Assembly: GCA_965231065.1 (NCBI GenBank)
Contig: OZ246410.1
Span: forward strand, 579,046 to 643,045
DNA from: an uncultured Methanosarcinales archaeon
Lineage (GTDB): Archaea > Nanobdellota > Nanobdellia > Woesearchaeales > UBA10107
Length of the DNA stretch: 64,000 nucleotides
Direction of reading: 5' to 3'
In this document: one piece after another, positions 1 to 64,000 of the stretch
Position numbering within the stretch: the first letter of the stretch is position 1
Layout of the letters: each line of letters starts with the position of its first letter
Position numbers and translations under genes: made by a program
Notes under the pieces: model-generated
The model's database searches: none
What the model was told of the DNA's origin: nothing
Seen by the model: the letters and a program-made list of their open reading frames with translations, nothing else

Positions 1-8758: not shown

Positions 8759-9514
8759 TTACTTTAGCTCGATACCGACCGGACAGTGATCAGAACCTTC
8801 GTATTCGTTGAGAATGAACGCCGATTTTATTTTGTTAATTAGTGATTTTGAGACGATGAAGTAGTCGATTCGCCAGCCGACATTCTTCTTTCTGGCGCTG
8901 AATCGGTATGTCCACCAGGAATACTTGACTTCATTCGGATGCAACGCTCTGAATGTGTCTACGAATCCTGCGTTCATGATATTGGTGAAGTCAGTTCGTT
9001 CTTCTATTGTGAACCCTGCATTATTCATATTGTTCTTTGGCCGTGCGATGTCTATCTCTTCGTGAGCGACATTCAGATCGCCGCAGACGATGACTGGTTT
9101 CTTTTTTTCTAACTTTCTTATGTATTTCAGGAAATCAGCATCCCATCTCTGTTTGTATTTCAGTCTCTTTAGTTCTTCCTGCGCGTTTGGTGTATAGACA
9201 TTTACAAGGTAGAAGTTTGGAAATTCTGCGGTGATCACTCTGCCTTCATCATCATGTTCTTTCATATCGATGCCATGGAAGATAGAGAGTGGTTTTATCT
9301 TAGAGATGATCGCAGTCCCTGAATATCCTTTCTTCTTTGCAGAGTTCCAATATCGATGCGGATATCCGTCAAAATCATGATCGACCTGATGCACTTCTGC
9401 TTTTGTTTCCTGCAGACAAAGAATATCTGGCTTTTCATTCTTCATGAACTCATGGAAGTCTTTTTTCTTGAGAATCGCTCTGATGCCATTGACGTTCCAG
9501 GAGATAAGCTTCAT
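8759..9514 (-). CDS. xth: Exodeoxyribonuclease III (ExoIII/APE1-family AP endonuclease)
   Basis: Begins MKLISWNVNGIRA. LCLQETK, GDLNVAHEEIDI and C-terminal SDHCPV motifs. Confidence 0.9.
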   Translation of the reverse strand: MKLISWNVNGIRAILKKKDFHEFMKNEKPDILCLQETKAEVHQVDHDFDGYPHRYWNSAKKKGYSGTAIISKIKPLSIFHGIDMKEHDDEGRVITAEFPNFYLVNVYTPNAQEELKRLKYKQRWDADFLKYIRKLEKKKPVIVCGDLNVAHEEIDIARPKNNMNNAGFTIEERTDFTNIMNAGFVDTFRALHPNEVKYSWWTYRFSARKKNVGWRIDYFIVSKSLINKIKSAFILNEYEGSDHCPVGIELK

Positions 9515-9545
9515 AACAGTATTATCTTAAATCTCTTTAAAAATC

Positions 9546-9863
9546 TTATCTAAGAAATCTACTATTGAGTATTGCAATGTCAGATGCATCGCTTACAAGT
9601 CTACATAGACCTTCATTGTCTCTTCTATACACACCAACAATGTCACTTGCAATTAACTTTTTTGGAGTCATAAGAAATCCGAATGAAACACCTGCCTCCA
9701 GGTGCGGGTTATCATTAAAGTGCGAGTCATTTATGTTGTAAGCTTTTTCCTCATATGTCCAAGTTCCTCTGGATTCGTTTGCTTTCACACCATTGTAGAA
9801 GTCATCTACGAAAAGGTTGCCTTCTGCATCTGCTATGAGATAAACAAGGTCTAATTTTTTCAT
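9546..9863 (-). CDS. Hypothetical protein (105 aa)
   Basis: ORF only. Confidence 0.45.
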   Translation of the reverse strand: MKKLDLVYLIADAEGNLFVDDFYNGVKANESRGTWTYEEKAYNINDSHFNDNPHLEAGVSFGFLMTPKKLIASDIVGVYRRDNEGLCRLVSDASDIAILNSRFLR

Positions 9864-9935
9864 GATTAGTGCACAGGACCCATATATTTAACCCTTACCA
9901 TAACGTTTAAATATAGCGTTTATAACCTATATATC

Positions 9936-10493
9936 ATGCAAACACAGCAGATTACAGGCCCTATAACGAGGGATATGACCATTGGAGACTTAGTACAGAA
10001 ATACCCTTCAGTAGTTGAAATTCTCTTAGATGAAGGCGTCCATTGCGTAGGCTGCGGCGCTTCTTATTTTGAGACTATCGCACAAGGCCTTTCAGGTCAT
10101 GGCAAGTCAGATGAAGAGATAGATGACGTTGTTAAAAGATTAAACGAAGCGATACCGAAAGAAGAAGGATCTTCGGATGGATTGATCGTCACAGAAAAAG
10201 CAATATCAAAATTAAAAGAACTGATGAAAGACAAGCAAGGCTTTGCGTTAAGAATTTCAGTATTGAAAGGCGGCTGTTCAGGTTATCAGTATGAATTCGC
10301 GTTCGATGATGAGACAACCAAAGATGATGATGCATTCATGATCTCTGGTGTAAAGTTTGTAACAGATAAAGAAAGCATGACAAAATTAAAAGGTTCTAAG
10401 ATCGATTATTTAGATTCATTGACTGGCGCAGGATTCAAAGTCTCAAATCCAAATGCATCACATACATGCGGCTGCGGACAGAGCTTTAGTTAA
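9936..10493 (+). CDS. DUF1858 redox-disulfide domain fused to HesB/IscA-type Fe-S cluster carrier
   Basis: N-terminal HCVGCGAS (DUF1858-like). C-terminal IscA signature CGCGQSF. Confidence 0.75.
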   Translation: MQTQQITGPITRDMTIGDLVQKYPSVVEILLDEGVHCVGCGASYFETIAQGLSGHGKSDEEIDDVVKRLNEAIPKEEGSSDGLIVTEKAISKLKELMKDKQGFALRISVLKGGCSGYQYEFAFDDETTKDDDAFMISGVKFVTDKESMTKLKGSKIDYLDSLTGAGFKVSNPNASHTCGCGQSFS

Positions 10494-10494
10494 A

Positions 10495-10701
10495 ATGGAA
10501 ACTACATTGGAAGAAAAGGCAGTTGAAAGATCAAATACGAGTCAAATAAATGACGAGTTAAATAGGTGTGCAGAGATCTTGATCAATCTGGCCCTCAAGA
10601 GGCATGGAATACTTGACATCAGTTCTTTGACTCCAAGAGACTACGAGTATGCAAGAAAAAATGATCCGGAATACAGAAAATATTTTCCTGAAAGAAAATG
10701 A
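10495..10701 (+). CDS. Small hypothetical protein (68 aa)
   Basis: ORF 10453..10701 trimmed to the ATG at 10495, just after the upstream stop. Its stop overlaps the next start. Confidence 0.35.
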   Translation: METTLEEKAVERSNTSQINDELNRCAEILINLALKRHGILDISSLTPRDYEYARKNDPEYRKYFPERK

Positions 10702-11621
10702 TCAATATTCTTTTTTACAAATACGTCGATATGGGTTCTGAAGAAGTTCTTAAGAAGTTTCAGATCAGGCATTTAGCGCTTTGTAAACGATTAAATCTCA
10801 AAGGACGCGTTCTAATCGCTTCTGAAGGCATCAATGGCAACCTGACAGGGGAAGATAAGAATATCGAAGAATACAAGAAAGAACTGCACAAAGATCCTAA
10901 ATTCTCAGACATCGAGTTCAAGGAAGGACCCACTGCGAATCACAACTTCAGAAAATTGTTTGTGAGAATAAAGAAAGAGATTGTCACCTCAGGATTCGGC
11001 ATTGACACAACTAATAAAGGAAAGTACGTAGAACCTGAAGAATTAAAACAATGGTATGACAATAAAGAAGATTTCGTCATAGTAGATGCGAGAAATGATT
11101 ACGAATACAAGATCGGCAGGTTCAAGAACGCAATTAATTTGAAACTTAACACATTCAAGGAATTCCCGAAAGCAGCGAAAGAATTATCAAAATATAAAGA
11201 TAAAAAGATTGTGACATACTGCACCGGCGGTGTCAGATGTGAAAAAGCTTCTGCCTATCTCAAACAGCATGGTTTCAAGAACATCCATCAATTACATGGC
11301 GGTATCATAAAATACGGAGAGAAGTTGGGCGATACACATTGGGAAGGAAAATGCTTTGTCTTTGACACCAGAGGAGCGATTCCATTAGATACTAAGAAGC
11401 AATCAGAACCGATAACACAATGTGAATTATGCAACACACCATGTGATCATTATTACAACTGCGCCAACACAAAGTGTGACAAAAGATTTATCTCCTGTGA
11501 CGGCTGTTTTAAGATCCTGAATTCATGCTGCTCAAAGAAATGCAGAAATGAACTGAAGGTCCATCCTGAATGGCATAATCCGAACGCCAACAGAGGAATC
11601 GATCACGGACTTACCGAATAA
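10698..11621 (+). CDS. Rhodanese-domain protein, UPF0176/TrhO-like, with C-terminal Cys-rich extension
   Basis: Rhodanese active-site loop CTGGVRCEKA. Conserved UPF0176 N-terminus. Many C-terminal Cys. Confidence 0.75.
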   Translation: MINILFYKYVDMGSEEVLKKFQIRHLALCKRLNLKGRVLIASEGINGNLTGEDKNIEEYKKELHKDPKFSDIEFKEGPTANHNFRKLFVRIKKEIVTSGFGIDTTNKGKYVEPEELKQWYDNKEDFVIVDARNDYEYKIGRFKNAINLKLNTFKEFPKAAKELSKYKDKKIVTYCTGGVRCEKASAYLKQHGFKNIHQLHGGIIKYGEKLGDTHWEGKCFVFDTRGAIPLDTKKQSEPITQCELCNTPCDHYYNCANTKCDKRFISCDGCFKILNSCCSKKCRNELKVHPEWHNPNANRGIDHGLTE

Positions 11622-11672
11622 AACAAGCATAATCTTTAAATACGCTCATATTCTCAGCAATGCTAAGGTGTT

Positions 11673-13034
11673 ATGACATATAAAACAACAGATCCAACCA
11701 CAGGAAACGTTCTCAAGGAATTCAAGTCTGTCTCATCACAAGACGCTATAAAGACAATAACAGACCTGAGAAAGAACAACCAAAAGTGGAAAGAGACACC
11801 TGTCTCTAGACGAATCGAACACGTCAGGAAAGTCTCTGAATTGTTAAAACAGAATAAGCAGCGATATGCTGAAGTCATTACGACAGAAGTAGGCAGACCG
11901 ATCAAAGATTCTGTTCCTGAGATAGAGAAATGTGCTCAGCTGTGTGATTATTATGTCGAAACCGCAGAAAAATCATTGCAGGATGATATCATCAAGACTG
12001 AAGCGTACAAAAGTTATGTGCGGTTTGAACCGCTGGGAACTGTCTTAGGAATCATGCCATGGAATTATCCGTTCTGGCAGGCTTTCAGATCAGTGATTCC
12101 TGCGTTATTGGCTGGCAATACGTATGTCATGAAGCATGCATCAAACGTACCGCAGTCTGCATTATTGATTGAAGAAGTTCTTGATAAATCAGGATTGAAG
12201 GACTATTTCAAATTGTTATTCATCGATTCATCTGACATCGAGCTATTGATTAAAAGCAATCTTATCCAGGGAGTTTCTTTGACAGGCAGCTCAGAAGTCG
12301 GAAAGAAGATCGGCGGCATAGCTGGAAATAATCTGAAGAAAGTCGTCCTTGAACTGGGCGGTTCAGACGCGTACATCATACTGAAAGACGGTGATATATC
12401 TCTCGCGTGCAAAGAAGCTGTTTCTTCGCGCTTTTTGAATTCAGGACAGTCATGCAATTCAGCGAAGCGATTCATCGTTGTCGAAGATGTCGCGAAAGAA
12501 TTCACTGAAAAATTACTCGAATACGTCAAGAAACTAAAGGTAGGCGATCCGAGAGAGAAAGATACTGATATGGGGCCATTAGCGAATAAATCGATGCATG
12601 ATAATTGTCAGAGACAGGTAGAGGATGCTGTCAAAAAAGGCGCTTCAGTCCTACACGGCGGTCATTCTATGAAGAAAGGATTTTATTTCATGCCTACGTT
12701 AATCACCAATGTAAAGTCAAGCATGTTGGTTGCGAATGAAGAGACATTCGCACCTATCGCAGTGATAATCACTGTCAAGAACGAACAGGAAGCCATCAAA
12801 GAGGCGAATAGAAGCGTCTATGGACTGGGTTGCAGCATCTGGACCAAGGATCTGAAAAAAGGAGAAGAGCTGAGCAAACAGATCGAGGCAGGCTGTGTCT
12901 ATGTCAATAAGAAGGTCCGTTCTGATCCGCGCATGCCATTCGGCGGAGTCAAAGACTCAGGGCTGGGAAGAGAACTTGGTTCCTACGGACTGAAAGAATT
13001 TGTGAATATCAAATCGGTGATAATCGAAAAATGA
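11673..13034 (+). CDS. NAD(P)+ aldehyde dehydrogenase (succinate-semialdehyde dehydrogenase-like)
   Basis: ELGGSDA and GQSCNSAKR (catalytic Cys) motifs. FGGVKDSG near the C-terminus. Confidence 0.9.
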   Translation: MTYKTTDPTTGNVLKEFKSVSSQDAIKTITDLRKNNQKWKETPVSRRIEHVRKVSELLKQNKQRYAEVITTEVGRPIKDSVPEIEKCAQLCDYYVETAEKSLQDDIIKTEAYKSYVRFEPLGTVLGIMPWNYPFWQAFRSVIPALLAGNTYVMKHASNVPQSALLIEEVLDKSGLKDYFKLLFIDSSDIELLIKSNLIQGVSLTGSSEVGKKIGGIAGNNLKKVVLELGGSDAYIILKDGDISLACKEAVSSRFLNSGQSCNSAKRFIVVEDVAKEFTEKLLEYVKKLKVGDPREKDTDMGPLANKSMHDNCQRQVEDAVKKGASVLHGGHSMKKGFYFMPTLITNVKSSMLVANEETFAPIAVIITVKNEQEAIKEANRSVYGLGCSIWTKDLKKGEELSKQIEAGCVYVNKKVRSDPRMPFGGVKDSGLGRELGSYGLKEFVNIKSVIIEK

Positions 13035-13471
13035 AAATCTACATAGGAGCTGATCACGCAGGATTTGAACTGAAGCAGAAAGTGAAGAAATACTTAGATT
13101 CAATCGGTGTCGCGTACGAAGATGTCGGAGCTCACCGGTTTGTAAAGACAGATGATTATCCATTGTATGCAGCGAAGGTTGGCAGAAAAGTAGCATCCAA
13201 CGATTCATTCGGCATCTTGTTCTGTGGCTCATCACATGGCATCTGTATCGCTGCGAATAAGATCAAAGGAATACGTGCTGTTTCAGTAAACACAGTCAAG
13301 GATGCTTCTTTAGCACGATTGCATAACGATGCGAATATCCTTTGTTTATCAGGATGGAATACGCCATTGAAACTCACTGAAAAGATCATCAAGACCTTCT
13401 TGTTTACGTTATTTTCAGGTGAAGAGCGGCATCGACGAAGGATCAGACAGATCGCTGCGCTGGAACGATGA
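13031..13471 (+). CDS. rpiB: Ribose-5-phosphate isomerase B (bacterial type)
   Basis: Begins MKIYIGADHAGFELK. CGSSHGICIAANK motif. Confidence 0.8.
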   Translation: MKIYIGADHAGFELKQKVKKYLDSIGVAYEDVGAHRFVKTDDYPLYAAKVGRKVASNDSFGILFCGSSHGICIAANKIKGIRAVSVNTVKDASLARLHNDANILCLSGWNTPLKLTEKIIKTFLFTLFSGEERHRRRIRQIAALER

Positions 13472-14067
13472 TCGTCCCTGCCATCATCGCTTCTGACCAA
13501 AAGACATTCGATAAGCTATATTCTAAACTGAAAATAGCAAAAACACTGCATCTCGATATCATGGACGGCGATTATGTCAGGAACAGATCATTATGGTTCG
13601 GATTTAATCTGCCAAAACATGACTATGAAGCGCACTTGATGACGCGCAGACCGGAGATGTTCATCGGCAAACATCATTCTGAGATCAAGACATTCATCGT
13701 GCATGTCGAGACTGTATCTAATGTCGATGCCCTGATTGATTTCGCGCATTCGATGAAATGCAGGATATTCTTAGCATTAAGTCCGAATATTCCTGTCGCA
13801 AGAATACGAAAATATATCCGAAGGATAGATGGCATCACGATCATGACAGTCATTCCCGGCAGCTATGGCGCTTCATTCATGAAAAATATGCTCAAGAAGA
13901 TACGGGAATTGAAATATTTGAACAAGCGGATGACCATCGAAGTCGATGGCGGAGTGAATGATAAGACCATTTCATTACTGCGAGAAGCAGGAGCGAATCG
14001 ATTCTCTGTCGGTTCTTATCTTCAGAAAGCAAAAGATATTAAAAAAGCGATAGCGAGCCTTGAATGA
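13468..14067 (+). CDS. rpe: Ribulose-phosphate 3-epimerase
   Basis: HLDIMDG motif. (beta/alpha)8 pattern. VDGG near the C-terminus. Confidence 0.75.
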
Positions 14068-14476
14068 TATGAAAAAGAAGATGACTGATAAAGACTGGAA
14101 AGAGAAACTCACTGCGCAGCAATATCATATTCTCAGAGAAAAAGGAACGGAACTGCCATTTACCGGCAAGTATGACGCTGTCTTTAAAGACGGCATGTAT
14201 GTCTGCGCTGCCTGCGGCAATGTACTGTTTGATTCTGAGACTAAGTATGATGCAGGCTGTGGCTGGCCTTCCTTCTGGGATGTGGTCAAGAAAGACGCAG
14301 TGAAATATATTGAAGATACAAAGTTTGGTATGCGACGTGTCGAAGTTGTTTGTGCCAGATGCGGTGGTCATTTAGGTCATGTATTTCCGGATGGACCAAA
14401 AGATAAGACCGGGCAAAGATTTTGCATCAATTCAGCTTCTTTGGAAATTAAAGAGAAAAAGAAAAAAACTTTATAA
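14060..14476 (+). CDS. msrB: Peptide methionine-(R)-sulfoxide reductase MsrB (zinc form)
   Basis: Two CxxC pairs ([17 protein letters not shown]). Catalytic RFCINSASL. Confidence 0.9.
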
Positions 14477-14499
14477 ATAACCTCATTCGCAGGTTTCTT

Positions 14500-14994
14500 A
14501 TGGCATATGACGTCATAGTCGTTTTAGGAGGAGGCATCAACGGAGACAGCACACTCCCTGAAAAGACACGGTATCGGGTACATACGGGAGCTGATCTACT
14601 TCAGCGAAAGTATGCCCCGCGTATACTGATGTCCGGAGACCGGCCAAAACATACAAAACATTCTATCAGTGAAGCTGAATTGATGCGAGCGCACGCGGTC
14701 AAGCTTGGTGTTTCTCCCACGCAGATATTTCTTGAACAGAGATCATTCGATACGGTAAGTAATGCAGAATGTACCAAACAGGATTTTCTCGAACCAAATA
14801 AATGGAAAAATATCGTATTAGTCACCTCGGATTTTCATTTACCGCGAGCTGCGTATATCTTTGAGAAGGCACTACGCGAAGGATACGCAGTCATGCCGGT
14901 TCCCGCACCGAGTTTTCTCTCTCGTTCTGAACTAGAAAGAATGCTTGTGGAAGAAGAAAAAAAATTAGAAGAAATAAGAAAAAGACTGCATTAA
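14500..14994 (+). CDS. DUF218/YdcF-like protein
   Basis: VIVVLGGG ... ILMSGD pattern of the DUF218 family. Confidence 0.6.
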   Translation: MAYDVIVVLGGGINGDSTLPEKTRYRVHTGADLLQRKYAPRILMSGDRPKHTKHSISEAELMRAHAVKLGVSPTQIFLEQRSFDTVSNAECTKQDFLEPNKWKNIVLVTSDFHLPRAAYIFEKALREGYAVMPVPAPSFLSRSELERMLVEEEKKLEEIRKRLH

Positions 14995-15257
14995 TTTGTC
15001 CAGTTCCAGACTGCTGCAAACACGCGGCCGACGATATTGGCGACGATGAATGCCATTACGACTAGCAATACTGCATTGCCTAGACTGAATGACTGGATAA
15101 CTGTTGTTTCTTGCACCATGTGTAACCGAGTAACCCAGTTCACAAATGACTGCAATGCGTTTGGTATGATCGCTATTAATAACGCCCATACCGCATGCAC
15201 TAATGCTGCGAACGTTCCTAACGTCATTCCTAATTTGCTTCCATTTAGTTTTGTCAT
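14991..15257 (-). CDS. Small membrane protein (88 aa)
   Basis: GGGAGGT Shine-Dalgarno and TTTAAATA box upstream on the minus strand. Two TM helices. Confidence 0.5.
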   Translation of the reverse strand: MTKLNGSKLGMTLGTFAALVHAVWALLIAIIPNALQSFVNWVTRLHMVQETTVIQSFSLGNAVLLVVMAFIVANIVGRVFAAVWNWTN

Positions 15258-15291
15258 GATTTAACCTCCCTTTGGATATCTATGTGATTGG

Positions 15292-15351
15292 AATATTTAA
15301 AGGTTGTCCAGGAATGTTAGTTGCACTTGATATCACCGTAACCTTTAAAAC
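15292..15351. promoter_or_regulatory. Divergent promoter region: TTTAAATA-type box for the minus-strand gene and TTTAAAA box (15343-15349) 30 nt upstream of the phosphoketolase ATG
   Basis: AT-rich TATA-like boxes at archaeal spacing on both strands of the 120-nt divergent spacer. Confidence 0.4.
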
Positions 15352-15378
15352 CTCTCAATTCATAGCTTTAACGTAACC

Positions 15379-17649
15379 ATGGTGGTTACGAAAGAGGAAT
15401 TAGACTGGGCAGTACGGCATTGGACCACTGCCAATTATATCGCTGCTGCTTCTATCTACCTTAAAGATAACTTCCTTTTAGAACGTTCTTTAATTCCAGA
15501 TGATATCAAGGATTCATTGCTCGGTCATTGGGGAACATGTCCGGGCATCAATTTTGTCTATACCCATCTCAATCTCTTGGCAAAGAAAACAAAGCAGAAT
15601 ATCCTTCCGATCGTGGGACCTGGTCATGGATTCGCAGCAATCTTAGCGAATATGTTTATTGACGGTTCATTGAGAAAATATTATCCAGAACACACGAACG
15701 ATAAGAAAGGATTAGGGAAGACAATCAAATCATTCTGCTGGCCGGGAGGTTTCCCAAGTCATGCGAATCCGGGCGTTCCGGGAATAATCCATGAAGGAGG
15801 GGAATTAGGCTATGCACTCGGTACTGCATACGGCGCAGCGTTTGATAATCCTGATTTACTAGTCGCTGTTATTGTAGGCGATGGTGAAGCAGAGACCGGA
15901 CCGACCGCAGCTGCATGGCATAGCAATAAGTTTCTGAATCCGAAGAGAGACGGCGCAGTATTACCAATATTACATCTCAACGGTTACAAGATCAGCAGTC
16001 CGACAATATTCAGCACGATGAGCAATGAAGAACTGAAGAATCTCTTCACCGGATACGGTTATGATGTAAGATTCGTCGGTGAAAATCACAAACAGATGGC
16101 AGAGATACTGGAGTGGGCTCATAAAAAAATAAAAAATATAAAAAAATCGAGCAATAAACCGCAATGGCCATTGATAATACTAAAAACAAGAAAAGGATGG
16201 ACGGGATTGGAAGAAGGAAGCTTCAGAAGCCATCAGGTGCCTGTACGGGATGTAAAAACGAATAAGAAATCACTCCAAGCGTTAGAACATTGGCTCAGAA
16301 GCTATCATCCGGAACAATTGTTCAATAATGGAAGAATTACTGAAGAAACAACAAGATTCCTCTCTGAAATACGATTAGGAGATAATCCTGTCGCATTGGG
16401 TGGCAATATCAGAAAATCACTGAAACTCCCGAATGCAAAGAGATTTGAACTAAAGATAAAGAAGAAAGGTGCTCAGGAAGAAAGCAGCGTCGCCATTCTC
16501 GGCAATTATCTCAATGAAGTCTTCAAACGAAATGATAACTTCAGATTGTTCTGTCCTGATGAATTAGCATCAAATAAATTAGACGCAGTATTGAAATCAA
16601 CGAAACGAGCGTATGTCTGGCCAGTAAGTAACAAAGACAGAATCGATTCTTCGTTATCACCAAATGGCAGAGCGATGGAGATCTTAAGCGAACATACGCT
16701 ACAGTCATGGTTGCAAGGATACATATTGACAGGAAGACATGGCTTATTCCCGAGCTATGAAGCATTTTTACCGATAATAGACAGCATGGTCAGCCAGCAA
16801 TTGAAATTCATCAAGGCGAGTCTAGACTTCCCTTGGAGAACACCGATCTCTGCGTACAACTATCTGTTGACATCAGTATGCTGGCGTCAGGATCACAATG
16901 GATTCTCGCATCAGAATCCGGGTTTCATCAATATGGTGCTAAATAAAGCAAAAGAAGAACAGTTGGTGAGGATGTATTTCCCTGCTGATGCGAATATGTT
17001 ACTCGCGACTGCTGAACACACATTGAACTCGACCAATAGAGTGAATATCATCGTCGCAGACAAACAGCCGACAAAACAGTGGCAGACTTATGATGAAGCA
17101 GTCAAACAGTCAAAGACAGGCGCTGCTATTTGGGAATTCATCTCTGATAAAAATCCAGATATTGTACTAGCTGCCTGCGGCGTCTATCAAGTCCAGGAAA
17201 CGATGGCTGCGATTGAATTGCTGAACAAAGAAGTTCCGAACCTTAAGATACGTATGGTGAATGTCTCAGAATTAAATGTTCTTGGAAACTTTCCTGAGTA
17301 TCCGAATGGATTATCAGAAAACACGTTCAATGAACTATTCACCAGAGACAAAGAAGTCATATTCCTGTTCCATGGCTATCCTGAGACGATCAAACAATTA
17401 TTATTCGACAGAAATAATGTCGATCGGTTCCACATCTACGGATACAGCGAATCAGGAACGACGACGACACCGATGGATCTGCTGATCAGAAATGGTGTGA
17501 GCAGATACAATATTGTGACGTACGCATTGGAACATGCTTCTACATCATCTTCTTTGATAAAAGAGAAAGCTCCGCAGCTGATACGAAAATACAAAGAACT
17601 GATGCGAGAACACAGAAAATACATCAAAGAACACGGCAGAGATCCGTAA
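15379..17649 (+). CDS. xfp: Xylulose-5-phosphate/fructose-6-phosphate phosphoketolase
   Basis: WTTANYIAAASIYLKDN N-terminal signature. EGGELGYAL and GDGEAETGP thiamine-diphosphate motifs. 756 aa. The true N-terminus may lie upstream at a non-ATG codon. Confidence 0.9.
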   Translation: MVVTKEELDWAVRHWTTANYIAAASIYLKDNFLLERSLIPDDIKDSLLGHWGTCPGINFVYTHLNLLAKKTKQNILPIVGPGHGFAAILANMFIDGSLRKYYPEHTNDKKGLGKTIKSFCWPGGFPSHANPGVPGIIHEGGELGYALGTAYGAAFDNPDLLVAVIVGDGEAETGPTAAAWHSNKFLNPKRDGAVLPILHLNGYKISSPTIFSTMSNEELKNLFTGYGYDVRFVGENHKQMAEILEWAHKKIKNIKKSSNKPQWPLIILKTRKGWTGLEEGSFRSHQVPVRDVKTNKKSLQALEHWLRSYHPEQLFNNGRITEETTRFLSEIRLGDNPVALGGNIRKSLKLPNAKRFELKIKKKGAQEESSVAILGNYLNEVFKRNDNFRLFCPDELASNKLDAVLKSTKRAYVWPVSNKDRIDSSLSPNGRAMEILSEHTLQSWLQGYILTGRHGLFPSYEAFLPIIDSMVSQQLKFIKASLDFPWRTPISAYNYLLTSVCWRQDHNGFSHQNPGFINMVLNKAKEEQLVRMYFPADANMLLATAEHTLNSTNRVNIIVADKQPTKQWQTYDEAVKQSKTGAAIWEFISDKNPDIVLAACGVYQVQETMAAIELLNKEVPNLKIRMVNVSELNVLGNFPEYPNGLSENTFNELFTRDKEVIFLFHGYPETIKQLLFDRNNVDRFHIYGYSESGTTTTPMDLLIRNGVSRYNIVTYALEHASTSSSLIKEKAPQLIRKYKELMREHRKYIKEHGRDP

Positions 17650-17686
17650 AGAAAAGTTTTTAAATAGAAACAAAATCAGAAATCAC

Positions 17687-17923
17687 ATGGCAAAAACCGT
17701 TAAAATCTATACAACACCGACATGCACCTGGTGCGCAAAAGCAAAGGAATTCTTTAAAGAACATAAGGTCAAATTTGAAGAGATCAATGTCTCTACTGAT
17801 CTGAAAGCTAGGGAAAAGATGATTGAGATGACTGGTCAGCGAGGCGTTCCCGTCATAGAGATAGATGACACCATCATCGTTGGTTATGATGAAGCTGCTT
17901 TGAGAGAAGCATTAGAACTTTAA
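17687..17923 (+). CDS. Glutaredoxin-like small redoxin
   Basis: 78 aa. CTWC active site. Thioredoxin-fold pattern (GVPVIEID). Confidence 0.8.
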   Translation: MAKTVKIYTTPTCTWCAKAKEFFKEHKVKFEEINVSTDLKAREKMIEMTGQRGVPVIEIDDTIIVGYDEAALREALEL

Positions 17924-18708
17924 CCTTCTTTTGACAGTCTTCCTTTGATTCTTGCTTGATCGATCGAATACGATAAATACATCGATACCAGCACAAGCAA
18001 AACAATATTCTCAGCGAATGCAAGCAACAATGCATTCCAGTTGATAACTCCGTACTGTATCACCTGTCGCATGCCTTCAAACACATGAGTGGAAGGGAAC
18101 CAGAACGCAATCTTCTGTGCCCAGACCGGCAAGGTAGACACAGGGTAGAATACCGAACTGAATGGCTGCACGAAGAATATCAAGCTCCATGCGAATACCT
18201 GTATTCTCTGACCGAATCTGAAGATGAATGCCGTGACCAAGATACCGATGACCCAGCCAAATAATGTTAAATTAATGACAAATAATGATAATGAGATCCA
18301 GCCAAGCGATATGATGTTGAATGAGAATAATGCTACGCCTAAGAATCCAAGCAACACAAGTGTCACCAAACCTCTCAAGAAGCTGAATATGGTGACAGCA
18401 AGCATAAGCGTGAATGGCGTCACCGGCGATGAAAATAAATTATACAGATTCCGAGACCAGAAATCTTCCAGGATGTAGACCGTAATATCCTGCTGTGCTC
18501 TCTGGAAGAACGTCCACAAGATAACTCCGCCGAGGAAGAATGCGATGATGTGCGAATCTTTGAGAATACCGGTAAGATAGAATGACGTGAAGCCCCACAG
18601 TAACAATGAGACCAAAGGCCAGTAGACAATATCGAAGATCCGATCCAACCGATTGATCGTCAAATACCAATTCTTCAGCAATAAACCTTCTAAGACATTC
18701 AGCTTCAT
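17920..18708 (-). CDS. ABC-2 type transporter permease
   Basis: Six TM segments; stop/start coupled to the upstream ATPase. Confidence 0.75.
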   Translation of the reverse strand: MKLNVLEGLLLKNWYLTINRLDRIFDIVYWPLVSLLLWGFTSFYLTGILKDSHIIAFFLGGVILWTFFQRAQQDITVYILEDFWSRNLYNLFSSPVTPFTLMLAVTIFSFLRGLVTLVLLGFLGVALFSFNIISLGWISLSLFVINLTLFGWVIGILVTAFIFRFGQRIQVFAWSLIFFVQPFSSVFYPVSTLPVWAQKIAFWFPSTHVFEGMRQVIQYGVINWNALLLAFAENIVLLVLVSMYLSYSIDQARIKGRLSKEG

Positions 18709-19619
18709 AACTCACCTTTCGCGATCTTGATGAATACTTCTTCTAGCTGCGGTTTATTGACAGTGATGTCGCTTATCTTGAAACCTGCGTCGAATATCTT
18801 CTTCAATATATTCGCAAGAAGATGTTCTTTGTAGGGAATCTCGAACACAACCATATTCTTCTCAATAGAGATGATGTCAACATCAAGATTGTTGAAGAAG
18901 CGTTCGATCGGCTTATGTGGATTATGTATCTTGACTTTGATGATCTGCTTTTTGATCAATCGTTTCAGTTCATTTGAGGTGCCGATCTTCAATATCTTTC
19001 CTTTGCTGAGGAACGCGATCCGATCACACAACTCATCGACCTCTTTCATAATATGACTGGTGAAGATGATCGCATTGCCTGTCTTCTTGTGAACTTCCTT
19101 GATGATATCTCTGGTCTTTTGCGCGATATACGGATCTAAACCAACGGTGCATTCATCCAAGAGCAAGACCTGCGGATCATTGATAAGCCCCTTGCACAAT
19201 ATTAAACGAGTCCCTTCTCCTGAGCTCAAAGTATATGCCTGCTTTTTCCTGAGGTGACTGATCTCAAACATCTCAAGCAGATCATTGATCTTTTTCTCGT
19301 AATGAGGAACACCATACAGCTTCGCGTAGACTCTCAGGTTCTGTTCGACTGTCAATGAACCATTGAGATCAGAATATGCAGTCGCGACATTCATCTTCTC
19401 CTTGACTTTCGTGACGTCTTTGCCTAGGATCTCGACATCGCCTGAATCCTGTTTTAACAAACCCGATAGAATATTGATCGTAGTTGATTTACCGGCGCCG
19501 TTCGGTCCTAAGAGACCGAATATCTCGCCTTTTTTGATGTCAAAAGAAATACCTTTCAGCGCTTCCTTGCCTTCATAACTCTTCCGTAGATTTCTGACTT
19601 TGACTGCAATAGTTGACAT
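18705..19619 (-). CDS. ABC transporter ATP-binding protein
   Basis: Walker A GPNGAGKST, signature LSSGEG, Walker B LLLDEC. Confidence 0.9.
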   Translation of the reverse strand: MSTIAVKVRNLRKSYEGKEALKGISFDIKKGEIFGLLGPNGAGKSTTINILSGLLKQDSGDVEILGKDVTKVKEKMNVATAYSDLNGSLTVEQNLRVYAKLYGVPHYEKKINDLLEMFEISHLRKKQAYTLSSGEGTRLILCKGLINDPQVLLLDECTVGLDPYIAQKTRDIIKEVHKKTGNAIIFTSHIMKEVDELCDRIAFLSKGKILKIGTSNELKRLIKKQIIKVKIHNPHKPIERFFNNLDVDIISIEKNMVVFEIPYKEHLLANILKKIFDAGFKISDITVNKPQLEEVFIKIAKGEL

Positions 19620-19662
19620 ATATTTAATTTATTCAACCACTGCTTAATTAAGGTTACTTTTT

Positions 19663-20226
19663 TTACTGAAAATAATCCAGTATTGAACGTACTTCTTGTT
19701 CTGGTGTCATCATTTCTGAATTGAGGAGTACATGAAACGGCTTTATATCAAGATAATCATATGCTCCTCCATACATATCCTTTCCTGTTCTAAGCTCATC
19801 AGCTTGTCTTTCACGCAGGATATGTGTTATCTCTGCAAGAGATTTTCCTCTATATTTATCTGTATTTAATGCCCGTTTCGCTCTCGTATCGATACTGGCT
19901 GTGACAAAGACCAGCAAAGAATTCATATCTTTGCAATGGATCGCATATCGTGTCTCTCCTATGACATTCCCCTTCTGAAATGCACTCTTTGCTGCCTGGT
20001 CTGCTTTCAGATTATCTTCAGTGTTTGTATTTCGCCACCAATTCTCGAAAGAGATAGAGTTATGAATATTTTTTCGTTTCTCATCTTCTTGCAACGCGTT
20101 AAATTGATTTCTCCAATACTGACCGACAGAATATACTGGCCATCCTAGAAGCGGAGAAAGTCTTGTTGCTAATGTCGATTTTCCAGAGGCAGGTGGACCC
20201 GAGAGGAGTATGCTTGAATAGTTCAT
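19663..20226 (-). CDS. cmk: Archaeal-type cytidylate kinase (short P-loop NMP kinase)
   Basis: GPPASGKST P-loop. 187 aa. Architecture and C-terminal pattern resemble the archaeal Cmk family. Confidence 0.6.
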   Translation of the reverse strand: MNYSSILLSGPPASGKSTLATRLSPLLGWPVYSVGQYWRNQFNALQEDEKRKNIHNSISFENWWRNTNTEDNLKADQAAKSAFQKGNVIGETRYAIHCKDMNSLLVFVTASIDTRAKRALNTDKYRGKSLAEITHILRERQADELRTGKDMYGGAYDYLDIKPFHVLLNSEMMTPEQEVRSILDYFQ

Positions 20227-20322
20227 AGCGTCTGAAACAGGAACTCATATTAAAATATACCCGGAAAGCTTTATAAATATCATCACAGTATATTGCAGTA
20301 GATATCATACGGAGGTGTATGA

Positions 20323-20655
20323 ATGAGCGCATCAAAAACATGGGCATTGATACTTGGTATCGTGCTGACAGTGATTGGAGTCTGGGGATTCTTTACTTCC
20401 AGCATTCTAGGAATATTTGGAGTCAACGCATTCCAAAGCGTACTGCACGTCATCGCAGGTGTCTTCGGCCTCTATGTAGGAACAAAGGGAGAAGGTCCGG
20501 GATACACAAAGACAATCGGTTGGATCGGTATACTTCTAGCGATTCTAGGATGGATACCTGCAACAGCTGGCTTATTGGCAAGTTTGTTGAACATCAATGG
20601 CGCAACAACATGGTTGCACGCAGTCGTTGGTGTAATCTCACTGTTTGTTAAGTAA
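20323..20655 (+). CDS. Small membrane protein (110 aa)
   Basis: Four hydrophobic segments. Confidence 0.5.
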   Translation: MSASKTWALILGIVLTVIGVWGFFTSSILGIFGVNAFQSVLHVIAGVFGLYVGTKGEGPGYTKTIGWIGILLAILGWIPATAGLLASLLNINGATTWLHAVVGVISLFVK

Positions 20656-20680
20656 GCGCTTCGCTTACTTTTTTTATTTT
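20651..20680 (+). terminator. Hairpin plus T-tract terminator
   Basis: AGTAAGCG-CTT-CGCTTACT perfect 8-bp stem followed by TTTTTTATTTTT, directly after the stop at 20655. Confidence 0.6.
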
Positions 20681-20681
20681 T

Positions 20682-20882
20682 ATGAAAAAAATATCCTTCT
20701 GGTACGGTCTTGGATTCACTATCGCATTACTCGGTACTTTTTGGATGTTCTTGCCGCACGCAGTGCATCATTTGATTTTAGGTGCTGAAGAAGAAGCTGA
20801 GCACTACATTCATCTGATTGAGGGTGCTGCTCTGGCTGTTGCTGGATTGTTCTTAATGGAGCTGGAACGGAATAGAAAATAA
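20682..20882 (+). CDS. Small membrane protein (66 aa)
   Basis: ORF with two TM helices. Confidence 0.4.
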   Translation: MKKISFWYGLGFTIALLGTFWMFLPHAVHHLILGAEEEAEHYIHLIEGAALAVAGLFLMELERNRK

Positions 20883-21431
20883 TTACTTCAATTCATATCT
20901 CTCGATGGCTTCGTAGATCGGTCGCTGTGCAGTCAATGTTGACTTCACCAATGAGAATGAAGTAATTAAGCTCTTAATTCTTGGTAACCCGTAGTTCTTG
21001 ACATAATCAATCAATTTCTTCTTATCCTGGACAGTATGGACGCGGGCGATAGTGATGTGGCTCATGAACCGCTCTTCTCTCAGGAATAGGTCAACGATCG
21101 AATCATCGATGCGTTTCTGAAGATCCAGAACATGAGTTCCGTTGAGCTTTGCCCAGATGATCCTGACAAACTCCTCTGAGAAGACACCTAATTCGGTGAT
21201 ATCTGCTTCGAATGAATTGAACGAAAGTTTTCGCAACCGTTCCTGCAATAGTTTTATCTTGCTCTCTTCGATATTGCCTAAGAACTTCAAGGTGAGATGG
21301 ATATGCTCTGGATTGGTGAGATTGCCCTTGAATAGTTCCTGTTTCTTGATATCGTTCTGGATGATCTGAAGATGGTTAATCATATCCTTGGGAAGATCCA
21401 ACGCGATGAAACAGCGGGTCGTGCGCTCCAT
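20883..21431 (-). CDS. 2H-phosphoesterase (LigT/ThpR RNA 2',3'-cyclic phosphodiesterase)
   Basis: Two H-x-T-x motifs (HLTLKF, HITIAR). Confidence 0.8.
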   Translation of the reverse strand: MERTTRCFIALDLPKDMINHLQIIQNDIKKQELFKGNLTNPEHIHLTLKFLGNIEESKIKLLQERLRKLSFNSFEADITELGVFSEEFVRIIWAKLNGTHVLDLQKRIDDSIVDLFLREERFMSHITIARVHTVQDKKKLIDYVKNYGLPRIKSLITSFSLVKSTLTAQRPIYEAIERYELK

Positions 21432-21917
21432 CTATGTGCTCTCCTTGTAGCTGAGCATGAAGAACAGACTCGATAATCTGTTGAGCCATCGGTATGCCGT
21501 CGGTCTTATTTTATTTTCTCTAAGAAGTTTCACCAGTACTGTCTCCAATTCTCTGCATCTGATTCTCGCTTCGTTGTATGTGATTGATTTCTCTGTGTTG
21601 AATCTGATGAACTTATTAGGCGGTTCTCCAAATGAGTCTATGAAATTTTCTAATTTCTTATTGTCTTCTTCTGTGATGGGATCAATGACGCACTTATCAT
21701 CCGCGCACGAAATCTCTCCTGCGGTCTGCCAGAGTTTTCTTTGAACCCAATCTAAGAATTCTTTATGATCTCCTTTTAGAATCGCTGAATCAATAGCGGA
21801 TTGTACCGCGTCTATCTTTCCGCCTACAACGACTATTAAATCATCCTTTGGAATTCGGTTGCCAGCATAATCAGAAGTTATCCCTTCATCTCCTGTTCCG
21901 CTGTATGCTTTTCTCAT
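21432..21917 (-). CDS. PduO-type ATP:cob(I)alamin adenosyltransferase
   Basis: N-terminal TGDEGITS ... RIPKDD and VVGGKIDAVQSAIDSA, matching MMAB/PduO-type adenosyltransferases. Confidence 0.75.
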   Translation of the reverse strand: MRKAYSGTGDEGITSDYAGNRIPKDDLIVVVGGKIDAVQSAIDSAILKGDHKEFLDWVQRKLWQTAGEISCADDKCVIDPITEEDNKKLENFIDSFGEPPNKFIRFNTEKSITYNEARIRCRELETVLVKLLRENKIRPTAYRWLNRLSSLFFMLSYKEST

Positions 21918-21932
21918 AGTGTAGAATCAAGG

Positions 21933-22763
21933 TTAGGACTTTATATAGTTTGACTTTATCTTGATTAACTGCGGTTGATCCAACATCCCGCATGCCGCAG
22001 CGATATCGGGTCCTCGTGAATATCTGATGAATGACTTGAAGCCTGCTGCGATGGCAGCGTTCTTGAATTCTTGCATACGTTCTCTATTTACACGCTTGAA
22101 CTCATCCAGATCATTGAACTCGATGAAGTTAAAGGTTGTTTTCTTCGGCCACGAATAAGTAAATAGTTTCTGAATATCTTCATCTCGATCGTTGACACCC
22201 TGCATCATCGCATATTCAATCATCAATTCTTTTCGTGGATATCTTTTGCAATACTCCTGAGCGAAAGAGACTATCTCATTTATTTTTATCGTCGGAGGCA
22301 TCAATCTCTTCCTGACCTCATCAAACGGAGAATGCAATGATAATGCGACATTGAACGGGATGTCCAGCAATTTGTTGATAGTAGATAAACAGCTTGTAGA
22401 TATTGTGATTCTCCTATAAGCGATCTCGAATTGCTGATGTATCTGTTCTGCTGCCTTCAGAACTTCTTTCAGATTCAAAGTCGGCTCTCCCATGCCCATG
22501 AAGACAATAGAATAAGGAGTACGATTGATAATTTCTTTCGCGACTTTGACCTGATTGACTATCTCTTCTGCAGTGAGATTATCCTTCAATCCCATCTTCC
22601 CAGTATAACAGAATTTACATCCAACTGCGCAGCCGATCTGTGAAGAGACACAGACCGCATACTTCTCATTCACTGTTGGAATGATGACCGCAGTGTATCC
22701 CCTCTTGAAATCAATCTTCTTTGTTCCATCCGTGGAAGTTGTTACTACGTAGTCTCTAACCAT
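21933..22763 (-). CDS. Radical-SAM enzyme of the RlmN/Cfr family lacking the usual N-terminal domain
   Basis: VCVSSQIGCAVGCKFCYTG matches the RlmN/Cfr cluster motif. C-terminal conserved Cys region present. Only about 40 aa precede the cluster. Confidence 0.65.
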   Translation of the reverse strand: MVRDYVVTTSTDGTKKIDFKRGYTAVIIPTVNEKYAVCVSSQIGCAVGCKFCYTGKMGLKDNLTAEEIVNQVKVAKEIINRTPYSIVFMGMGEPTLNLKEVLKAAEQIHQQFEIAYRRITISTSCLSTINKLLDIPFNVALSLHSPFDEVRKRLMPPTIKINEIVSFAQEYCKRYPRKELMIEYAMMQGVNDRDEDIQKLFTYSWPKKTTFNFIEFNDLDEFKRVNRERMQEFKNAAIAAGFKSFIRYSRGPDIAAACGMLDQPQLIKIKSNYIKS

Positions 22764-22829
22764 TATAAATCATCGATATACTGGTTACTTAAATAGATTT
22801 TTATACCAGTTGTTCTTTCACAGACAAGC

Positions 22830-23363
22830 ATGAAAATAGCTCTGATAGGCACTCACGACACCGGCAAGACAACATTAGCATATTCTACGACTGCTGAACT
22901 TAAAAAACTAGATAAGAACGCTACGATGATCACTGAAGTAGCTAGACAATGCCCTTTACCAATCAATGAGCAAGGTACGATTAACTCTCAGCTCTGGATT
23001 ATCTGCAAGCAGATCGAGTGGGAAGTCGAAGCTGAACATAAGTTCTCACATGTTGTCTGCGATAGAAGTGTTTTCGATGGCTATGCATACAATATGTATT
23101 CGACTGGCCAGCACAATGATATGCTCAAGAAACTTGTTGACCACTGGATCCCGACGTATGACGCATTATTCAAAGCACCCATACAATATAAACTGCGTGG
23201 AGATGGATTCAGAAGTGTCAATAAAAAATTTCAGACAGGAGTCGATGATATCATGACAAACTTATTGCAAGAATGGAATATCGAATATATTGATCTTCCA
23301 AAAGAAAATCAAGAGAAGTTCGTCCTTGATCACATCAAGTCACTAGAATCAAGATCATCATAA
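22830..23363 (+). CDS. P-loop NTPase (NadR-kinase-like/AAA_28 family)
   Basis: Walker A GTHDTGKTT. 177 aa. Confidence 0.55.
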   Translation: MKIALIGTHDTGKTTLAYSTTAELKKLDKNATMITEVARQCPLPINEQGTINSQLWIICKQIEWEVEAEHKFSHVVCDRSVFDGYAYNMYSTGQHNDMLKKLVDHWIPTYDALFKAPIQYKLRGDGFRSVNKKFQTGVDDIMTNLLQEWNIEYIDLPKENQEKFVLDHIKSLESRSS

Positions 23364-23407
23364 CTCTCAGCATAACATTAATAAATACCATATAAACAAT
23401 CAATGCT

Positions 23408-24112
23408 ATGGCCAAGAATCATATCAAGATCAGCCTTGCAGTCATACTGATCGGTGCGATCATCATTCTCAGCATCATGCGTCATCTAGGATTGGTCAAC
23501 CTTGATGTTATCTTCAATTACGTCCGTACTGCAGGATACAAAGGATGGCTGTTATTCCTTGCCATCATGATCTTCGGTGTTGTATTAGGATTCCCTTGTA
23601 GCGTCATGGATCTGAGCGGCGGCTATCTGTTTGGTCCGAAAATTGGCTTTGTGCTAGTCATGGTTGGCGCCAATATCGCGTCCATCATCGCATTCTCTTT
23701 GTCGCGGTATCTGTTCCGTGACTATTTCCACAAGCGGTTTGCCCACAATAGGATCCTGCGATGGAGCAAGATTGAAGACCAGAAGAAGCTCACTTCATTG
23801 GTACTGAGCTTGAGGATATTGCACATCATACCATTCAGCATATTAAATTACGGACTTGGGTTGACTAAAGTGAAGACCTGGAATTATGTCTGGGCGACAT
23901 TCCTGTTCATGATTCCGGAGACATTCGCCTATGTATATCTCGGGACATCATTAAAGAACATTGTTTCGTGGCAGTTCCTGGTGGCTTTGGGAATCATCGC
24001 AGTCTTTGCGATCACATTCTATTTCCTGAAGAAGAACGCGATGTTTGAGAAGAGCGGCGAGATTGATATCAGGATGGGCAGCAACGAGATCAAAGTGAAT
24101 AAGAGGAAATGA
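23408..24112 (+). CDS. TVP38/TMEM64 (DedA-like, VTT domain) membrane protein
   Basis: Multi-TM with the VTT-domain pattern. Confidence 0.65.
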   Translation: MAKNHIKISLAVILIGAIIILSIMRHLGLVNLDVIFNYVRTAGYKGWLLFLAIMIFGVVLGFPCSVMDLSGGYLFGPKIGFVLVMVGANIASIIAFSLSRYLFRDYFHKRFAHNRILRWSKIEDQKKLTSLVLSLRILHIIPFSILNYGLGLTKVKTWNYVWATFLFMIPETFAYVYLGTSLKNIVSWQFLVALGIIAVFAITFYFLKKNAMFEKSGEIDIRMGSNEIKVNKRK

Positions 24113-24465
24113 TGGAACCTTCTCTTGGAGAACGTATCATTGTTATGGCCGCCGAATACGCTTTTTCAGGCGCGATGATCTATTATATGGCCCGCACATA
24201 CCTGAAAGACAGGAAAGAGACTGCCGAAGTAGTTGCGGCAGCAAAAAATGCGCGTTCTGAACTAGAACAGAAACTTGCTTCTGAACTAGATGATGTCTAT
24301 AAACTGGAAAAAGAAGGAGTCCAGGCAGAAAGCAAGCGGATCGATCTGCAGCGCGCATTGGCGATGATGCAGGATAAGAAAGGATTAAGCGGGAAACAGT
24401 ATCGAGTCAAGCTTGACGAACTGTCGCAGATCTGCAATCGATGGGGAATCGTACTGCTCGATTGA
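24109..24465 (+). CDS. Hypothetical protein, N-terminal TM anchor plus coiled coil (118 aa)
   Basis: ORF; start overlaps the previous stop. Confidence 0.45.
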   Translation: MMEPSLGERIIVMAAEYAFSGAMIYYMARTYLKDRKETAEVVAAAKNARSELEQKLASELDDVYKLEKEGVQAESKRIDLQRALAMMQDKKGLSGKQYRVKLDELSQICNRWGIVLLD

Positions 24466-24505
24466 AATAGATACTAATAAAAACTAGGCTTATTCTCTGA
24501 TTATT

Positions 24506-24817
24506 ATGAGACCGATCTTCAAACAGAGATGCATGCGCTGCAAGAAAAATATGGTCATTGTCACTTCCCGAGACCGATTTCCACTCTGTTACGACTGCCA
24601 GAAGAAAGAGATGACGGGAGAAATCAAAGATCCTGCGATGAAAAAGATGTTTGATATTCCAGAGGAGTTCTACAAAGAGAATTCATTCTTACGATCAATC
24701 AAAGTCAATTATCTGCGTTATTCAAATCTGACAGAGAAGCAGATCGAAGCCTTCAAGAAGACCGTCGAGAAGATGAAGAAAGGACCTTCTGAAGACAAGA
24801 CAGAAGATTCTATTTAA
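24506..24817 (+). CDS. Hypothetical zinc-ribbon protein (103 aa)
   Basis: CMRC...CYDC four-Cys motif. Confidence 0.45.
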   Translation: MRPIFKQRCMRCKKNMVIVTSRDRFPLCYDCQKKEMTGEIKDPAMKKMFDIPEEFYKENSFLRSIKVNYLRYSNLTEKQIEAFKKTVEKMKKGPSEDKTEDSI

Positions 24818-24861
24818 ATATAAAACAAACAGAATATAAATGAGTTAATCATTATGAATAC

Positions 24862-25959
24862 ATGGGACTGCTCAGCAGATTAGTCGACGTAAATATAAGG
24901 CAAAAGGGAGTTGCAGAACATCTCTCAGGTCAGAAGTTGGAACCATTCGTAGTCTTTGGCATGAATCCGAATGGTGATCTCAACGATGAAGACAAATCAC
25001 CATCAGGAACATATGTCTCTTTTGATTCAGTAGGGGCGTTCAACTTTCTTCTGCAATATCCGAAGAAAAAGAAAGATAACTACCACGTATCACTTAATTT
25101 CAATGGATTGACTTCGAAAATCGATGCAAAAAATAAAAAGGCAATGGCCGAGTATGTGGATGGTCTTGGTTTAGATGACAGTTATTGGTCAAGAGTCCAC
25201 GTCACTGCTAATGGCGGTCACACCATGGAAATTGACCATAGCACCATTCCTCGTAACAATCAGCGGATGCATGCAATAGAATTTCTGTTTGTAGATAAAG
25301 GAAAGAAAGCCATCCCAATGAGTGCATTTTACAAAGCAGCAAAGCTTGCCTATGGTCTAGAGCTGAATAAAAAACCGTATGAACCAAACATGCGCGATGG
25401 TCCTTTCAGCGGAATGGATAGGCAAAACACAGGATTATTTGTAGTGGGCAGTGGAGGCTTGAAATATGGAACGTGGTATGAGGAACGAGCGAAAAAGGTC
25501 ATAGATGAACTAAGAAGAAAACGCGATAAAGCAGGAAAACCAGTACTCAGCAAAGCAGATATAAATAAACTGAAAGAACACGATATCACTTTAGTAGAAA
25601 AGATGCCCATGACTCATCGTGAGAAGAGCACCATTATTCAGAAAGGCGGATTAGTTCCTTCTCGTAAATACGTAAATCTACTGAACAACATCCCAAATGA
25701 TGTTGAGGGTATCTCTGTTCATGTTTTTGATGACGTTAGTGCAGGCGTCTATTGCGGTTATGGCAACAAGCCATGCGCCTTTTCTTTGAATGAAACAAGC
25801 AGAAATATGAAAGGAATATATAGACGCATAGACCATGCCTGGGATGTCTATTCTTCATTGACAGGAGCACGCATTGGTGCAGCCTATAAAGCCTTGCAGA
25901 GAAAATTTGGACAGGATATTGATGAATTAATAGAGAAAAAAAGAGCAGCAAAGCGATAG
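24862..25959 (+). CDS. Hypothetical protein (365 aa)
   Basis: Long intact ORF. No recognisable motifs. Confidence 0.5.
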   Translation: MGLLSRLVDVNIRQKGVAEHLSGQKLEPFVVFGMNPNGDLNDEDKSPSGTYVSFDSVGAFNFLLQYPKKKKDNYHVSLNFNGLTSKIDAKNKKAMAEYVDGLGLDDSYWSRVHVTANGGHTMEIDHSTIPRNNQRMHAIEFLFVDKGKKAIPMSAFYKAAKLAYGLELNKKPYEPNMRDGPFSGMDRQNTGLFVVGSGGLKYGTWYEERAKKVIDELRRKRDKAGKPVLSKADINKLKEHDITLVEKMPMTHREKSTIIQKGGLVPSRKYVNLLNNIPNDVEGISVHVFDDVSAGVYCGYGNKPCAFSLNETSRNMKGIYRRIDHAWDVYSSLTGARIGAAYKALQRKFGQDIDELIEKKRAAKR

Positions 25960-25994
25960 AAACCAATATAAAACCTTCTTTTCTTTCTTTTTAT

Positions 25995-26705
25995 ATGATT
26001 AAGCCCATAAAGTTCGAATCAGAGATATTGGATATCAAGTCACTCACTCCTACGGTCAAGAGTTTTGTGCTTTCAGTGCCTGATGAATTCAGTTTTGAAC
26101 CAGGACAGTTTGTCACCATATTTATCAAAACTCCAATGGGAACGATCGAACGAAGATCATATTCCATCGCGAACTCGGTGCATCAAAAAGGAAGGATAGA
26201 GCTGTGTATCGATAAAGTGGAGAACGGCAGAGTATCTCCTTTACTACATGATATGCATATCGGTACAAAATTCAATGCGCAGGGACCATTAGGCGTCTTT
26301 ATCCTGGAAGAAAATGCGAAGAACAAAGACAACATATTCATAGCGACCGGCTCCGGCATAACACCCTTTGTCTCCATGATACCATATCTACTGCAACAGA
26401 CTGATAAGAAAGTGATATTACTTGATGGCTATAAACACGAGAATGAAGTGCTATACAAGAACGTATTTGACTCTCTGAAAAAGAAATACAAGAACTTCGA
26501 GCATCACACTATCATCAGCAGGCCATCAGAGAATCACAAAGGGAATACAGGACGTGTCCAGCAATTGATCGAGAAACATGTTCCTTCTGACTTTTCAGGT
26601 GACTTCTATCTTTGCGGATTGTTCGAGATGATAAAAGATGTCGGACAGCTATTGGCAAAAAGAAATGTCGTGAGCAAGAGAATTATATTCGAAAGATACG
26701 ACTAG
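25995..26705 (+). CDS. Ferredoxin-NADP+ reductase-like FAD/NAD(P)-binding oxidoreductase
   Basis: RSYSIAN (RxYS FAD motif). IATGSGITP NAD(P)-binding motif. Confidence 0.75.
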   Translation: MIKPIKFESEILDIKSLTPTVKSFVLSVPDEFSFEPGQFVTIFIKTPMGTIERRSYSIANSVHQKGRIELCIDKVENGRVSPLLHDMHIGTKFNAQGPLGVFILEENAKNKDNIFIATGSGITPFVSMIPYLLQQTDKKVILLDGYKHENEVLYKNVFDSLKKKYKNFEHHTIISRPSENHKGNTGRVQQLIEKHVPSDFSGDFYLCGLFEMIKDVGQLLAKRNVVSKRIIFERYD

Positions 26706-27028
26706 ACTCTTTCTCTTTCAAAGCTTTCATGAAATAACCGTACTCGTTCTTCTTCTTCCGCATACGCCTGACATACAGCGACGTGTAAGCTATCTATGCC
26801 AATATCTTCTTTTCTAAGAGCAAACAAAAGCATATGATTGAAAGTCCCGATCATTCTTTCTAAAGTGCCTCTTTGAGCACGCGCCATGTCCCTTAGAATC
26901 CCTCTCTGAATGATGTATTGGCGCTCTTCTCCAGAATGATCTTTTATGAACAAGACATGGTCATCGACAGAAGTAGGAAGATAGTCAATCCGCAGCTGTT
27001 CATCCTGATATAATGGTTTTTCAGTCAT
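26702..27028 (-). CDS. Hypothetical protein (108 aa)
   Basis: ORF only. Confidence 0.4.
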   Translation of the reverse strand: MTEKPLYQDEQLRIDYLPTSVDDHVLFIKDHSGEERQYIIQRGILRDMARAQRGTLERMIGTFNHMLLFALRKEDIGIDSLHVAVCQAYAEEEERVRLFHESFERERV

Positions 27029-27059
27029 AATAATACCTAATGATATTAATTATATAAAT

Positions 27060-27698
27060 CTAATTATTTCTCGCAATGCTCGGATGATTCCTGAACAGAT
27101 CATCAAGAGCTGATTTTGTCTGAGCAAATACATCATCTATTGATTTTGATCCATCGATGATTACTCTTCTTTCATTTGGAAGGTATTCGCTTAGTTTCAG
27201 ATAATTATTCCTTAATTGTTTCTGGAATTCGAGATCCTTGTCAAAGACATCAGTAGCGCCTTCTTTTTTTCTTCTTTCGAATGCGATCTCCGCAGGACAG
27301 TCATATAGCAAAGTCATATCAGGAATAAGGATTCCTTTATGCATATGCAACAGAACAGATAAAGGCATTCCTTGTGTATGCTGATAAGCAAGAGTCGAAT
27401 CCTTGTACCTGTCGCTTATGACATGAGTGCCTCTCTGTAGTATTGGTTCGATATATTTATCGACGTGATTACGTCTGTCTTCTACAAAACGTTCAGCATA
27501 CCACTCAGGATCTCGTTTTACGTCAGTGCTGGTACGCATACGCTCTCTTATTTCCTTGAAATCCCGAGTAGGTTCGCGAGTGATATACAGATCAAATTCC
27601 TTAGAGAGATTAAATAGATATTTAGCGCCAAGAATAAGCTGAGTTCCTTTACCGCATCCATCGATGCCTTCAAAGACTATGAATGTACCGCGGTTCAT
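27060..27698 (-). CDS. tmk: Thymidylate kinase
   Basis: FIVFEGIDGCGKGTQ P-loop. DRY-like motif. Lid region. Confidence 0.9.
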   Translation of the reverse strand: MNRGTFIVFEGIDGCGKGTQLILGAKYLFNLSKEFDLYITREPTRDFKEIRERMRTSTDVKRDPEWYAERFVEDRRNHVDKYIEPILQRGTHVISDRYKDSTLAYQHTQGMPLSVLLHMHKGILIPDMTLLYDCPAEIAFERRKKEGATDVFDKDLEFQKQLRNNYLKLSEYLPNERRVIIDGSKSIDDVFAQTKSALDDLFRNHPSIARNN

Positions 27699-29368
27699 TT
27701 CAGATCAACAGAATCGTCAATGCCTGCTGCGAGATTCTTTCCTGCGATCTTTGATTGCTCTCTTGCACGTGATATCTTATTACCAGGATCGTTATAGTCC
27801 ACATAACCAAGCAGCGGTGCCATCCATGGTTCCTGTTCAAGCACTTTTCGAGCCATATCCATCGTCATAGCGCGATAGCTGAAATGTCCTGCCGGCTGCG
27901 TCCTGAGTTCAGAAAGATGCTGGAATTCACGTGCATTCATGCCAAGCATGAATCTGATTCGATGATTGAACAAGGTAGCATACTGCGCAGCGACATCCAG
28001 TCCTGCATGACGGATATCAGAATTAAGATCTTTCATCATCGCTTCTGCTTCTTCGACTTCATGTTCTAAGCCTATCTCTCCCATTTCAGGAGGCATGATA
28101 AATCCAAGATCAGGCGTCAGATCCTGTCTCTGTTGTGATAGCATTCGATGTCGTTCAAGATCACGATATTCAGCGAAACCGCCGACGAGATCGAATGTGA
28201 TTGGATAACCGCCTTCAGTTCCTCTTCCGGTTCGGTCGCGTCTGCTTTCCCTCTTGCCTTTGTACGTGTCAATAATTTGAAATTTCTTTTCAGGATGCAT
28301 ATCTCTGACTTCATCCATGATCTGACCGAGAGATATATTTGTGTAAGGAAATAAGCAGGAAGAAACGACTTCATCAAGATAGAATCCTCTCGGAACTAAC
28401 GTTACTGCATCATCTTTTGGTGTGATGTCGTGGAACAACTCATGAGCTGTCTTTTTCATATTCTTATTAATCTCTGCATATTGTGTATTTACTCTGTTTC
28501 TCTTGATGAACGTAGGAATGACTTTATTCAGTTCGGCTTCCAGCTCTGAGGCGCGTTCATGTCCCTCTGAAAGTTCCTGGCTTTTTAGGAATGTGAGAAG
28601 ATTTGTATAGAATCGCCCATTGCCGAAGAGACCGATATGCGTGAGTGTCGATGACGGCAGAACACATCTGCCGATGTCTAATGCTGCGCATCTGATGGTG
28701 AAGTTATATCCTTGATTGAATGCCTTTCGTTCATCATCTGAAACTAATTCATTTTCTTTTGCCTTTACTGTTTTACCGTCTCTGGTTACATCAAGCGTAT
28801 GCTTATCTCTCGGGAACACTCCTTTTTTGATGTGCTCGGAAAGACGTTTGATTCCTTCGGAATAGACTTCAAATGCGCGGTTATTGGTACGCTCAAATTT
28901 TTCAGCGAGGCCTGACTCCATGATCTCCATAGGCCGCAAGAATCTAAATCTTCCCTGTGCATCCTTGGCATCGTATTTGACATATCTTGTGGATTGCTCA
29001 ATCGGCGAGCCGCCGATCCGTCTGTCCTCGATGAATTTGGTAGCTAACTGAGAAATATCTTCGATACCGATATGAGCTCCTTCCAATTCTCCGACAGACT
29101 CATCGCCGAACTGGTTCAGGACTCGCTCCATGAGATTAGTGCCTTTCTCCTGATTCGGATTGCCGTTCTCATCAAGAAATTCATTTACGATCGTGAGTTG
29201 CATTCCTGTCGATGCTCTTGAATACCGTGCCAATGCGCCACCGGTCAATTCAGAAGGCATGCCGGTGATTGCAAAAGTTCTGCCGCCGACATTTGTGAAA
29301 TATCGTGCTAATTTTTCTTTGAGTTCAGGAGGAACTTCCTCTATAGAATTATAATTATACTTTGCCAT
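27695..29368 (-). CDS. thyX: Flavin-dependent thymidylate synthase ThyX with tandem duplicated domains (557 aa)
   Basis: Second half carries a canonical RHR-x4-SQQRQ ThyX motif. First half carries a degenerate copy (DRRIGGSPIEQSTRYV). Start codon overlaps the tmk stop. Confidence 0.75.
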   Translation of the reverse strand: MAKYNYNSIEEVPPELKEKLARYFTNVGGRTFAITGMPSELTGGALARYSRASTGMQLTIVNEFLDENGNPNQEKGTNLMERVLNQFGDESVGELEGAHIGIEDISQLATKFIEDRRIGGSPIEQSTRYVKYDAKDAQGRFRFLRPMEIMESGLAEKFERTNNRAFEVYSEGIKRLSEHIKKGVFPRDKHTLDVTRDGKTVKAKENELVSDDERKAFNQGYNFTIRCAALDIGRCVLPSSTLTHIGLFGNGRFYTNLLTFLKSQELSEGHERASELEAELNKVIPTFIKRNRVNTQYAEINKNMKKTAHELFHDITPKDDAVTLVPRGFYLDEVVSSCLFPYTNISLGQIMDEVRDMHPEKKFQIIDTYKGKRESRRDRTGRGTEGGYPITFDLVGGFAEYRDLERHRMLSQQRQDLTPDLGFIMPPEMGEIGLEHEVEEAEAMMKDLNSDIRHAGLDVAAQYATLFNHRIRFMLGMNAREFQHLSELRTQPAGHFSYRAMTMDMARKVLEQEPWMAPLLGYVDYNDPGNKISRAREQSKIAGKNLAAGIDDSVDLK

Positions 29369-29488
29369 TGTCTATCTAGTTATTTCTTAACCACCCCAAT
29401 GAAGAATCCGATGCCCAACTACTATATAAAGAATTTCTTGTCAATAGATGGTGACGAAACATACACTGACTTGTTTTAAATATTAGTA

Positions 29489-29908
29489 TTGATTCCACCC
29501 ACTATGACAGTATATACAAAATGCATATATCATGATCCTTCTCCGGAAGATGGTATCCGCATCGCTGTCCTTGGCAGACTTACAGAGAACGATGGGAAGA
29601 CACCAGTCACTGACTTCATAAGAGGAAAGCACTTTGATCTTTGGATGCCCATACTTGCCCCATCACCAAAACTAGTCGGTAGCTGGCACAGAAAAGAGCT
29701 TACCGACTGGGCAGAATTCACAAAACAATATCTTGAGACTATCAGGAATCCAGCAGCAGCACCAATTATACGAACTGTCTCTCAACTGGGAAAAAATCAG
29801 GATATTACACTCTTATGTTCTGAAGAGACACATGAGAGATGTCATAGGAGTCTTTTAGCAGAAGAATGTAAACGATATGAGTCATCGCTCTCTATCGTTC
29901 ATCATTAA
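29489..29908 (+). CDS. DUF488 family protein
   Basis: Begins MTVYTKCIYHDPSPEDGIRIAVLG. WMPILAPSPKLV pattern of DUF488/YeaO-like proteins. Confidence 0.65.
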   Translation: MIPPTMTVYTKCIYHDPSPEDGIRIAVLGRLTENDGKTPVTDFIRGKHFDLWMPILAPSPKLVGSWHRKELTDWAEFTKQYLETIRNPAAAPIIRTVSQLGKNQDITLLCSEETHERCHRSLLAEECKRYESSLSIVHH

Positions 29909-29948
29909 GGAAAAGCTATATAAACCCTCATTCTACAATCAGTATAAG

Positions 29949-31301
29949 ATGGTGAAAGTGCATAACTTCGATCTTGTCGTTATAGGAGCCGGTTCTGGGC
30001 TTAATCTGATTCCTGAAGGCATCAAGGTAGCGGTTATAGAAAAAGGCCCCATGGGCGGCACTTGTCTCAACAGAGGATGTATCCCTTCTAAAATAATAAT
30101 CCATTCTGCAGACATCGCGCATGCGATCAGACATGCACAAGACTATGGTCTCAATGCAAAACTCAATGGAGTGAACTTAGCGACAATCACCGGCAGGGCA
30201 TCAAAGATCGTGGATACTGATGCAAGCAAGATAGAGAAAGGCATCAGATCATCAGATAATATCACCTTATTCAAAGGCACTGGAAAATTTATCGCCGACA
30301 GAACAATAAAAGTCGGTAATGACATCATCAAAGGAAAAAAGGTAGTCATTGCTGCAGGATGCAGACCGATGATCCCGAATATTCCCGGATTGAAAGATGT
30401 TGATTATATCACCAGCACTGAAGCATTACGATTGAAGAAACAGCCAAAGATTATGACTGTCTTGGGCGGCGGTTACATCGCTGCTGAGTTGGCGCACTTC
30501 TACAGCGCATTAGGAACTAAAGTGACTGTCATACAGCGGAGTGATGTGCTTTTGAGCAGACAAGACAGAGAGATTGCAGAACAATTCACAAAAGCGTTCA
30601 GGAAACAATGCAATGTATTGACGGGACAGGATATTGTCAAAGTCTGGCAGAAAGGAAAGAAGTTCTATGTGCAGACAAAGCAAAAGACTATTGTTTCGGA
30701 TCAACTCCTGGTTGCGATGGGTTTGACACCGAATACTGATTCATTGGATGTCGCGAAGACAGGCGTCAAAGTGAATAAGAACGGATATATTGTCGTGAAT
30801 GACTATTTACAAACATCAAATAAGAACATCTGGGCATTGGGAGATATCATCGGCACCTTCTTTTTGAAGCATTCAGCGAATTACGAGGCAGAATTGGTAT
30901 TTGAGAACGCATTGGCAGGCAATAAGATAAAAAGAAATTATCTGGCTATGCCGTTCGCAGTGTTCTCATCACCACAGGTAGCAGGTGTCGGTTACACTGA
31001 AGATGAACTGAAAGAGAAGAAGATGAAATATGTTGTCGGCAAATATCACTACATCAAGACAGGCATGGGAGAAGCGTTACAGGATAAAGATGGCTTTGCC
31101 AAAGTCCTGGTCGATCCAAAAACGCGTAAGTTCTTAGGCTGCCATATCATCGGTACCGAAGCATCTACATTAATACATGAAGTGCTTGTAGCGATGAGAA
31201 ATAATCTGACAGCTGACCAATTGGCGAATACTATCCATATCCATCCTGCATTATCAGAAGTCGTTCAGAGAGCGGTTCTTAACGCATTGAGACAGATTTA
31301 A
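29949..31301 (+). CDS. Class-I pyridine nucleotide-disulfide oxidoreductase (dihydrolipoamide dehydrogenase-like)
   Basis: Begins MVKVHNFDLVVIGAGSG. Redox-active GGTCLNRGCIPSK. C-terminal HIHPALSE. Confidence 0.85.
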   Translation: MVKVHNFDLVVIGAGSGLNLIPEGIKVAVIEKGPMGGTCLNRGCIPSKIIIHSADIAHAIRHAQDYGLNAKLNGVNLATITGRASKIVDTDASKIEKGIRSSDNITLFKGTGKFIADRTIKVGNDIIKGKKVVIAAGCRPMIPNIPGLKDVDYITSTEALRLKKQPKIMTVLGGGYIAAELAHFYSALGTKVTVIQRSDVLLSRQDREIAEQFTKAFRKQCNVLTGQDIVKVWQKGKKFYVQTKQKTIVSDQLLVAMGLTPNTDSLDVAKTGVKVNKNGYIVVNDYLQTSNKNIWALGDIIGTFFLKHSANYEAELVFENALAGNKIKRNYLAMPFAVFSSPQVAGVGYTEDELKEKKMKYVVGKYHYIKTGMGEALQDKDGFAKVLVDPKTRKFLGCHIIGTEASTLIHEVLVAMRNNLTADQLANTIHIHPALSEVVQRAVLNALRQI

Positions 31302-31304
31302 TTC

Positions 31305-31709
31305 TTAGATCAGCCTAAAGCTAAACACCACAAGCAGAATATTCACAATATATACACCAGTACACACTAAACAAAGACTCTTGATCTTGAAGTACTGTAT
31401 GTATGCAAGAACCATTGAACCAAGCAATGATGCGACACAAAGTAAGAATATCGCAGGATAACCAAAGACAATTAAATTAAAGAAAGTCAATACGAAAACC
31501 GTAACATAAAAGAATATGCCACCCAATGAATTTGATATTCCATCAACCATCTTGCCATACTTACTCGTAACAACCTTCCCGCAGCTTGCGTGATCATTGA
31601 TATCACAGATCGCTTTATACTTTGGATTCTTCGAAGCTTGAATTTCAATGTAGTACGCATAGATAGAAAGTAACAATCCAATAACAGCAGTGATCTGGAT
31701 GTTTAACAT
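31305..31709 (-). CDS. Vitamin K epoxide reductase (VKOR) family membrane protein, paralog 1
   Basis: Loop Cys pair (CDINDHASCG). CLVC active site in the last TM. Confidence 0.65.
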   Translation of the reverse strand: MLNIQITAVIGLLLSIYAYYIEIQASKNPKYKAICDINDHASCGKVVTSKYGKMVDGISNSLGGIFFYVTVFVLTFFNLIVFGYPAIFLLCVASLLGSMVLAYIQYFKIKSLCLVCTGVYIVNILLVVFSFRLI

Positions 31710-31734
31710 AACATAATTTCAAGAATAACTCTAT

Positions 31735-34548
31735 TTAAATCTTTAGCTTGCCGTGTACTTTCTCGTACGCTGCGCGTGCTTTTGGCGAATGCAACAATAT
31801 TCTTCTAATGGTATTATAGACACTCGGCTGTTTCTCCTCGGTAACCGTCTTCCAGATGTTGTTAAGCAGTTTTACGATTTCAACCTGATATGTCGGTTCT
31901 AGATAATCAATCTTGCCGAATGCGTCCATAGTTCGCTGTGCATTGTACTCGCTGATCTGTGAGATCTTGATAAGACCGTCCTGAAGAAATTCTCTTCCTT
32001 CCTTCGTCAAGAATGCGATACGTTTATGATTTGAAAAGACTTCATAGACCGCTCGCTGATCATTCGCATGGTTGATATTGAAATCCTTTGACCTTACCAC
32101 GTGTTTTAATAAATCCACAACATCATCTGCTTCGCTTGAAGCTGCCCGCGCAAGGAATATCTCATGACCGACCAGACTCTTGTTGCATTCTGCTTCATAC
32201 TGATGGAAGACATCCAATCGGTCTTTCGCAGAACTTTTGAGATACGCGCTGAAGGCGATGACTTTATCAGTTGCGTTCTGAGCTGTATCGAACTGTCTTT
32301 TGATTAGTTTGTGAACATCAGGAGTGTCTAATTTCGATAGAATCCCCAGACATGCATTCTTGACACCACGCTTCTTGATGTTCCAGACTTCATTCTCAAC
32401 ATAGGTGCCATCTGTCTTGGTGACATCATACTCCCTGTAGAGAAGCAGTAATTCATCTTTATACTTCTCAGCGATAGCCTTCAGGATCTTCTCGCGGACA
32501 TCGTACAGTTCCTGATATCGATGATTGTACTTTTCATCTTCGACACCTTCAGTGAGAGCAAGCATGAGTGAACTCATCTCATTCAGTAATTTCTTGTTTG
32601 TCAACAGCGAATGATATAGTTCAATGAAAGCGTCACTCGGTTTTGCCTTCGTGTCTTTCAGCAGACGCATCTTCTCCTTGTCTGCCAGCTGGTAGAATGC
32701 CATATAACGGTTGACGACATCATCGTCATGCTTGACCTGCAATAATAGTTCTTCGTCTGAAGTATCATACTGTACCTTGCCATAGAATGCATAATCACGG
32801 TTCAAAGAGACAAATGCCGGCTTTGACACATTTGCAAATACGATATCACTCTCGATGTCGTTGATACGGACGAGCTTCTCACTTAATTTCTTTCCATTCT
32901 TATCAAACAGCGCAGCAGCGAAAGGAAATTCCCAGTGCATTCCCGGCTTGAATCCTGATTGTGTTAGATGAAGTGCATACTTCTTTGTCTTTTCATCGTA
33001 ATTAGTTTTAATAGTGACCAATGGATAATTGCTCTGCTTCAGCCACGTCTGCGCCATGCGAGTGAATTTCTGGCCAGATGCATCTTCCATCGCCTTGATC
33101 CAGTCTGCCCGGGATGCGTTGCTATGCTTGAACTTCGCATAGTAACTCCACAGTCCTTCCATGAACTTCTCCTTGCCCATGAGTGTCCTGATCATACGGA
33201 CGAATTCAGGGCCTTTGACATAGACGATGCTTCCTACTAGTTCTTCAGGATCATTGAAGCCATCTGGTTCAATCGGCACTGATTTGACACCTGAATCTTC
33301 CTCGAAGACACCACCCGGCGCAAGCAGACCGATGACTCTACCAAGACGCTGATAATTCTCTCCGTTGAGATCAGCGGCGTATTCCTCCTGCATGAGCTCG
33401 GTGACTGATTCATTGAGCCAGAATTCAAAAGGACTTCGACCGGTAACTTCAGAACCGTTGATGTTGTGGAAAAATTCATGTAATTTTACTTCAATCATGT
33501 ATTCGAACGCAGCGTCAGTGATCTCTTTGTATGGCATGATCCTGTTGCCGGTGATGACCGTGTTGCCGACATTCTCCATCCCGCCATGGGTAAAATTCTG
33601 CGCAGCGATCTCTCGATAGACTGTGCCGGTGTATTGGTACCCTAACGTCAATGATCTAATGAGTTTGTTCAGTTCCGCTCGTACTATCTTCAGTTCATCT
33701 GATTTCTTCTGTGCTTTCAACACATCACGCTTCTTGATGAGTTCCCAGATCTTTTTCTTTGTATCAATATGTTCATACTTCTTTGGTCCGGTAAATACAT
33801 AGACCCACATGACTGCATCATAGAGAATGTCCAATGCTCTCGATGCAGCATTTGTATCAGAACCAGGGAAGACGACAAGTTCAAGATCAAATTTCGAGCC
33901 GTCAGGATATTCAAACTCTTTCGTATGCACATCGTACGTACCGACGCCTAAGAAAAACAAGTACGGTGCCATCGGTGTCTTCGTGTTGTTGTAGACAATG
34001 ATATCTTTTTTCTTGTTATATGATTTTCTTTCGATCTCGACATCGCCGTTTGAGATCATGCTCGTATACCTATTGTCAGCGATGATAGTGGTACGGTACG
34101 TAGATTTTGCAGTCATGTCATCGATACATGGCACGATGCGTTCAAAATCCCACTGCTGACACTGCGTGATCATGGTCGGTGGTTTTCCGGGCGGTGTAAC
34201 ATCAAAATATAAACCAGCAAGGATCTGTTTTGTCGGCCGTATCACTGATTCAGTATGGATCGTGAACTCTGTCCTTGGAGGGATCGGTCTGGAAAAATGG
34301 ATGTGGATCTTGTGCTCAGTCGTGTCGTACTCAAACGTCACAGAACAGAAACTGCAGGTCAATTTCTTCAGCTCCAACGCTTTCGCATTCAGTTCAAGCT
34401 CAGTGATTGGCTTATCAAGAACACGTGACTTCATATCAGACGTCACGTCCGTATGATCATCAGAAATATTGAAAAGAAGGTCGAAATGAAGCACCTTGAC
34501 ACTCAATGCACCGAAGTCTTCCGGATAATATTTGAACTCCCTCTTCAT
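31735..34548 (-). CDS. M1-family aminopeptidase (aminopeptidase N-like)
   Basis: GGMEN exopeptidase motif. HEFFHN-x18-E zinc site with WLNES. Start taken at MKREFKYYPEDF; the listed first 68 aa look non-native. TTTTTAAAG box about 30 nt upstream. Confidence 0.85.
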   Translation of the reverse strand: MKREFKYYPEDFGALSVKVLHFDLLFNISDDHTDVTSDMKSRVLDKPITELELNAKALELKKLTCSFCSVTFEYDTTEHKIHIHFSRPIPPRTEFTIHTESVIRPTKQILAGLYFDVTPPGKPPTMITQCQQWDFERIVPCIDDMTAKSTYRTTIIADNRYTSMISNGDVEIERKSYNKKKDIIVYNNTKTPMAPYLFFLGVGTYDVHTKEFEYPDGSKFDLELVVFPGSDTNAASRALDILYDAVMWVYVFTGPKKYEHIDTKKKIWELIKKRDVLKAQKKSDELKIVRAELNKLIRSLTLGYQYTGTVYREIAAQNFTHGGMENVGNTVITGNRIMPYKEITDAAFEYMIEVKLHEFFHNINGSEVTGRSPFEFWLNESVTELMQEEYAADLNGENYQRLGRVIGLLAPGGVFEEDSGVKSVPIEPDGFNDPEELVGSIVYVKGPEFVRMIRTLMGKEKFMEGLWSYYAKFKHSNASRADWIKAMEDASGQKFTRMAQTWLKQSNYPLVTIKTNYDEKTKKYALHLTQSGFKPGMHWEFPFAAALFDKNGKKLSEKLVRINDIESDIVFANVSKPAFVSLNRDYAFYGKVQYDTSDEELLLQVKHDDDVVNRYMAFYQLADKEKMRLLKDTKAKPSDAFIELYHSLLTNKKLLNEMSSLMLALTEGVEDEKYNHRYQELYDVREKILKAIAEKYKDELLLLYREYDVTKTDGTYVENEVWNIKKRGVKNACLGILSKLDTPDVHKLIKRQFDTAQNATDKVIAFSAYLKSSAKDRLDVFHQYEAECNKSLVGHEIFLARAASSEADDVVDLLKHVVRSKDFNINHANDQRAVYEVFSNHKRIAFLTKEGREFLQDGLIKISQISEYNAQRTMDAFGKIDYLEPTYQVEIVKLLNNIWKTVTEEKQPSVYNTIRRILLHSPKARAAYEKVHGKLKI

Positions 34549-34642
34549 AGGTAATCCATAATTATACGGCTTTAAAAACTTATTTGTTGGGTTTAAAACA
34601 ACAAGATATATAAAGAAAAAATGAATAAAATCAAATTTAAGC

Positions 34643-35323
34643 ATGAAGAAGAAAATATCACGGGTCAAGTATTTCAACCTTGAAGAAGAGCTCGCCAAAC
34701 AGCACTTTCGGGTCGCTATTTTCGGATCTGCACGGATCCAAAAGTCAAACAAATACTACAAAGAAGTCTACGTGATTGCGAAAGAATTAGGCAAGATGGG
34801 CATTGATGTCGTCTCAGGCGGCGGACCGGGAATCATGGAAGCTGCCAATAAAGGCCATGAAGAAGGCAAGAAAACAAGTCATAATGGCACTACACATTCA
34901 TTCGGACTGACAATCAAACTACCTGAAGAACAGAGAGACAACAGACATTTTGATATGAAGAAAGATTTCCAGCGATTCTCTTCACGGCTTGATTACTTCA
35001 TTGAATTATCGAACGCAATCGTCGTCGCTCCCGGTGGCGTCGGTACCTTACTGGAATTTCTCTATGCGTGGCAGCTGATCCAGGTAGAACATATCTATGA
35101 TATCCCGATCATCATGCTTGGCGAACAGTGGGCTCATCTCATCCAATGGGTGAAGAAGGGTCCATTGAAACATCATCTGTTGAAAGAAGAGGATCTTGAT
35201 AATATCTATGTCGTACGCAATGCAAAAGAAGCGATGAAAATCATCAAGGTCGCATCGCAGGCATTCAAGAAAGCAAAAACAAAAGGACCATATATACCTC
35301 TAAGAAATACGCGCCTTAATTGA
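34643..35323 (+). CDS. LOG-family (TIGR00730) nucleotide-binding protein
   Basis: GGGPGIMEA and PGGVGTLLE motifs. Confidence 0.8.
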   Translation: MKKKISRVKYFNLEEELAKQHFRVAIFGSARIQKSNKYYKEVYVIAKELGKMGIDVVSGGGPGIMEAANKGHEEGKKTSHNGTTHSFGLTIKLPEEQRDNRHFDMKKDFQRFSSRLDYFIELSNAIVVAPGGVGTLLEFLYAWQLIQVEHIYDIPIIMLGEQWAHLIQWVKKGPLKHHLLKEEDLDNIYVVRNAKEAMKIIKVASQAFKKAKTKGPYIPLRNTRLN

Positions 35324-35714
35324 CGATCAATTGTCCTTCCATTTCTCTATGTCCTGCACCGCAGTACACGTCACAGTGAAAGGTGAATGTTCCCTGCTTG
35401 CTGGCGACAAATCTGAAATTGACTGTCTCTCCTGCCTTGACTTTCTGTTCGACATTAAGATCAGGGATGAAGAAGCCATGGTCCACATCAGCGCTCGTTA
35501 AGGTGATGTCAACAATATCGCCTTTATTCACAGTGATTGTCGAAGGATCAAATTCCCAATTCTTTGCGGTCATGGTGAAGCTTTGAACGGTAGCGTCTTT
35601 GGATGCATACCCAACCACAGGGATCTGAGCCTCTGAAGTGGCTGCTGACTGTGCATGGGAAGGACATGCTGTCAAGAACAATAATAACGTGAGAAATACA
35701 AATGTCTTTTTCAT
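35316..35714 (-). CDS. CuA-type cupredoxin lipoprotein (COX2/N2OR-like copper centre)
   Basis: Signal peptide with LTAC lipobox-like site. FHCDVYCGAGHREM = H-x-C-x3-C-x3-H-x2-M CuA ligand set. Confidence 0.65.
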   Translation of the reverse strand: MKKTFVFLTLLLFLTACPSHAQSAATSEAQIPVVGYASKDATVQSFTMTAKNWEFDPSTITVNKGDIVDITLTSADVDHGFFIPDLNVEQKVKAGETVNFRFVASKQGTFTFHCDVYCGAGHREMEGQLIVN

Positions 35715-35757
35715 GATAAGGATGACTGAATTCCCCTATTTAAGTTTTATGTACGTC

Positions 35758-37992
35758 TTATAATTTCTTTCTTCTTAAAAGATTTGCGTTCGTGACGATC
35801 GTGATCGATGATAATGCCATCGCTATCTCTGCGACCACTGGGTGTAATAAACCAGCAATCGCGATCGGTATCGCAATGGTATTGTACGCGAACGCCCAGA
35901 ATAGATTTTGTTTTATCTTACTGAATGTCGCCTTAGATAAATTAATTGCTTGGACGACACCCATCAACGAGCCTTTCGCTAAAACCAAATCTCCTGCCTC
36001 TATCGCGATATCTGTTCCTGTTCCCATTGCTATACCAACATTTGATTCTTTCAATGCAGGAGCATCATTGATTCCATCACCGACGAATGCCACCATGCCT
36101 TGAGTTTGAAGTTCCCGTACTTTCCTTGCCTTATCTTCAGGAAGGACATTCGCGATGACATCAGAGATACCTACCTGCTTTGCTATAGCATTTGCAGTAC
36201 GTTCATTATCGCCTGTGATCATGATTGTCTTTAATCCCATTGCATTCAATCTGCTGATCGCTTCGATTGAGTCATCTTTGACTGCATCTGCAACAGCGAT
36301 TATACCAATGACTTTCTTATTCTCGACGACGACCATGGTTGTCTTTCCTTCATTTTCGAACTTTGTAAGAGAATTCTCATGATTCTTCAACGATATGGAT
36401 TTCTCTTCCATCAATGTCCTGTTGCCGATTATGATTTCGTTCTTTCCTATCTTTCCTTCTACGCCTCTGCCTCTCAATATCTTGAAACCCTTGACCTCAG
36501 AATATGTTCTAAGTCCTGTCTTTGCGACTATCGCCTTTGCGATAGGATGCTCTGATAGCCTTTCCATGCTGCCTGCGACACCAAGAAGATGACTTTCTTT
36601 AGCTACAGAATATACATCAGTGACTTCAGGATGCCCTTTAGTGATGGTTCCTGTTTTATCCAATACAATGATCTTGACCTTTTTCATTGTCTGTATCGCT
36701 TCACCTTTGCGAATTAAGATTCCGTTCTTCGCTCCCATTCCGGAACCGACCATCAATGCTGTCGGTGTCGCCAATCCTAAAGCACAAGGACAAGCGATGA
36801 CAAGGACAGCGACAGCGATTCCTATGGTATTGCTCAGATCACTGGTGAAATAGAACCATCCTGCGAAGGTAAGAAGCGAGATGACCAGTATTGATGGGAC
36901 GAATATATTTGTGATCTTATCTGCTAATTCCTGGATCGGAACTTTTGTTCCCTGCGCTTCTTCAACTAATTTGATGATGTGAGCAAGGAAGGTATCTTTG
37001 CCTACCTTCGTAGCCTTGACATACAAGATTCCATCCTGATTTATCGTGGCGCCGATGACATTGCTCTTTATTCTCTTCTCAACCGGCAAAGATTCACCGG
37101 AGATCATGCTTTCATCGACTGCACTTTCTCCTTTGACGACGATTCCGTCAGTAGGAATCTTCTCTCCTGGCTTGATGACCATGATATCGCCGATCTTGAT
37201 CTCAGATATCGGAAGTTCTATCTCTTTCTTTCCTCTGAGAACCCGTGCTGATTTTGCTCCTAGCTCCAATAATTTCTTGATTTCCCTGCTCGCTCTGCCT
37301 CTTGCCAATGCCTCGACATATTTTCCTGTCGTGAAGAATGCCATGATCATCGCACTGACTCCTGAATAATCCTGCATGCTGATGAAGTAACTTAAAATTC
37401 CTGTCATATAAGCTATGAGAGTTCCTAATGCTATGAGTGAATCCATATTGAAGTAGAGCGTGGAGAATCCACGTATTCCGCCTCGTATCGTCGGCCATCC
37501 GAAGATGAATATGACGGGGAACGCTAAAATAAGTATGACGACTGAATTTAATCTCGGCTCGAAAAACATCTTTCCAAAGAAACGTTCTGACAACATGAGG
37601 AACGCAACAGGAAGTGTGAATAACCATGACAGCCACATCTTACGTGACCAATCATTGATCTCTTTACTTTCAGTCACGCCGGTATGCTCATGACCAAGAT
37701 GGAGTTCTGTGCTCTTCATCTTTTCATGATCCATTTCCATCTTTTCGTGAGTCATCATCTCAGGATGTTCGGATTCTTCAAATGAGACAGACGTGGCTGT
37801 GTAGCCTGCTTTCTTGACCGCAGACTTGATATCAGCACCAGTAACAGAATCATCTGACTCTACAAATCCTTTATTCGTAAGAAGACTTACTCGTGCTGTC
37901 TTGATACCGGGAACTTTCTTCAGACTTCTCTCGATATTCATCGCGCAGGAAGCGCAGTCCATGCCTTCGATGCCTATCGTCGCTTTCTTCAT
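35758..37992 (-). CDS. copA: Cu(I)-translocating P1B-type ATPase CopA
   Basis: N-terminal [11 protein letters not shown], His-rich stretch, TM CPC ([10 protein letters not shown]), [15 protein letters not shown]. Confidence 0.9.
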
Positions 37993-39107
37993 ATGACGTT
38001 AAGTACTCCCGGACCTGCCATCCACATACTACAACTAAAATCTATTTTTCCTATTTTTTCAGGAGTAAATGTTATAATAGTATCCTGTGAACGATCAAGA
38101 CGCTGCAGTATCTTTAGCTTTGGAACATTAAGTACACCCGCACAACCATCAGCATTTCTTCCGTCGATATGCCACTCGACAGGAACTCCTTTCTTTATTG
38201 TGAATTGCGAAGGATAATAGGATAGTCCATCGACACGCATGTTGATTATCTGATTGCCGCCGACTACATCAGCATCTGCGGTATTCTGCGTTCCTGAAAG
38301 ATGGATACCATATCCTGTCAGTCCAAGACCTCCGTTAAGAGCGATGAAACCAAATACGATCGCCAAGACACCTGCGAATGCTGAAAGATAACGATGAGAT
38401 GCTCCTTTTGAGAAACTTGAAGCAGCACCGATCGAGACAAGCGCGGGCAATGTTCCCAGAGAGAAGAATAACATCGTCAACGCACCAGTCATGAAACTGC
38501 CTTGCGTCATCACATATAACTGCAGAGCCTGAGTGAATCCGCAGGGGAAAAAGAATGTAGCAGCGCCAAACAAGAAAGAAGTTCTGCCTGTGCTGTGTTC
38601 GCTCGCATTAAATATTTTCTCTGCGATAAATCGAGGCATGGTGATGAAAGAAGGGAAGATGTGCAATATCTGCAGACCAAGCAATATCATCGTCAGAGAG
38701 ACAAGAATCATGAGTATTCCTGCGGCAGTCTGTGAGAGGATGAAAAATGATCCGATGACGCCCAACAACCCGCCCAATACGGCATAAGAGATTACTCTTC
38801 CGATATTGAAATAGATATGCGGCTTGAATTTTTGAGAACCATGCAGATGAGGATTCCGCTCACTGTATCTCTGAGATACGATGAGCAAAAGGCTCCCGGT
38901 CGTAGCGGTACAGCTTGAAACAGCAGCTGCCAATCCGAGAACAAATGCGAATCCATAACTGACAGAATTGGAGATACCGATATTTGGAAGAAGATTGAAT
39001 TGCCGTGATAAGACATAGAGACCAAGAACAATTATGAATATCGCGACTAGTTCGCTTTTACCAATATTCTTTGAGTTGGGCGAGCATACCTGTTTATTAT
39101 CAGCCAT
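37989..39107 (-). CDS. Polytopic membrane protein with C-terminal soluble cupredoxin-like/Cys-containing domain; translationally coupled to copA
   Basis: About eight TM helices, then a 90-aa beta-rich tail with C...C...SCSMWM. Stop overlaps the copA start. Confidence 0.55.
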
Positions 39108-39167
39108 AGATGAGTTATAGAGGAAATACTTTATAAATATTGCAGTGAAACCAGTTTCAGTATGTTT

Positions 39168-39677
39168 CTAGACACGCAAAATGACAACATTGGTCATCCC
39201 GCGTCTTTTCCGTTCAATAAGACCTTTGCCTTCGAGCCTGTCGAGAATCCGTGTGACTTTCACCTTGGTCATTCCTGTTTTATCCGCCAATTCTGACTGC
39301 ATGACAGAACCCTGAGAATCGACGACCGCAGAAAGAATCGATTTCTCATCAGTATGCAATCCATGCATGATCTTCTGGTAATTCTCCTTGGTGAGCCTCT
39401 TCGGCTGTAATTGTTCTTTGACCCTCATTATCTTAGTCACCAGTTTCTCCTCTTTGGAGAAGAATATCAGATAGAGACCGATGCAGACGACAAAGATTAG
39501 TAATATGATATTGATTTTAATTTGCTGATTCGCAATCTGTTCATGGGGACAGGCTGGTCCGACAAGAGGACATGTTCCCTCTGCCAGAGACAGTAATGCA
39601 GAGTGATATGAATAAATGGTAAATCCCATGAGAACGGCGATACTGATGACAAGGTATCCTGCAATCTTGTTTTTCAT
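39168..39677 (-). CDS. Membrane-tethered winged-helix (MarR/TrmB-like) regulator with extracytoplasmic CPx4CP loop
   Basis: TM1 aa 5-25, loop GTCPLVGPACPH, TM2 aa 53-75, cytoplasmic wHTH ELADKTGMTKVKVTRILDRLEGKGLIER. Confidence 0.6.
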   Translation of the reverse strand: MKNKIAGYLVISIAVLMGFTIYSYHSALLSLAEGTCPLVGPACPHEQIANQQIKINIILLIFVVCIGLYLIFFSKEEKLVTKIMRVKEQLQPKRLTKENYQKIMHGLHTDEKSILSAVVDSQGSVMQSELADKTGMTKVKVTRILDRLEGKGLIERKRRGMTNVVILRV

Positions 39678-39718
39678 ATTTGTATAACAGAGAAATACTT
39701 TATAAAACTATGGTGAAA

Positions 39719-40246
39719 CTAGTTTCTAAGAGCAAATCTCGTTCTTTTCCAACTTGTCTTTATGCGGAAAGAGATTATCAAAGAAGCAAGTATCAGCGCA
39801 TCGAGCAATAAACAGTACAGACAATACGTCCGCAGTATGAATGCCTGCACATAGATTAGAGAGATGCCGTATAATAAGGAGAATATCAATAATCCGCGAA
39901 TTGACCAGATCATGTGATTCGTATTGAATCTGCCGATATCCTTCTCGTGCCAGATATGCAATGCGCCGATCTTGATAAGTAAGAACACAACGATCGCCAT
40001 GATTGCCACAGGAATACCGATTGTGACAATAGGCACCGACAATCCAAGATCAACCGCTAAAAAATAAAATATGTTATCGACTGTTGCGTAGGGGCTTTGA
40101 GCAGCGATGCCACAATCGAAGTTCTTTCCGAATTTACAGAAAGAGAGCGGTGCTTTGGAATAATGTTCATACGTGATCAAAGAACTATCGACAATCGCCA
40201 AGAAAGATAGGACAAACAAGATAACCAATAATGTTTTTTTATTCAT
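39719..40246 (-). CDS. VKOR-family membrane protein, paralog 2
   Basis: Loop Cys pair CKFGKNFDCG. YCLYC active-site CxxC in the final TM. Confidence 0.65.
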   Translation of the reverse strand: MNKKTLLVILFVLSFLAIVDSSLITYEHYSKAPLSFCKFGKNFDCGIAAQSPYATVDNIFYFLAVDLGLSVPIVTIGIPVAIMAIVVFLLIKIGALHIWHEKDIGRFNTNHMIWSIRGLLIFSLLYGISLIYVQAFILRTYCLYCLLLDALILASLIISFRIKTSWKRTRFALRN

Positions 40247-40252
40247 GAGACC

Positions 40253-40618
40253 TCATTGGATCAGATCAAGACTACAGCCGCTTTTGTCGCTCAACTGGAT
40301 CATGGTAACCTCTCCCTCGATACGTGATCCATCCTTGAACATCCATGTTGGATAACTCGCGATCTTGTCCTGTTTGCAGATTGCGGTCTGGTCTGACTTA
40401 TCAGGTAATGAGCATTCGACGTAGTCGATATACTGGAAACTGCTGCCGAACATCTTCTTCTGTGCGTTGCAATGCGGACACCAGAATGCACCGTACATCT
40501 TGACGCCATTCTGAGTCAGGCATTTCGCAAAATCATCGAATTTACCGGCTTCTTGCACAGTAGCGCATGCTGCAAGAATCAACAATGATGCGACTATGAT
40601 TGAAAATGCTGCTTTCAT
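40253..40618 (-). CDS. Thioredoxin-like lipoprotein (VKOR partner)
   Basis: Signal peptide ending LAAC. WCPHC redox site. Confidence 0.7.
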   Translation of the reverse strand: MKAAFSIIVASLLILAACATVQEAGKFDDFAKCLTQNGVKMYGAFWCPHCNAQKKMFGSSFQYIDYVECSLPDKSDQTAICKQDKIASYPTWMFKDGSRIEGEVTMIQLSDKSGCSLDLIQ

Positions 40619-40649
40619 ACAGTAGCAGATGAAGAAACCATTTATATAG

Positions 40650-41036
40650 TTAACGAGAAACTGATTTCGTCTTCATGAATGGGTCGAGGACGTATTTGAA
40701 TCCAAAATAGAGGACAAATATCAGTATCAGAGCGTGAATCACTAAAAACCCCAATACAAATCCAAGCGGATATCCTTCGAGGTAATATCGCATCTGCAGA
40801 AGTATAGTAGTGACAGCTGTGACTATGAAGACGCGCGTCCATAGACTCTTCTTCTGAACAAACAAATAGGTGATGAACGCGATGATAGTGCCATAGATCT
40901 CCTTATTTCTGAAGTATCGCTCCGGAACGGAGTATGCAGGACTTAAACCATGGAACAAAAAATCAATGAAGTCAAAAATAAAGACCGCGGCAAGAAAGAA
41001 TAGAAATACCAAGAGATAGTTCTTATGCTGTTTCAT
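40650..41036 (-). CDS. Hypothetical membrane protein (128 aa)
   Basis: Four TM segments. Confidence 0.45.
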   Translation of the reverse strand: MKQHKNYLLVFLFFLAAVFIFDFIDFLFHGLSPAYSVPERYFRNKEIYGTIIAFITYLFVQKKSLWTRVFIVTAVTTILLQMRYYLEGYPLGFVLGFLVIHALILIFVLYFGFKYVLDPFMKTKSVSR

Positions 41037-41084
41037 ATGCTGACAGTATAATGTGATGTTTAAAAATGTATGTGTAGAGAATAG

Positions 41085-41252
41085 TTACTCCTTCTCTTTC
41101 AGCGTGAGAGATTTCTTCGCAATCTCAAGGTTGCAAGTATGATGTTCTGTGCACCAGGTCTCGCAGATATGTGCTTCATCTTCATTCTCATAGATGAGAC
41201 CGCACATCTCACAGGCGAAGCAGACTTTATTCTTATATTTAGTCTTCTTCAT
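41085..41252 (-). CDS. Unlisted small Cys/His-rich protein (55 aa)
   Basis: Hand translation MKKTKYKNKVCFACEMCGLIYENEDEAHICETWCTEHHTCNLEIAKKSLTLKEKE: intact ATG-to-TAA. Six Cys and three His. Two nt downstream of doxX. Absent from the ORF track only because it is under 60 aa. Confidence 0.4.
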   Translation of the reverse strand: MKKTKYKNKVCFACEMCGLIYENEDEAHICETWCTEHHTCNLEIAKKSLTLKEKE

Positions 41253-41254
41253 CG

Positions 41255-41638
41255 TTATTTCTGCAGACAGTACTTATCAGGACCATGTAGAAATACTGAG
41301 AACGCAGCGATGGCAAGGATGATATCTCTTATAGCAACATCATTGTAACCAAGACTTATCCCTATCCCTGCAATATGCAGGAACGTAATGAATGCAGCAA
41401 TTCTTGTAAAGAATCCAAGCAATAAAGCAAGACCAAGGATGACTTCAAAGATACCGTTGTATACCATGAACTGCAATGGCGGAATAGGCAAGAGATTCGC
41501 TGTTGATGAAGATAAATATCCTACCAATCGATCAGGCGTGAATATGTTGGTAAATCCAAACCATAACAACAGAAGAGCGATTCCGATGCGCAGCACCACG
41601 GGTGCTTTTGCTTTGTAACGATCTATGTCCATCACCAT
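41255..41638 (-). CDS. DoxX-family membrane protein
   Basis: LRIGIALLLLWFG motif. Four TM segments. Confidence 0.65.
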   Translation of the reverse strand: MVMDIDRYKAKAPVVLRIGIALLLLWFGFTNIFTPDRLVGYLSSSTANLLPIPPLQFMVYNGIFEVILGLALLLGFFTRIAAFITFLHIAGIGISLGYNDVAIRDIILAIAAFSVFLHGPDKYCLQK

Positions 41639-41758
41639 GTGAATATAAGAAATACTCTATTTAAACTTTATCAAGTTCACTGTTTTAGTATGATCTAAAT
41701 GTTATGAGAAAGATTTAAAAAGCAAGGCATATTCACAAAATACAAAGGGGGATATTTT

Positions 41759-42454
41759 ATGGCAGAAACGATAACGATACAGAAAGATACAATATGGAAA
41801 GTCGCAACAGCGATTCTTGCAGTGGTTGTTTTGGCATTATTGCTCAATAAAGGAAGCACCGCACCAGCAGCGGCACCAAGCGCAGGCGACAATCAGCCAC
41901 CGGTAGTCAATGTTGATATGAAGACATTATCTGATGACGATCCATTCGTAGGCAACGCAAATTCAAAAGTTACCATCGTAGAATTCTCAGATTTCCAATG
42001 CCCATTCTGTAAGGCATTCTTCCAGCAGACAGAAGGACAGATCATAACTAATTATGTGAAGACGGGTAAAGTCAAATTCGTATACCGAGACTTCCCCTTG
42101 AGTTTCCACGTGAATGCTGAAAAAGCAGCAGAAGCAGCTAACTGTGCGAATAAACAAGGAAAGTACTGGGAGATGCATGATAAGATATTCCAGGCATCAC
42201 AGGCTGACGGCACCGGTATCGCACCAGATGATCTGAAGAAGATCGCTGCAGGTGTGAGCGGCATAGATACTGCGAAGTTCAACGCATGCTTAGATTCAGG
42301 CGAGACAGCAGCAGAGATAGCGAAAGATGAGAAAGACGGCATGGCAGTCGGCATCCAGGGAACACCAGGCTTCATCGTGAATGGAGTTGTTATCTCAGGA
42401 GCACAGCCATATTCGGTATTCCAGCAGGTCATCGAAGCAGCATTGAAGGCTTAG
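41759..42454 (+). CDS. DsbA-like thiol:disulfide oxidoreductase, membrane anchored
   Basis: N-terminal TM. FSDFQCPFCKAFF active site. GGGGG-type Shine-Dalgarno upstream. Confidence 0.8.
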   Translation: MAETITIQKDTIWKVATAILAVVVLALLLNKGSTAPAAAPSAGDNQPPVVNVDMKTLSDDDPFVGNANSKVTIVEFSDFQCPFCKAFFQQTEGQIITNYVKTGKVKFVYRDFPLSFHVNAEKAAEAANCANKQGKYWEMHDKIFQASQADGTGIAPDDLKKIAAGVSGIDTAKFNACLDSGETAAEIAKDEKDGMAVGIQGTPGFIVNGVVISGAQPYSVFQQVIEAALKA

Positions 42455-42588
42455 ATCAAGCCTTTCTTTTTTATTATTTTTAGCAATAACATTTATAAAA
42501 GAAAGCCACAATAATAGCTATAAACACAAGAGGTGTGCAATATGCCAGGAAAGAAAAAAGCAAAGGTAATGAAAAAATCAGCGAATGT

Positions 42589-43386
42589 ATGCGAATACTG
42601 CTGAAGATGAAGATCTTTTATTCTGTTATTTTAACATTATTATTAGTTTCTCCTACAGTACTTGCCCACGAAGGCATTGATGATGTTATTCGAAGCAATT
42701 CAATCATGTATTTGTTGATTGCTGCGAGCATCACTCTCTTTTTTGTGATATACGCAATCGAAGCGCAGCATCATTCAGGATTCACCAACAAAAAGAAATT
42801 GATCCTGTTCTTAGGGATTGTAATTCCAGTAATAACAACGACCGCATATCTGGTGACTGCCACTATCTATCTTAATTCAATATCGACATCAGGCGGACCG
42901 GTGCACTGGCATGCTGACTTCGAGATCTATGGCTGTTATGATAAAATCAATCTTATCTCGCCGAAAGGATTATCAAACAGAGTGGGAACATCAGTATTCC
43001 ATACACACGGCGACAACCGTATCCATGTAGAAGGAGTTGTTGAAAATCCACAGGATATTTCACTGCATAATTTTTTCGATGTAGTAGGCGGATCACTGAC
43101 CAAAGATGAGCTCATTGTACCTGCTGACAAGTATGTAGTGAAATTCCACAACAGAGACCGATGCGACGGCGGACCGGGAATGGTGCAGGTATTTGCCTAC
43201 ACAACAAAGGATGGAAAAGCAATCCAGAAAAAGGTTGATGAAAATTATATATTGTCTCCTTACACTAATGTTCCGCCAGGTGACTGCATCATTGTTGAAT
43301 TTAGTCCAGAAAAGACTACGACAAAGCATATGTGCGAAACATACCGCATAGCGATTGAAAAGGGTGATCTCTCCTATGGCGGTTGA
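42589..43386 (+). CDS. Secreted/membrane protein with His-rich metal-binding-like motifs
   Basis: Signal peptide. HWHADFEIYGC and FHTHGDNRIHVEG motifs. C-terminal Cys pairs. Start uncertain (42535, 42589 or 42607). Confidence 0.5.
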   Translation: MRILLKMKIFYSVILTLLLVSPTVLAHEGIDDVIRSNSIMYLLIAASITLFFVIYAIEAQHHSGFTNKKKLILFLGIVIPVITTTAYLVTATIYLNSISTSGGPVHWHADFEIYGCYDKINLISPKGLSNRVGTSVFHTHGDNRIHVEGVVENPQDISLHNFFDVVGGSLTKDELIVPADKYVVKFHNRDRCDGGPGMVQVFAYTTKDGKAIQKKVDENYILSPYTNVPPGDCIIVEFSPEKTTTKHMCETYRIAIEKGDLSYGG

Positions 43387-44086
43387 AGCATTTCTGCCAA
43401 CAATCGGCGTCATCCTGACTTCAGGAGCCATTGATTCGATCAATCCCTGCGCGATCGGTGTATTGATCCTGATGATCTCAGTACTGATGGCATCGAAACA
43501 GTCTGCAAAACGGATGCTGCTCCTTGGTTCGCTCTATATATTTGCGATATTCGCGACGTATCTCGCTGCGGGACTGGGATTGATCTATCTATTCTCGAGA
43601 ATCCCGCTCATCGTCACTGAATATCTCTCTATCATCGTCGGCAGCTTCATCATCTTTGCCGGTATCCTGGAAGTGAAAGACTTCTTCTGGTATGGTAAAG
43701 GGTTTTCACTGACAATTCCAGCAACAGCAGCGAAGAAACTCGACCAGTATGCGTCAAAGACAACGATACCCGGCGTCTTGATGCTTGGCGCATTCGTAGC
43801 AGGTGTTGAACTGCCCTGTACTGGTGCTCCGTATCTCGCAATCACGACCTTATTATCACAATACTTCGATTTCAAAGCATTATTGTTGTTAATCTTATAT
43901 AATATCATCTATGTACTACCGTTACTGATCATCTTGTTCATGGTCGCTGCCGGCGTTGAATTATATAAAGTAAAGAAATGGAAGCAAGAATCACGGGGAA
44001 CTATGAGATTAGCGATTGGATTATCCTTATTCGCGTTAGGATGGTTGCTCATCCTCATCGCGAACGGCATCATCAACTTCGGGTGA
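43376..44086 (+). CDS. CcdA/DsbD-beta family transmembrane disulfide-reductant transporter
   Basis: TM1 INPCAIGVL and TM4 LPCTGAPYL cysteines typical of the CcdA family. Confidence 0.7.
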   Translation: MAVEAFLPTIGVILTSGAIDSINPCAIGVLILMISVLMASKQSAKRMLLLGSLYIFAIFATYLAAGLGLIYLFSRIPLIVTEYLSIIVGSFIIFAGILEVKDFFWYGKGFSLTIPATAAKKLDQYASKTTIPGVLMLGAFVAGVELPCTGAPYLAITTLLSQYFDFKALLLLILYNIIYVLPLLIILFMVAAGVELYKVKKWKQESRGTMRLAIGLSLFALGWLLILIANGIINFG

Positions 44087-44090
44087 AACT

Positions 44091-44396
44091 ATGAAGAAAG
44101 CAGAAATAAAAAAAGAGATGACGTGCAAGCATTGCATTGTCAAACGGAAAGGACACAGCGAAGAGTTCGACGAGCGAAAGGTCTATTCGTCATGCTACGA
44201 AGCATGTCTCGCAGCAAGCATGACGCATGCAGAAGCCGAGAAGATATGCGACAAGGTCGCAAAAGAGATTCGTATGTGGGCCCATAAGAAGATCATGATG
44301 ACATCAGAAGAGATCTTCAAGAAAACTGTCAATGCAATCAGAAAGTATAGCGAGAAAGCCGCATATATGTATGAGACGCACCGAGATGTCTCTTAA
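44091..44396 (+). CDS. Stand-alone ATP-cone domain protein (101 aa)
   Basis: CIVKRKGHSEEFDERKV ... EIFKKTVNAIRKY fits the ATP-cone consensus (V-KR-G-x-E-F). Confidence 0.6.
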   Translation: MKKAEIKKEMTCKHCIVKRKGHSEEFDERKVYSSCYEACLAASMTHAEAEKICDKVAKEIRMWAHKKIMMTSEEIFKKTVNAIRKYSEKAAYMYETHRDVS

Positions 44397-47305
44397 TAAT
44401 CCAGTTCCTTGAACAGAGAACCCTGTACTTCTTTGACCGGCGCTGCTAATGAATCAGCACCAAAGAATTCAGCTGCTTTTTTCTTATGGCGCGCCATATA
44501 CATATCCCAGTCTGGATCTAATTCTGACAATGGCATGATGTAGATCGGTTTCAATTCACGCTGTTTTTTCTTTCGATCATAAACAGACTCAAAAACAAAC
44601 GGTCTGTGTGTAGCAATATCGGATGCCATGATGATATCAAAATCCTTCTTGGTTCTATATTTCTCCTTCAGATGTTTTTCCAGATCGACATCAGGAGTAT
44701 AGAATCGTATCTGTTTACCATTTTCATACCCAGTGTACCAATCCTGTGATTTGGTGTGACGCACTAATTTCTCATTGGAAAGCTTCTGTTCAAGTAATAA
44801 GCGTGATTGTTTCTCCATAGTGTCCTGAGCGTTCTCAAAACTATGCTGCAACGCATTCTTGATGAAATCACCATAGGTCTCCATCTCGAATGTGCTGAGC
44901 AGATGCTGCGGATGATCTAGGATCTTGATGCCTTTGTAGAAGCCGTGTCTCTCGTAGAATATGCGTTCTTCGCCATCATCACGTTCATTGCCGATCAAAG
45001 CACGGCCGATGAAATCAGCGAAGACGACAGGCGGATTCTCTGTCCAGATCTTATCATCGATGCCTAGTTCATGTTTCTTATGTGCCTGACTGAACTGCTC
45101 AGGAGTTCCGCCGGTGAAATAGAGATACGGTCCTTTTTGGTGGATGATCTTGAGCTTGTTATCGTTTGCAAATTGATAGATGCGATAGGCAAGTTTATCC
45201 AATGCAGTCGCGATGCTGACGTCATCGACATTGTAATTTCCCCAGAGACGGTTCTTCCGTTTACCGATGTTCTCTTCAAGTTTCGCGAGAGAACTTCGCA
45301 GCTCTTTCAATTTCTTTGGATTATCCTGATTCTTCAATGATTTTTCGATGCGATCCTTCTGTTTCTCCATGAGTTTCAGTCCTGCATAATCAGTAATCAT
45401 GAAATCAGCGATGGCGTTCTCATATTTCGCAAGGAATAGTTTTTCATCGCTCGTCCAATGATCTCGCGAGGAATCGGGTTTCTTATCGAATAACTGCGAT
45501 GATTCAGGGAATCGCTTTGCGATGAGATCACGCAGACACGCTCCAAATGGTATGTATGCTTTGATCACATTGCCATAGACACCGATCTTGTGCTCTTTGA
45601 TCGCAGGACTTATCGAGACAGCATCTTCGACCAGATCTTCGATATGATCCCTGAAATGAGACTTCGCTGCGGTACGCTGTTTGGTAAGAGATTTTGTCAG
45701 TAAATAAACATCATCTCGGTGGATACCTAATACGTTATGGAATCGTGCCTTCTGTATCGCATTGATAGCGCTCGGAGAATGCAGCAGACTCGCCAAAGGA
45801 ACATTGAAGTCTCTCGCAAGCTCTGTCGCGATCTTGAAGGTAGATCGGAACTCATTCGAATTGAATATGTCAAGAAGGACATTGACATCATGCGAAAGAT
45901 AGGTCGCTATCGTCTGCGCAGATTCTTTTTGTATCGGATTTGATCCGTCTCTTGCGATATTCTCCAGATCCTCCAACTGTTCATATGAGATACTCTTCTT
46001 GAACCGTTCATCGCCGAGGATGTGCTTAGCGACCATCTCCAATTTCTGATTCGGCAGATAATCAAATGCCGCTTGTGCCCATCGCAGAAGATCGATGACA
46101 GATCTACCCTGGATACCGACACGCTCGAAGAACTTTAACGTGACTTCTGTCCTCGGCTCTGTATGCGCTGCGCCGATATCGAACTTATTTTTAGATTTAC
46201 GTCGTGATTCACGCAGTTTGAGGATGTCGAATTTTGCATTGTAAGGTGAGATGATGAAAGGATTTTCTTTCTGAATCGAATGCTGTACTCCTTCAGCGAG
46301 CTGTTCTTCGGTATCATATCTGTGGATCGAGTATCCCTCGTGAATCTGAGCACCGACATCACTGAGCGTATGCATCTCTTTTGTGACTGTTCCCTTGTGA
46401 TTGTATGCAAGACCGACCCAGCTCACTTCGTCGTTGGTCTTGAATCGAGGGACTTCGATGTCAAGGAAAAGCCACTTCTGATCCATCAGTTCAGGATAGG
46501 ACAGCTGTCTCGGACTCTTCATGTGATTGGATGAAAGCACAAGATCAAGTGTTCTTCTCTTGCTGTCTCTGACTGCGTGCTTGCTGAATTGTTTGTAGAC
46601 ATCATGGAGTTCTTTTCTTTTTTCTATGATTGACTCAGGAAGTGATCGTGTCAACGGATGTGTCGTGAGCTTGCTTTGTTTTCTTTCAAAGAATAGTTCA
46701 TTGAGTGCATTGAATGATGCAGTAGCACGGCTCTTGGATTTTATTTCTTGCGACAGAGAATTCCTGAGATCCAACATCCCATCATCGAACTGTGTCTTCA
46801 ATGAAAGTAAGTGTGCTGTCTGTTCATCGAGTTCGACTTTTGTGACGGGGTTCGCAATTATTCTTCGCGCTTGCTCTGTATAGCGTGGATCACAGAGATA
46901 GGACGCGACTGATGTTTTTTTGAAGGAGATATGTGAAAGTGTTTCCTTCAGATCAGCAGTGCCTTTCAGTTGTATGACTTCATACGGACCGCCATGGATC
47001 GTCAACTTTGGATGCTTTTTCCTGAGTTCAAGAAGCAGCTTCTGTTTTTCCTGTTTGCGTTCTTTTTCTTCCGGCGAATCAAATTTGCTGCTGGTGAAGT
47101 TCGTGTAGATATCGATCGGAATATCTTTCAATTCTTCTGACGCCATCATGGTCTGAAGCAATTGCAGAGAGATATTCTCAGAAAGTGCGCGTGTATTGAA
47201 GACATAGGGAATAGCGGTCTCGAACGTACCGAGATCATGTACTGTGACAGAAGCACGTCCTTTATGGAACCGATGCCGTACATCCGAGATTATAGCTTCA
47301 AGCAT
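44393..47305 (-). CDS. Large DEDDy 3'-5' exonuclease-domain protein (970 aa) with an unrecognised C-terminal half of about 500 aa
   Basis: Exo I WLFLDIEV, Exo II YNAKFDILKL, Exo III YLSHDVNVLLDIF in the correct order and spacing. No DxxSLYPS, KxxxNSxYG or YGDTDS. No P-loop. Confidence 0.75.
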   Translation of the reverse strand: MLEAIISDVRHRFHKGRASVTVHDLGTFETAIPYVFNTRALSENISLQLLQTMMASEELKDIPIDIYTNFTSSKFDSPEEKERKQEKQKLLLELRKKHPKLTIHGGPYEVIQLKGTADLKETLSHISFKKTSVASYLCDPRYTEQARRIIANPVTKVELDEQTAHLLSLKTQFDDGMLDLRNSLSQEIKSKSRATASFNALNELFFERKQSKLTTHPLTRSLPESIIEKRKELHDVYKQFSKHAVRDSKRRTLDLVLSSNHMKSPRQLSYPELMDQKWLFLDIEVPRFKTNDEVSWVGLAYNHKGTVTKEMHTLSDVGAQIHEGYSIHRYDTEEQLAEGVQHSIQKENPFIISPYNAKFDILKLRESRRKSKNKFDIGAAHTEPRTEVTLKFFERVGIQGRSVIDLLRWAQAAFDYLPNQKLEMVAKHILGDERFKKSISYEQLEDLENIARDGSNPIQKESAQTIATYLSHDVNVLLDIFNSNEFRSTFKIATELARDFNVPLASLLHSPSAINAIQKARFHNVLGIHRDDVYLLTKSLTKQRTAAKSHFRDHIEDLVEDAVSISPAIKEHKIGVYGNVIKAYIPFGACLRDLIAKRFPESSQLFDKKPDSSRDHWTSDEKLFLAKYENAIADFMITDYAGLKLMEKQKDRIEKSLKNQDNPKKLKELRSSLAKLEENIGKRKNRLWGNYNVDDVSIATALDKLAYRIYQFANDNKLKIIHQKGPYLYFTGGTPEQFSQAHKKHELGIDDKIWTENPPVVFADFIGRALIGNERDDGEERIFYERHGFYKGIKILDHPQHLLSTFEMETYGDFIKNALQHSFENAQDTMEKQSRLLLEQKLSNEKLVRHTKSQDWYTGYENGKQIRFYTPDVDLEKHLKEKYRTKKDFDIIMASDIATHRPFVFESVYDRKKKQRELKPIYIMPLSELDPDWDMYMARHKKKAAEFFGADSLAAPVKEVQGSLFKELDY

Positions 47306-47353
47306 GCAAGATGCAACAAAGAACCATTAATAAAGCTTATTGACTTGAGATAC

Positions 47354-47689
47354 CTATTGTGAGACGAATTTCTGCAGTCTGTCCTCAAGCACTTTTTGTT
47401 CGCCTTTCGACAAGAGATGAAATTCGTGCGAGAAATCTGCCAGCATGTCGGCAGCATCCAGAAGTCCAATAAGACCTTTATTTCCTTCACTTTTTACAGC
47501 TAAATAGAACTTTCTTGCGCGGGGTGACGATAAGTGCTGTGCAAAATCAATATAGGCATCCATCGCTTCTGTCTCTCGGAGCTTAGGAACAAGAAGTCCA
47601 TCATACTTCACAAAGAGAGCATATGCATCCTCGGTCTTTCCTTTATTGATAGCATTATTGAACTTAGATACATATAGTGGTCGTGTCAT
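47354..47689 (-). CDS. Hypothetical protein (111 aa), immediately upstream of and co-directional with the exonuclease gene
   Basis: ORF. TTTAAATA box upstream on the minus strand. Confidence 0.5.
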   Translation of the reverse strand: MTRPLYVSKFNNAINKGKTEDAYALFVKYDGLLVPKLRETEAMDAYIDFAQHLSSPRARKFYLAVKSEGNKGLIGLLDAADMLADFSHEFHLLSKGEQKVLEDRLQKFVSQ

Positions 47690-47879
47690 AAACCTTCGGA
47701 CATATTACCCATTTATAAGCCTTTGCCAAATATATTTAAACAACTGCTTTTAAAGTGATTGTATGAACCCAGGCAATCTTTTCGATACCGTACGCGCATC
47801 AGGCAGTTAGAGTTCTATTTCTTAATCATATCAGTTAAACGTTGTTTAGACAAAAATCAGACTCAGTGAGGTTACTATC

Positions 47880-64000: not shown

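Follow-up and report, generated by a model that had tools for sequence, protein, structure and literature searches.

What does a small archaeal membrane protein that joins a pair of loop cysteines to a DNA-binding domain sense, and which genes does it control? The question is raised by an ORF at 39168..39677 (minus strand) of the window, the 64,000-nucleotide stretch of DNA analysed here, which opens with ATG, encodes 169 amino acids and lies among genes for disulfide formation and copper handling. DPANN archaea combine tiny genomes with few signalling systems that can be recognised and are not open to genetics, and the ways in which they sense their environment are largely obscure. The host of this locus is a tiny groundwater archaeon with a genome of 774 kb, assembled as a single 774-kb contig that is 99.6 % complete and carries one full-length copy of the regulator gene. 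Taken as a whole, the locus is best explained by a copper-sensing membrane switch that governs a three-promoter regulon, the protein acting as a one-component transcription regulator set in the membrane of a DPANN archaeon of Woesearchaeota type, and we assign this joint reading a probability of roughly 0.6.

Architecture, predicted topology and family of the regulator

The ORF listing, Pfam and homologues together mark the gene as that of a membrane-anchored winged-helix (wHTH) regulator, and an MKN(K/R) N-terminus conserved in homologues indicates that its start codon is right. Hydrophobicity and AlphaFold2 delimit a first transmembrane (TM) helix at residues ~5-24 (also given as 5-22; 39606..39665, minus strand), behind a short K-rich N-terminus predicted to be cytoplasmic, and a second at residues ~57-73 (also given as 57-74; 39459..39509, minus strand), the latter followed by a K/R-rich linker predicted to be cytoplasmic. 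Between them, alignment and model place the motif C36-P-L-V-G-P-A-C43-P-H45 at the tip of a hairpin (39543..39572, minus strand), a position predicted to be extracytoplasmic, with the codons of C36 at 39570-39572 and of C43 at 39549-39551. The DNA-binding wHTH domain follows at residues ~97-167 (39177..39389, minus strand) according to Pfam, AlphaFold2 and structure searches. The loop reads GTCPLVGPACPH, and its cysteines are spaced as C36-P-x5-C43-P, that is C-x6-C or CPx5CP, which corrects the CPx4CP motif of the initial annotation.

Pfam recognises nothing in the protein except the winged helix, at the C-terminus (residues ~104-167). DUF7343 (PF24034; 5.8e-12, 45.7 bits against a gathering cut-off of 27.6) aligns profile positions 2-61 of 62 with residues 108-167, MarR_2 (PF12802; 3.9e-09, 37.0 bits against 27) and MarR (PF01047; 6.5e-09, 36.0 bits against 24.6) also exceed their cut-offs, and TrmB (2.5e-06) and HTH_Crp_2 were matched as well. 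The AlphaFold2 model, built on a 33-sequence alignment (mean pLDDT 75.9, pTM 0.42), shows two long antiparallel helices, residues 2-35 and 44-89, linked by residues 36-43; the hairpin extends ~10 residues past each TM segment with the cysteine pair at its tip, and residues 84-96 form a low-confidence, possibly flexible linker. Homodimer prediction scored 0.01 and 0.04 against a mark of 0.42, values that speak neither for nor against a dimer. The domain matches, the hydrophobic segments and the model all bear out the initial picture of a regulator tethered by two TM helices with a MarR/TrmB-like winged helix at its C-terminus.

Over 241 family members, the density of lysine plus arginine is 0.33 in the N-terminus (~6 residues), 0.04 in the loop (~32 residues) and 0.29 in the 25 residues after the second TM helix. 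Since these densities, together with the need for the winged helix to reach DNA, point to an N-in, loop-out, C-in orientation, we predict that topology on a positive-inside argument rather than with a dedicated predictor, and the cysteine loop is accordingly predicted outside, where it had been proposed, rather than in the cytoplasm.

The family is a large and unnamed one of DPANN archaea. A word-indexed protein search returned 1684 homologues at E<=1e-3 among 1720 candidates, and among the matches listed nearly all are 166-171 aa long and aligned over 99 % of the query; an exhaustive search of 50 %-identity representatives gave 1154 clusters at E<=1e-3, 312 of them at E<=1e-10. Among the labels that homologues carry are Nanoarchaeota, Woesearchaeota, Pacearchaeota, Aenigmatarchaeota, Micrarchaeota and Iainarchaeum. 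All 33 aligned sequences keep C36 and C43, an invariance that, with the number of homologues, puts the feature well outside chance; they share no other conserved Cys or His, and the recognition region of the winged helix is largely invariant in the same alignment (K138, T142, R143, D146, R156, R158, R159, G160, M161, N163). A crude script found C-x2-9-C between hydrophobic segments in 106 of the 127 representatives of at least 145 aa (of 150 listed), and a second, whose filters (a length of 145-200 aa and two hydrophobic segments) passed 241 of 270 proteins, found it in the loop of 235. Directly after the second cysteine, 183 of these 235 proteins have proline, and at the next residue 129 have methionine and 60 histidine; the spacing between the cysteines ranges from 2 to 9 residues over the family, whose majority loop is C-x-H-G-P-x-C-P-M-W. 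The query itself groups, in the 33-sequence alignment, with a few relatives in a subclade whose loop is C-x6-C-P-H-E, and a metagenome scan contributed one further locus of the C-x6-C-P-H subclade (L117, 73 % identity, on a contig shared with L001), the remaining 79 metagenome loci being 42-60 % identical to the regulator.

A candidate palindromic operator and its predicted regulon

The candidate operator has the family consensus TGAAAC-NN-GTTTCA, followed by a TATA box and a third GTTTC, ~40 nt ahead of the downstream start codon. A scan of one genome per species returned at least 579 relatives, of which 79 loci were kept. In these loci (801 kb) the exact 12-mer GAAAC-NN-GTTTC occurs 66 times against 0.89 expected from base composition, nearly always in intergenic DNA just 3' of the regulator stop codon, and a replication in an independent set of 80 metagenome loci gave 68 copies against 0.67 expected. 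Where at least 150 nt of downstream DNA was available, an exact site lies within 1.5 kb past the regulator in 61 of 77 genome loci and 62 of 74 metagenome loci, a pairing to be read as co-occurrence among related genomes rather than as an independent test, since the loci were collected via the regulator. The 124 unique sites read T-GAAAC-NN-GTTTC-A, with NN being TA in 108, CA in 10 and TG in 6, and their layout runs from the 12-mer over ~9 nt to a TATA-like box and, 2-3 nt further, the third GTTTC, which begins 19 nt past the 12-mer in 111 sites and 18 nt past it in 6 (mirror-image control, 4); the start codon is commonest 39-40 nt past the 12-mer. A composite site is absent from 19 of 160 loci.

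A TATA box ~23 nt ahead of the ATG suggests that the transcripts are leaderless. Given such a start, the palindrome would lie at about -53 to -40, just upstream of the BRE, and the third half-site at about -20 to -15. We considered a second pseudo-palindrome over the TATA box, in which the consensus.ATAaG left of the third half-site would have to stand in for TGAAAC; it fits poorly, and the third site is therefore treated as a lone half-site.

In the window, the exact GAAAC-NN-GTTTC is present in only two copies, in the spacers either side of the regulator. A composite scan of both strands (12-mer with <=2 mismatches, TATA-like box, and (G/A)TTTC at +17 to +24) finds exactly 3 sites in the 774-kb genome, all of them in this window, and 1, 0, 1, 0 and 0 in five shuffled genomes. 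The three candidate promoters, P1 to P3, are consecutive on the minus strand, each 37-39 nt ahead of an ATG. P1 (40634..40668) precedes the Trx lipoprotein-VKOR2 pair and comprises the 12-mer GAAATCAGTTTC with one mismatch (40657-40668), which sits inside the 3' end of a gene for a 128-aa TM protein, TATA at 40641-40648 and, as third half-site, GTTTC at 40634-40638, with the ATG 38 nt past the 12-mer; the same one-mismatch variant occupies the canonical position in L074. P2 (39692..39726), ahead of the regulator itself, has the exact 12-mer GAAACTAGTTTC (39715-39726) overlapping the VKOR2 stop, TATA at ~39699-39707, ATTTC at 39692-39696 and the ATG 37 nt past the 12-mer. P3 (39123..39159), in the spacer 39108-39167, has the exact 14-mer TGAAACTGGTTTCA (39146-39159), TATA at ~39130-39137, ATTTC at 39123-39127 and the ATG of the DsbD2-cupredoxin/CopA operon 39 nt past the 12-mer.

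The succession of three such promoters predicts a regulon made up of Trx-lipoprotein/VKOR2, the regulator itself and DsbD2-cupredoxin/CopA. The predicted target of P1 is a Trx-fold lipoprotein with a WCPHC motif (40253..40618, minus strand; ORF listing, Pfam), and VKOR paralogue 2 (39719..40246, minus strand), which begins 6 nt past the Trx gene, is probably co-transcribed with it; the numbering of this paralogue stands, a first VKOR lying at window ~31320-31700. Behind P3 come, again on the minus strand, a protein with a DsbD_2 membrane domain and a cupredoxin-like domain (C359-S-M-W-M; 37989..39107), a CopA-type P1B ATPase whose gene shares its first 4 nt with the one before it (35758..37992) and, as the last gene on this strand and of uncertain operon membership, a cupredoxin lipoprotein (H-C-x3-C-x3-H-x2-M; 35316..35714). 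Ahead of the regulator the minus-strand order is Cys55, 128-aa TM protein, Trx lipoprotein and VKOR, as initially described except for the 128-aa protein between the Cys-rich ORF and the Trx gene, which had gone unlisted.

The same scan, at <=2 mismatches, finds no palindrome in the DoxX/DsbA spacer 41639-41758, where a TATA box and GTATTTC are present between the divergent genes; no palindrome stands at the promoter of the 55-aa ORF or of the 128-aa TM gene either. Because TATA plus GTATTTC occurs at this palindrome-free DoxX promoter, the ATTTC third half-site is weaker evidence here and may be generic. The initial annotation suggested that the regulator could control the island, with the spacer ahead of its own gene and the DoxX/DsbA spacer as places to look for binding; operator-type promoters at Trx-VKOR2, the regulator and DsbD2-cupredoxin/CopA speak for a part of that claim, the DoxX/DsbA spacer has no operator, the island as a whole does not appear to be under its control, and two places had been overlooked, namely the spacer 39108-39167 and, at 40657-40668, the 12-mer of P1. 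In this genus, then, a part of the thiol island is probably among the targets of the regulator too, as far as promoter sequences can indicate.

Related genomes of the genus combine the same elements. On one strand of G005, whose regulator is 68 % identical to the query, stand an operator, the regulator, a Trx lipoprotein, VKOR, a degenerate operator (TGAAAATAGTTTCT followed by TATA and GTTTCA), DsbD2-cupredoxin and CopA, with gene boundaries that overlap or almost touch. G001 carries two regulator paralogues on one contig. The first, 73 % identical and with a C-x6-C-P-H loop, lies between the 128-aa TM gene and a Trx lipoprotein, and after it an exact operator precedes a dihydroorotate dehydrogenase/permease/VKOR unit; the second, 55 % identical and with a C-x5-C-P-M-W loop, has a one-mismatch operator ahead of its own gene, and 6 kb on from it a further exact operator precedes DsbD2-cupredoxin/CopA. 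Paralogue-specific operators, suggested by GTTAC variants in the promoter of the 55 % paralogue, were considered for G001 and set aside, the recognition-helix regions being essentially the same. In G003 the Trx lipoprotein and the 128-aa TM gene come after a distant homologue, and a composite operator stands behind them. The regulator adjoins a Trx lipoprotein in G000, G001, G003 and G005, which are all four genus genomes with the region assembled. Among 77 upstream regions of the regulator, only those of L031 and the window contain an exact operator, and autoregulatory operators are typical of this genus and rare elsewhere.

Some match at 1e-10 is found in 41 of 61 genomes of order-level relatives, close and full-length in only about a dozen, and the exact GAAACTAGTTTC is present in 13 of the 61. 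A reversed-pattern control also matches ~10 genomes, so that the adjacency is informative and the count is not: in most of the 13 genomes the 12-mer lies within a few hundred nt of the homologue (G001, G003, G005, G010, G024, G039, G046, G050, G055).

Copper export and the probable signal at the hairpin tip

Neighbouring genes in the 79 genome loci were counted by tblastn with the window proteins, CopA being scored when downstream on the same strand within 5 kb. Greedy longest-ORF calls, labelled by BLASTP against the window proteins at 1e-5, were also made; in L035, L039, L042 and L073 a longer, overlapping ORF took the place of that of the regulator, which is why the counts were taken from tblastn. 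A CopA-like ATPase lies downstream of the regulator in 46 of the 59 loci with at least 4 kb of flank, the other 13 having no CopA within 5 kb by tblastn, and across all 79 loci the neighbours are CopA in 51, DsbD_2-type proteins in 27, DsbA in 10, the Trx lipoprotein in 10, VKOR in 2 and the cupredoxin lipoprotein in 1. Pfam assigned 14 of 92 unlabelled genes directly downstream of the regulator to HMA-domain membrane proteins and 13 to FtrD-like proteins, with cupredoxin, DUF305, DUF411, Temptin_C, PCYCGC, hemerythrin and unrelated housekeeping genes among the others.

The locus counts for CopA (46 of 59) and VKOR (2 of 79) identify copper export, and not VKOR, as the family-wide partner. The expectation that homologues would keep the loop cysteines and a linkage to copper or thiol-redox genes has thus held up, and the link to VKOR and redox genes emphasised at the outset holds for the genus; across the family the regulator goes with the CopA operon downstream of it, a target that had not been named. 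VKOR stands outside the system in the family at large, but probably belongs to it in this genus.

Cu(I) ATPases of the P1B-1 class have as their hallmarks CPC in TM6, YNx4P in TM7, MxxSS in TM8 and an N-terminal HMA domain with CxxC. The window pump, with Pfam matches to E1-E2_ATPase, HMA and Hydrolase, shows every one of them (GMDCASC at 10, CPC at 401, YNTIAIP at 703 and MALSS at 725, with DKTGT at 445), and we take this motif set to be the signature of a Cu(I)/Ag(I) P1B-1 ATPase. A search of the 99.6 % complete genome for the TRASH/CopR, CsoR and CopY (Penicillinase_R) families found none.

The ligand set of two cysteines with Pro-Met or Pro-His, together with the conserved Cu(I)-pump target, leads us to favour copper. 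The N-terminal hairpin would anchor the regulator with its tip, C36-x6-C43-P-H45, facing outside and its winged helix in the cytoplasm, as the predicted topology requires. The winged helix would bind TGAAAC-NN-GTTTCA just upstream of the BRE and TATA box, probably with the protein in a dimer or a larger oligomer, and may also contact the third half-site, (G/A)TTTC, which stands past the TATA box and ahead of the leaderless transcript start. We infer that the likeliest signal is Cu(I), bound at the tip by the two cysteines and the adjacent histidine (methionine in most relatives); such binding would shift the packing of the TM helices and the geometry of the DNA-binding domain, passing the signal through the hairpin, and the output of the regulon would be copper export together with extracytoplasmic thiol-disulfide maintenance. 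A stronger formulation, which we hold tentatively and at somewhat under even odds, is that the protein is a minimal sensor: a membrane hairpin whose ~10-residue tip (Cys-x5/6-Cys-Pro-His/Met) would read Cu(I) or copper-driven thiol oxidation and transmit the signal straight to the fused winged helix, with neither a folded sensor domain nor a kinase, the switch in this genus coupling copper export with VKOR/Trx and the Trx lipoprotein perhaps writing or resetting the sensor cysteines.

We lean slightly towards a repressor, or an always-bound switch, relieved by copper over a pure activator, since two features tilt the balance a little to repression: sites that flank the TATA box on both sides, and an operon in G005 that opens with the presumed repressor. 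Operator position was rejected as a guide to the choice, since a site upstream of the BRE with contact past the TATA box is reported for both kinds of regulator in the available text of PMC7830388.

The genus-level link to the oxidising Trx(CPHC)/VKOR pair keeps a thiol-disulfide switch in play as a rival, albeit an unlikely one. The dithiol or disulfide state of the loop cysteines, rather than metal coordination, would then set DNA binding, the oxidation being copper-catalysed or carried out by VKOR/Trx(CPHC) and the Trx lipoprotein acting as writer or resetter. This would suit the adjacency of regulator and Trx lipoprotein in all four assembled genus genomes, the operator-type promoter ahead of Trx-VKOR2 here and the recurrence, in other lineages, of DsbA- or Trx-like genes in operator-driven units (of 97 with a called first gene under crude operon rules, 10 contain DsbA, 4 Trx and 2 VKOR); an oxidising VKOR/Trx(CPHC) pair next door would moreover favour a loop disulfide, which cannot bind Cu(I). 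Copper-driven cysteine oxidation is known for E. coli MarR and would be a precedent, and oxidised and C80S MarR structures are among the structural matches of the regulator. Weighing on the other side are the family-wide partnership with a Cu(I) pump and copper chaperone-type proteins, the conserved Pro-Met/His past the second cysteine, which suits a soft-metal site better than a plain disulfide, and the rarity of Trx/VKOR linkage outside the genus. Because copper can catalyse thiol oxidation, the copper and redox readings may prove to be one mechanism.

It is quite improbable that the cysteine pair is a structural staple only, with the signal received in the membrane, taken from a partner such as DsbD2-cupredoxin, or delivered by proteolytic release of the wHTH domain. 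A C-x5/6-C pair at a helix-loop-helix tip would be compatible, in the model, with a stabilising disulfide, the spacing of the cysteines is variable in the family, and the low-confidence linker may be flexible; the 169-aa protein, however, offers no other conserved ligand candidate or sensor domain, and the conserved Met/His two residues past the second cysteine would go unexplained. Finally, the palindrome could belong to another factor or have no regulatory role at all, as a terminator would, and the wHTH gene be a mere syntenic neighbour, as its co-occurrence with the regulator and its usual position right past the regulator stop might allow, but we regard this as very improbable given the fixed distances to the TATA box, third half-site and downstream ATG, a 2-nt loop too short for a stable hairpin, the near invariance of both recognition-helix region and operator, the operator copies that, in this genus, precede the regulator's own gene and a genome search that found no CopR, CsoR or CopY candidates.

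Relation to known regulators

In ToxR and CadC an N-terminal wHTH domain of the OmpR type is joined by a single TM helix to a folded C-terminal sensor domain in the periplasm. The regulator has the reverse order, with an N-terminal two-helix hairpin and a C-terminal MarR/DUF7343-type winged helix, and in place of a folded sensor domain it exposes only a ~10-residue hairpin tip; Trans_reg_C is absent among the 16 Pfam families that it matches at E<=0.01, which sets it apart from the ToxR/CadC-like class. What it shares with ToxR, TcpP and CadC in bacteria and with ArnR/ArnR1 in Sulfolobus is membrane anchoring with a DNA-binding domain on the cytoplasmic face. The available text of a census of transmembrane transcription regulators (TTRs) defines a TTR as a protein with a predicted TM region and a DNA-binding domain (Demey et al., 2023; PMC10269533), a definition that covers the regulator, in which both stand in one chain, and the terms 'copper', 'MarR' and 'DPANN' do not occur in that text. 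A full-text literature search returned no description of the regulator family, members of which the supplements of the census could list, and 'DUF7343' and 'PF24034' were found in none of the papers searched; the family is conserved and, as far as that search reaches, undescribed in print.

Structure, PDB-sequence and NCBIfam searches gave only generic MarR/ArsR/CodY winged-helix matches. The best Foldseek matches, to MarR (8xu0_B, E 3.1e-04), S. aureus CadC (3f72_B) and AntR (6uvu_B), are weak (TM-score ~0.35 normalised to the query) and confined to the C-terminal domain; the PDB sequence match covers a ~70-aa core (chain residues 21-88 of 8xt8_A), and no NCBIfam model reached its cut-off, the best being Sta1 (29.7 bits against 80) and Lrs14 (28.4 against 90). 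Canonical MarR proteins are soluble, ~140 aa long, and form their dimer interface from N- and C-terminal helices around the wHTH. Only the ~70-residue core aligns with the regulator, whose N-terminal 90 residues are TM hairpin and linker, and since the MarR Pfam match covers profile positions 13-51 of 59, the dimer-forming flanking helices of canonical MarR have no counterpart here.

Among copper regulators, CopY, a copper repressor of the BlaI-MecI type, is a small wHTH protein that acts on a short N-nn-N palindrome, the 'cop box', before copA, and CueR holds Cu(I) between a cysteine pair in a short C-x7-C loop. CopY and CueR are soluble proteins of the cytoplasm, and their metal sites differ from the one proposed for the regulator in sequence and location. 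Archaeal CopR (P. furiosus PF0739 and its homologues in Thermococcus onnurineus and Saccharolobus) is closer in its target: according to the available text of PMC7830388, it regulates copA, binds a semi-palindromic site directly upstream of the BRE and is an activator in some species and a repressor in others, P. furiosus sites directly upstream of the BRE going with activation as well as with repression, and contacts downstream of the TATA box are known for the activators Ptr2 and BarR (PMC7830388). The regulator resembles CopR in its predicted copA target, in a candidate site upstream of the BRE and in the post-TATA contacts discussed there for related regulators; CopR, in contrast, is described in that text as cytoplasmic, Lrp/TrmB-like and octameric and senses through a C-terminal TRASH domain (PMC7830388), and the regulator is predicted to be membrane-bound with its cysteine pair outside. 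Pfam finds no TRASH domain in the regulator, which falls outside the class defined by that C-terminal domain and would do the job of archaeal CopR without it.

The two-component sensors CusS and CopS detect copper beyond the cytoplasmic membrane and turn on its export. They are histidine kinases that work with a separate response regulator, whereas the protein described here is proposed to combine sensing and DNA binding in one 169-aa chain. If our reading holds, such a chain, reading copper or thiol stress outside the cell and acting on DNA, would be among the simplest transmembrane signalling devices described, and its operator, nearly invariant over several DPANN lineages, would supply a testable regulator-operator pair and a starting point for biosensor design. 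The locus ties copper export to the VKOR/thioredoxin disulfide machinery, a connection that could explain why these genes cluster in the genus and that, on the minimal-sensor reading, would parallel in archaea the way in which bacteria couple copper stress to the repair of disulfides in the periplasm.

Regulator paralogues and operator variants in a related genome

A single contig of G001, a genome of the same genus as the window, carries two paralogues of the predicted membrane-anchored winged-helix regulator, one with a C-x6-C-P-H type tip (L001:5488-5997) and one with the tip SCTEGLTCPMW (L001:10342-10842, equivalent to L199:843-1343). Their recognition regions are essentially identical and their tip motifs differ; the two proteins could form a heteromer, or two signals could feed one regulon. 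In the promoter of the second paralogue (L199:790-850), GTTAC replaces GTTTC both in the right half-site of the operator (TGAAAC-NN-GTTTCA) and at +19, and it occurs two further times ahead of the ATG. An exact operator in the same genome precedes a unit encoding dihydroorotate dehydrogenase, an amino-acid permease and VKOR (L001:6400-9231), an odd gene set to find downstream of a copper-type operator.

Neighbours and a distant homologue

On the minus strand at 40650-41036 lies a gene for a multi-TM protein of 128 aa that has no Pfam match, and its position beside the regulator and the thioredoxin lipoprotein gene is conserved in three same-genus genomes (G000, G001 and G003). The G003 regulator homologue (L207:7215-7700) is 30% identical, with a much longer cysteine spacing (C-x12-C-P-A-H), and retains the thioredoxin lipoprotein and 128-aa multi-TM genes as neighbours, with a canonical operator downstream. 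The first VKOR paralogue of the window (~31320-31700, minus strand) scores 100.2 bits against Pfam VKOR, versus 54.4 bits for VKOR2, and has no composite operator nearby. The DoxX promoter (41639-41700, minus strand) reads TTTAAATA, then GAGTATTTC, and resembles the TATA and GTATTTC module of the predicted promoters P2 and P3 with the palindrome absent; in this genome the module may therefore be a general feature of promoter-proximal DNA.

Copper-related proteins of the window

The cupredoxin lipoprotein (35316-35714, minus strand), which matches Pfam COX2 (1.2e-06) and for which no oxidase context is obvious within the window, carries the motif H-C-x3-C-x3-H-x2-M (FHCDVYCGAGHREM), the pattern of the CuA centre in cytochrome oxidase subunit II. 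The DsbD_2-cupredoxin fusion (37989-39107, minus strand), in contrast to many relatives, is without an N-terminal HMA domain; its terminal motif, C359-S-M-W-M, follows a C-x-M-x-M pattern that resembles the Cu(I) site of pneumococcal CupA.

What the first reader, a model, noticed from the sequence alone, without database searches (positions are those of the whole stretch)
44091..47689. 970-aa DEDDy exonuclease protein with no polymerase motifs, flanked by a stand-alone ATP-cone protein and a small unknown protein
Exo I (WLFLDIEV), Exo II (YNAKFDILKL) and Exo III (YLSHDVNVLLDIF) are unmistakable and ordered as in family-B polymerase / RNase D-like proofreading domains. The 280 aa before them and the roughly 500 aa after them contain none of the PolB A/B/C or KxY motifs and no P-loop. 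This could be an inactivated PolB, a highly derived polymerase, or a new exonuclease fusion. The gene converges with 4-nt stop overlap on a 101-aa ATP-cone protein (44091..44396). That protein is a nucleotide-sensing allosteric domain normally fused to RNR or NrdR, here free-standing. A 111-aa unknown gene at 47354..47689 is co-oriented just upstream.
Basis: partly seen in the sequence, partly recalled or inferred. Interest (0 to 1): 0.7.

Follow-up and report, generated by a model that had tools for sequence, protein, structure and literature searches.

The report
Polymerase-dead PolB that keeps its proofreading exonuclease
The 970-aa gene encodes a full-length family-B DNA polymerase homologue from a Woesearchaeota (DPANN) archaeon whose DNA-synthesis site has decayed while its 3'-5' proofreading exonuclease site stays perfectly conserved, and the neighbouring ATP-cone gene belongs to a different, unrelated operon.

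Summary
The ORFs, the three Exo motifs, the 4-nt convergent stop overlap and the lack of canonical PolB A/B/C motifs or a P-loop are all confirmed. The 970-aa protein is not a new exonuclease fusion. It is a complete PolB fold: AF2 pLDDT 90.9, Foldseek E 5.6e-18 over about 770 columns to archaeal PolB, and hhalign collinear with Pfu Pol. Recognisable remnants of motifs A, B and C remain, but the catalytic Asp residues are replaced.

It belongs to an unannotated family of 292 cluster representatives. Every named member and every genomic locus found is Woesearchaeota. The exonuclease residues D282, E284, Y469 and D473 are 108/108 conserved. None of 154 members has a canonical polymerase motif. 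A C-terminal QxxLF clamp-binding-type motif on a disordered tail is about 100-fold enriched.

The best reading is a sliding-clamp-tethered stand-alone 3'-5' exonuclease built on a pseudo-polymerase scaffold.

The ATP-cone link is refuted. That gene is the last gene of a conserved DsbA / unknown-protein / SfLAP / ATP-cone cassette found elsewhere without the PolB-like gene. No other family locus has an ATP-cone or the 111-aa gene.

I could not test whether canonical PolB or PolD is present in the same genome.

The parts
44393..47305 (-). Gene for the 970-aa PolB-like pseudo-polymerase with an intact exonuclease (stop codon included).
   Evidence: ORF. The N- and C-termini align with homologues. 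Full-length PolB fold. Exhaustive HMM search finds 292 representatives.
46484..47305 (-). N-terminal region, aa 1-274. It is a beta-rich PolB-type N-terminal domain plus a family-specific three-helix insertion (about aa 161-243).
   Evidence: AF2 secondary structure. Foldseek alignments cover the whole length of PolB targets. Sequence-only hhalign of this part alone is not significant.
45746..46483 (-). DEDDy 3'-5' exonuclease domain, aa 275-520.
   Evidence: Pfam PF03104 and NCBIfam Pol II. Profile against PDB archaeal PolB, E 4e-7. hhalign on the exo domain alone gives E 2.5e-11 to E. coli Pol II and 9.6e-10 to Pfu. 17 of the 19 family columns that are >=80% identical lie here.
46442..46474 (-). 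Exo I, WLFLDIEVPRF (aa 278-288), with catalytic D282 and E284.
   Evidence: Translation. D282 and E284 are 108/108.
46220..46252 (-). Exo II, ISPYNAKFDIL (aa 352-362), with N356 and D360.
   Evidence: N356 is 96/108 and D360 is 104/108. Position 355 is Y/H/F rather than the W of the Pol II-like 'GWN' signature.
45878..45913 (-). Exo III, TIATYLSHDVNV (aa 465-476), with Y469 and D473.
   Evidence: Y469 and D473 are 108/108.
45506..45583 (-). Decayed motif A, GVYGNVIKAYIPFGACLRDLIAKRFP (aa 575-600). It aligns to Pfu GLWENIVYLDFRALYPSII. The catalytic Asp position is Pro586 (or Tyr584 if ungapped).
   Evidence: Translation. hhalign. Column counts are G575 99/108, P586 80/108 and Y584 66/108, with no acidic residue.
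45230..45271 (-). Decayed motif B, NIGKRKNRLWGNYN (aa 679-692). It aligns to Pfu KAIKLLANSFYGYYG.
   Evidence: hhalign. G689 is 59/108, Y691 is Y/F/H in 96/108, and position 682 is basic in 63/108. No member has KxxxNSxYG.
45110..45154 (-). Decayed motif C, LKIIHQKGPYLYFTG (aa 718-732). It aligns to Pfu FKVLYIDTDGLYAT. The two catalytic Asp positions are K724 and P726.
   Evidence: Translation. hhalign. Position 724 is E31/Q26/D15/N11/K10 and position 726 is P19/N16/S10/K9/D8/E8. 0 of 154 members have YxDTDS.
44750..44965 (-). KxY-region remnant and thumb base, aa 781-852 (RIFYERHGFYKGIK...FEMETYGDFIKNALQ...). It aligns to Pfu 575-666 (…KKRYAV…RRDWSEIAKETQARVLE…).
   Evidence: Profile against the PDB gives a second, collinear stretch, profile 761-810 to archaeal PolB 615-665. 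hhalign on the pol part alone gives E 2e-4 to Pfu 616-666.
44396..44458 (-). Disordered C-terminal tail, aa 950-970, carrying QGSLF (aa 961-965, nt 44411..44425). This is a putative sliding-clamp-binding peptide.
   Evidence: pLDDT is about 41 for residues 950-970. Translation. QxxLF lies in the last 12 residues of 24/108 members against 0.25 expected, and 0 of 1000 shuffles reach 24.
44091..44396 (+). Free-standing ATP-cone gene. It is adjacent but judged NOT part of the PolB-like unit. It is the last gene of the cassette 41759..44396 (+).
   Evidence: Pfam ATP-cone. The order p283 - SfLAP - ATP-cone is conserved in L020, L021 and L022 without a PolB-like gene. It is absent from all other family loci.
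47354..47689 (-). 111-aa ORF co-oriented 48 nt upstream. It has no family assignment and is not conserved beside other family members. Its relation to the PolB-like gene is unsupported.
   Evidence: No significant hit in Pfam, NCBIfam, PADLOC or PHROGs. tblastn finds it only in L001, which is the same organism.

Best explanation
The 970-aa protein is a full-length family-B DNA polymerase homologue with N-terminal domain, DEDDy exonuclease, palm, fingers and thumb. It has lost the carboxylates and motifs needed for nucleotidyl transfer but keeps a strictly conserved 3'-5' exonuclease active site. This much is shown here.

The rest is inferred. The protein most likely works as a stand-alone 3'-5' exonuclease. 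The catalytically dead palm, fingers and thumb serve as a DNA-binding scaffold that holds a primer-template in an editing-type configuration. A flexible C-terminal QxxLF peptide tethers the enzyme to the sliding clamp (PCNA). It could then trim mismatched or damaged 3' ends left by another polymerase, acting as a proofreader in trans or a 3'-end processor at forks and repair gaps.

It is an ordinary chromosomal gene of Woesearchaeota with no operon partner. The adjacent ATP-cone gene and the 111-aa gene are not part of it.
For: Homology and fold:
- Pfam DNA_pol_B_exo1 and NCBIfam Pol II match the exo domain.
- The family profile hits archaeal PolB in the PDB with two collinear stretches, exo and thumb base.
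- hhalign of 108 family members against Pfu Pol (sequence verified identical to PDB 3a2f_A) gives local 275-852 to 134-666 at E 2.9e-11 and global 155-967 to 1-775 at probability 97.4.
- AF2 model 2 has pLDDT 90.9 and pTM 0.91.
- Foldseek gives E 5.6e-18 over ~770 columns to P. abyssi PolB, and also hits Pol delta and Pol II.

Active sites:
- D282, E284, Y469 and D473 are 108/108, and D360 is 104/108.
- The positions aligned to Pfu D405, D541 and D543 are Pro, a mixed column and a mixed column.
- 0 of 154 members have canonical motif A, B or C.
- 17 of the 19 strongly conserved columns lie in the exo domain.

Scaffold retained:
- The pol half folds with high confidence from co-variation across members down to 18% identity, so it is constrained and not decaying.

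Clamp tether:
- QxxLF occurs in the last 12 residues of 24/108 members against 0.25 expected.
- The window protein's QGSLF lies in a disordered tail.
- Archaeal PolB, ligase and FEN1 carry PCNA-binding motifs in flexible termini (PMC7594292), and E. coli Pol II ends in QLGLF.

Editing-like shape:
- The six P. abyssi 'edition mode' complexes give TM 0.48-0.50, against 0.34-0.42 for most apo or replicative structures.

Chromosomal housekeeping context:
- There are no defence, phage or viral matches.
Against: No biochemistry exists for any member. There is a precedent for being wrong: archaeal PolB2/Dpo2 was predicted inactive and later shown to be a working TLS extender (PMC8764526, PMC7544198). 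The QxxLF motif is detectable in only 22% of tails (39% with looser patterns). It is shorter than the usual archaeal PIP box and matches the bacterial beta-clamp consensus, so clamp binding is an inference. The similarity of an AF2 model to editing-mode crystal forms is weak evidence. I could not determine which active polymerases (PolB B3/B7, PolD) the same genomes carry, so the 'in trans' partner is unknown. Neighbourhoods give no functional partner.
Confidence: 0.7

Rival explanations
1. It is still an active DNA polymerase that uses a non-canonical catalytic constellation, as turned out for PolB2/Dpo2 and for piPolB, which lack one motif C aspartate.
For: Precedent in PMC7544198 (section on B2) and PMC8764526. 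The full palm, fingers and thumb are structurally retained. Partial motif B features remain, namely a basic residue at 682, G689 and an aromatic residue at 691. One conserved acidic residue exists in the pol half, D639, at 89/108 D/E.
Against: Both metal-ligand positions (motif A Asp and motif C Asp-x-Asp) are non-acidic or unconserved across 108 sequences. Only G527 and G575 reach 80% identity outside the exo domain. A single semi-conserved Asp cannot supply a two-metal site. The conservation pattern is the reverse of what is seen for active polymerases, where pol motifs are the best-conserved part.
Confidence: 0.1
2. It is mainly a non-catalytic structural subunit of the replisome, like the inactivated C-terminal PolB module of eukaryotic Pol epsilon, and nuclease chemistry is not its selected function.
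For: Inactivated PolB modules used as scaffolds are well documented (PMC2669801, PMC7544198). One divergent member sits directly downstream of Orc1/Cdc6. Others lie among Topo VI, Toprim and Dna2 genes.
Against: In the known scaffolding modules the exonuclease site is also destroyed (PMC2669801, PMC4104785). Here all five DEDDy residues are invariant or nearly so in a family whose members share only 18-40% identity. That pattern is hard to explain without catalysis.
Confidence: 0.12
3. The exonuclease protein, the ATP-cone protein and the 111-aa protein form a nucleotide-sensing functional module.
For: Physical adjacency and the 4-nt convergent overlap in this genome.
Against: The genes converge, so they are not co-transcribed. 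The ATP-cone and 111-aa genes are absent from all 11 other family loci examined. The ATP-cone gene is instead conserved as the last gene of a p283 - SfLAP - ATP-cone cassette in three other DPANN genomes that lack the PolB-like gene there.
Confidence: 0.03
4. It is a mobile-element, viral or defence-system nuclease.
For: Inactivated PolBs have been exapted in viruses (PMC4304020, PMC5499653).
Against: There are no PADLOC or PHROG matches and no relatives on viral contigs with the patterns tried. The flanks are housekeeping genes such as deoxyhypusine synthase, FtsY, eIF6, RIO1 and Topo VI. Window composition is uniform.
Confidence: 0.03

Closest known systems
Archaeal replicative family-B polymerase PolB3 (Pfu, Tgo, KOD and P. 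abyssi PolB)
   Same: It has the same overall fold and domain order, the same DEDDy Exo I/II/III motifs, collinear remnants of motifs A, B and C and the thumb base, and a short clamp-binding-type peptide on a flexible C-terminus.
   Different: The catalytic Asp residues of motifs A and C are gone, and motif B and KxY are degenerate. It has about 150-200 extra N-terminal residues including a three-helix insertion. The tail motif is QxxLF rather than Pfu's QVGLTSWL.
Archaeal PolB2/Dpo2 (the 'inactivated' B2 group) and bacterial G2
   Same: Both are PolB paralogues with departures from canonical polymerase motifs, and both are chromosomal in archaea (PMC4104785, PMC7544198).
   Different: B2 has a disrupted exonuclease (ExoI not conserved, ExoIII missing), keeps one motif C Asp plus a D(K/R) motif, is linked to arCOG07300 and an inactivated RadA, and is in fact an active TLS extender (PMC8764526). 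This family has a perfect exo site, no conserved palm carboxylates and none of those neighbours.
C-terminal inactivated PolB module of eukaryotic Pol epsilon
   Same: A PolB fold is retained after loss of polymerase catalysis, and it is used for something other than synthesis (PMC2669801).
   Different: [quoted passage not shown] Here the exonuclease is intact and the protein stands alone.
E. coli Pol II and the archaeal B7 group of Woesearchaeota and Pacearchaeota
   Same: Pol II is the best NCBIfam hit and the best exo-only hhalign score. Pol II ends in QLGLF, the same QxxLF type as the family tail. B7 occurs in the same archaeal lineages (PMC7544198).
   Different: The clade signature ExoII 'GWN' is not met, since position 355 is Y/H/F and W in only 1 of 108 (PMC7544198 section 16). 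The polymerase half aligns to Pfu and not to Pol II. Pol II and B7 are active polymerases.
Prokaryotic PolX proteins with a dead polymerase site and an active PHP 3'-5' exonuclease
   Same: The evolutionary logic is the same: polymerase catalysis is lost and the associated 3'-5' exonuclease is kept under stronger selection (PMC12926913).
   Different: They are an unrelated polymerase family (X, not B) with an unrelated nuclease fold (PHP, not DEDDy).
Stand-alone proofreaders and PCNA-linked 3'-5' exonucleases (bacterial DnaQ/epsilon, PfuExo I, human APE2)
   Same: The proposed role is the same: an exonuclease acting on 3' ends in trans, in some cases clamp-associated (PMC12926913, PMC3591345, PMC2715233).
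   Different: Those are small single-domain or unrelated nucleases. None carries a complete dead polymerase scaffold.

Membership tests
Family-B DNA polymerase (homology and fold) | DEDDy exonuclease motifs Exo I (DxE), Exo II (NxxxFD) and Exo III (YxxxD) in order. | tested here: met
   The motifs are at aa 278-288, 352-362 and 465-476. D282, E284, Y469 and D473 are 108/108 and D360 is 104/108. Pfam PF03104 scores above its cut-off.
Family-B DNA polymerase (homology and fold) | Full N-terminal / exo / palm / fingers / thumb architecture. | tested here: met
Family-B DNA polymerase (active enzyme) | Motif A DxxSLYPS with a catalytic Asp. | tested here: not met
   The aligned position is P586 (80/108) or Y584. 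There is no acidic residue, and 0 of 154 members match the pattern.
Family-B DNA polymerase (active enzyme) | Motif C (Y)xDTD(S) with catalytic Asp residues. | tested here: not met
   The aligned positions are K724 and P726, both unconserved columns. 0 of 154 members match.
Family-B DNA polymerase (active enzyme) | Motif B KxxxNSxYG and the KxY motif. | tested here: not met
   Only a degenerate remnant remains (RLWGNY, with G689 at 59/108). 0 of 154 members match. The KxY tyrosine position is unconserved.
Family-B DNA polymerase (active enzyme) | Template-directed DNA synthesis. | not testable with these tools
   This needs a primer-extension assay.
Archaeal PolB2/Dpo2 (B2) group | Disrupted exonuclease (ExoI not conserved, ExoIII absent), one motif C Asp plus a D(K/R) motif, and neighbours arCOG07300 and an inactivated RadA. 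| tested here: not met
   The exo site is intact. No conserved motif C Asp is present. No RadA-like or conserved small neighbour appears in 12 loci. The features are as defined in PMC4104785 and PMC7544198.
Pol II-like clade (G1/B7) | ExoII 'GWN' with a conserved Trp. | tested here: not met
   Position 355 is Y69/H20/F15/W1 of 108. The signature is taken from PMC7544198 section 16.
Pol II-like clade (G1/B7) | C-terminal QxxLF clamp-binding motif. | tested here: met
   24/108 tails carry it against 0.25 expected. The window protein has QGSLF. E. coli Pol II ends in QLGLF. This is a resemblance only and does not establish clade membership.
Clamp (PCNA)-interacting proteins | Physical binding of a terminal peptide to the sliding clamp. 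| tested here: inconclusive
   The motif is enriched and lies on a disordered tail. It is present in only a minority of members and is shorter than the usual archaeal PIP. Binding was not tested.
Stand-alone DnaQ / RNase D-type DEDD exonucleases | A single exonuclease domain, with or without HRDC, and no polymerase fold. | tested here: not met
   The exo domain is PolB-type and is embedded in a complete PolB fold.
ATP-cone-regulated module (NrdR/RNR-like coupling to the exonuclease) | Conserved fusion or adjacency of the ATP-cone with the regulated protein. | tested here: not met
   The ATP-cone is absent from all other family loci. It is conserved next to SfLAP and p283 instead.

The most novel reading that the evidence does not exclude
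This family is the dedicated extrinsic proofreader of the Woesearchaeal replisome, a functional analogue of bacterial DnaQ/epsilon built from a dead PolB. It would be recruited to the clamp through a bacterial-type QxxLF peptide and would compensate for a replicative polymerase that lacks effective proofreading in these reduced genomes. That would be the first case of a cellular family-B polymerase converted into a trans-acting editing subunit.
Probability: 0.15. Interest if true: 0.8.

Novelty: new variant of a known kind. Interest (0 to 1): 0.55.

Why it matters
Family-B polymerases with a dead exonuclease (Pol alpha, Pol zeta, PolB2), or with both sites dead (Pol epsilon-C), are textbook cases. 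The opposite pattern, a dead polymerase with a strictly conserved exonuclease, is not described for family B in any of the surveys I could read (PMC7544198, PMC4104785, PMC2669801, PMC12926913). Here it defines a sizeable lineage-specific family that databases label 'hypothetical protein'. If the protein is a clamp-bound trans-acting editor, it shows how genome-reduced DPANN archaea organise replication fidelity. It would also give a natural system for separating the DNA-positioning role of the PolB palm and thumb from catalysis. Separately, the work removes a false lead, the ATP-cone association.

Tried and rejected
- **Word-index homology search.** It found only 8 relatives, which at first suggested a tiny family. 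The exhaustive HMM search corrected this to 292 representatives.
- **ATP-cone coupling.** Rejected after neighbourhood look-ups of 6 family members and 3 ATP-cone homologues, plus tblastn.
- **Operon partners.** ORF clustering over 12 loci found only synteny (Topo VI-KH-RIO1 on one side, Toprim-DUF87 on the other) with the gene inverted between genomes. No conserved co-oriented partner emerged.
- **Descent from the Pol II-like B7 group.** Considered because of the NCBIfam hit, the exo-only hhalign score and the QxxLF tail. It is not supported by the clade's GWN signature or by the polymerase half, so the origin is left open.
- **Defence or viral origin.** No PADLOC, PHROG or viral-contig evidence.
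- **Supplement of PMC7544198.** Searched for the homologue's genome and for Woesearchaeota, with no occurrences in the held files.
- **First alignment for the genome scan.** A1 was too divergent, so it was repeated with A2.
- **Canonical PolB or PolD in the same genome.** Not achievable. The window has none and the tools cannot read the rest of the 774-kb contig.
- **Third homology search.** I ran no further search on the 111-aa ORF, because its absence from all other loci already answered the question.

Full report
**Observation.** The 970-aa gene (44393..47305, minus strand) and the 101-aa gene (44091..44396, plus strand) converge, and their stop codons share TTAA at 44393..44396. The quoted Exo I, II and III strings start at residues 278, 355 and 469, and there is no P-loop. 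Pfam assigns DNA_pol_B_exo1 to residues 313-425 (E 8.6e-6, above the curated cut-off) and ATP-cone to the 101-aa protein (E 3.2e-9). The 111-aa ORF has no significant match in Pfam, NCBIfam, PADLOC or PHROGs. The window is ordinary archaeal chromosome. It holds deoxyhypusine synthase, an HhH-GPD glycosylase, a 5'-nucleotidase, transporters and phosphoketolase, and its composition is uniform.

**The family.**
- A word-index search found only eight relatives, all Woesearchaeota 'hypothetical proteins' at 26-40% identity.
- An exhaustive HMM search with their alignment found 292 cluster representatives at E <= 1e-3, of which 135 were at E <= 1e-30.
- Every member that carries a source name is 'hypothetical protein [Candidatus Woesearchaeota archaeon]'.
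- All nine loci in the species-representative genome collection are Woesearchaeota-type MAGs, some under a placeholder title.
- None was found on viral contigs with the patterns tried.

**It is a whole PolB, not an exonuclease fused to something new.**
- The family profile matches archaeal PolB structures in two collinear stretches. One is the exonuclease. The other is profile 761-810 against Tgo/D.Tok residues 615-665, the RRDWSEIAKETQ... thumb base.
- hhalign of a 108-member family alignment against that sequence gives a single local alignment, family 275-852 to Pfu 134-666 (E 2.9e-11). The global alignment is 155-967 to 1-775 at probability 97.4%.
- AlphaFold2 with 8 sequences gave pLDDT 75.5. 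With 63 sequences it gave pLDDT 90.9 and pTM 0.91.
- Foldseek on the better model aligns about 770 columns to 755-residue P. abyssi PolB at E 5.6e-18. Pol delta, Pol II and other PolBs follow, all at probability 1.0.
- The high-confidence fold of the C-terminal half, across members sharing as little as 18% identity, shows that the palm, fingers and thumb are structurally constrained and not decaying.

**Active sites.**
- In 108 representatives of at least 800 aa, D282, E284, Y469 and D473 are invariant. D360 is 104/108 and N356 is 96/108.
- The stretch GVYGNVIKAYIPFGACLRDLI aligns to Pfu GLWENIVYLDFRALYPSII, and the catalytic Asp405 position is occupied by Pro586 (80/108).
- LKIIHQKGPYLYF aligns to FKVLYIDTDGLYA. 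Asp541 and Asp543 correspond to K724 and P726, both highly variable columns.
- KRKNRLWGNY aligns to KLLANSFYGY of motif B.
- None of the 154 retrieved members has DxxSLYPS, KxxxNSxYG or YxDTDS.
- Of the 19 columns that are at least 80% identical, 17 lie between residues 282 and 473. Beyond the exonuclease only G527 and G575 qualify, and the only well-conserved acidic residue in the polymerase half is D639.
- Selection therefore acts on exonuclease chemistry and on the fold of the polymerase half, not on polymerase chemistry.

**A clamp-binding-type tail.**
- Many members end in QLSLF, QLELF, QGKLF, QISLF and similar peptides.
- QxxLF lies within the last 12 residues in 24 of 108 members. Shuffled tails give 0.25 on average, and 0 of 1000 shuffles reach 24.
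- With looser Q-x-x-hydrophobic patterns the count is 42 of 108.
- The window protein has QGSLF at residues 961-965, inside the only disordered segment of the model, residues 950-970.
- Archaeal PolB, ligase and FEN1 bind PCNA through motifs in flexible termini (PMC7594292).
- E. coli Pol II, read from the K-12 genome, ends in QLGLF.

**Neighbours.**
- The ATP-cone gene and the 111-aa gene have no homologue in any of the other family loci. Only L001 has them, and that is the same organism.
- In those loci the convergent downstream gene is a flavodoxin or a rhodanese, or the next gene is co-oriented (RIO1, Sua5). Upstream genes are an HD protein, FtsY, a Toprim protein or Orc1/Cdc6.
- ORF clustering over 12 loci finds only synteny. 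The gene lies between a Topo VI-KH-RIO1 block and a Toprim-DUF87 block in four genomes, but its orientation is inverted between them, so there is no operon partner.
- The ATP-cone protein belongs to a family of 68 clusters of free-standing 89-140-aa proteins, mostly 89-107 aa, in Woesearchaeota, Diapherotrites, Aenigmarchaeota and CPR Daviesbacteria.
- In three such genomes it is the last gene of a co-oriented cassette: a ~270-aa unknown protein, a ~236-aa SfLAP/DsbD-like membrane protein, then the ATP-cone. A DsbA-like gene is nearby in two of the three loci.
- That cassette matches window 41759..44396. Identities are 57-82% for the SfLAP protein and 37-57% for the 283-aa protein.
- One of these loci (L020) is syntenic as far as deoxyhypusine synthase but has four small ORFs where the window has the PolB-like and 111-aa genes.
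- The ATP-cone adjacency is therefore coincidental.

**Mechanism.** Three things are shown here: PolB homology over the full length, loss of the polymerase catalytic residues throughout the family, and strict conservation of the exonuclease site. The following is inferred. The protein is a stand-alone 3'-5' exonuclease that uses its dead palm, fingers and thumb to bind primer-template DNA, and its QxxLF tail to ride on the sliding clamp. It would edit or process 3' ends made by another polymerase. A weak but consistent hint comes from superposition. The model fits the six P. abyssi 'edition mode' complexes best (TM 0.48-0.50), against 0.34-0.42 for most apo or replicative-state structures.

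**Rivals.**
- A cryptic non-canonical polymerase. The PolB2/Dpo2 precedent (PMC8764526) keeps this alive at about 0.1.
- A purely structural replisome subunit like Pol epsilon-C. This is disfavoured because known scaffolding modules also lost the exonuclease site (PMC2669801).
- An ATP-cone module, which is refuted by the lack of conservation.
- A mobile-element or defence nuclease, for which there is no evidence.

**Comparison with known families.**
- PolB3 is the closest in sequence and structure, but the family fails the active-enzyme criteria.
- It is not PolB2/B2, because its exonuclease is intact, the B2 neighbours are absent and there is no D(K/R) motif.
- It shares a tail motif and the best exo-domain scores with Pol II and B7, but it lacks the clade's ExoII GWN signature and its polymerase half aligns to Pfu rather than to Pol II. 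Its origin within family B is open.
- The evolutionary logic parallels PolX proteins that lost polymerase but kept PHP exonuclease activity (PMC12926913).

**Novelty and limits.** I found no description of an exonuclease-proficient, polymerase-dead family-B group in the PolB surveys or by full-text searches. I could not test which active polymerases coexist with it. The window has none, and the remainder of the genome is out of reach of these tools. PolD is reported as widespread in DPANN (PMC6355029), and B7 PolBs are reported in Woesearchaeota (PMC7544198), but that is not genome-specific evidence. I rate this a new variant of a known kind, of moderate interest.

Noticed in passing
window 41255..44396 (DoxX 41255..41638 -, DsbA-like 41759..42454 +, 283-aa protein 42535..43386 +, SfLAP/DsbD-like 43355..44086 +, ATP-cone 44091..44396 +); L020, L021, L022: A free-standing ATP-cone protein is the conserved last gene of a cassette with a DsbD/SfLAP-like membrane protein and an unknown His/Cys-containing ~270-aa protein, in Woesearchaeota and Aenigmarchaeota. 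A DsbA-like gene is nearby in L020 and L022 but not in L021. A nucleotide-sensing domain coupled to a membrane thiol-disulfide-type cassette has no obvious explanation.
   Followed up: partly
L020 5312..6755 compared with window 44393..47689: A related Woesearchaeote is syntenic on both sides (ATP-cone cassette and deoxyhypusine synthase) but has four small unknown ORFs (92, 113, 143 and 130 aa) where the window has the PolB-like gene and the 111-aa gene. tblastn shows no similarity to either.
   Followed up: partly
L009/L010 4873..5949, upstream of the family gene at 6001..9192: The most divergent member examined (P0008, 1063 aa) lies 51 nt downstream of, and co-oriented with, an Orc1/Cdc6 gene. 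In L007, L013, L014 and L015 the family gene sits between Topo VI A/B and a Toprim (DnaG-like) plus DUF87 (HerA-like) pair.
   Followed up: partly
proteins P0062 (1214 aa) and P0066 (990 aa), C-termini: Some family members end in a CxCx(n)CxH pattern (…YKCTCEHNRIRKKECRHIK…, …YSCTCEWSQFRNRRYCSHIK…) that resembles a SWIM zinc finger, in place of the QxxLF tail.
   Followed up: no
window 56564..56653 (+): ARAGORN reports a 90-nt tRNA-Phe(GAA), about 15 nt longer than a standard tRNA. It probably contains an intron. It overlaps the start of a mechanically listed ORF at 56628..57200.
   Followed up: no
window 27695..29368 (-): A 557-aa protein carries two stretches of the ThyX (Thy1) domain, about twice the usual ThyX length. 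It may be a tandem or fused ThyX.
   Followed up: no
window 15379..17649 (+): A full-length xylulose-5-P/fructose-6-P phosphoketolase (XFP N, core and C domains, E 1e-129) in a DPANN-type genome.
   Followed up: no
window 54521..55879 (+) and 24862..25959 (+): Two sizeable ORFs (452 and 365 aa) have no Pfam match at E <= 1e-3.
   Followed up: no
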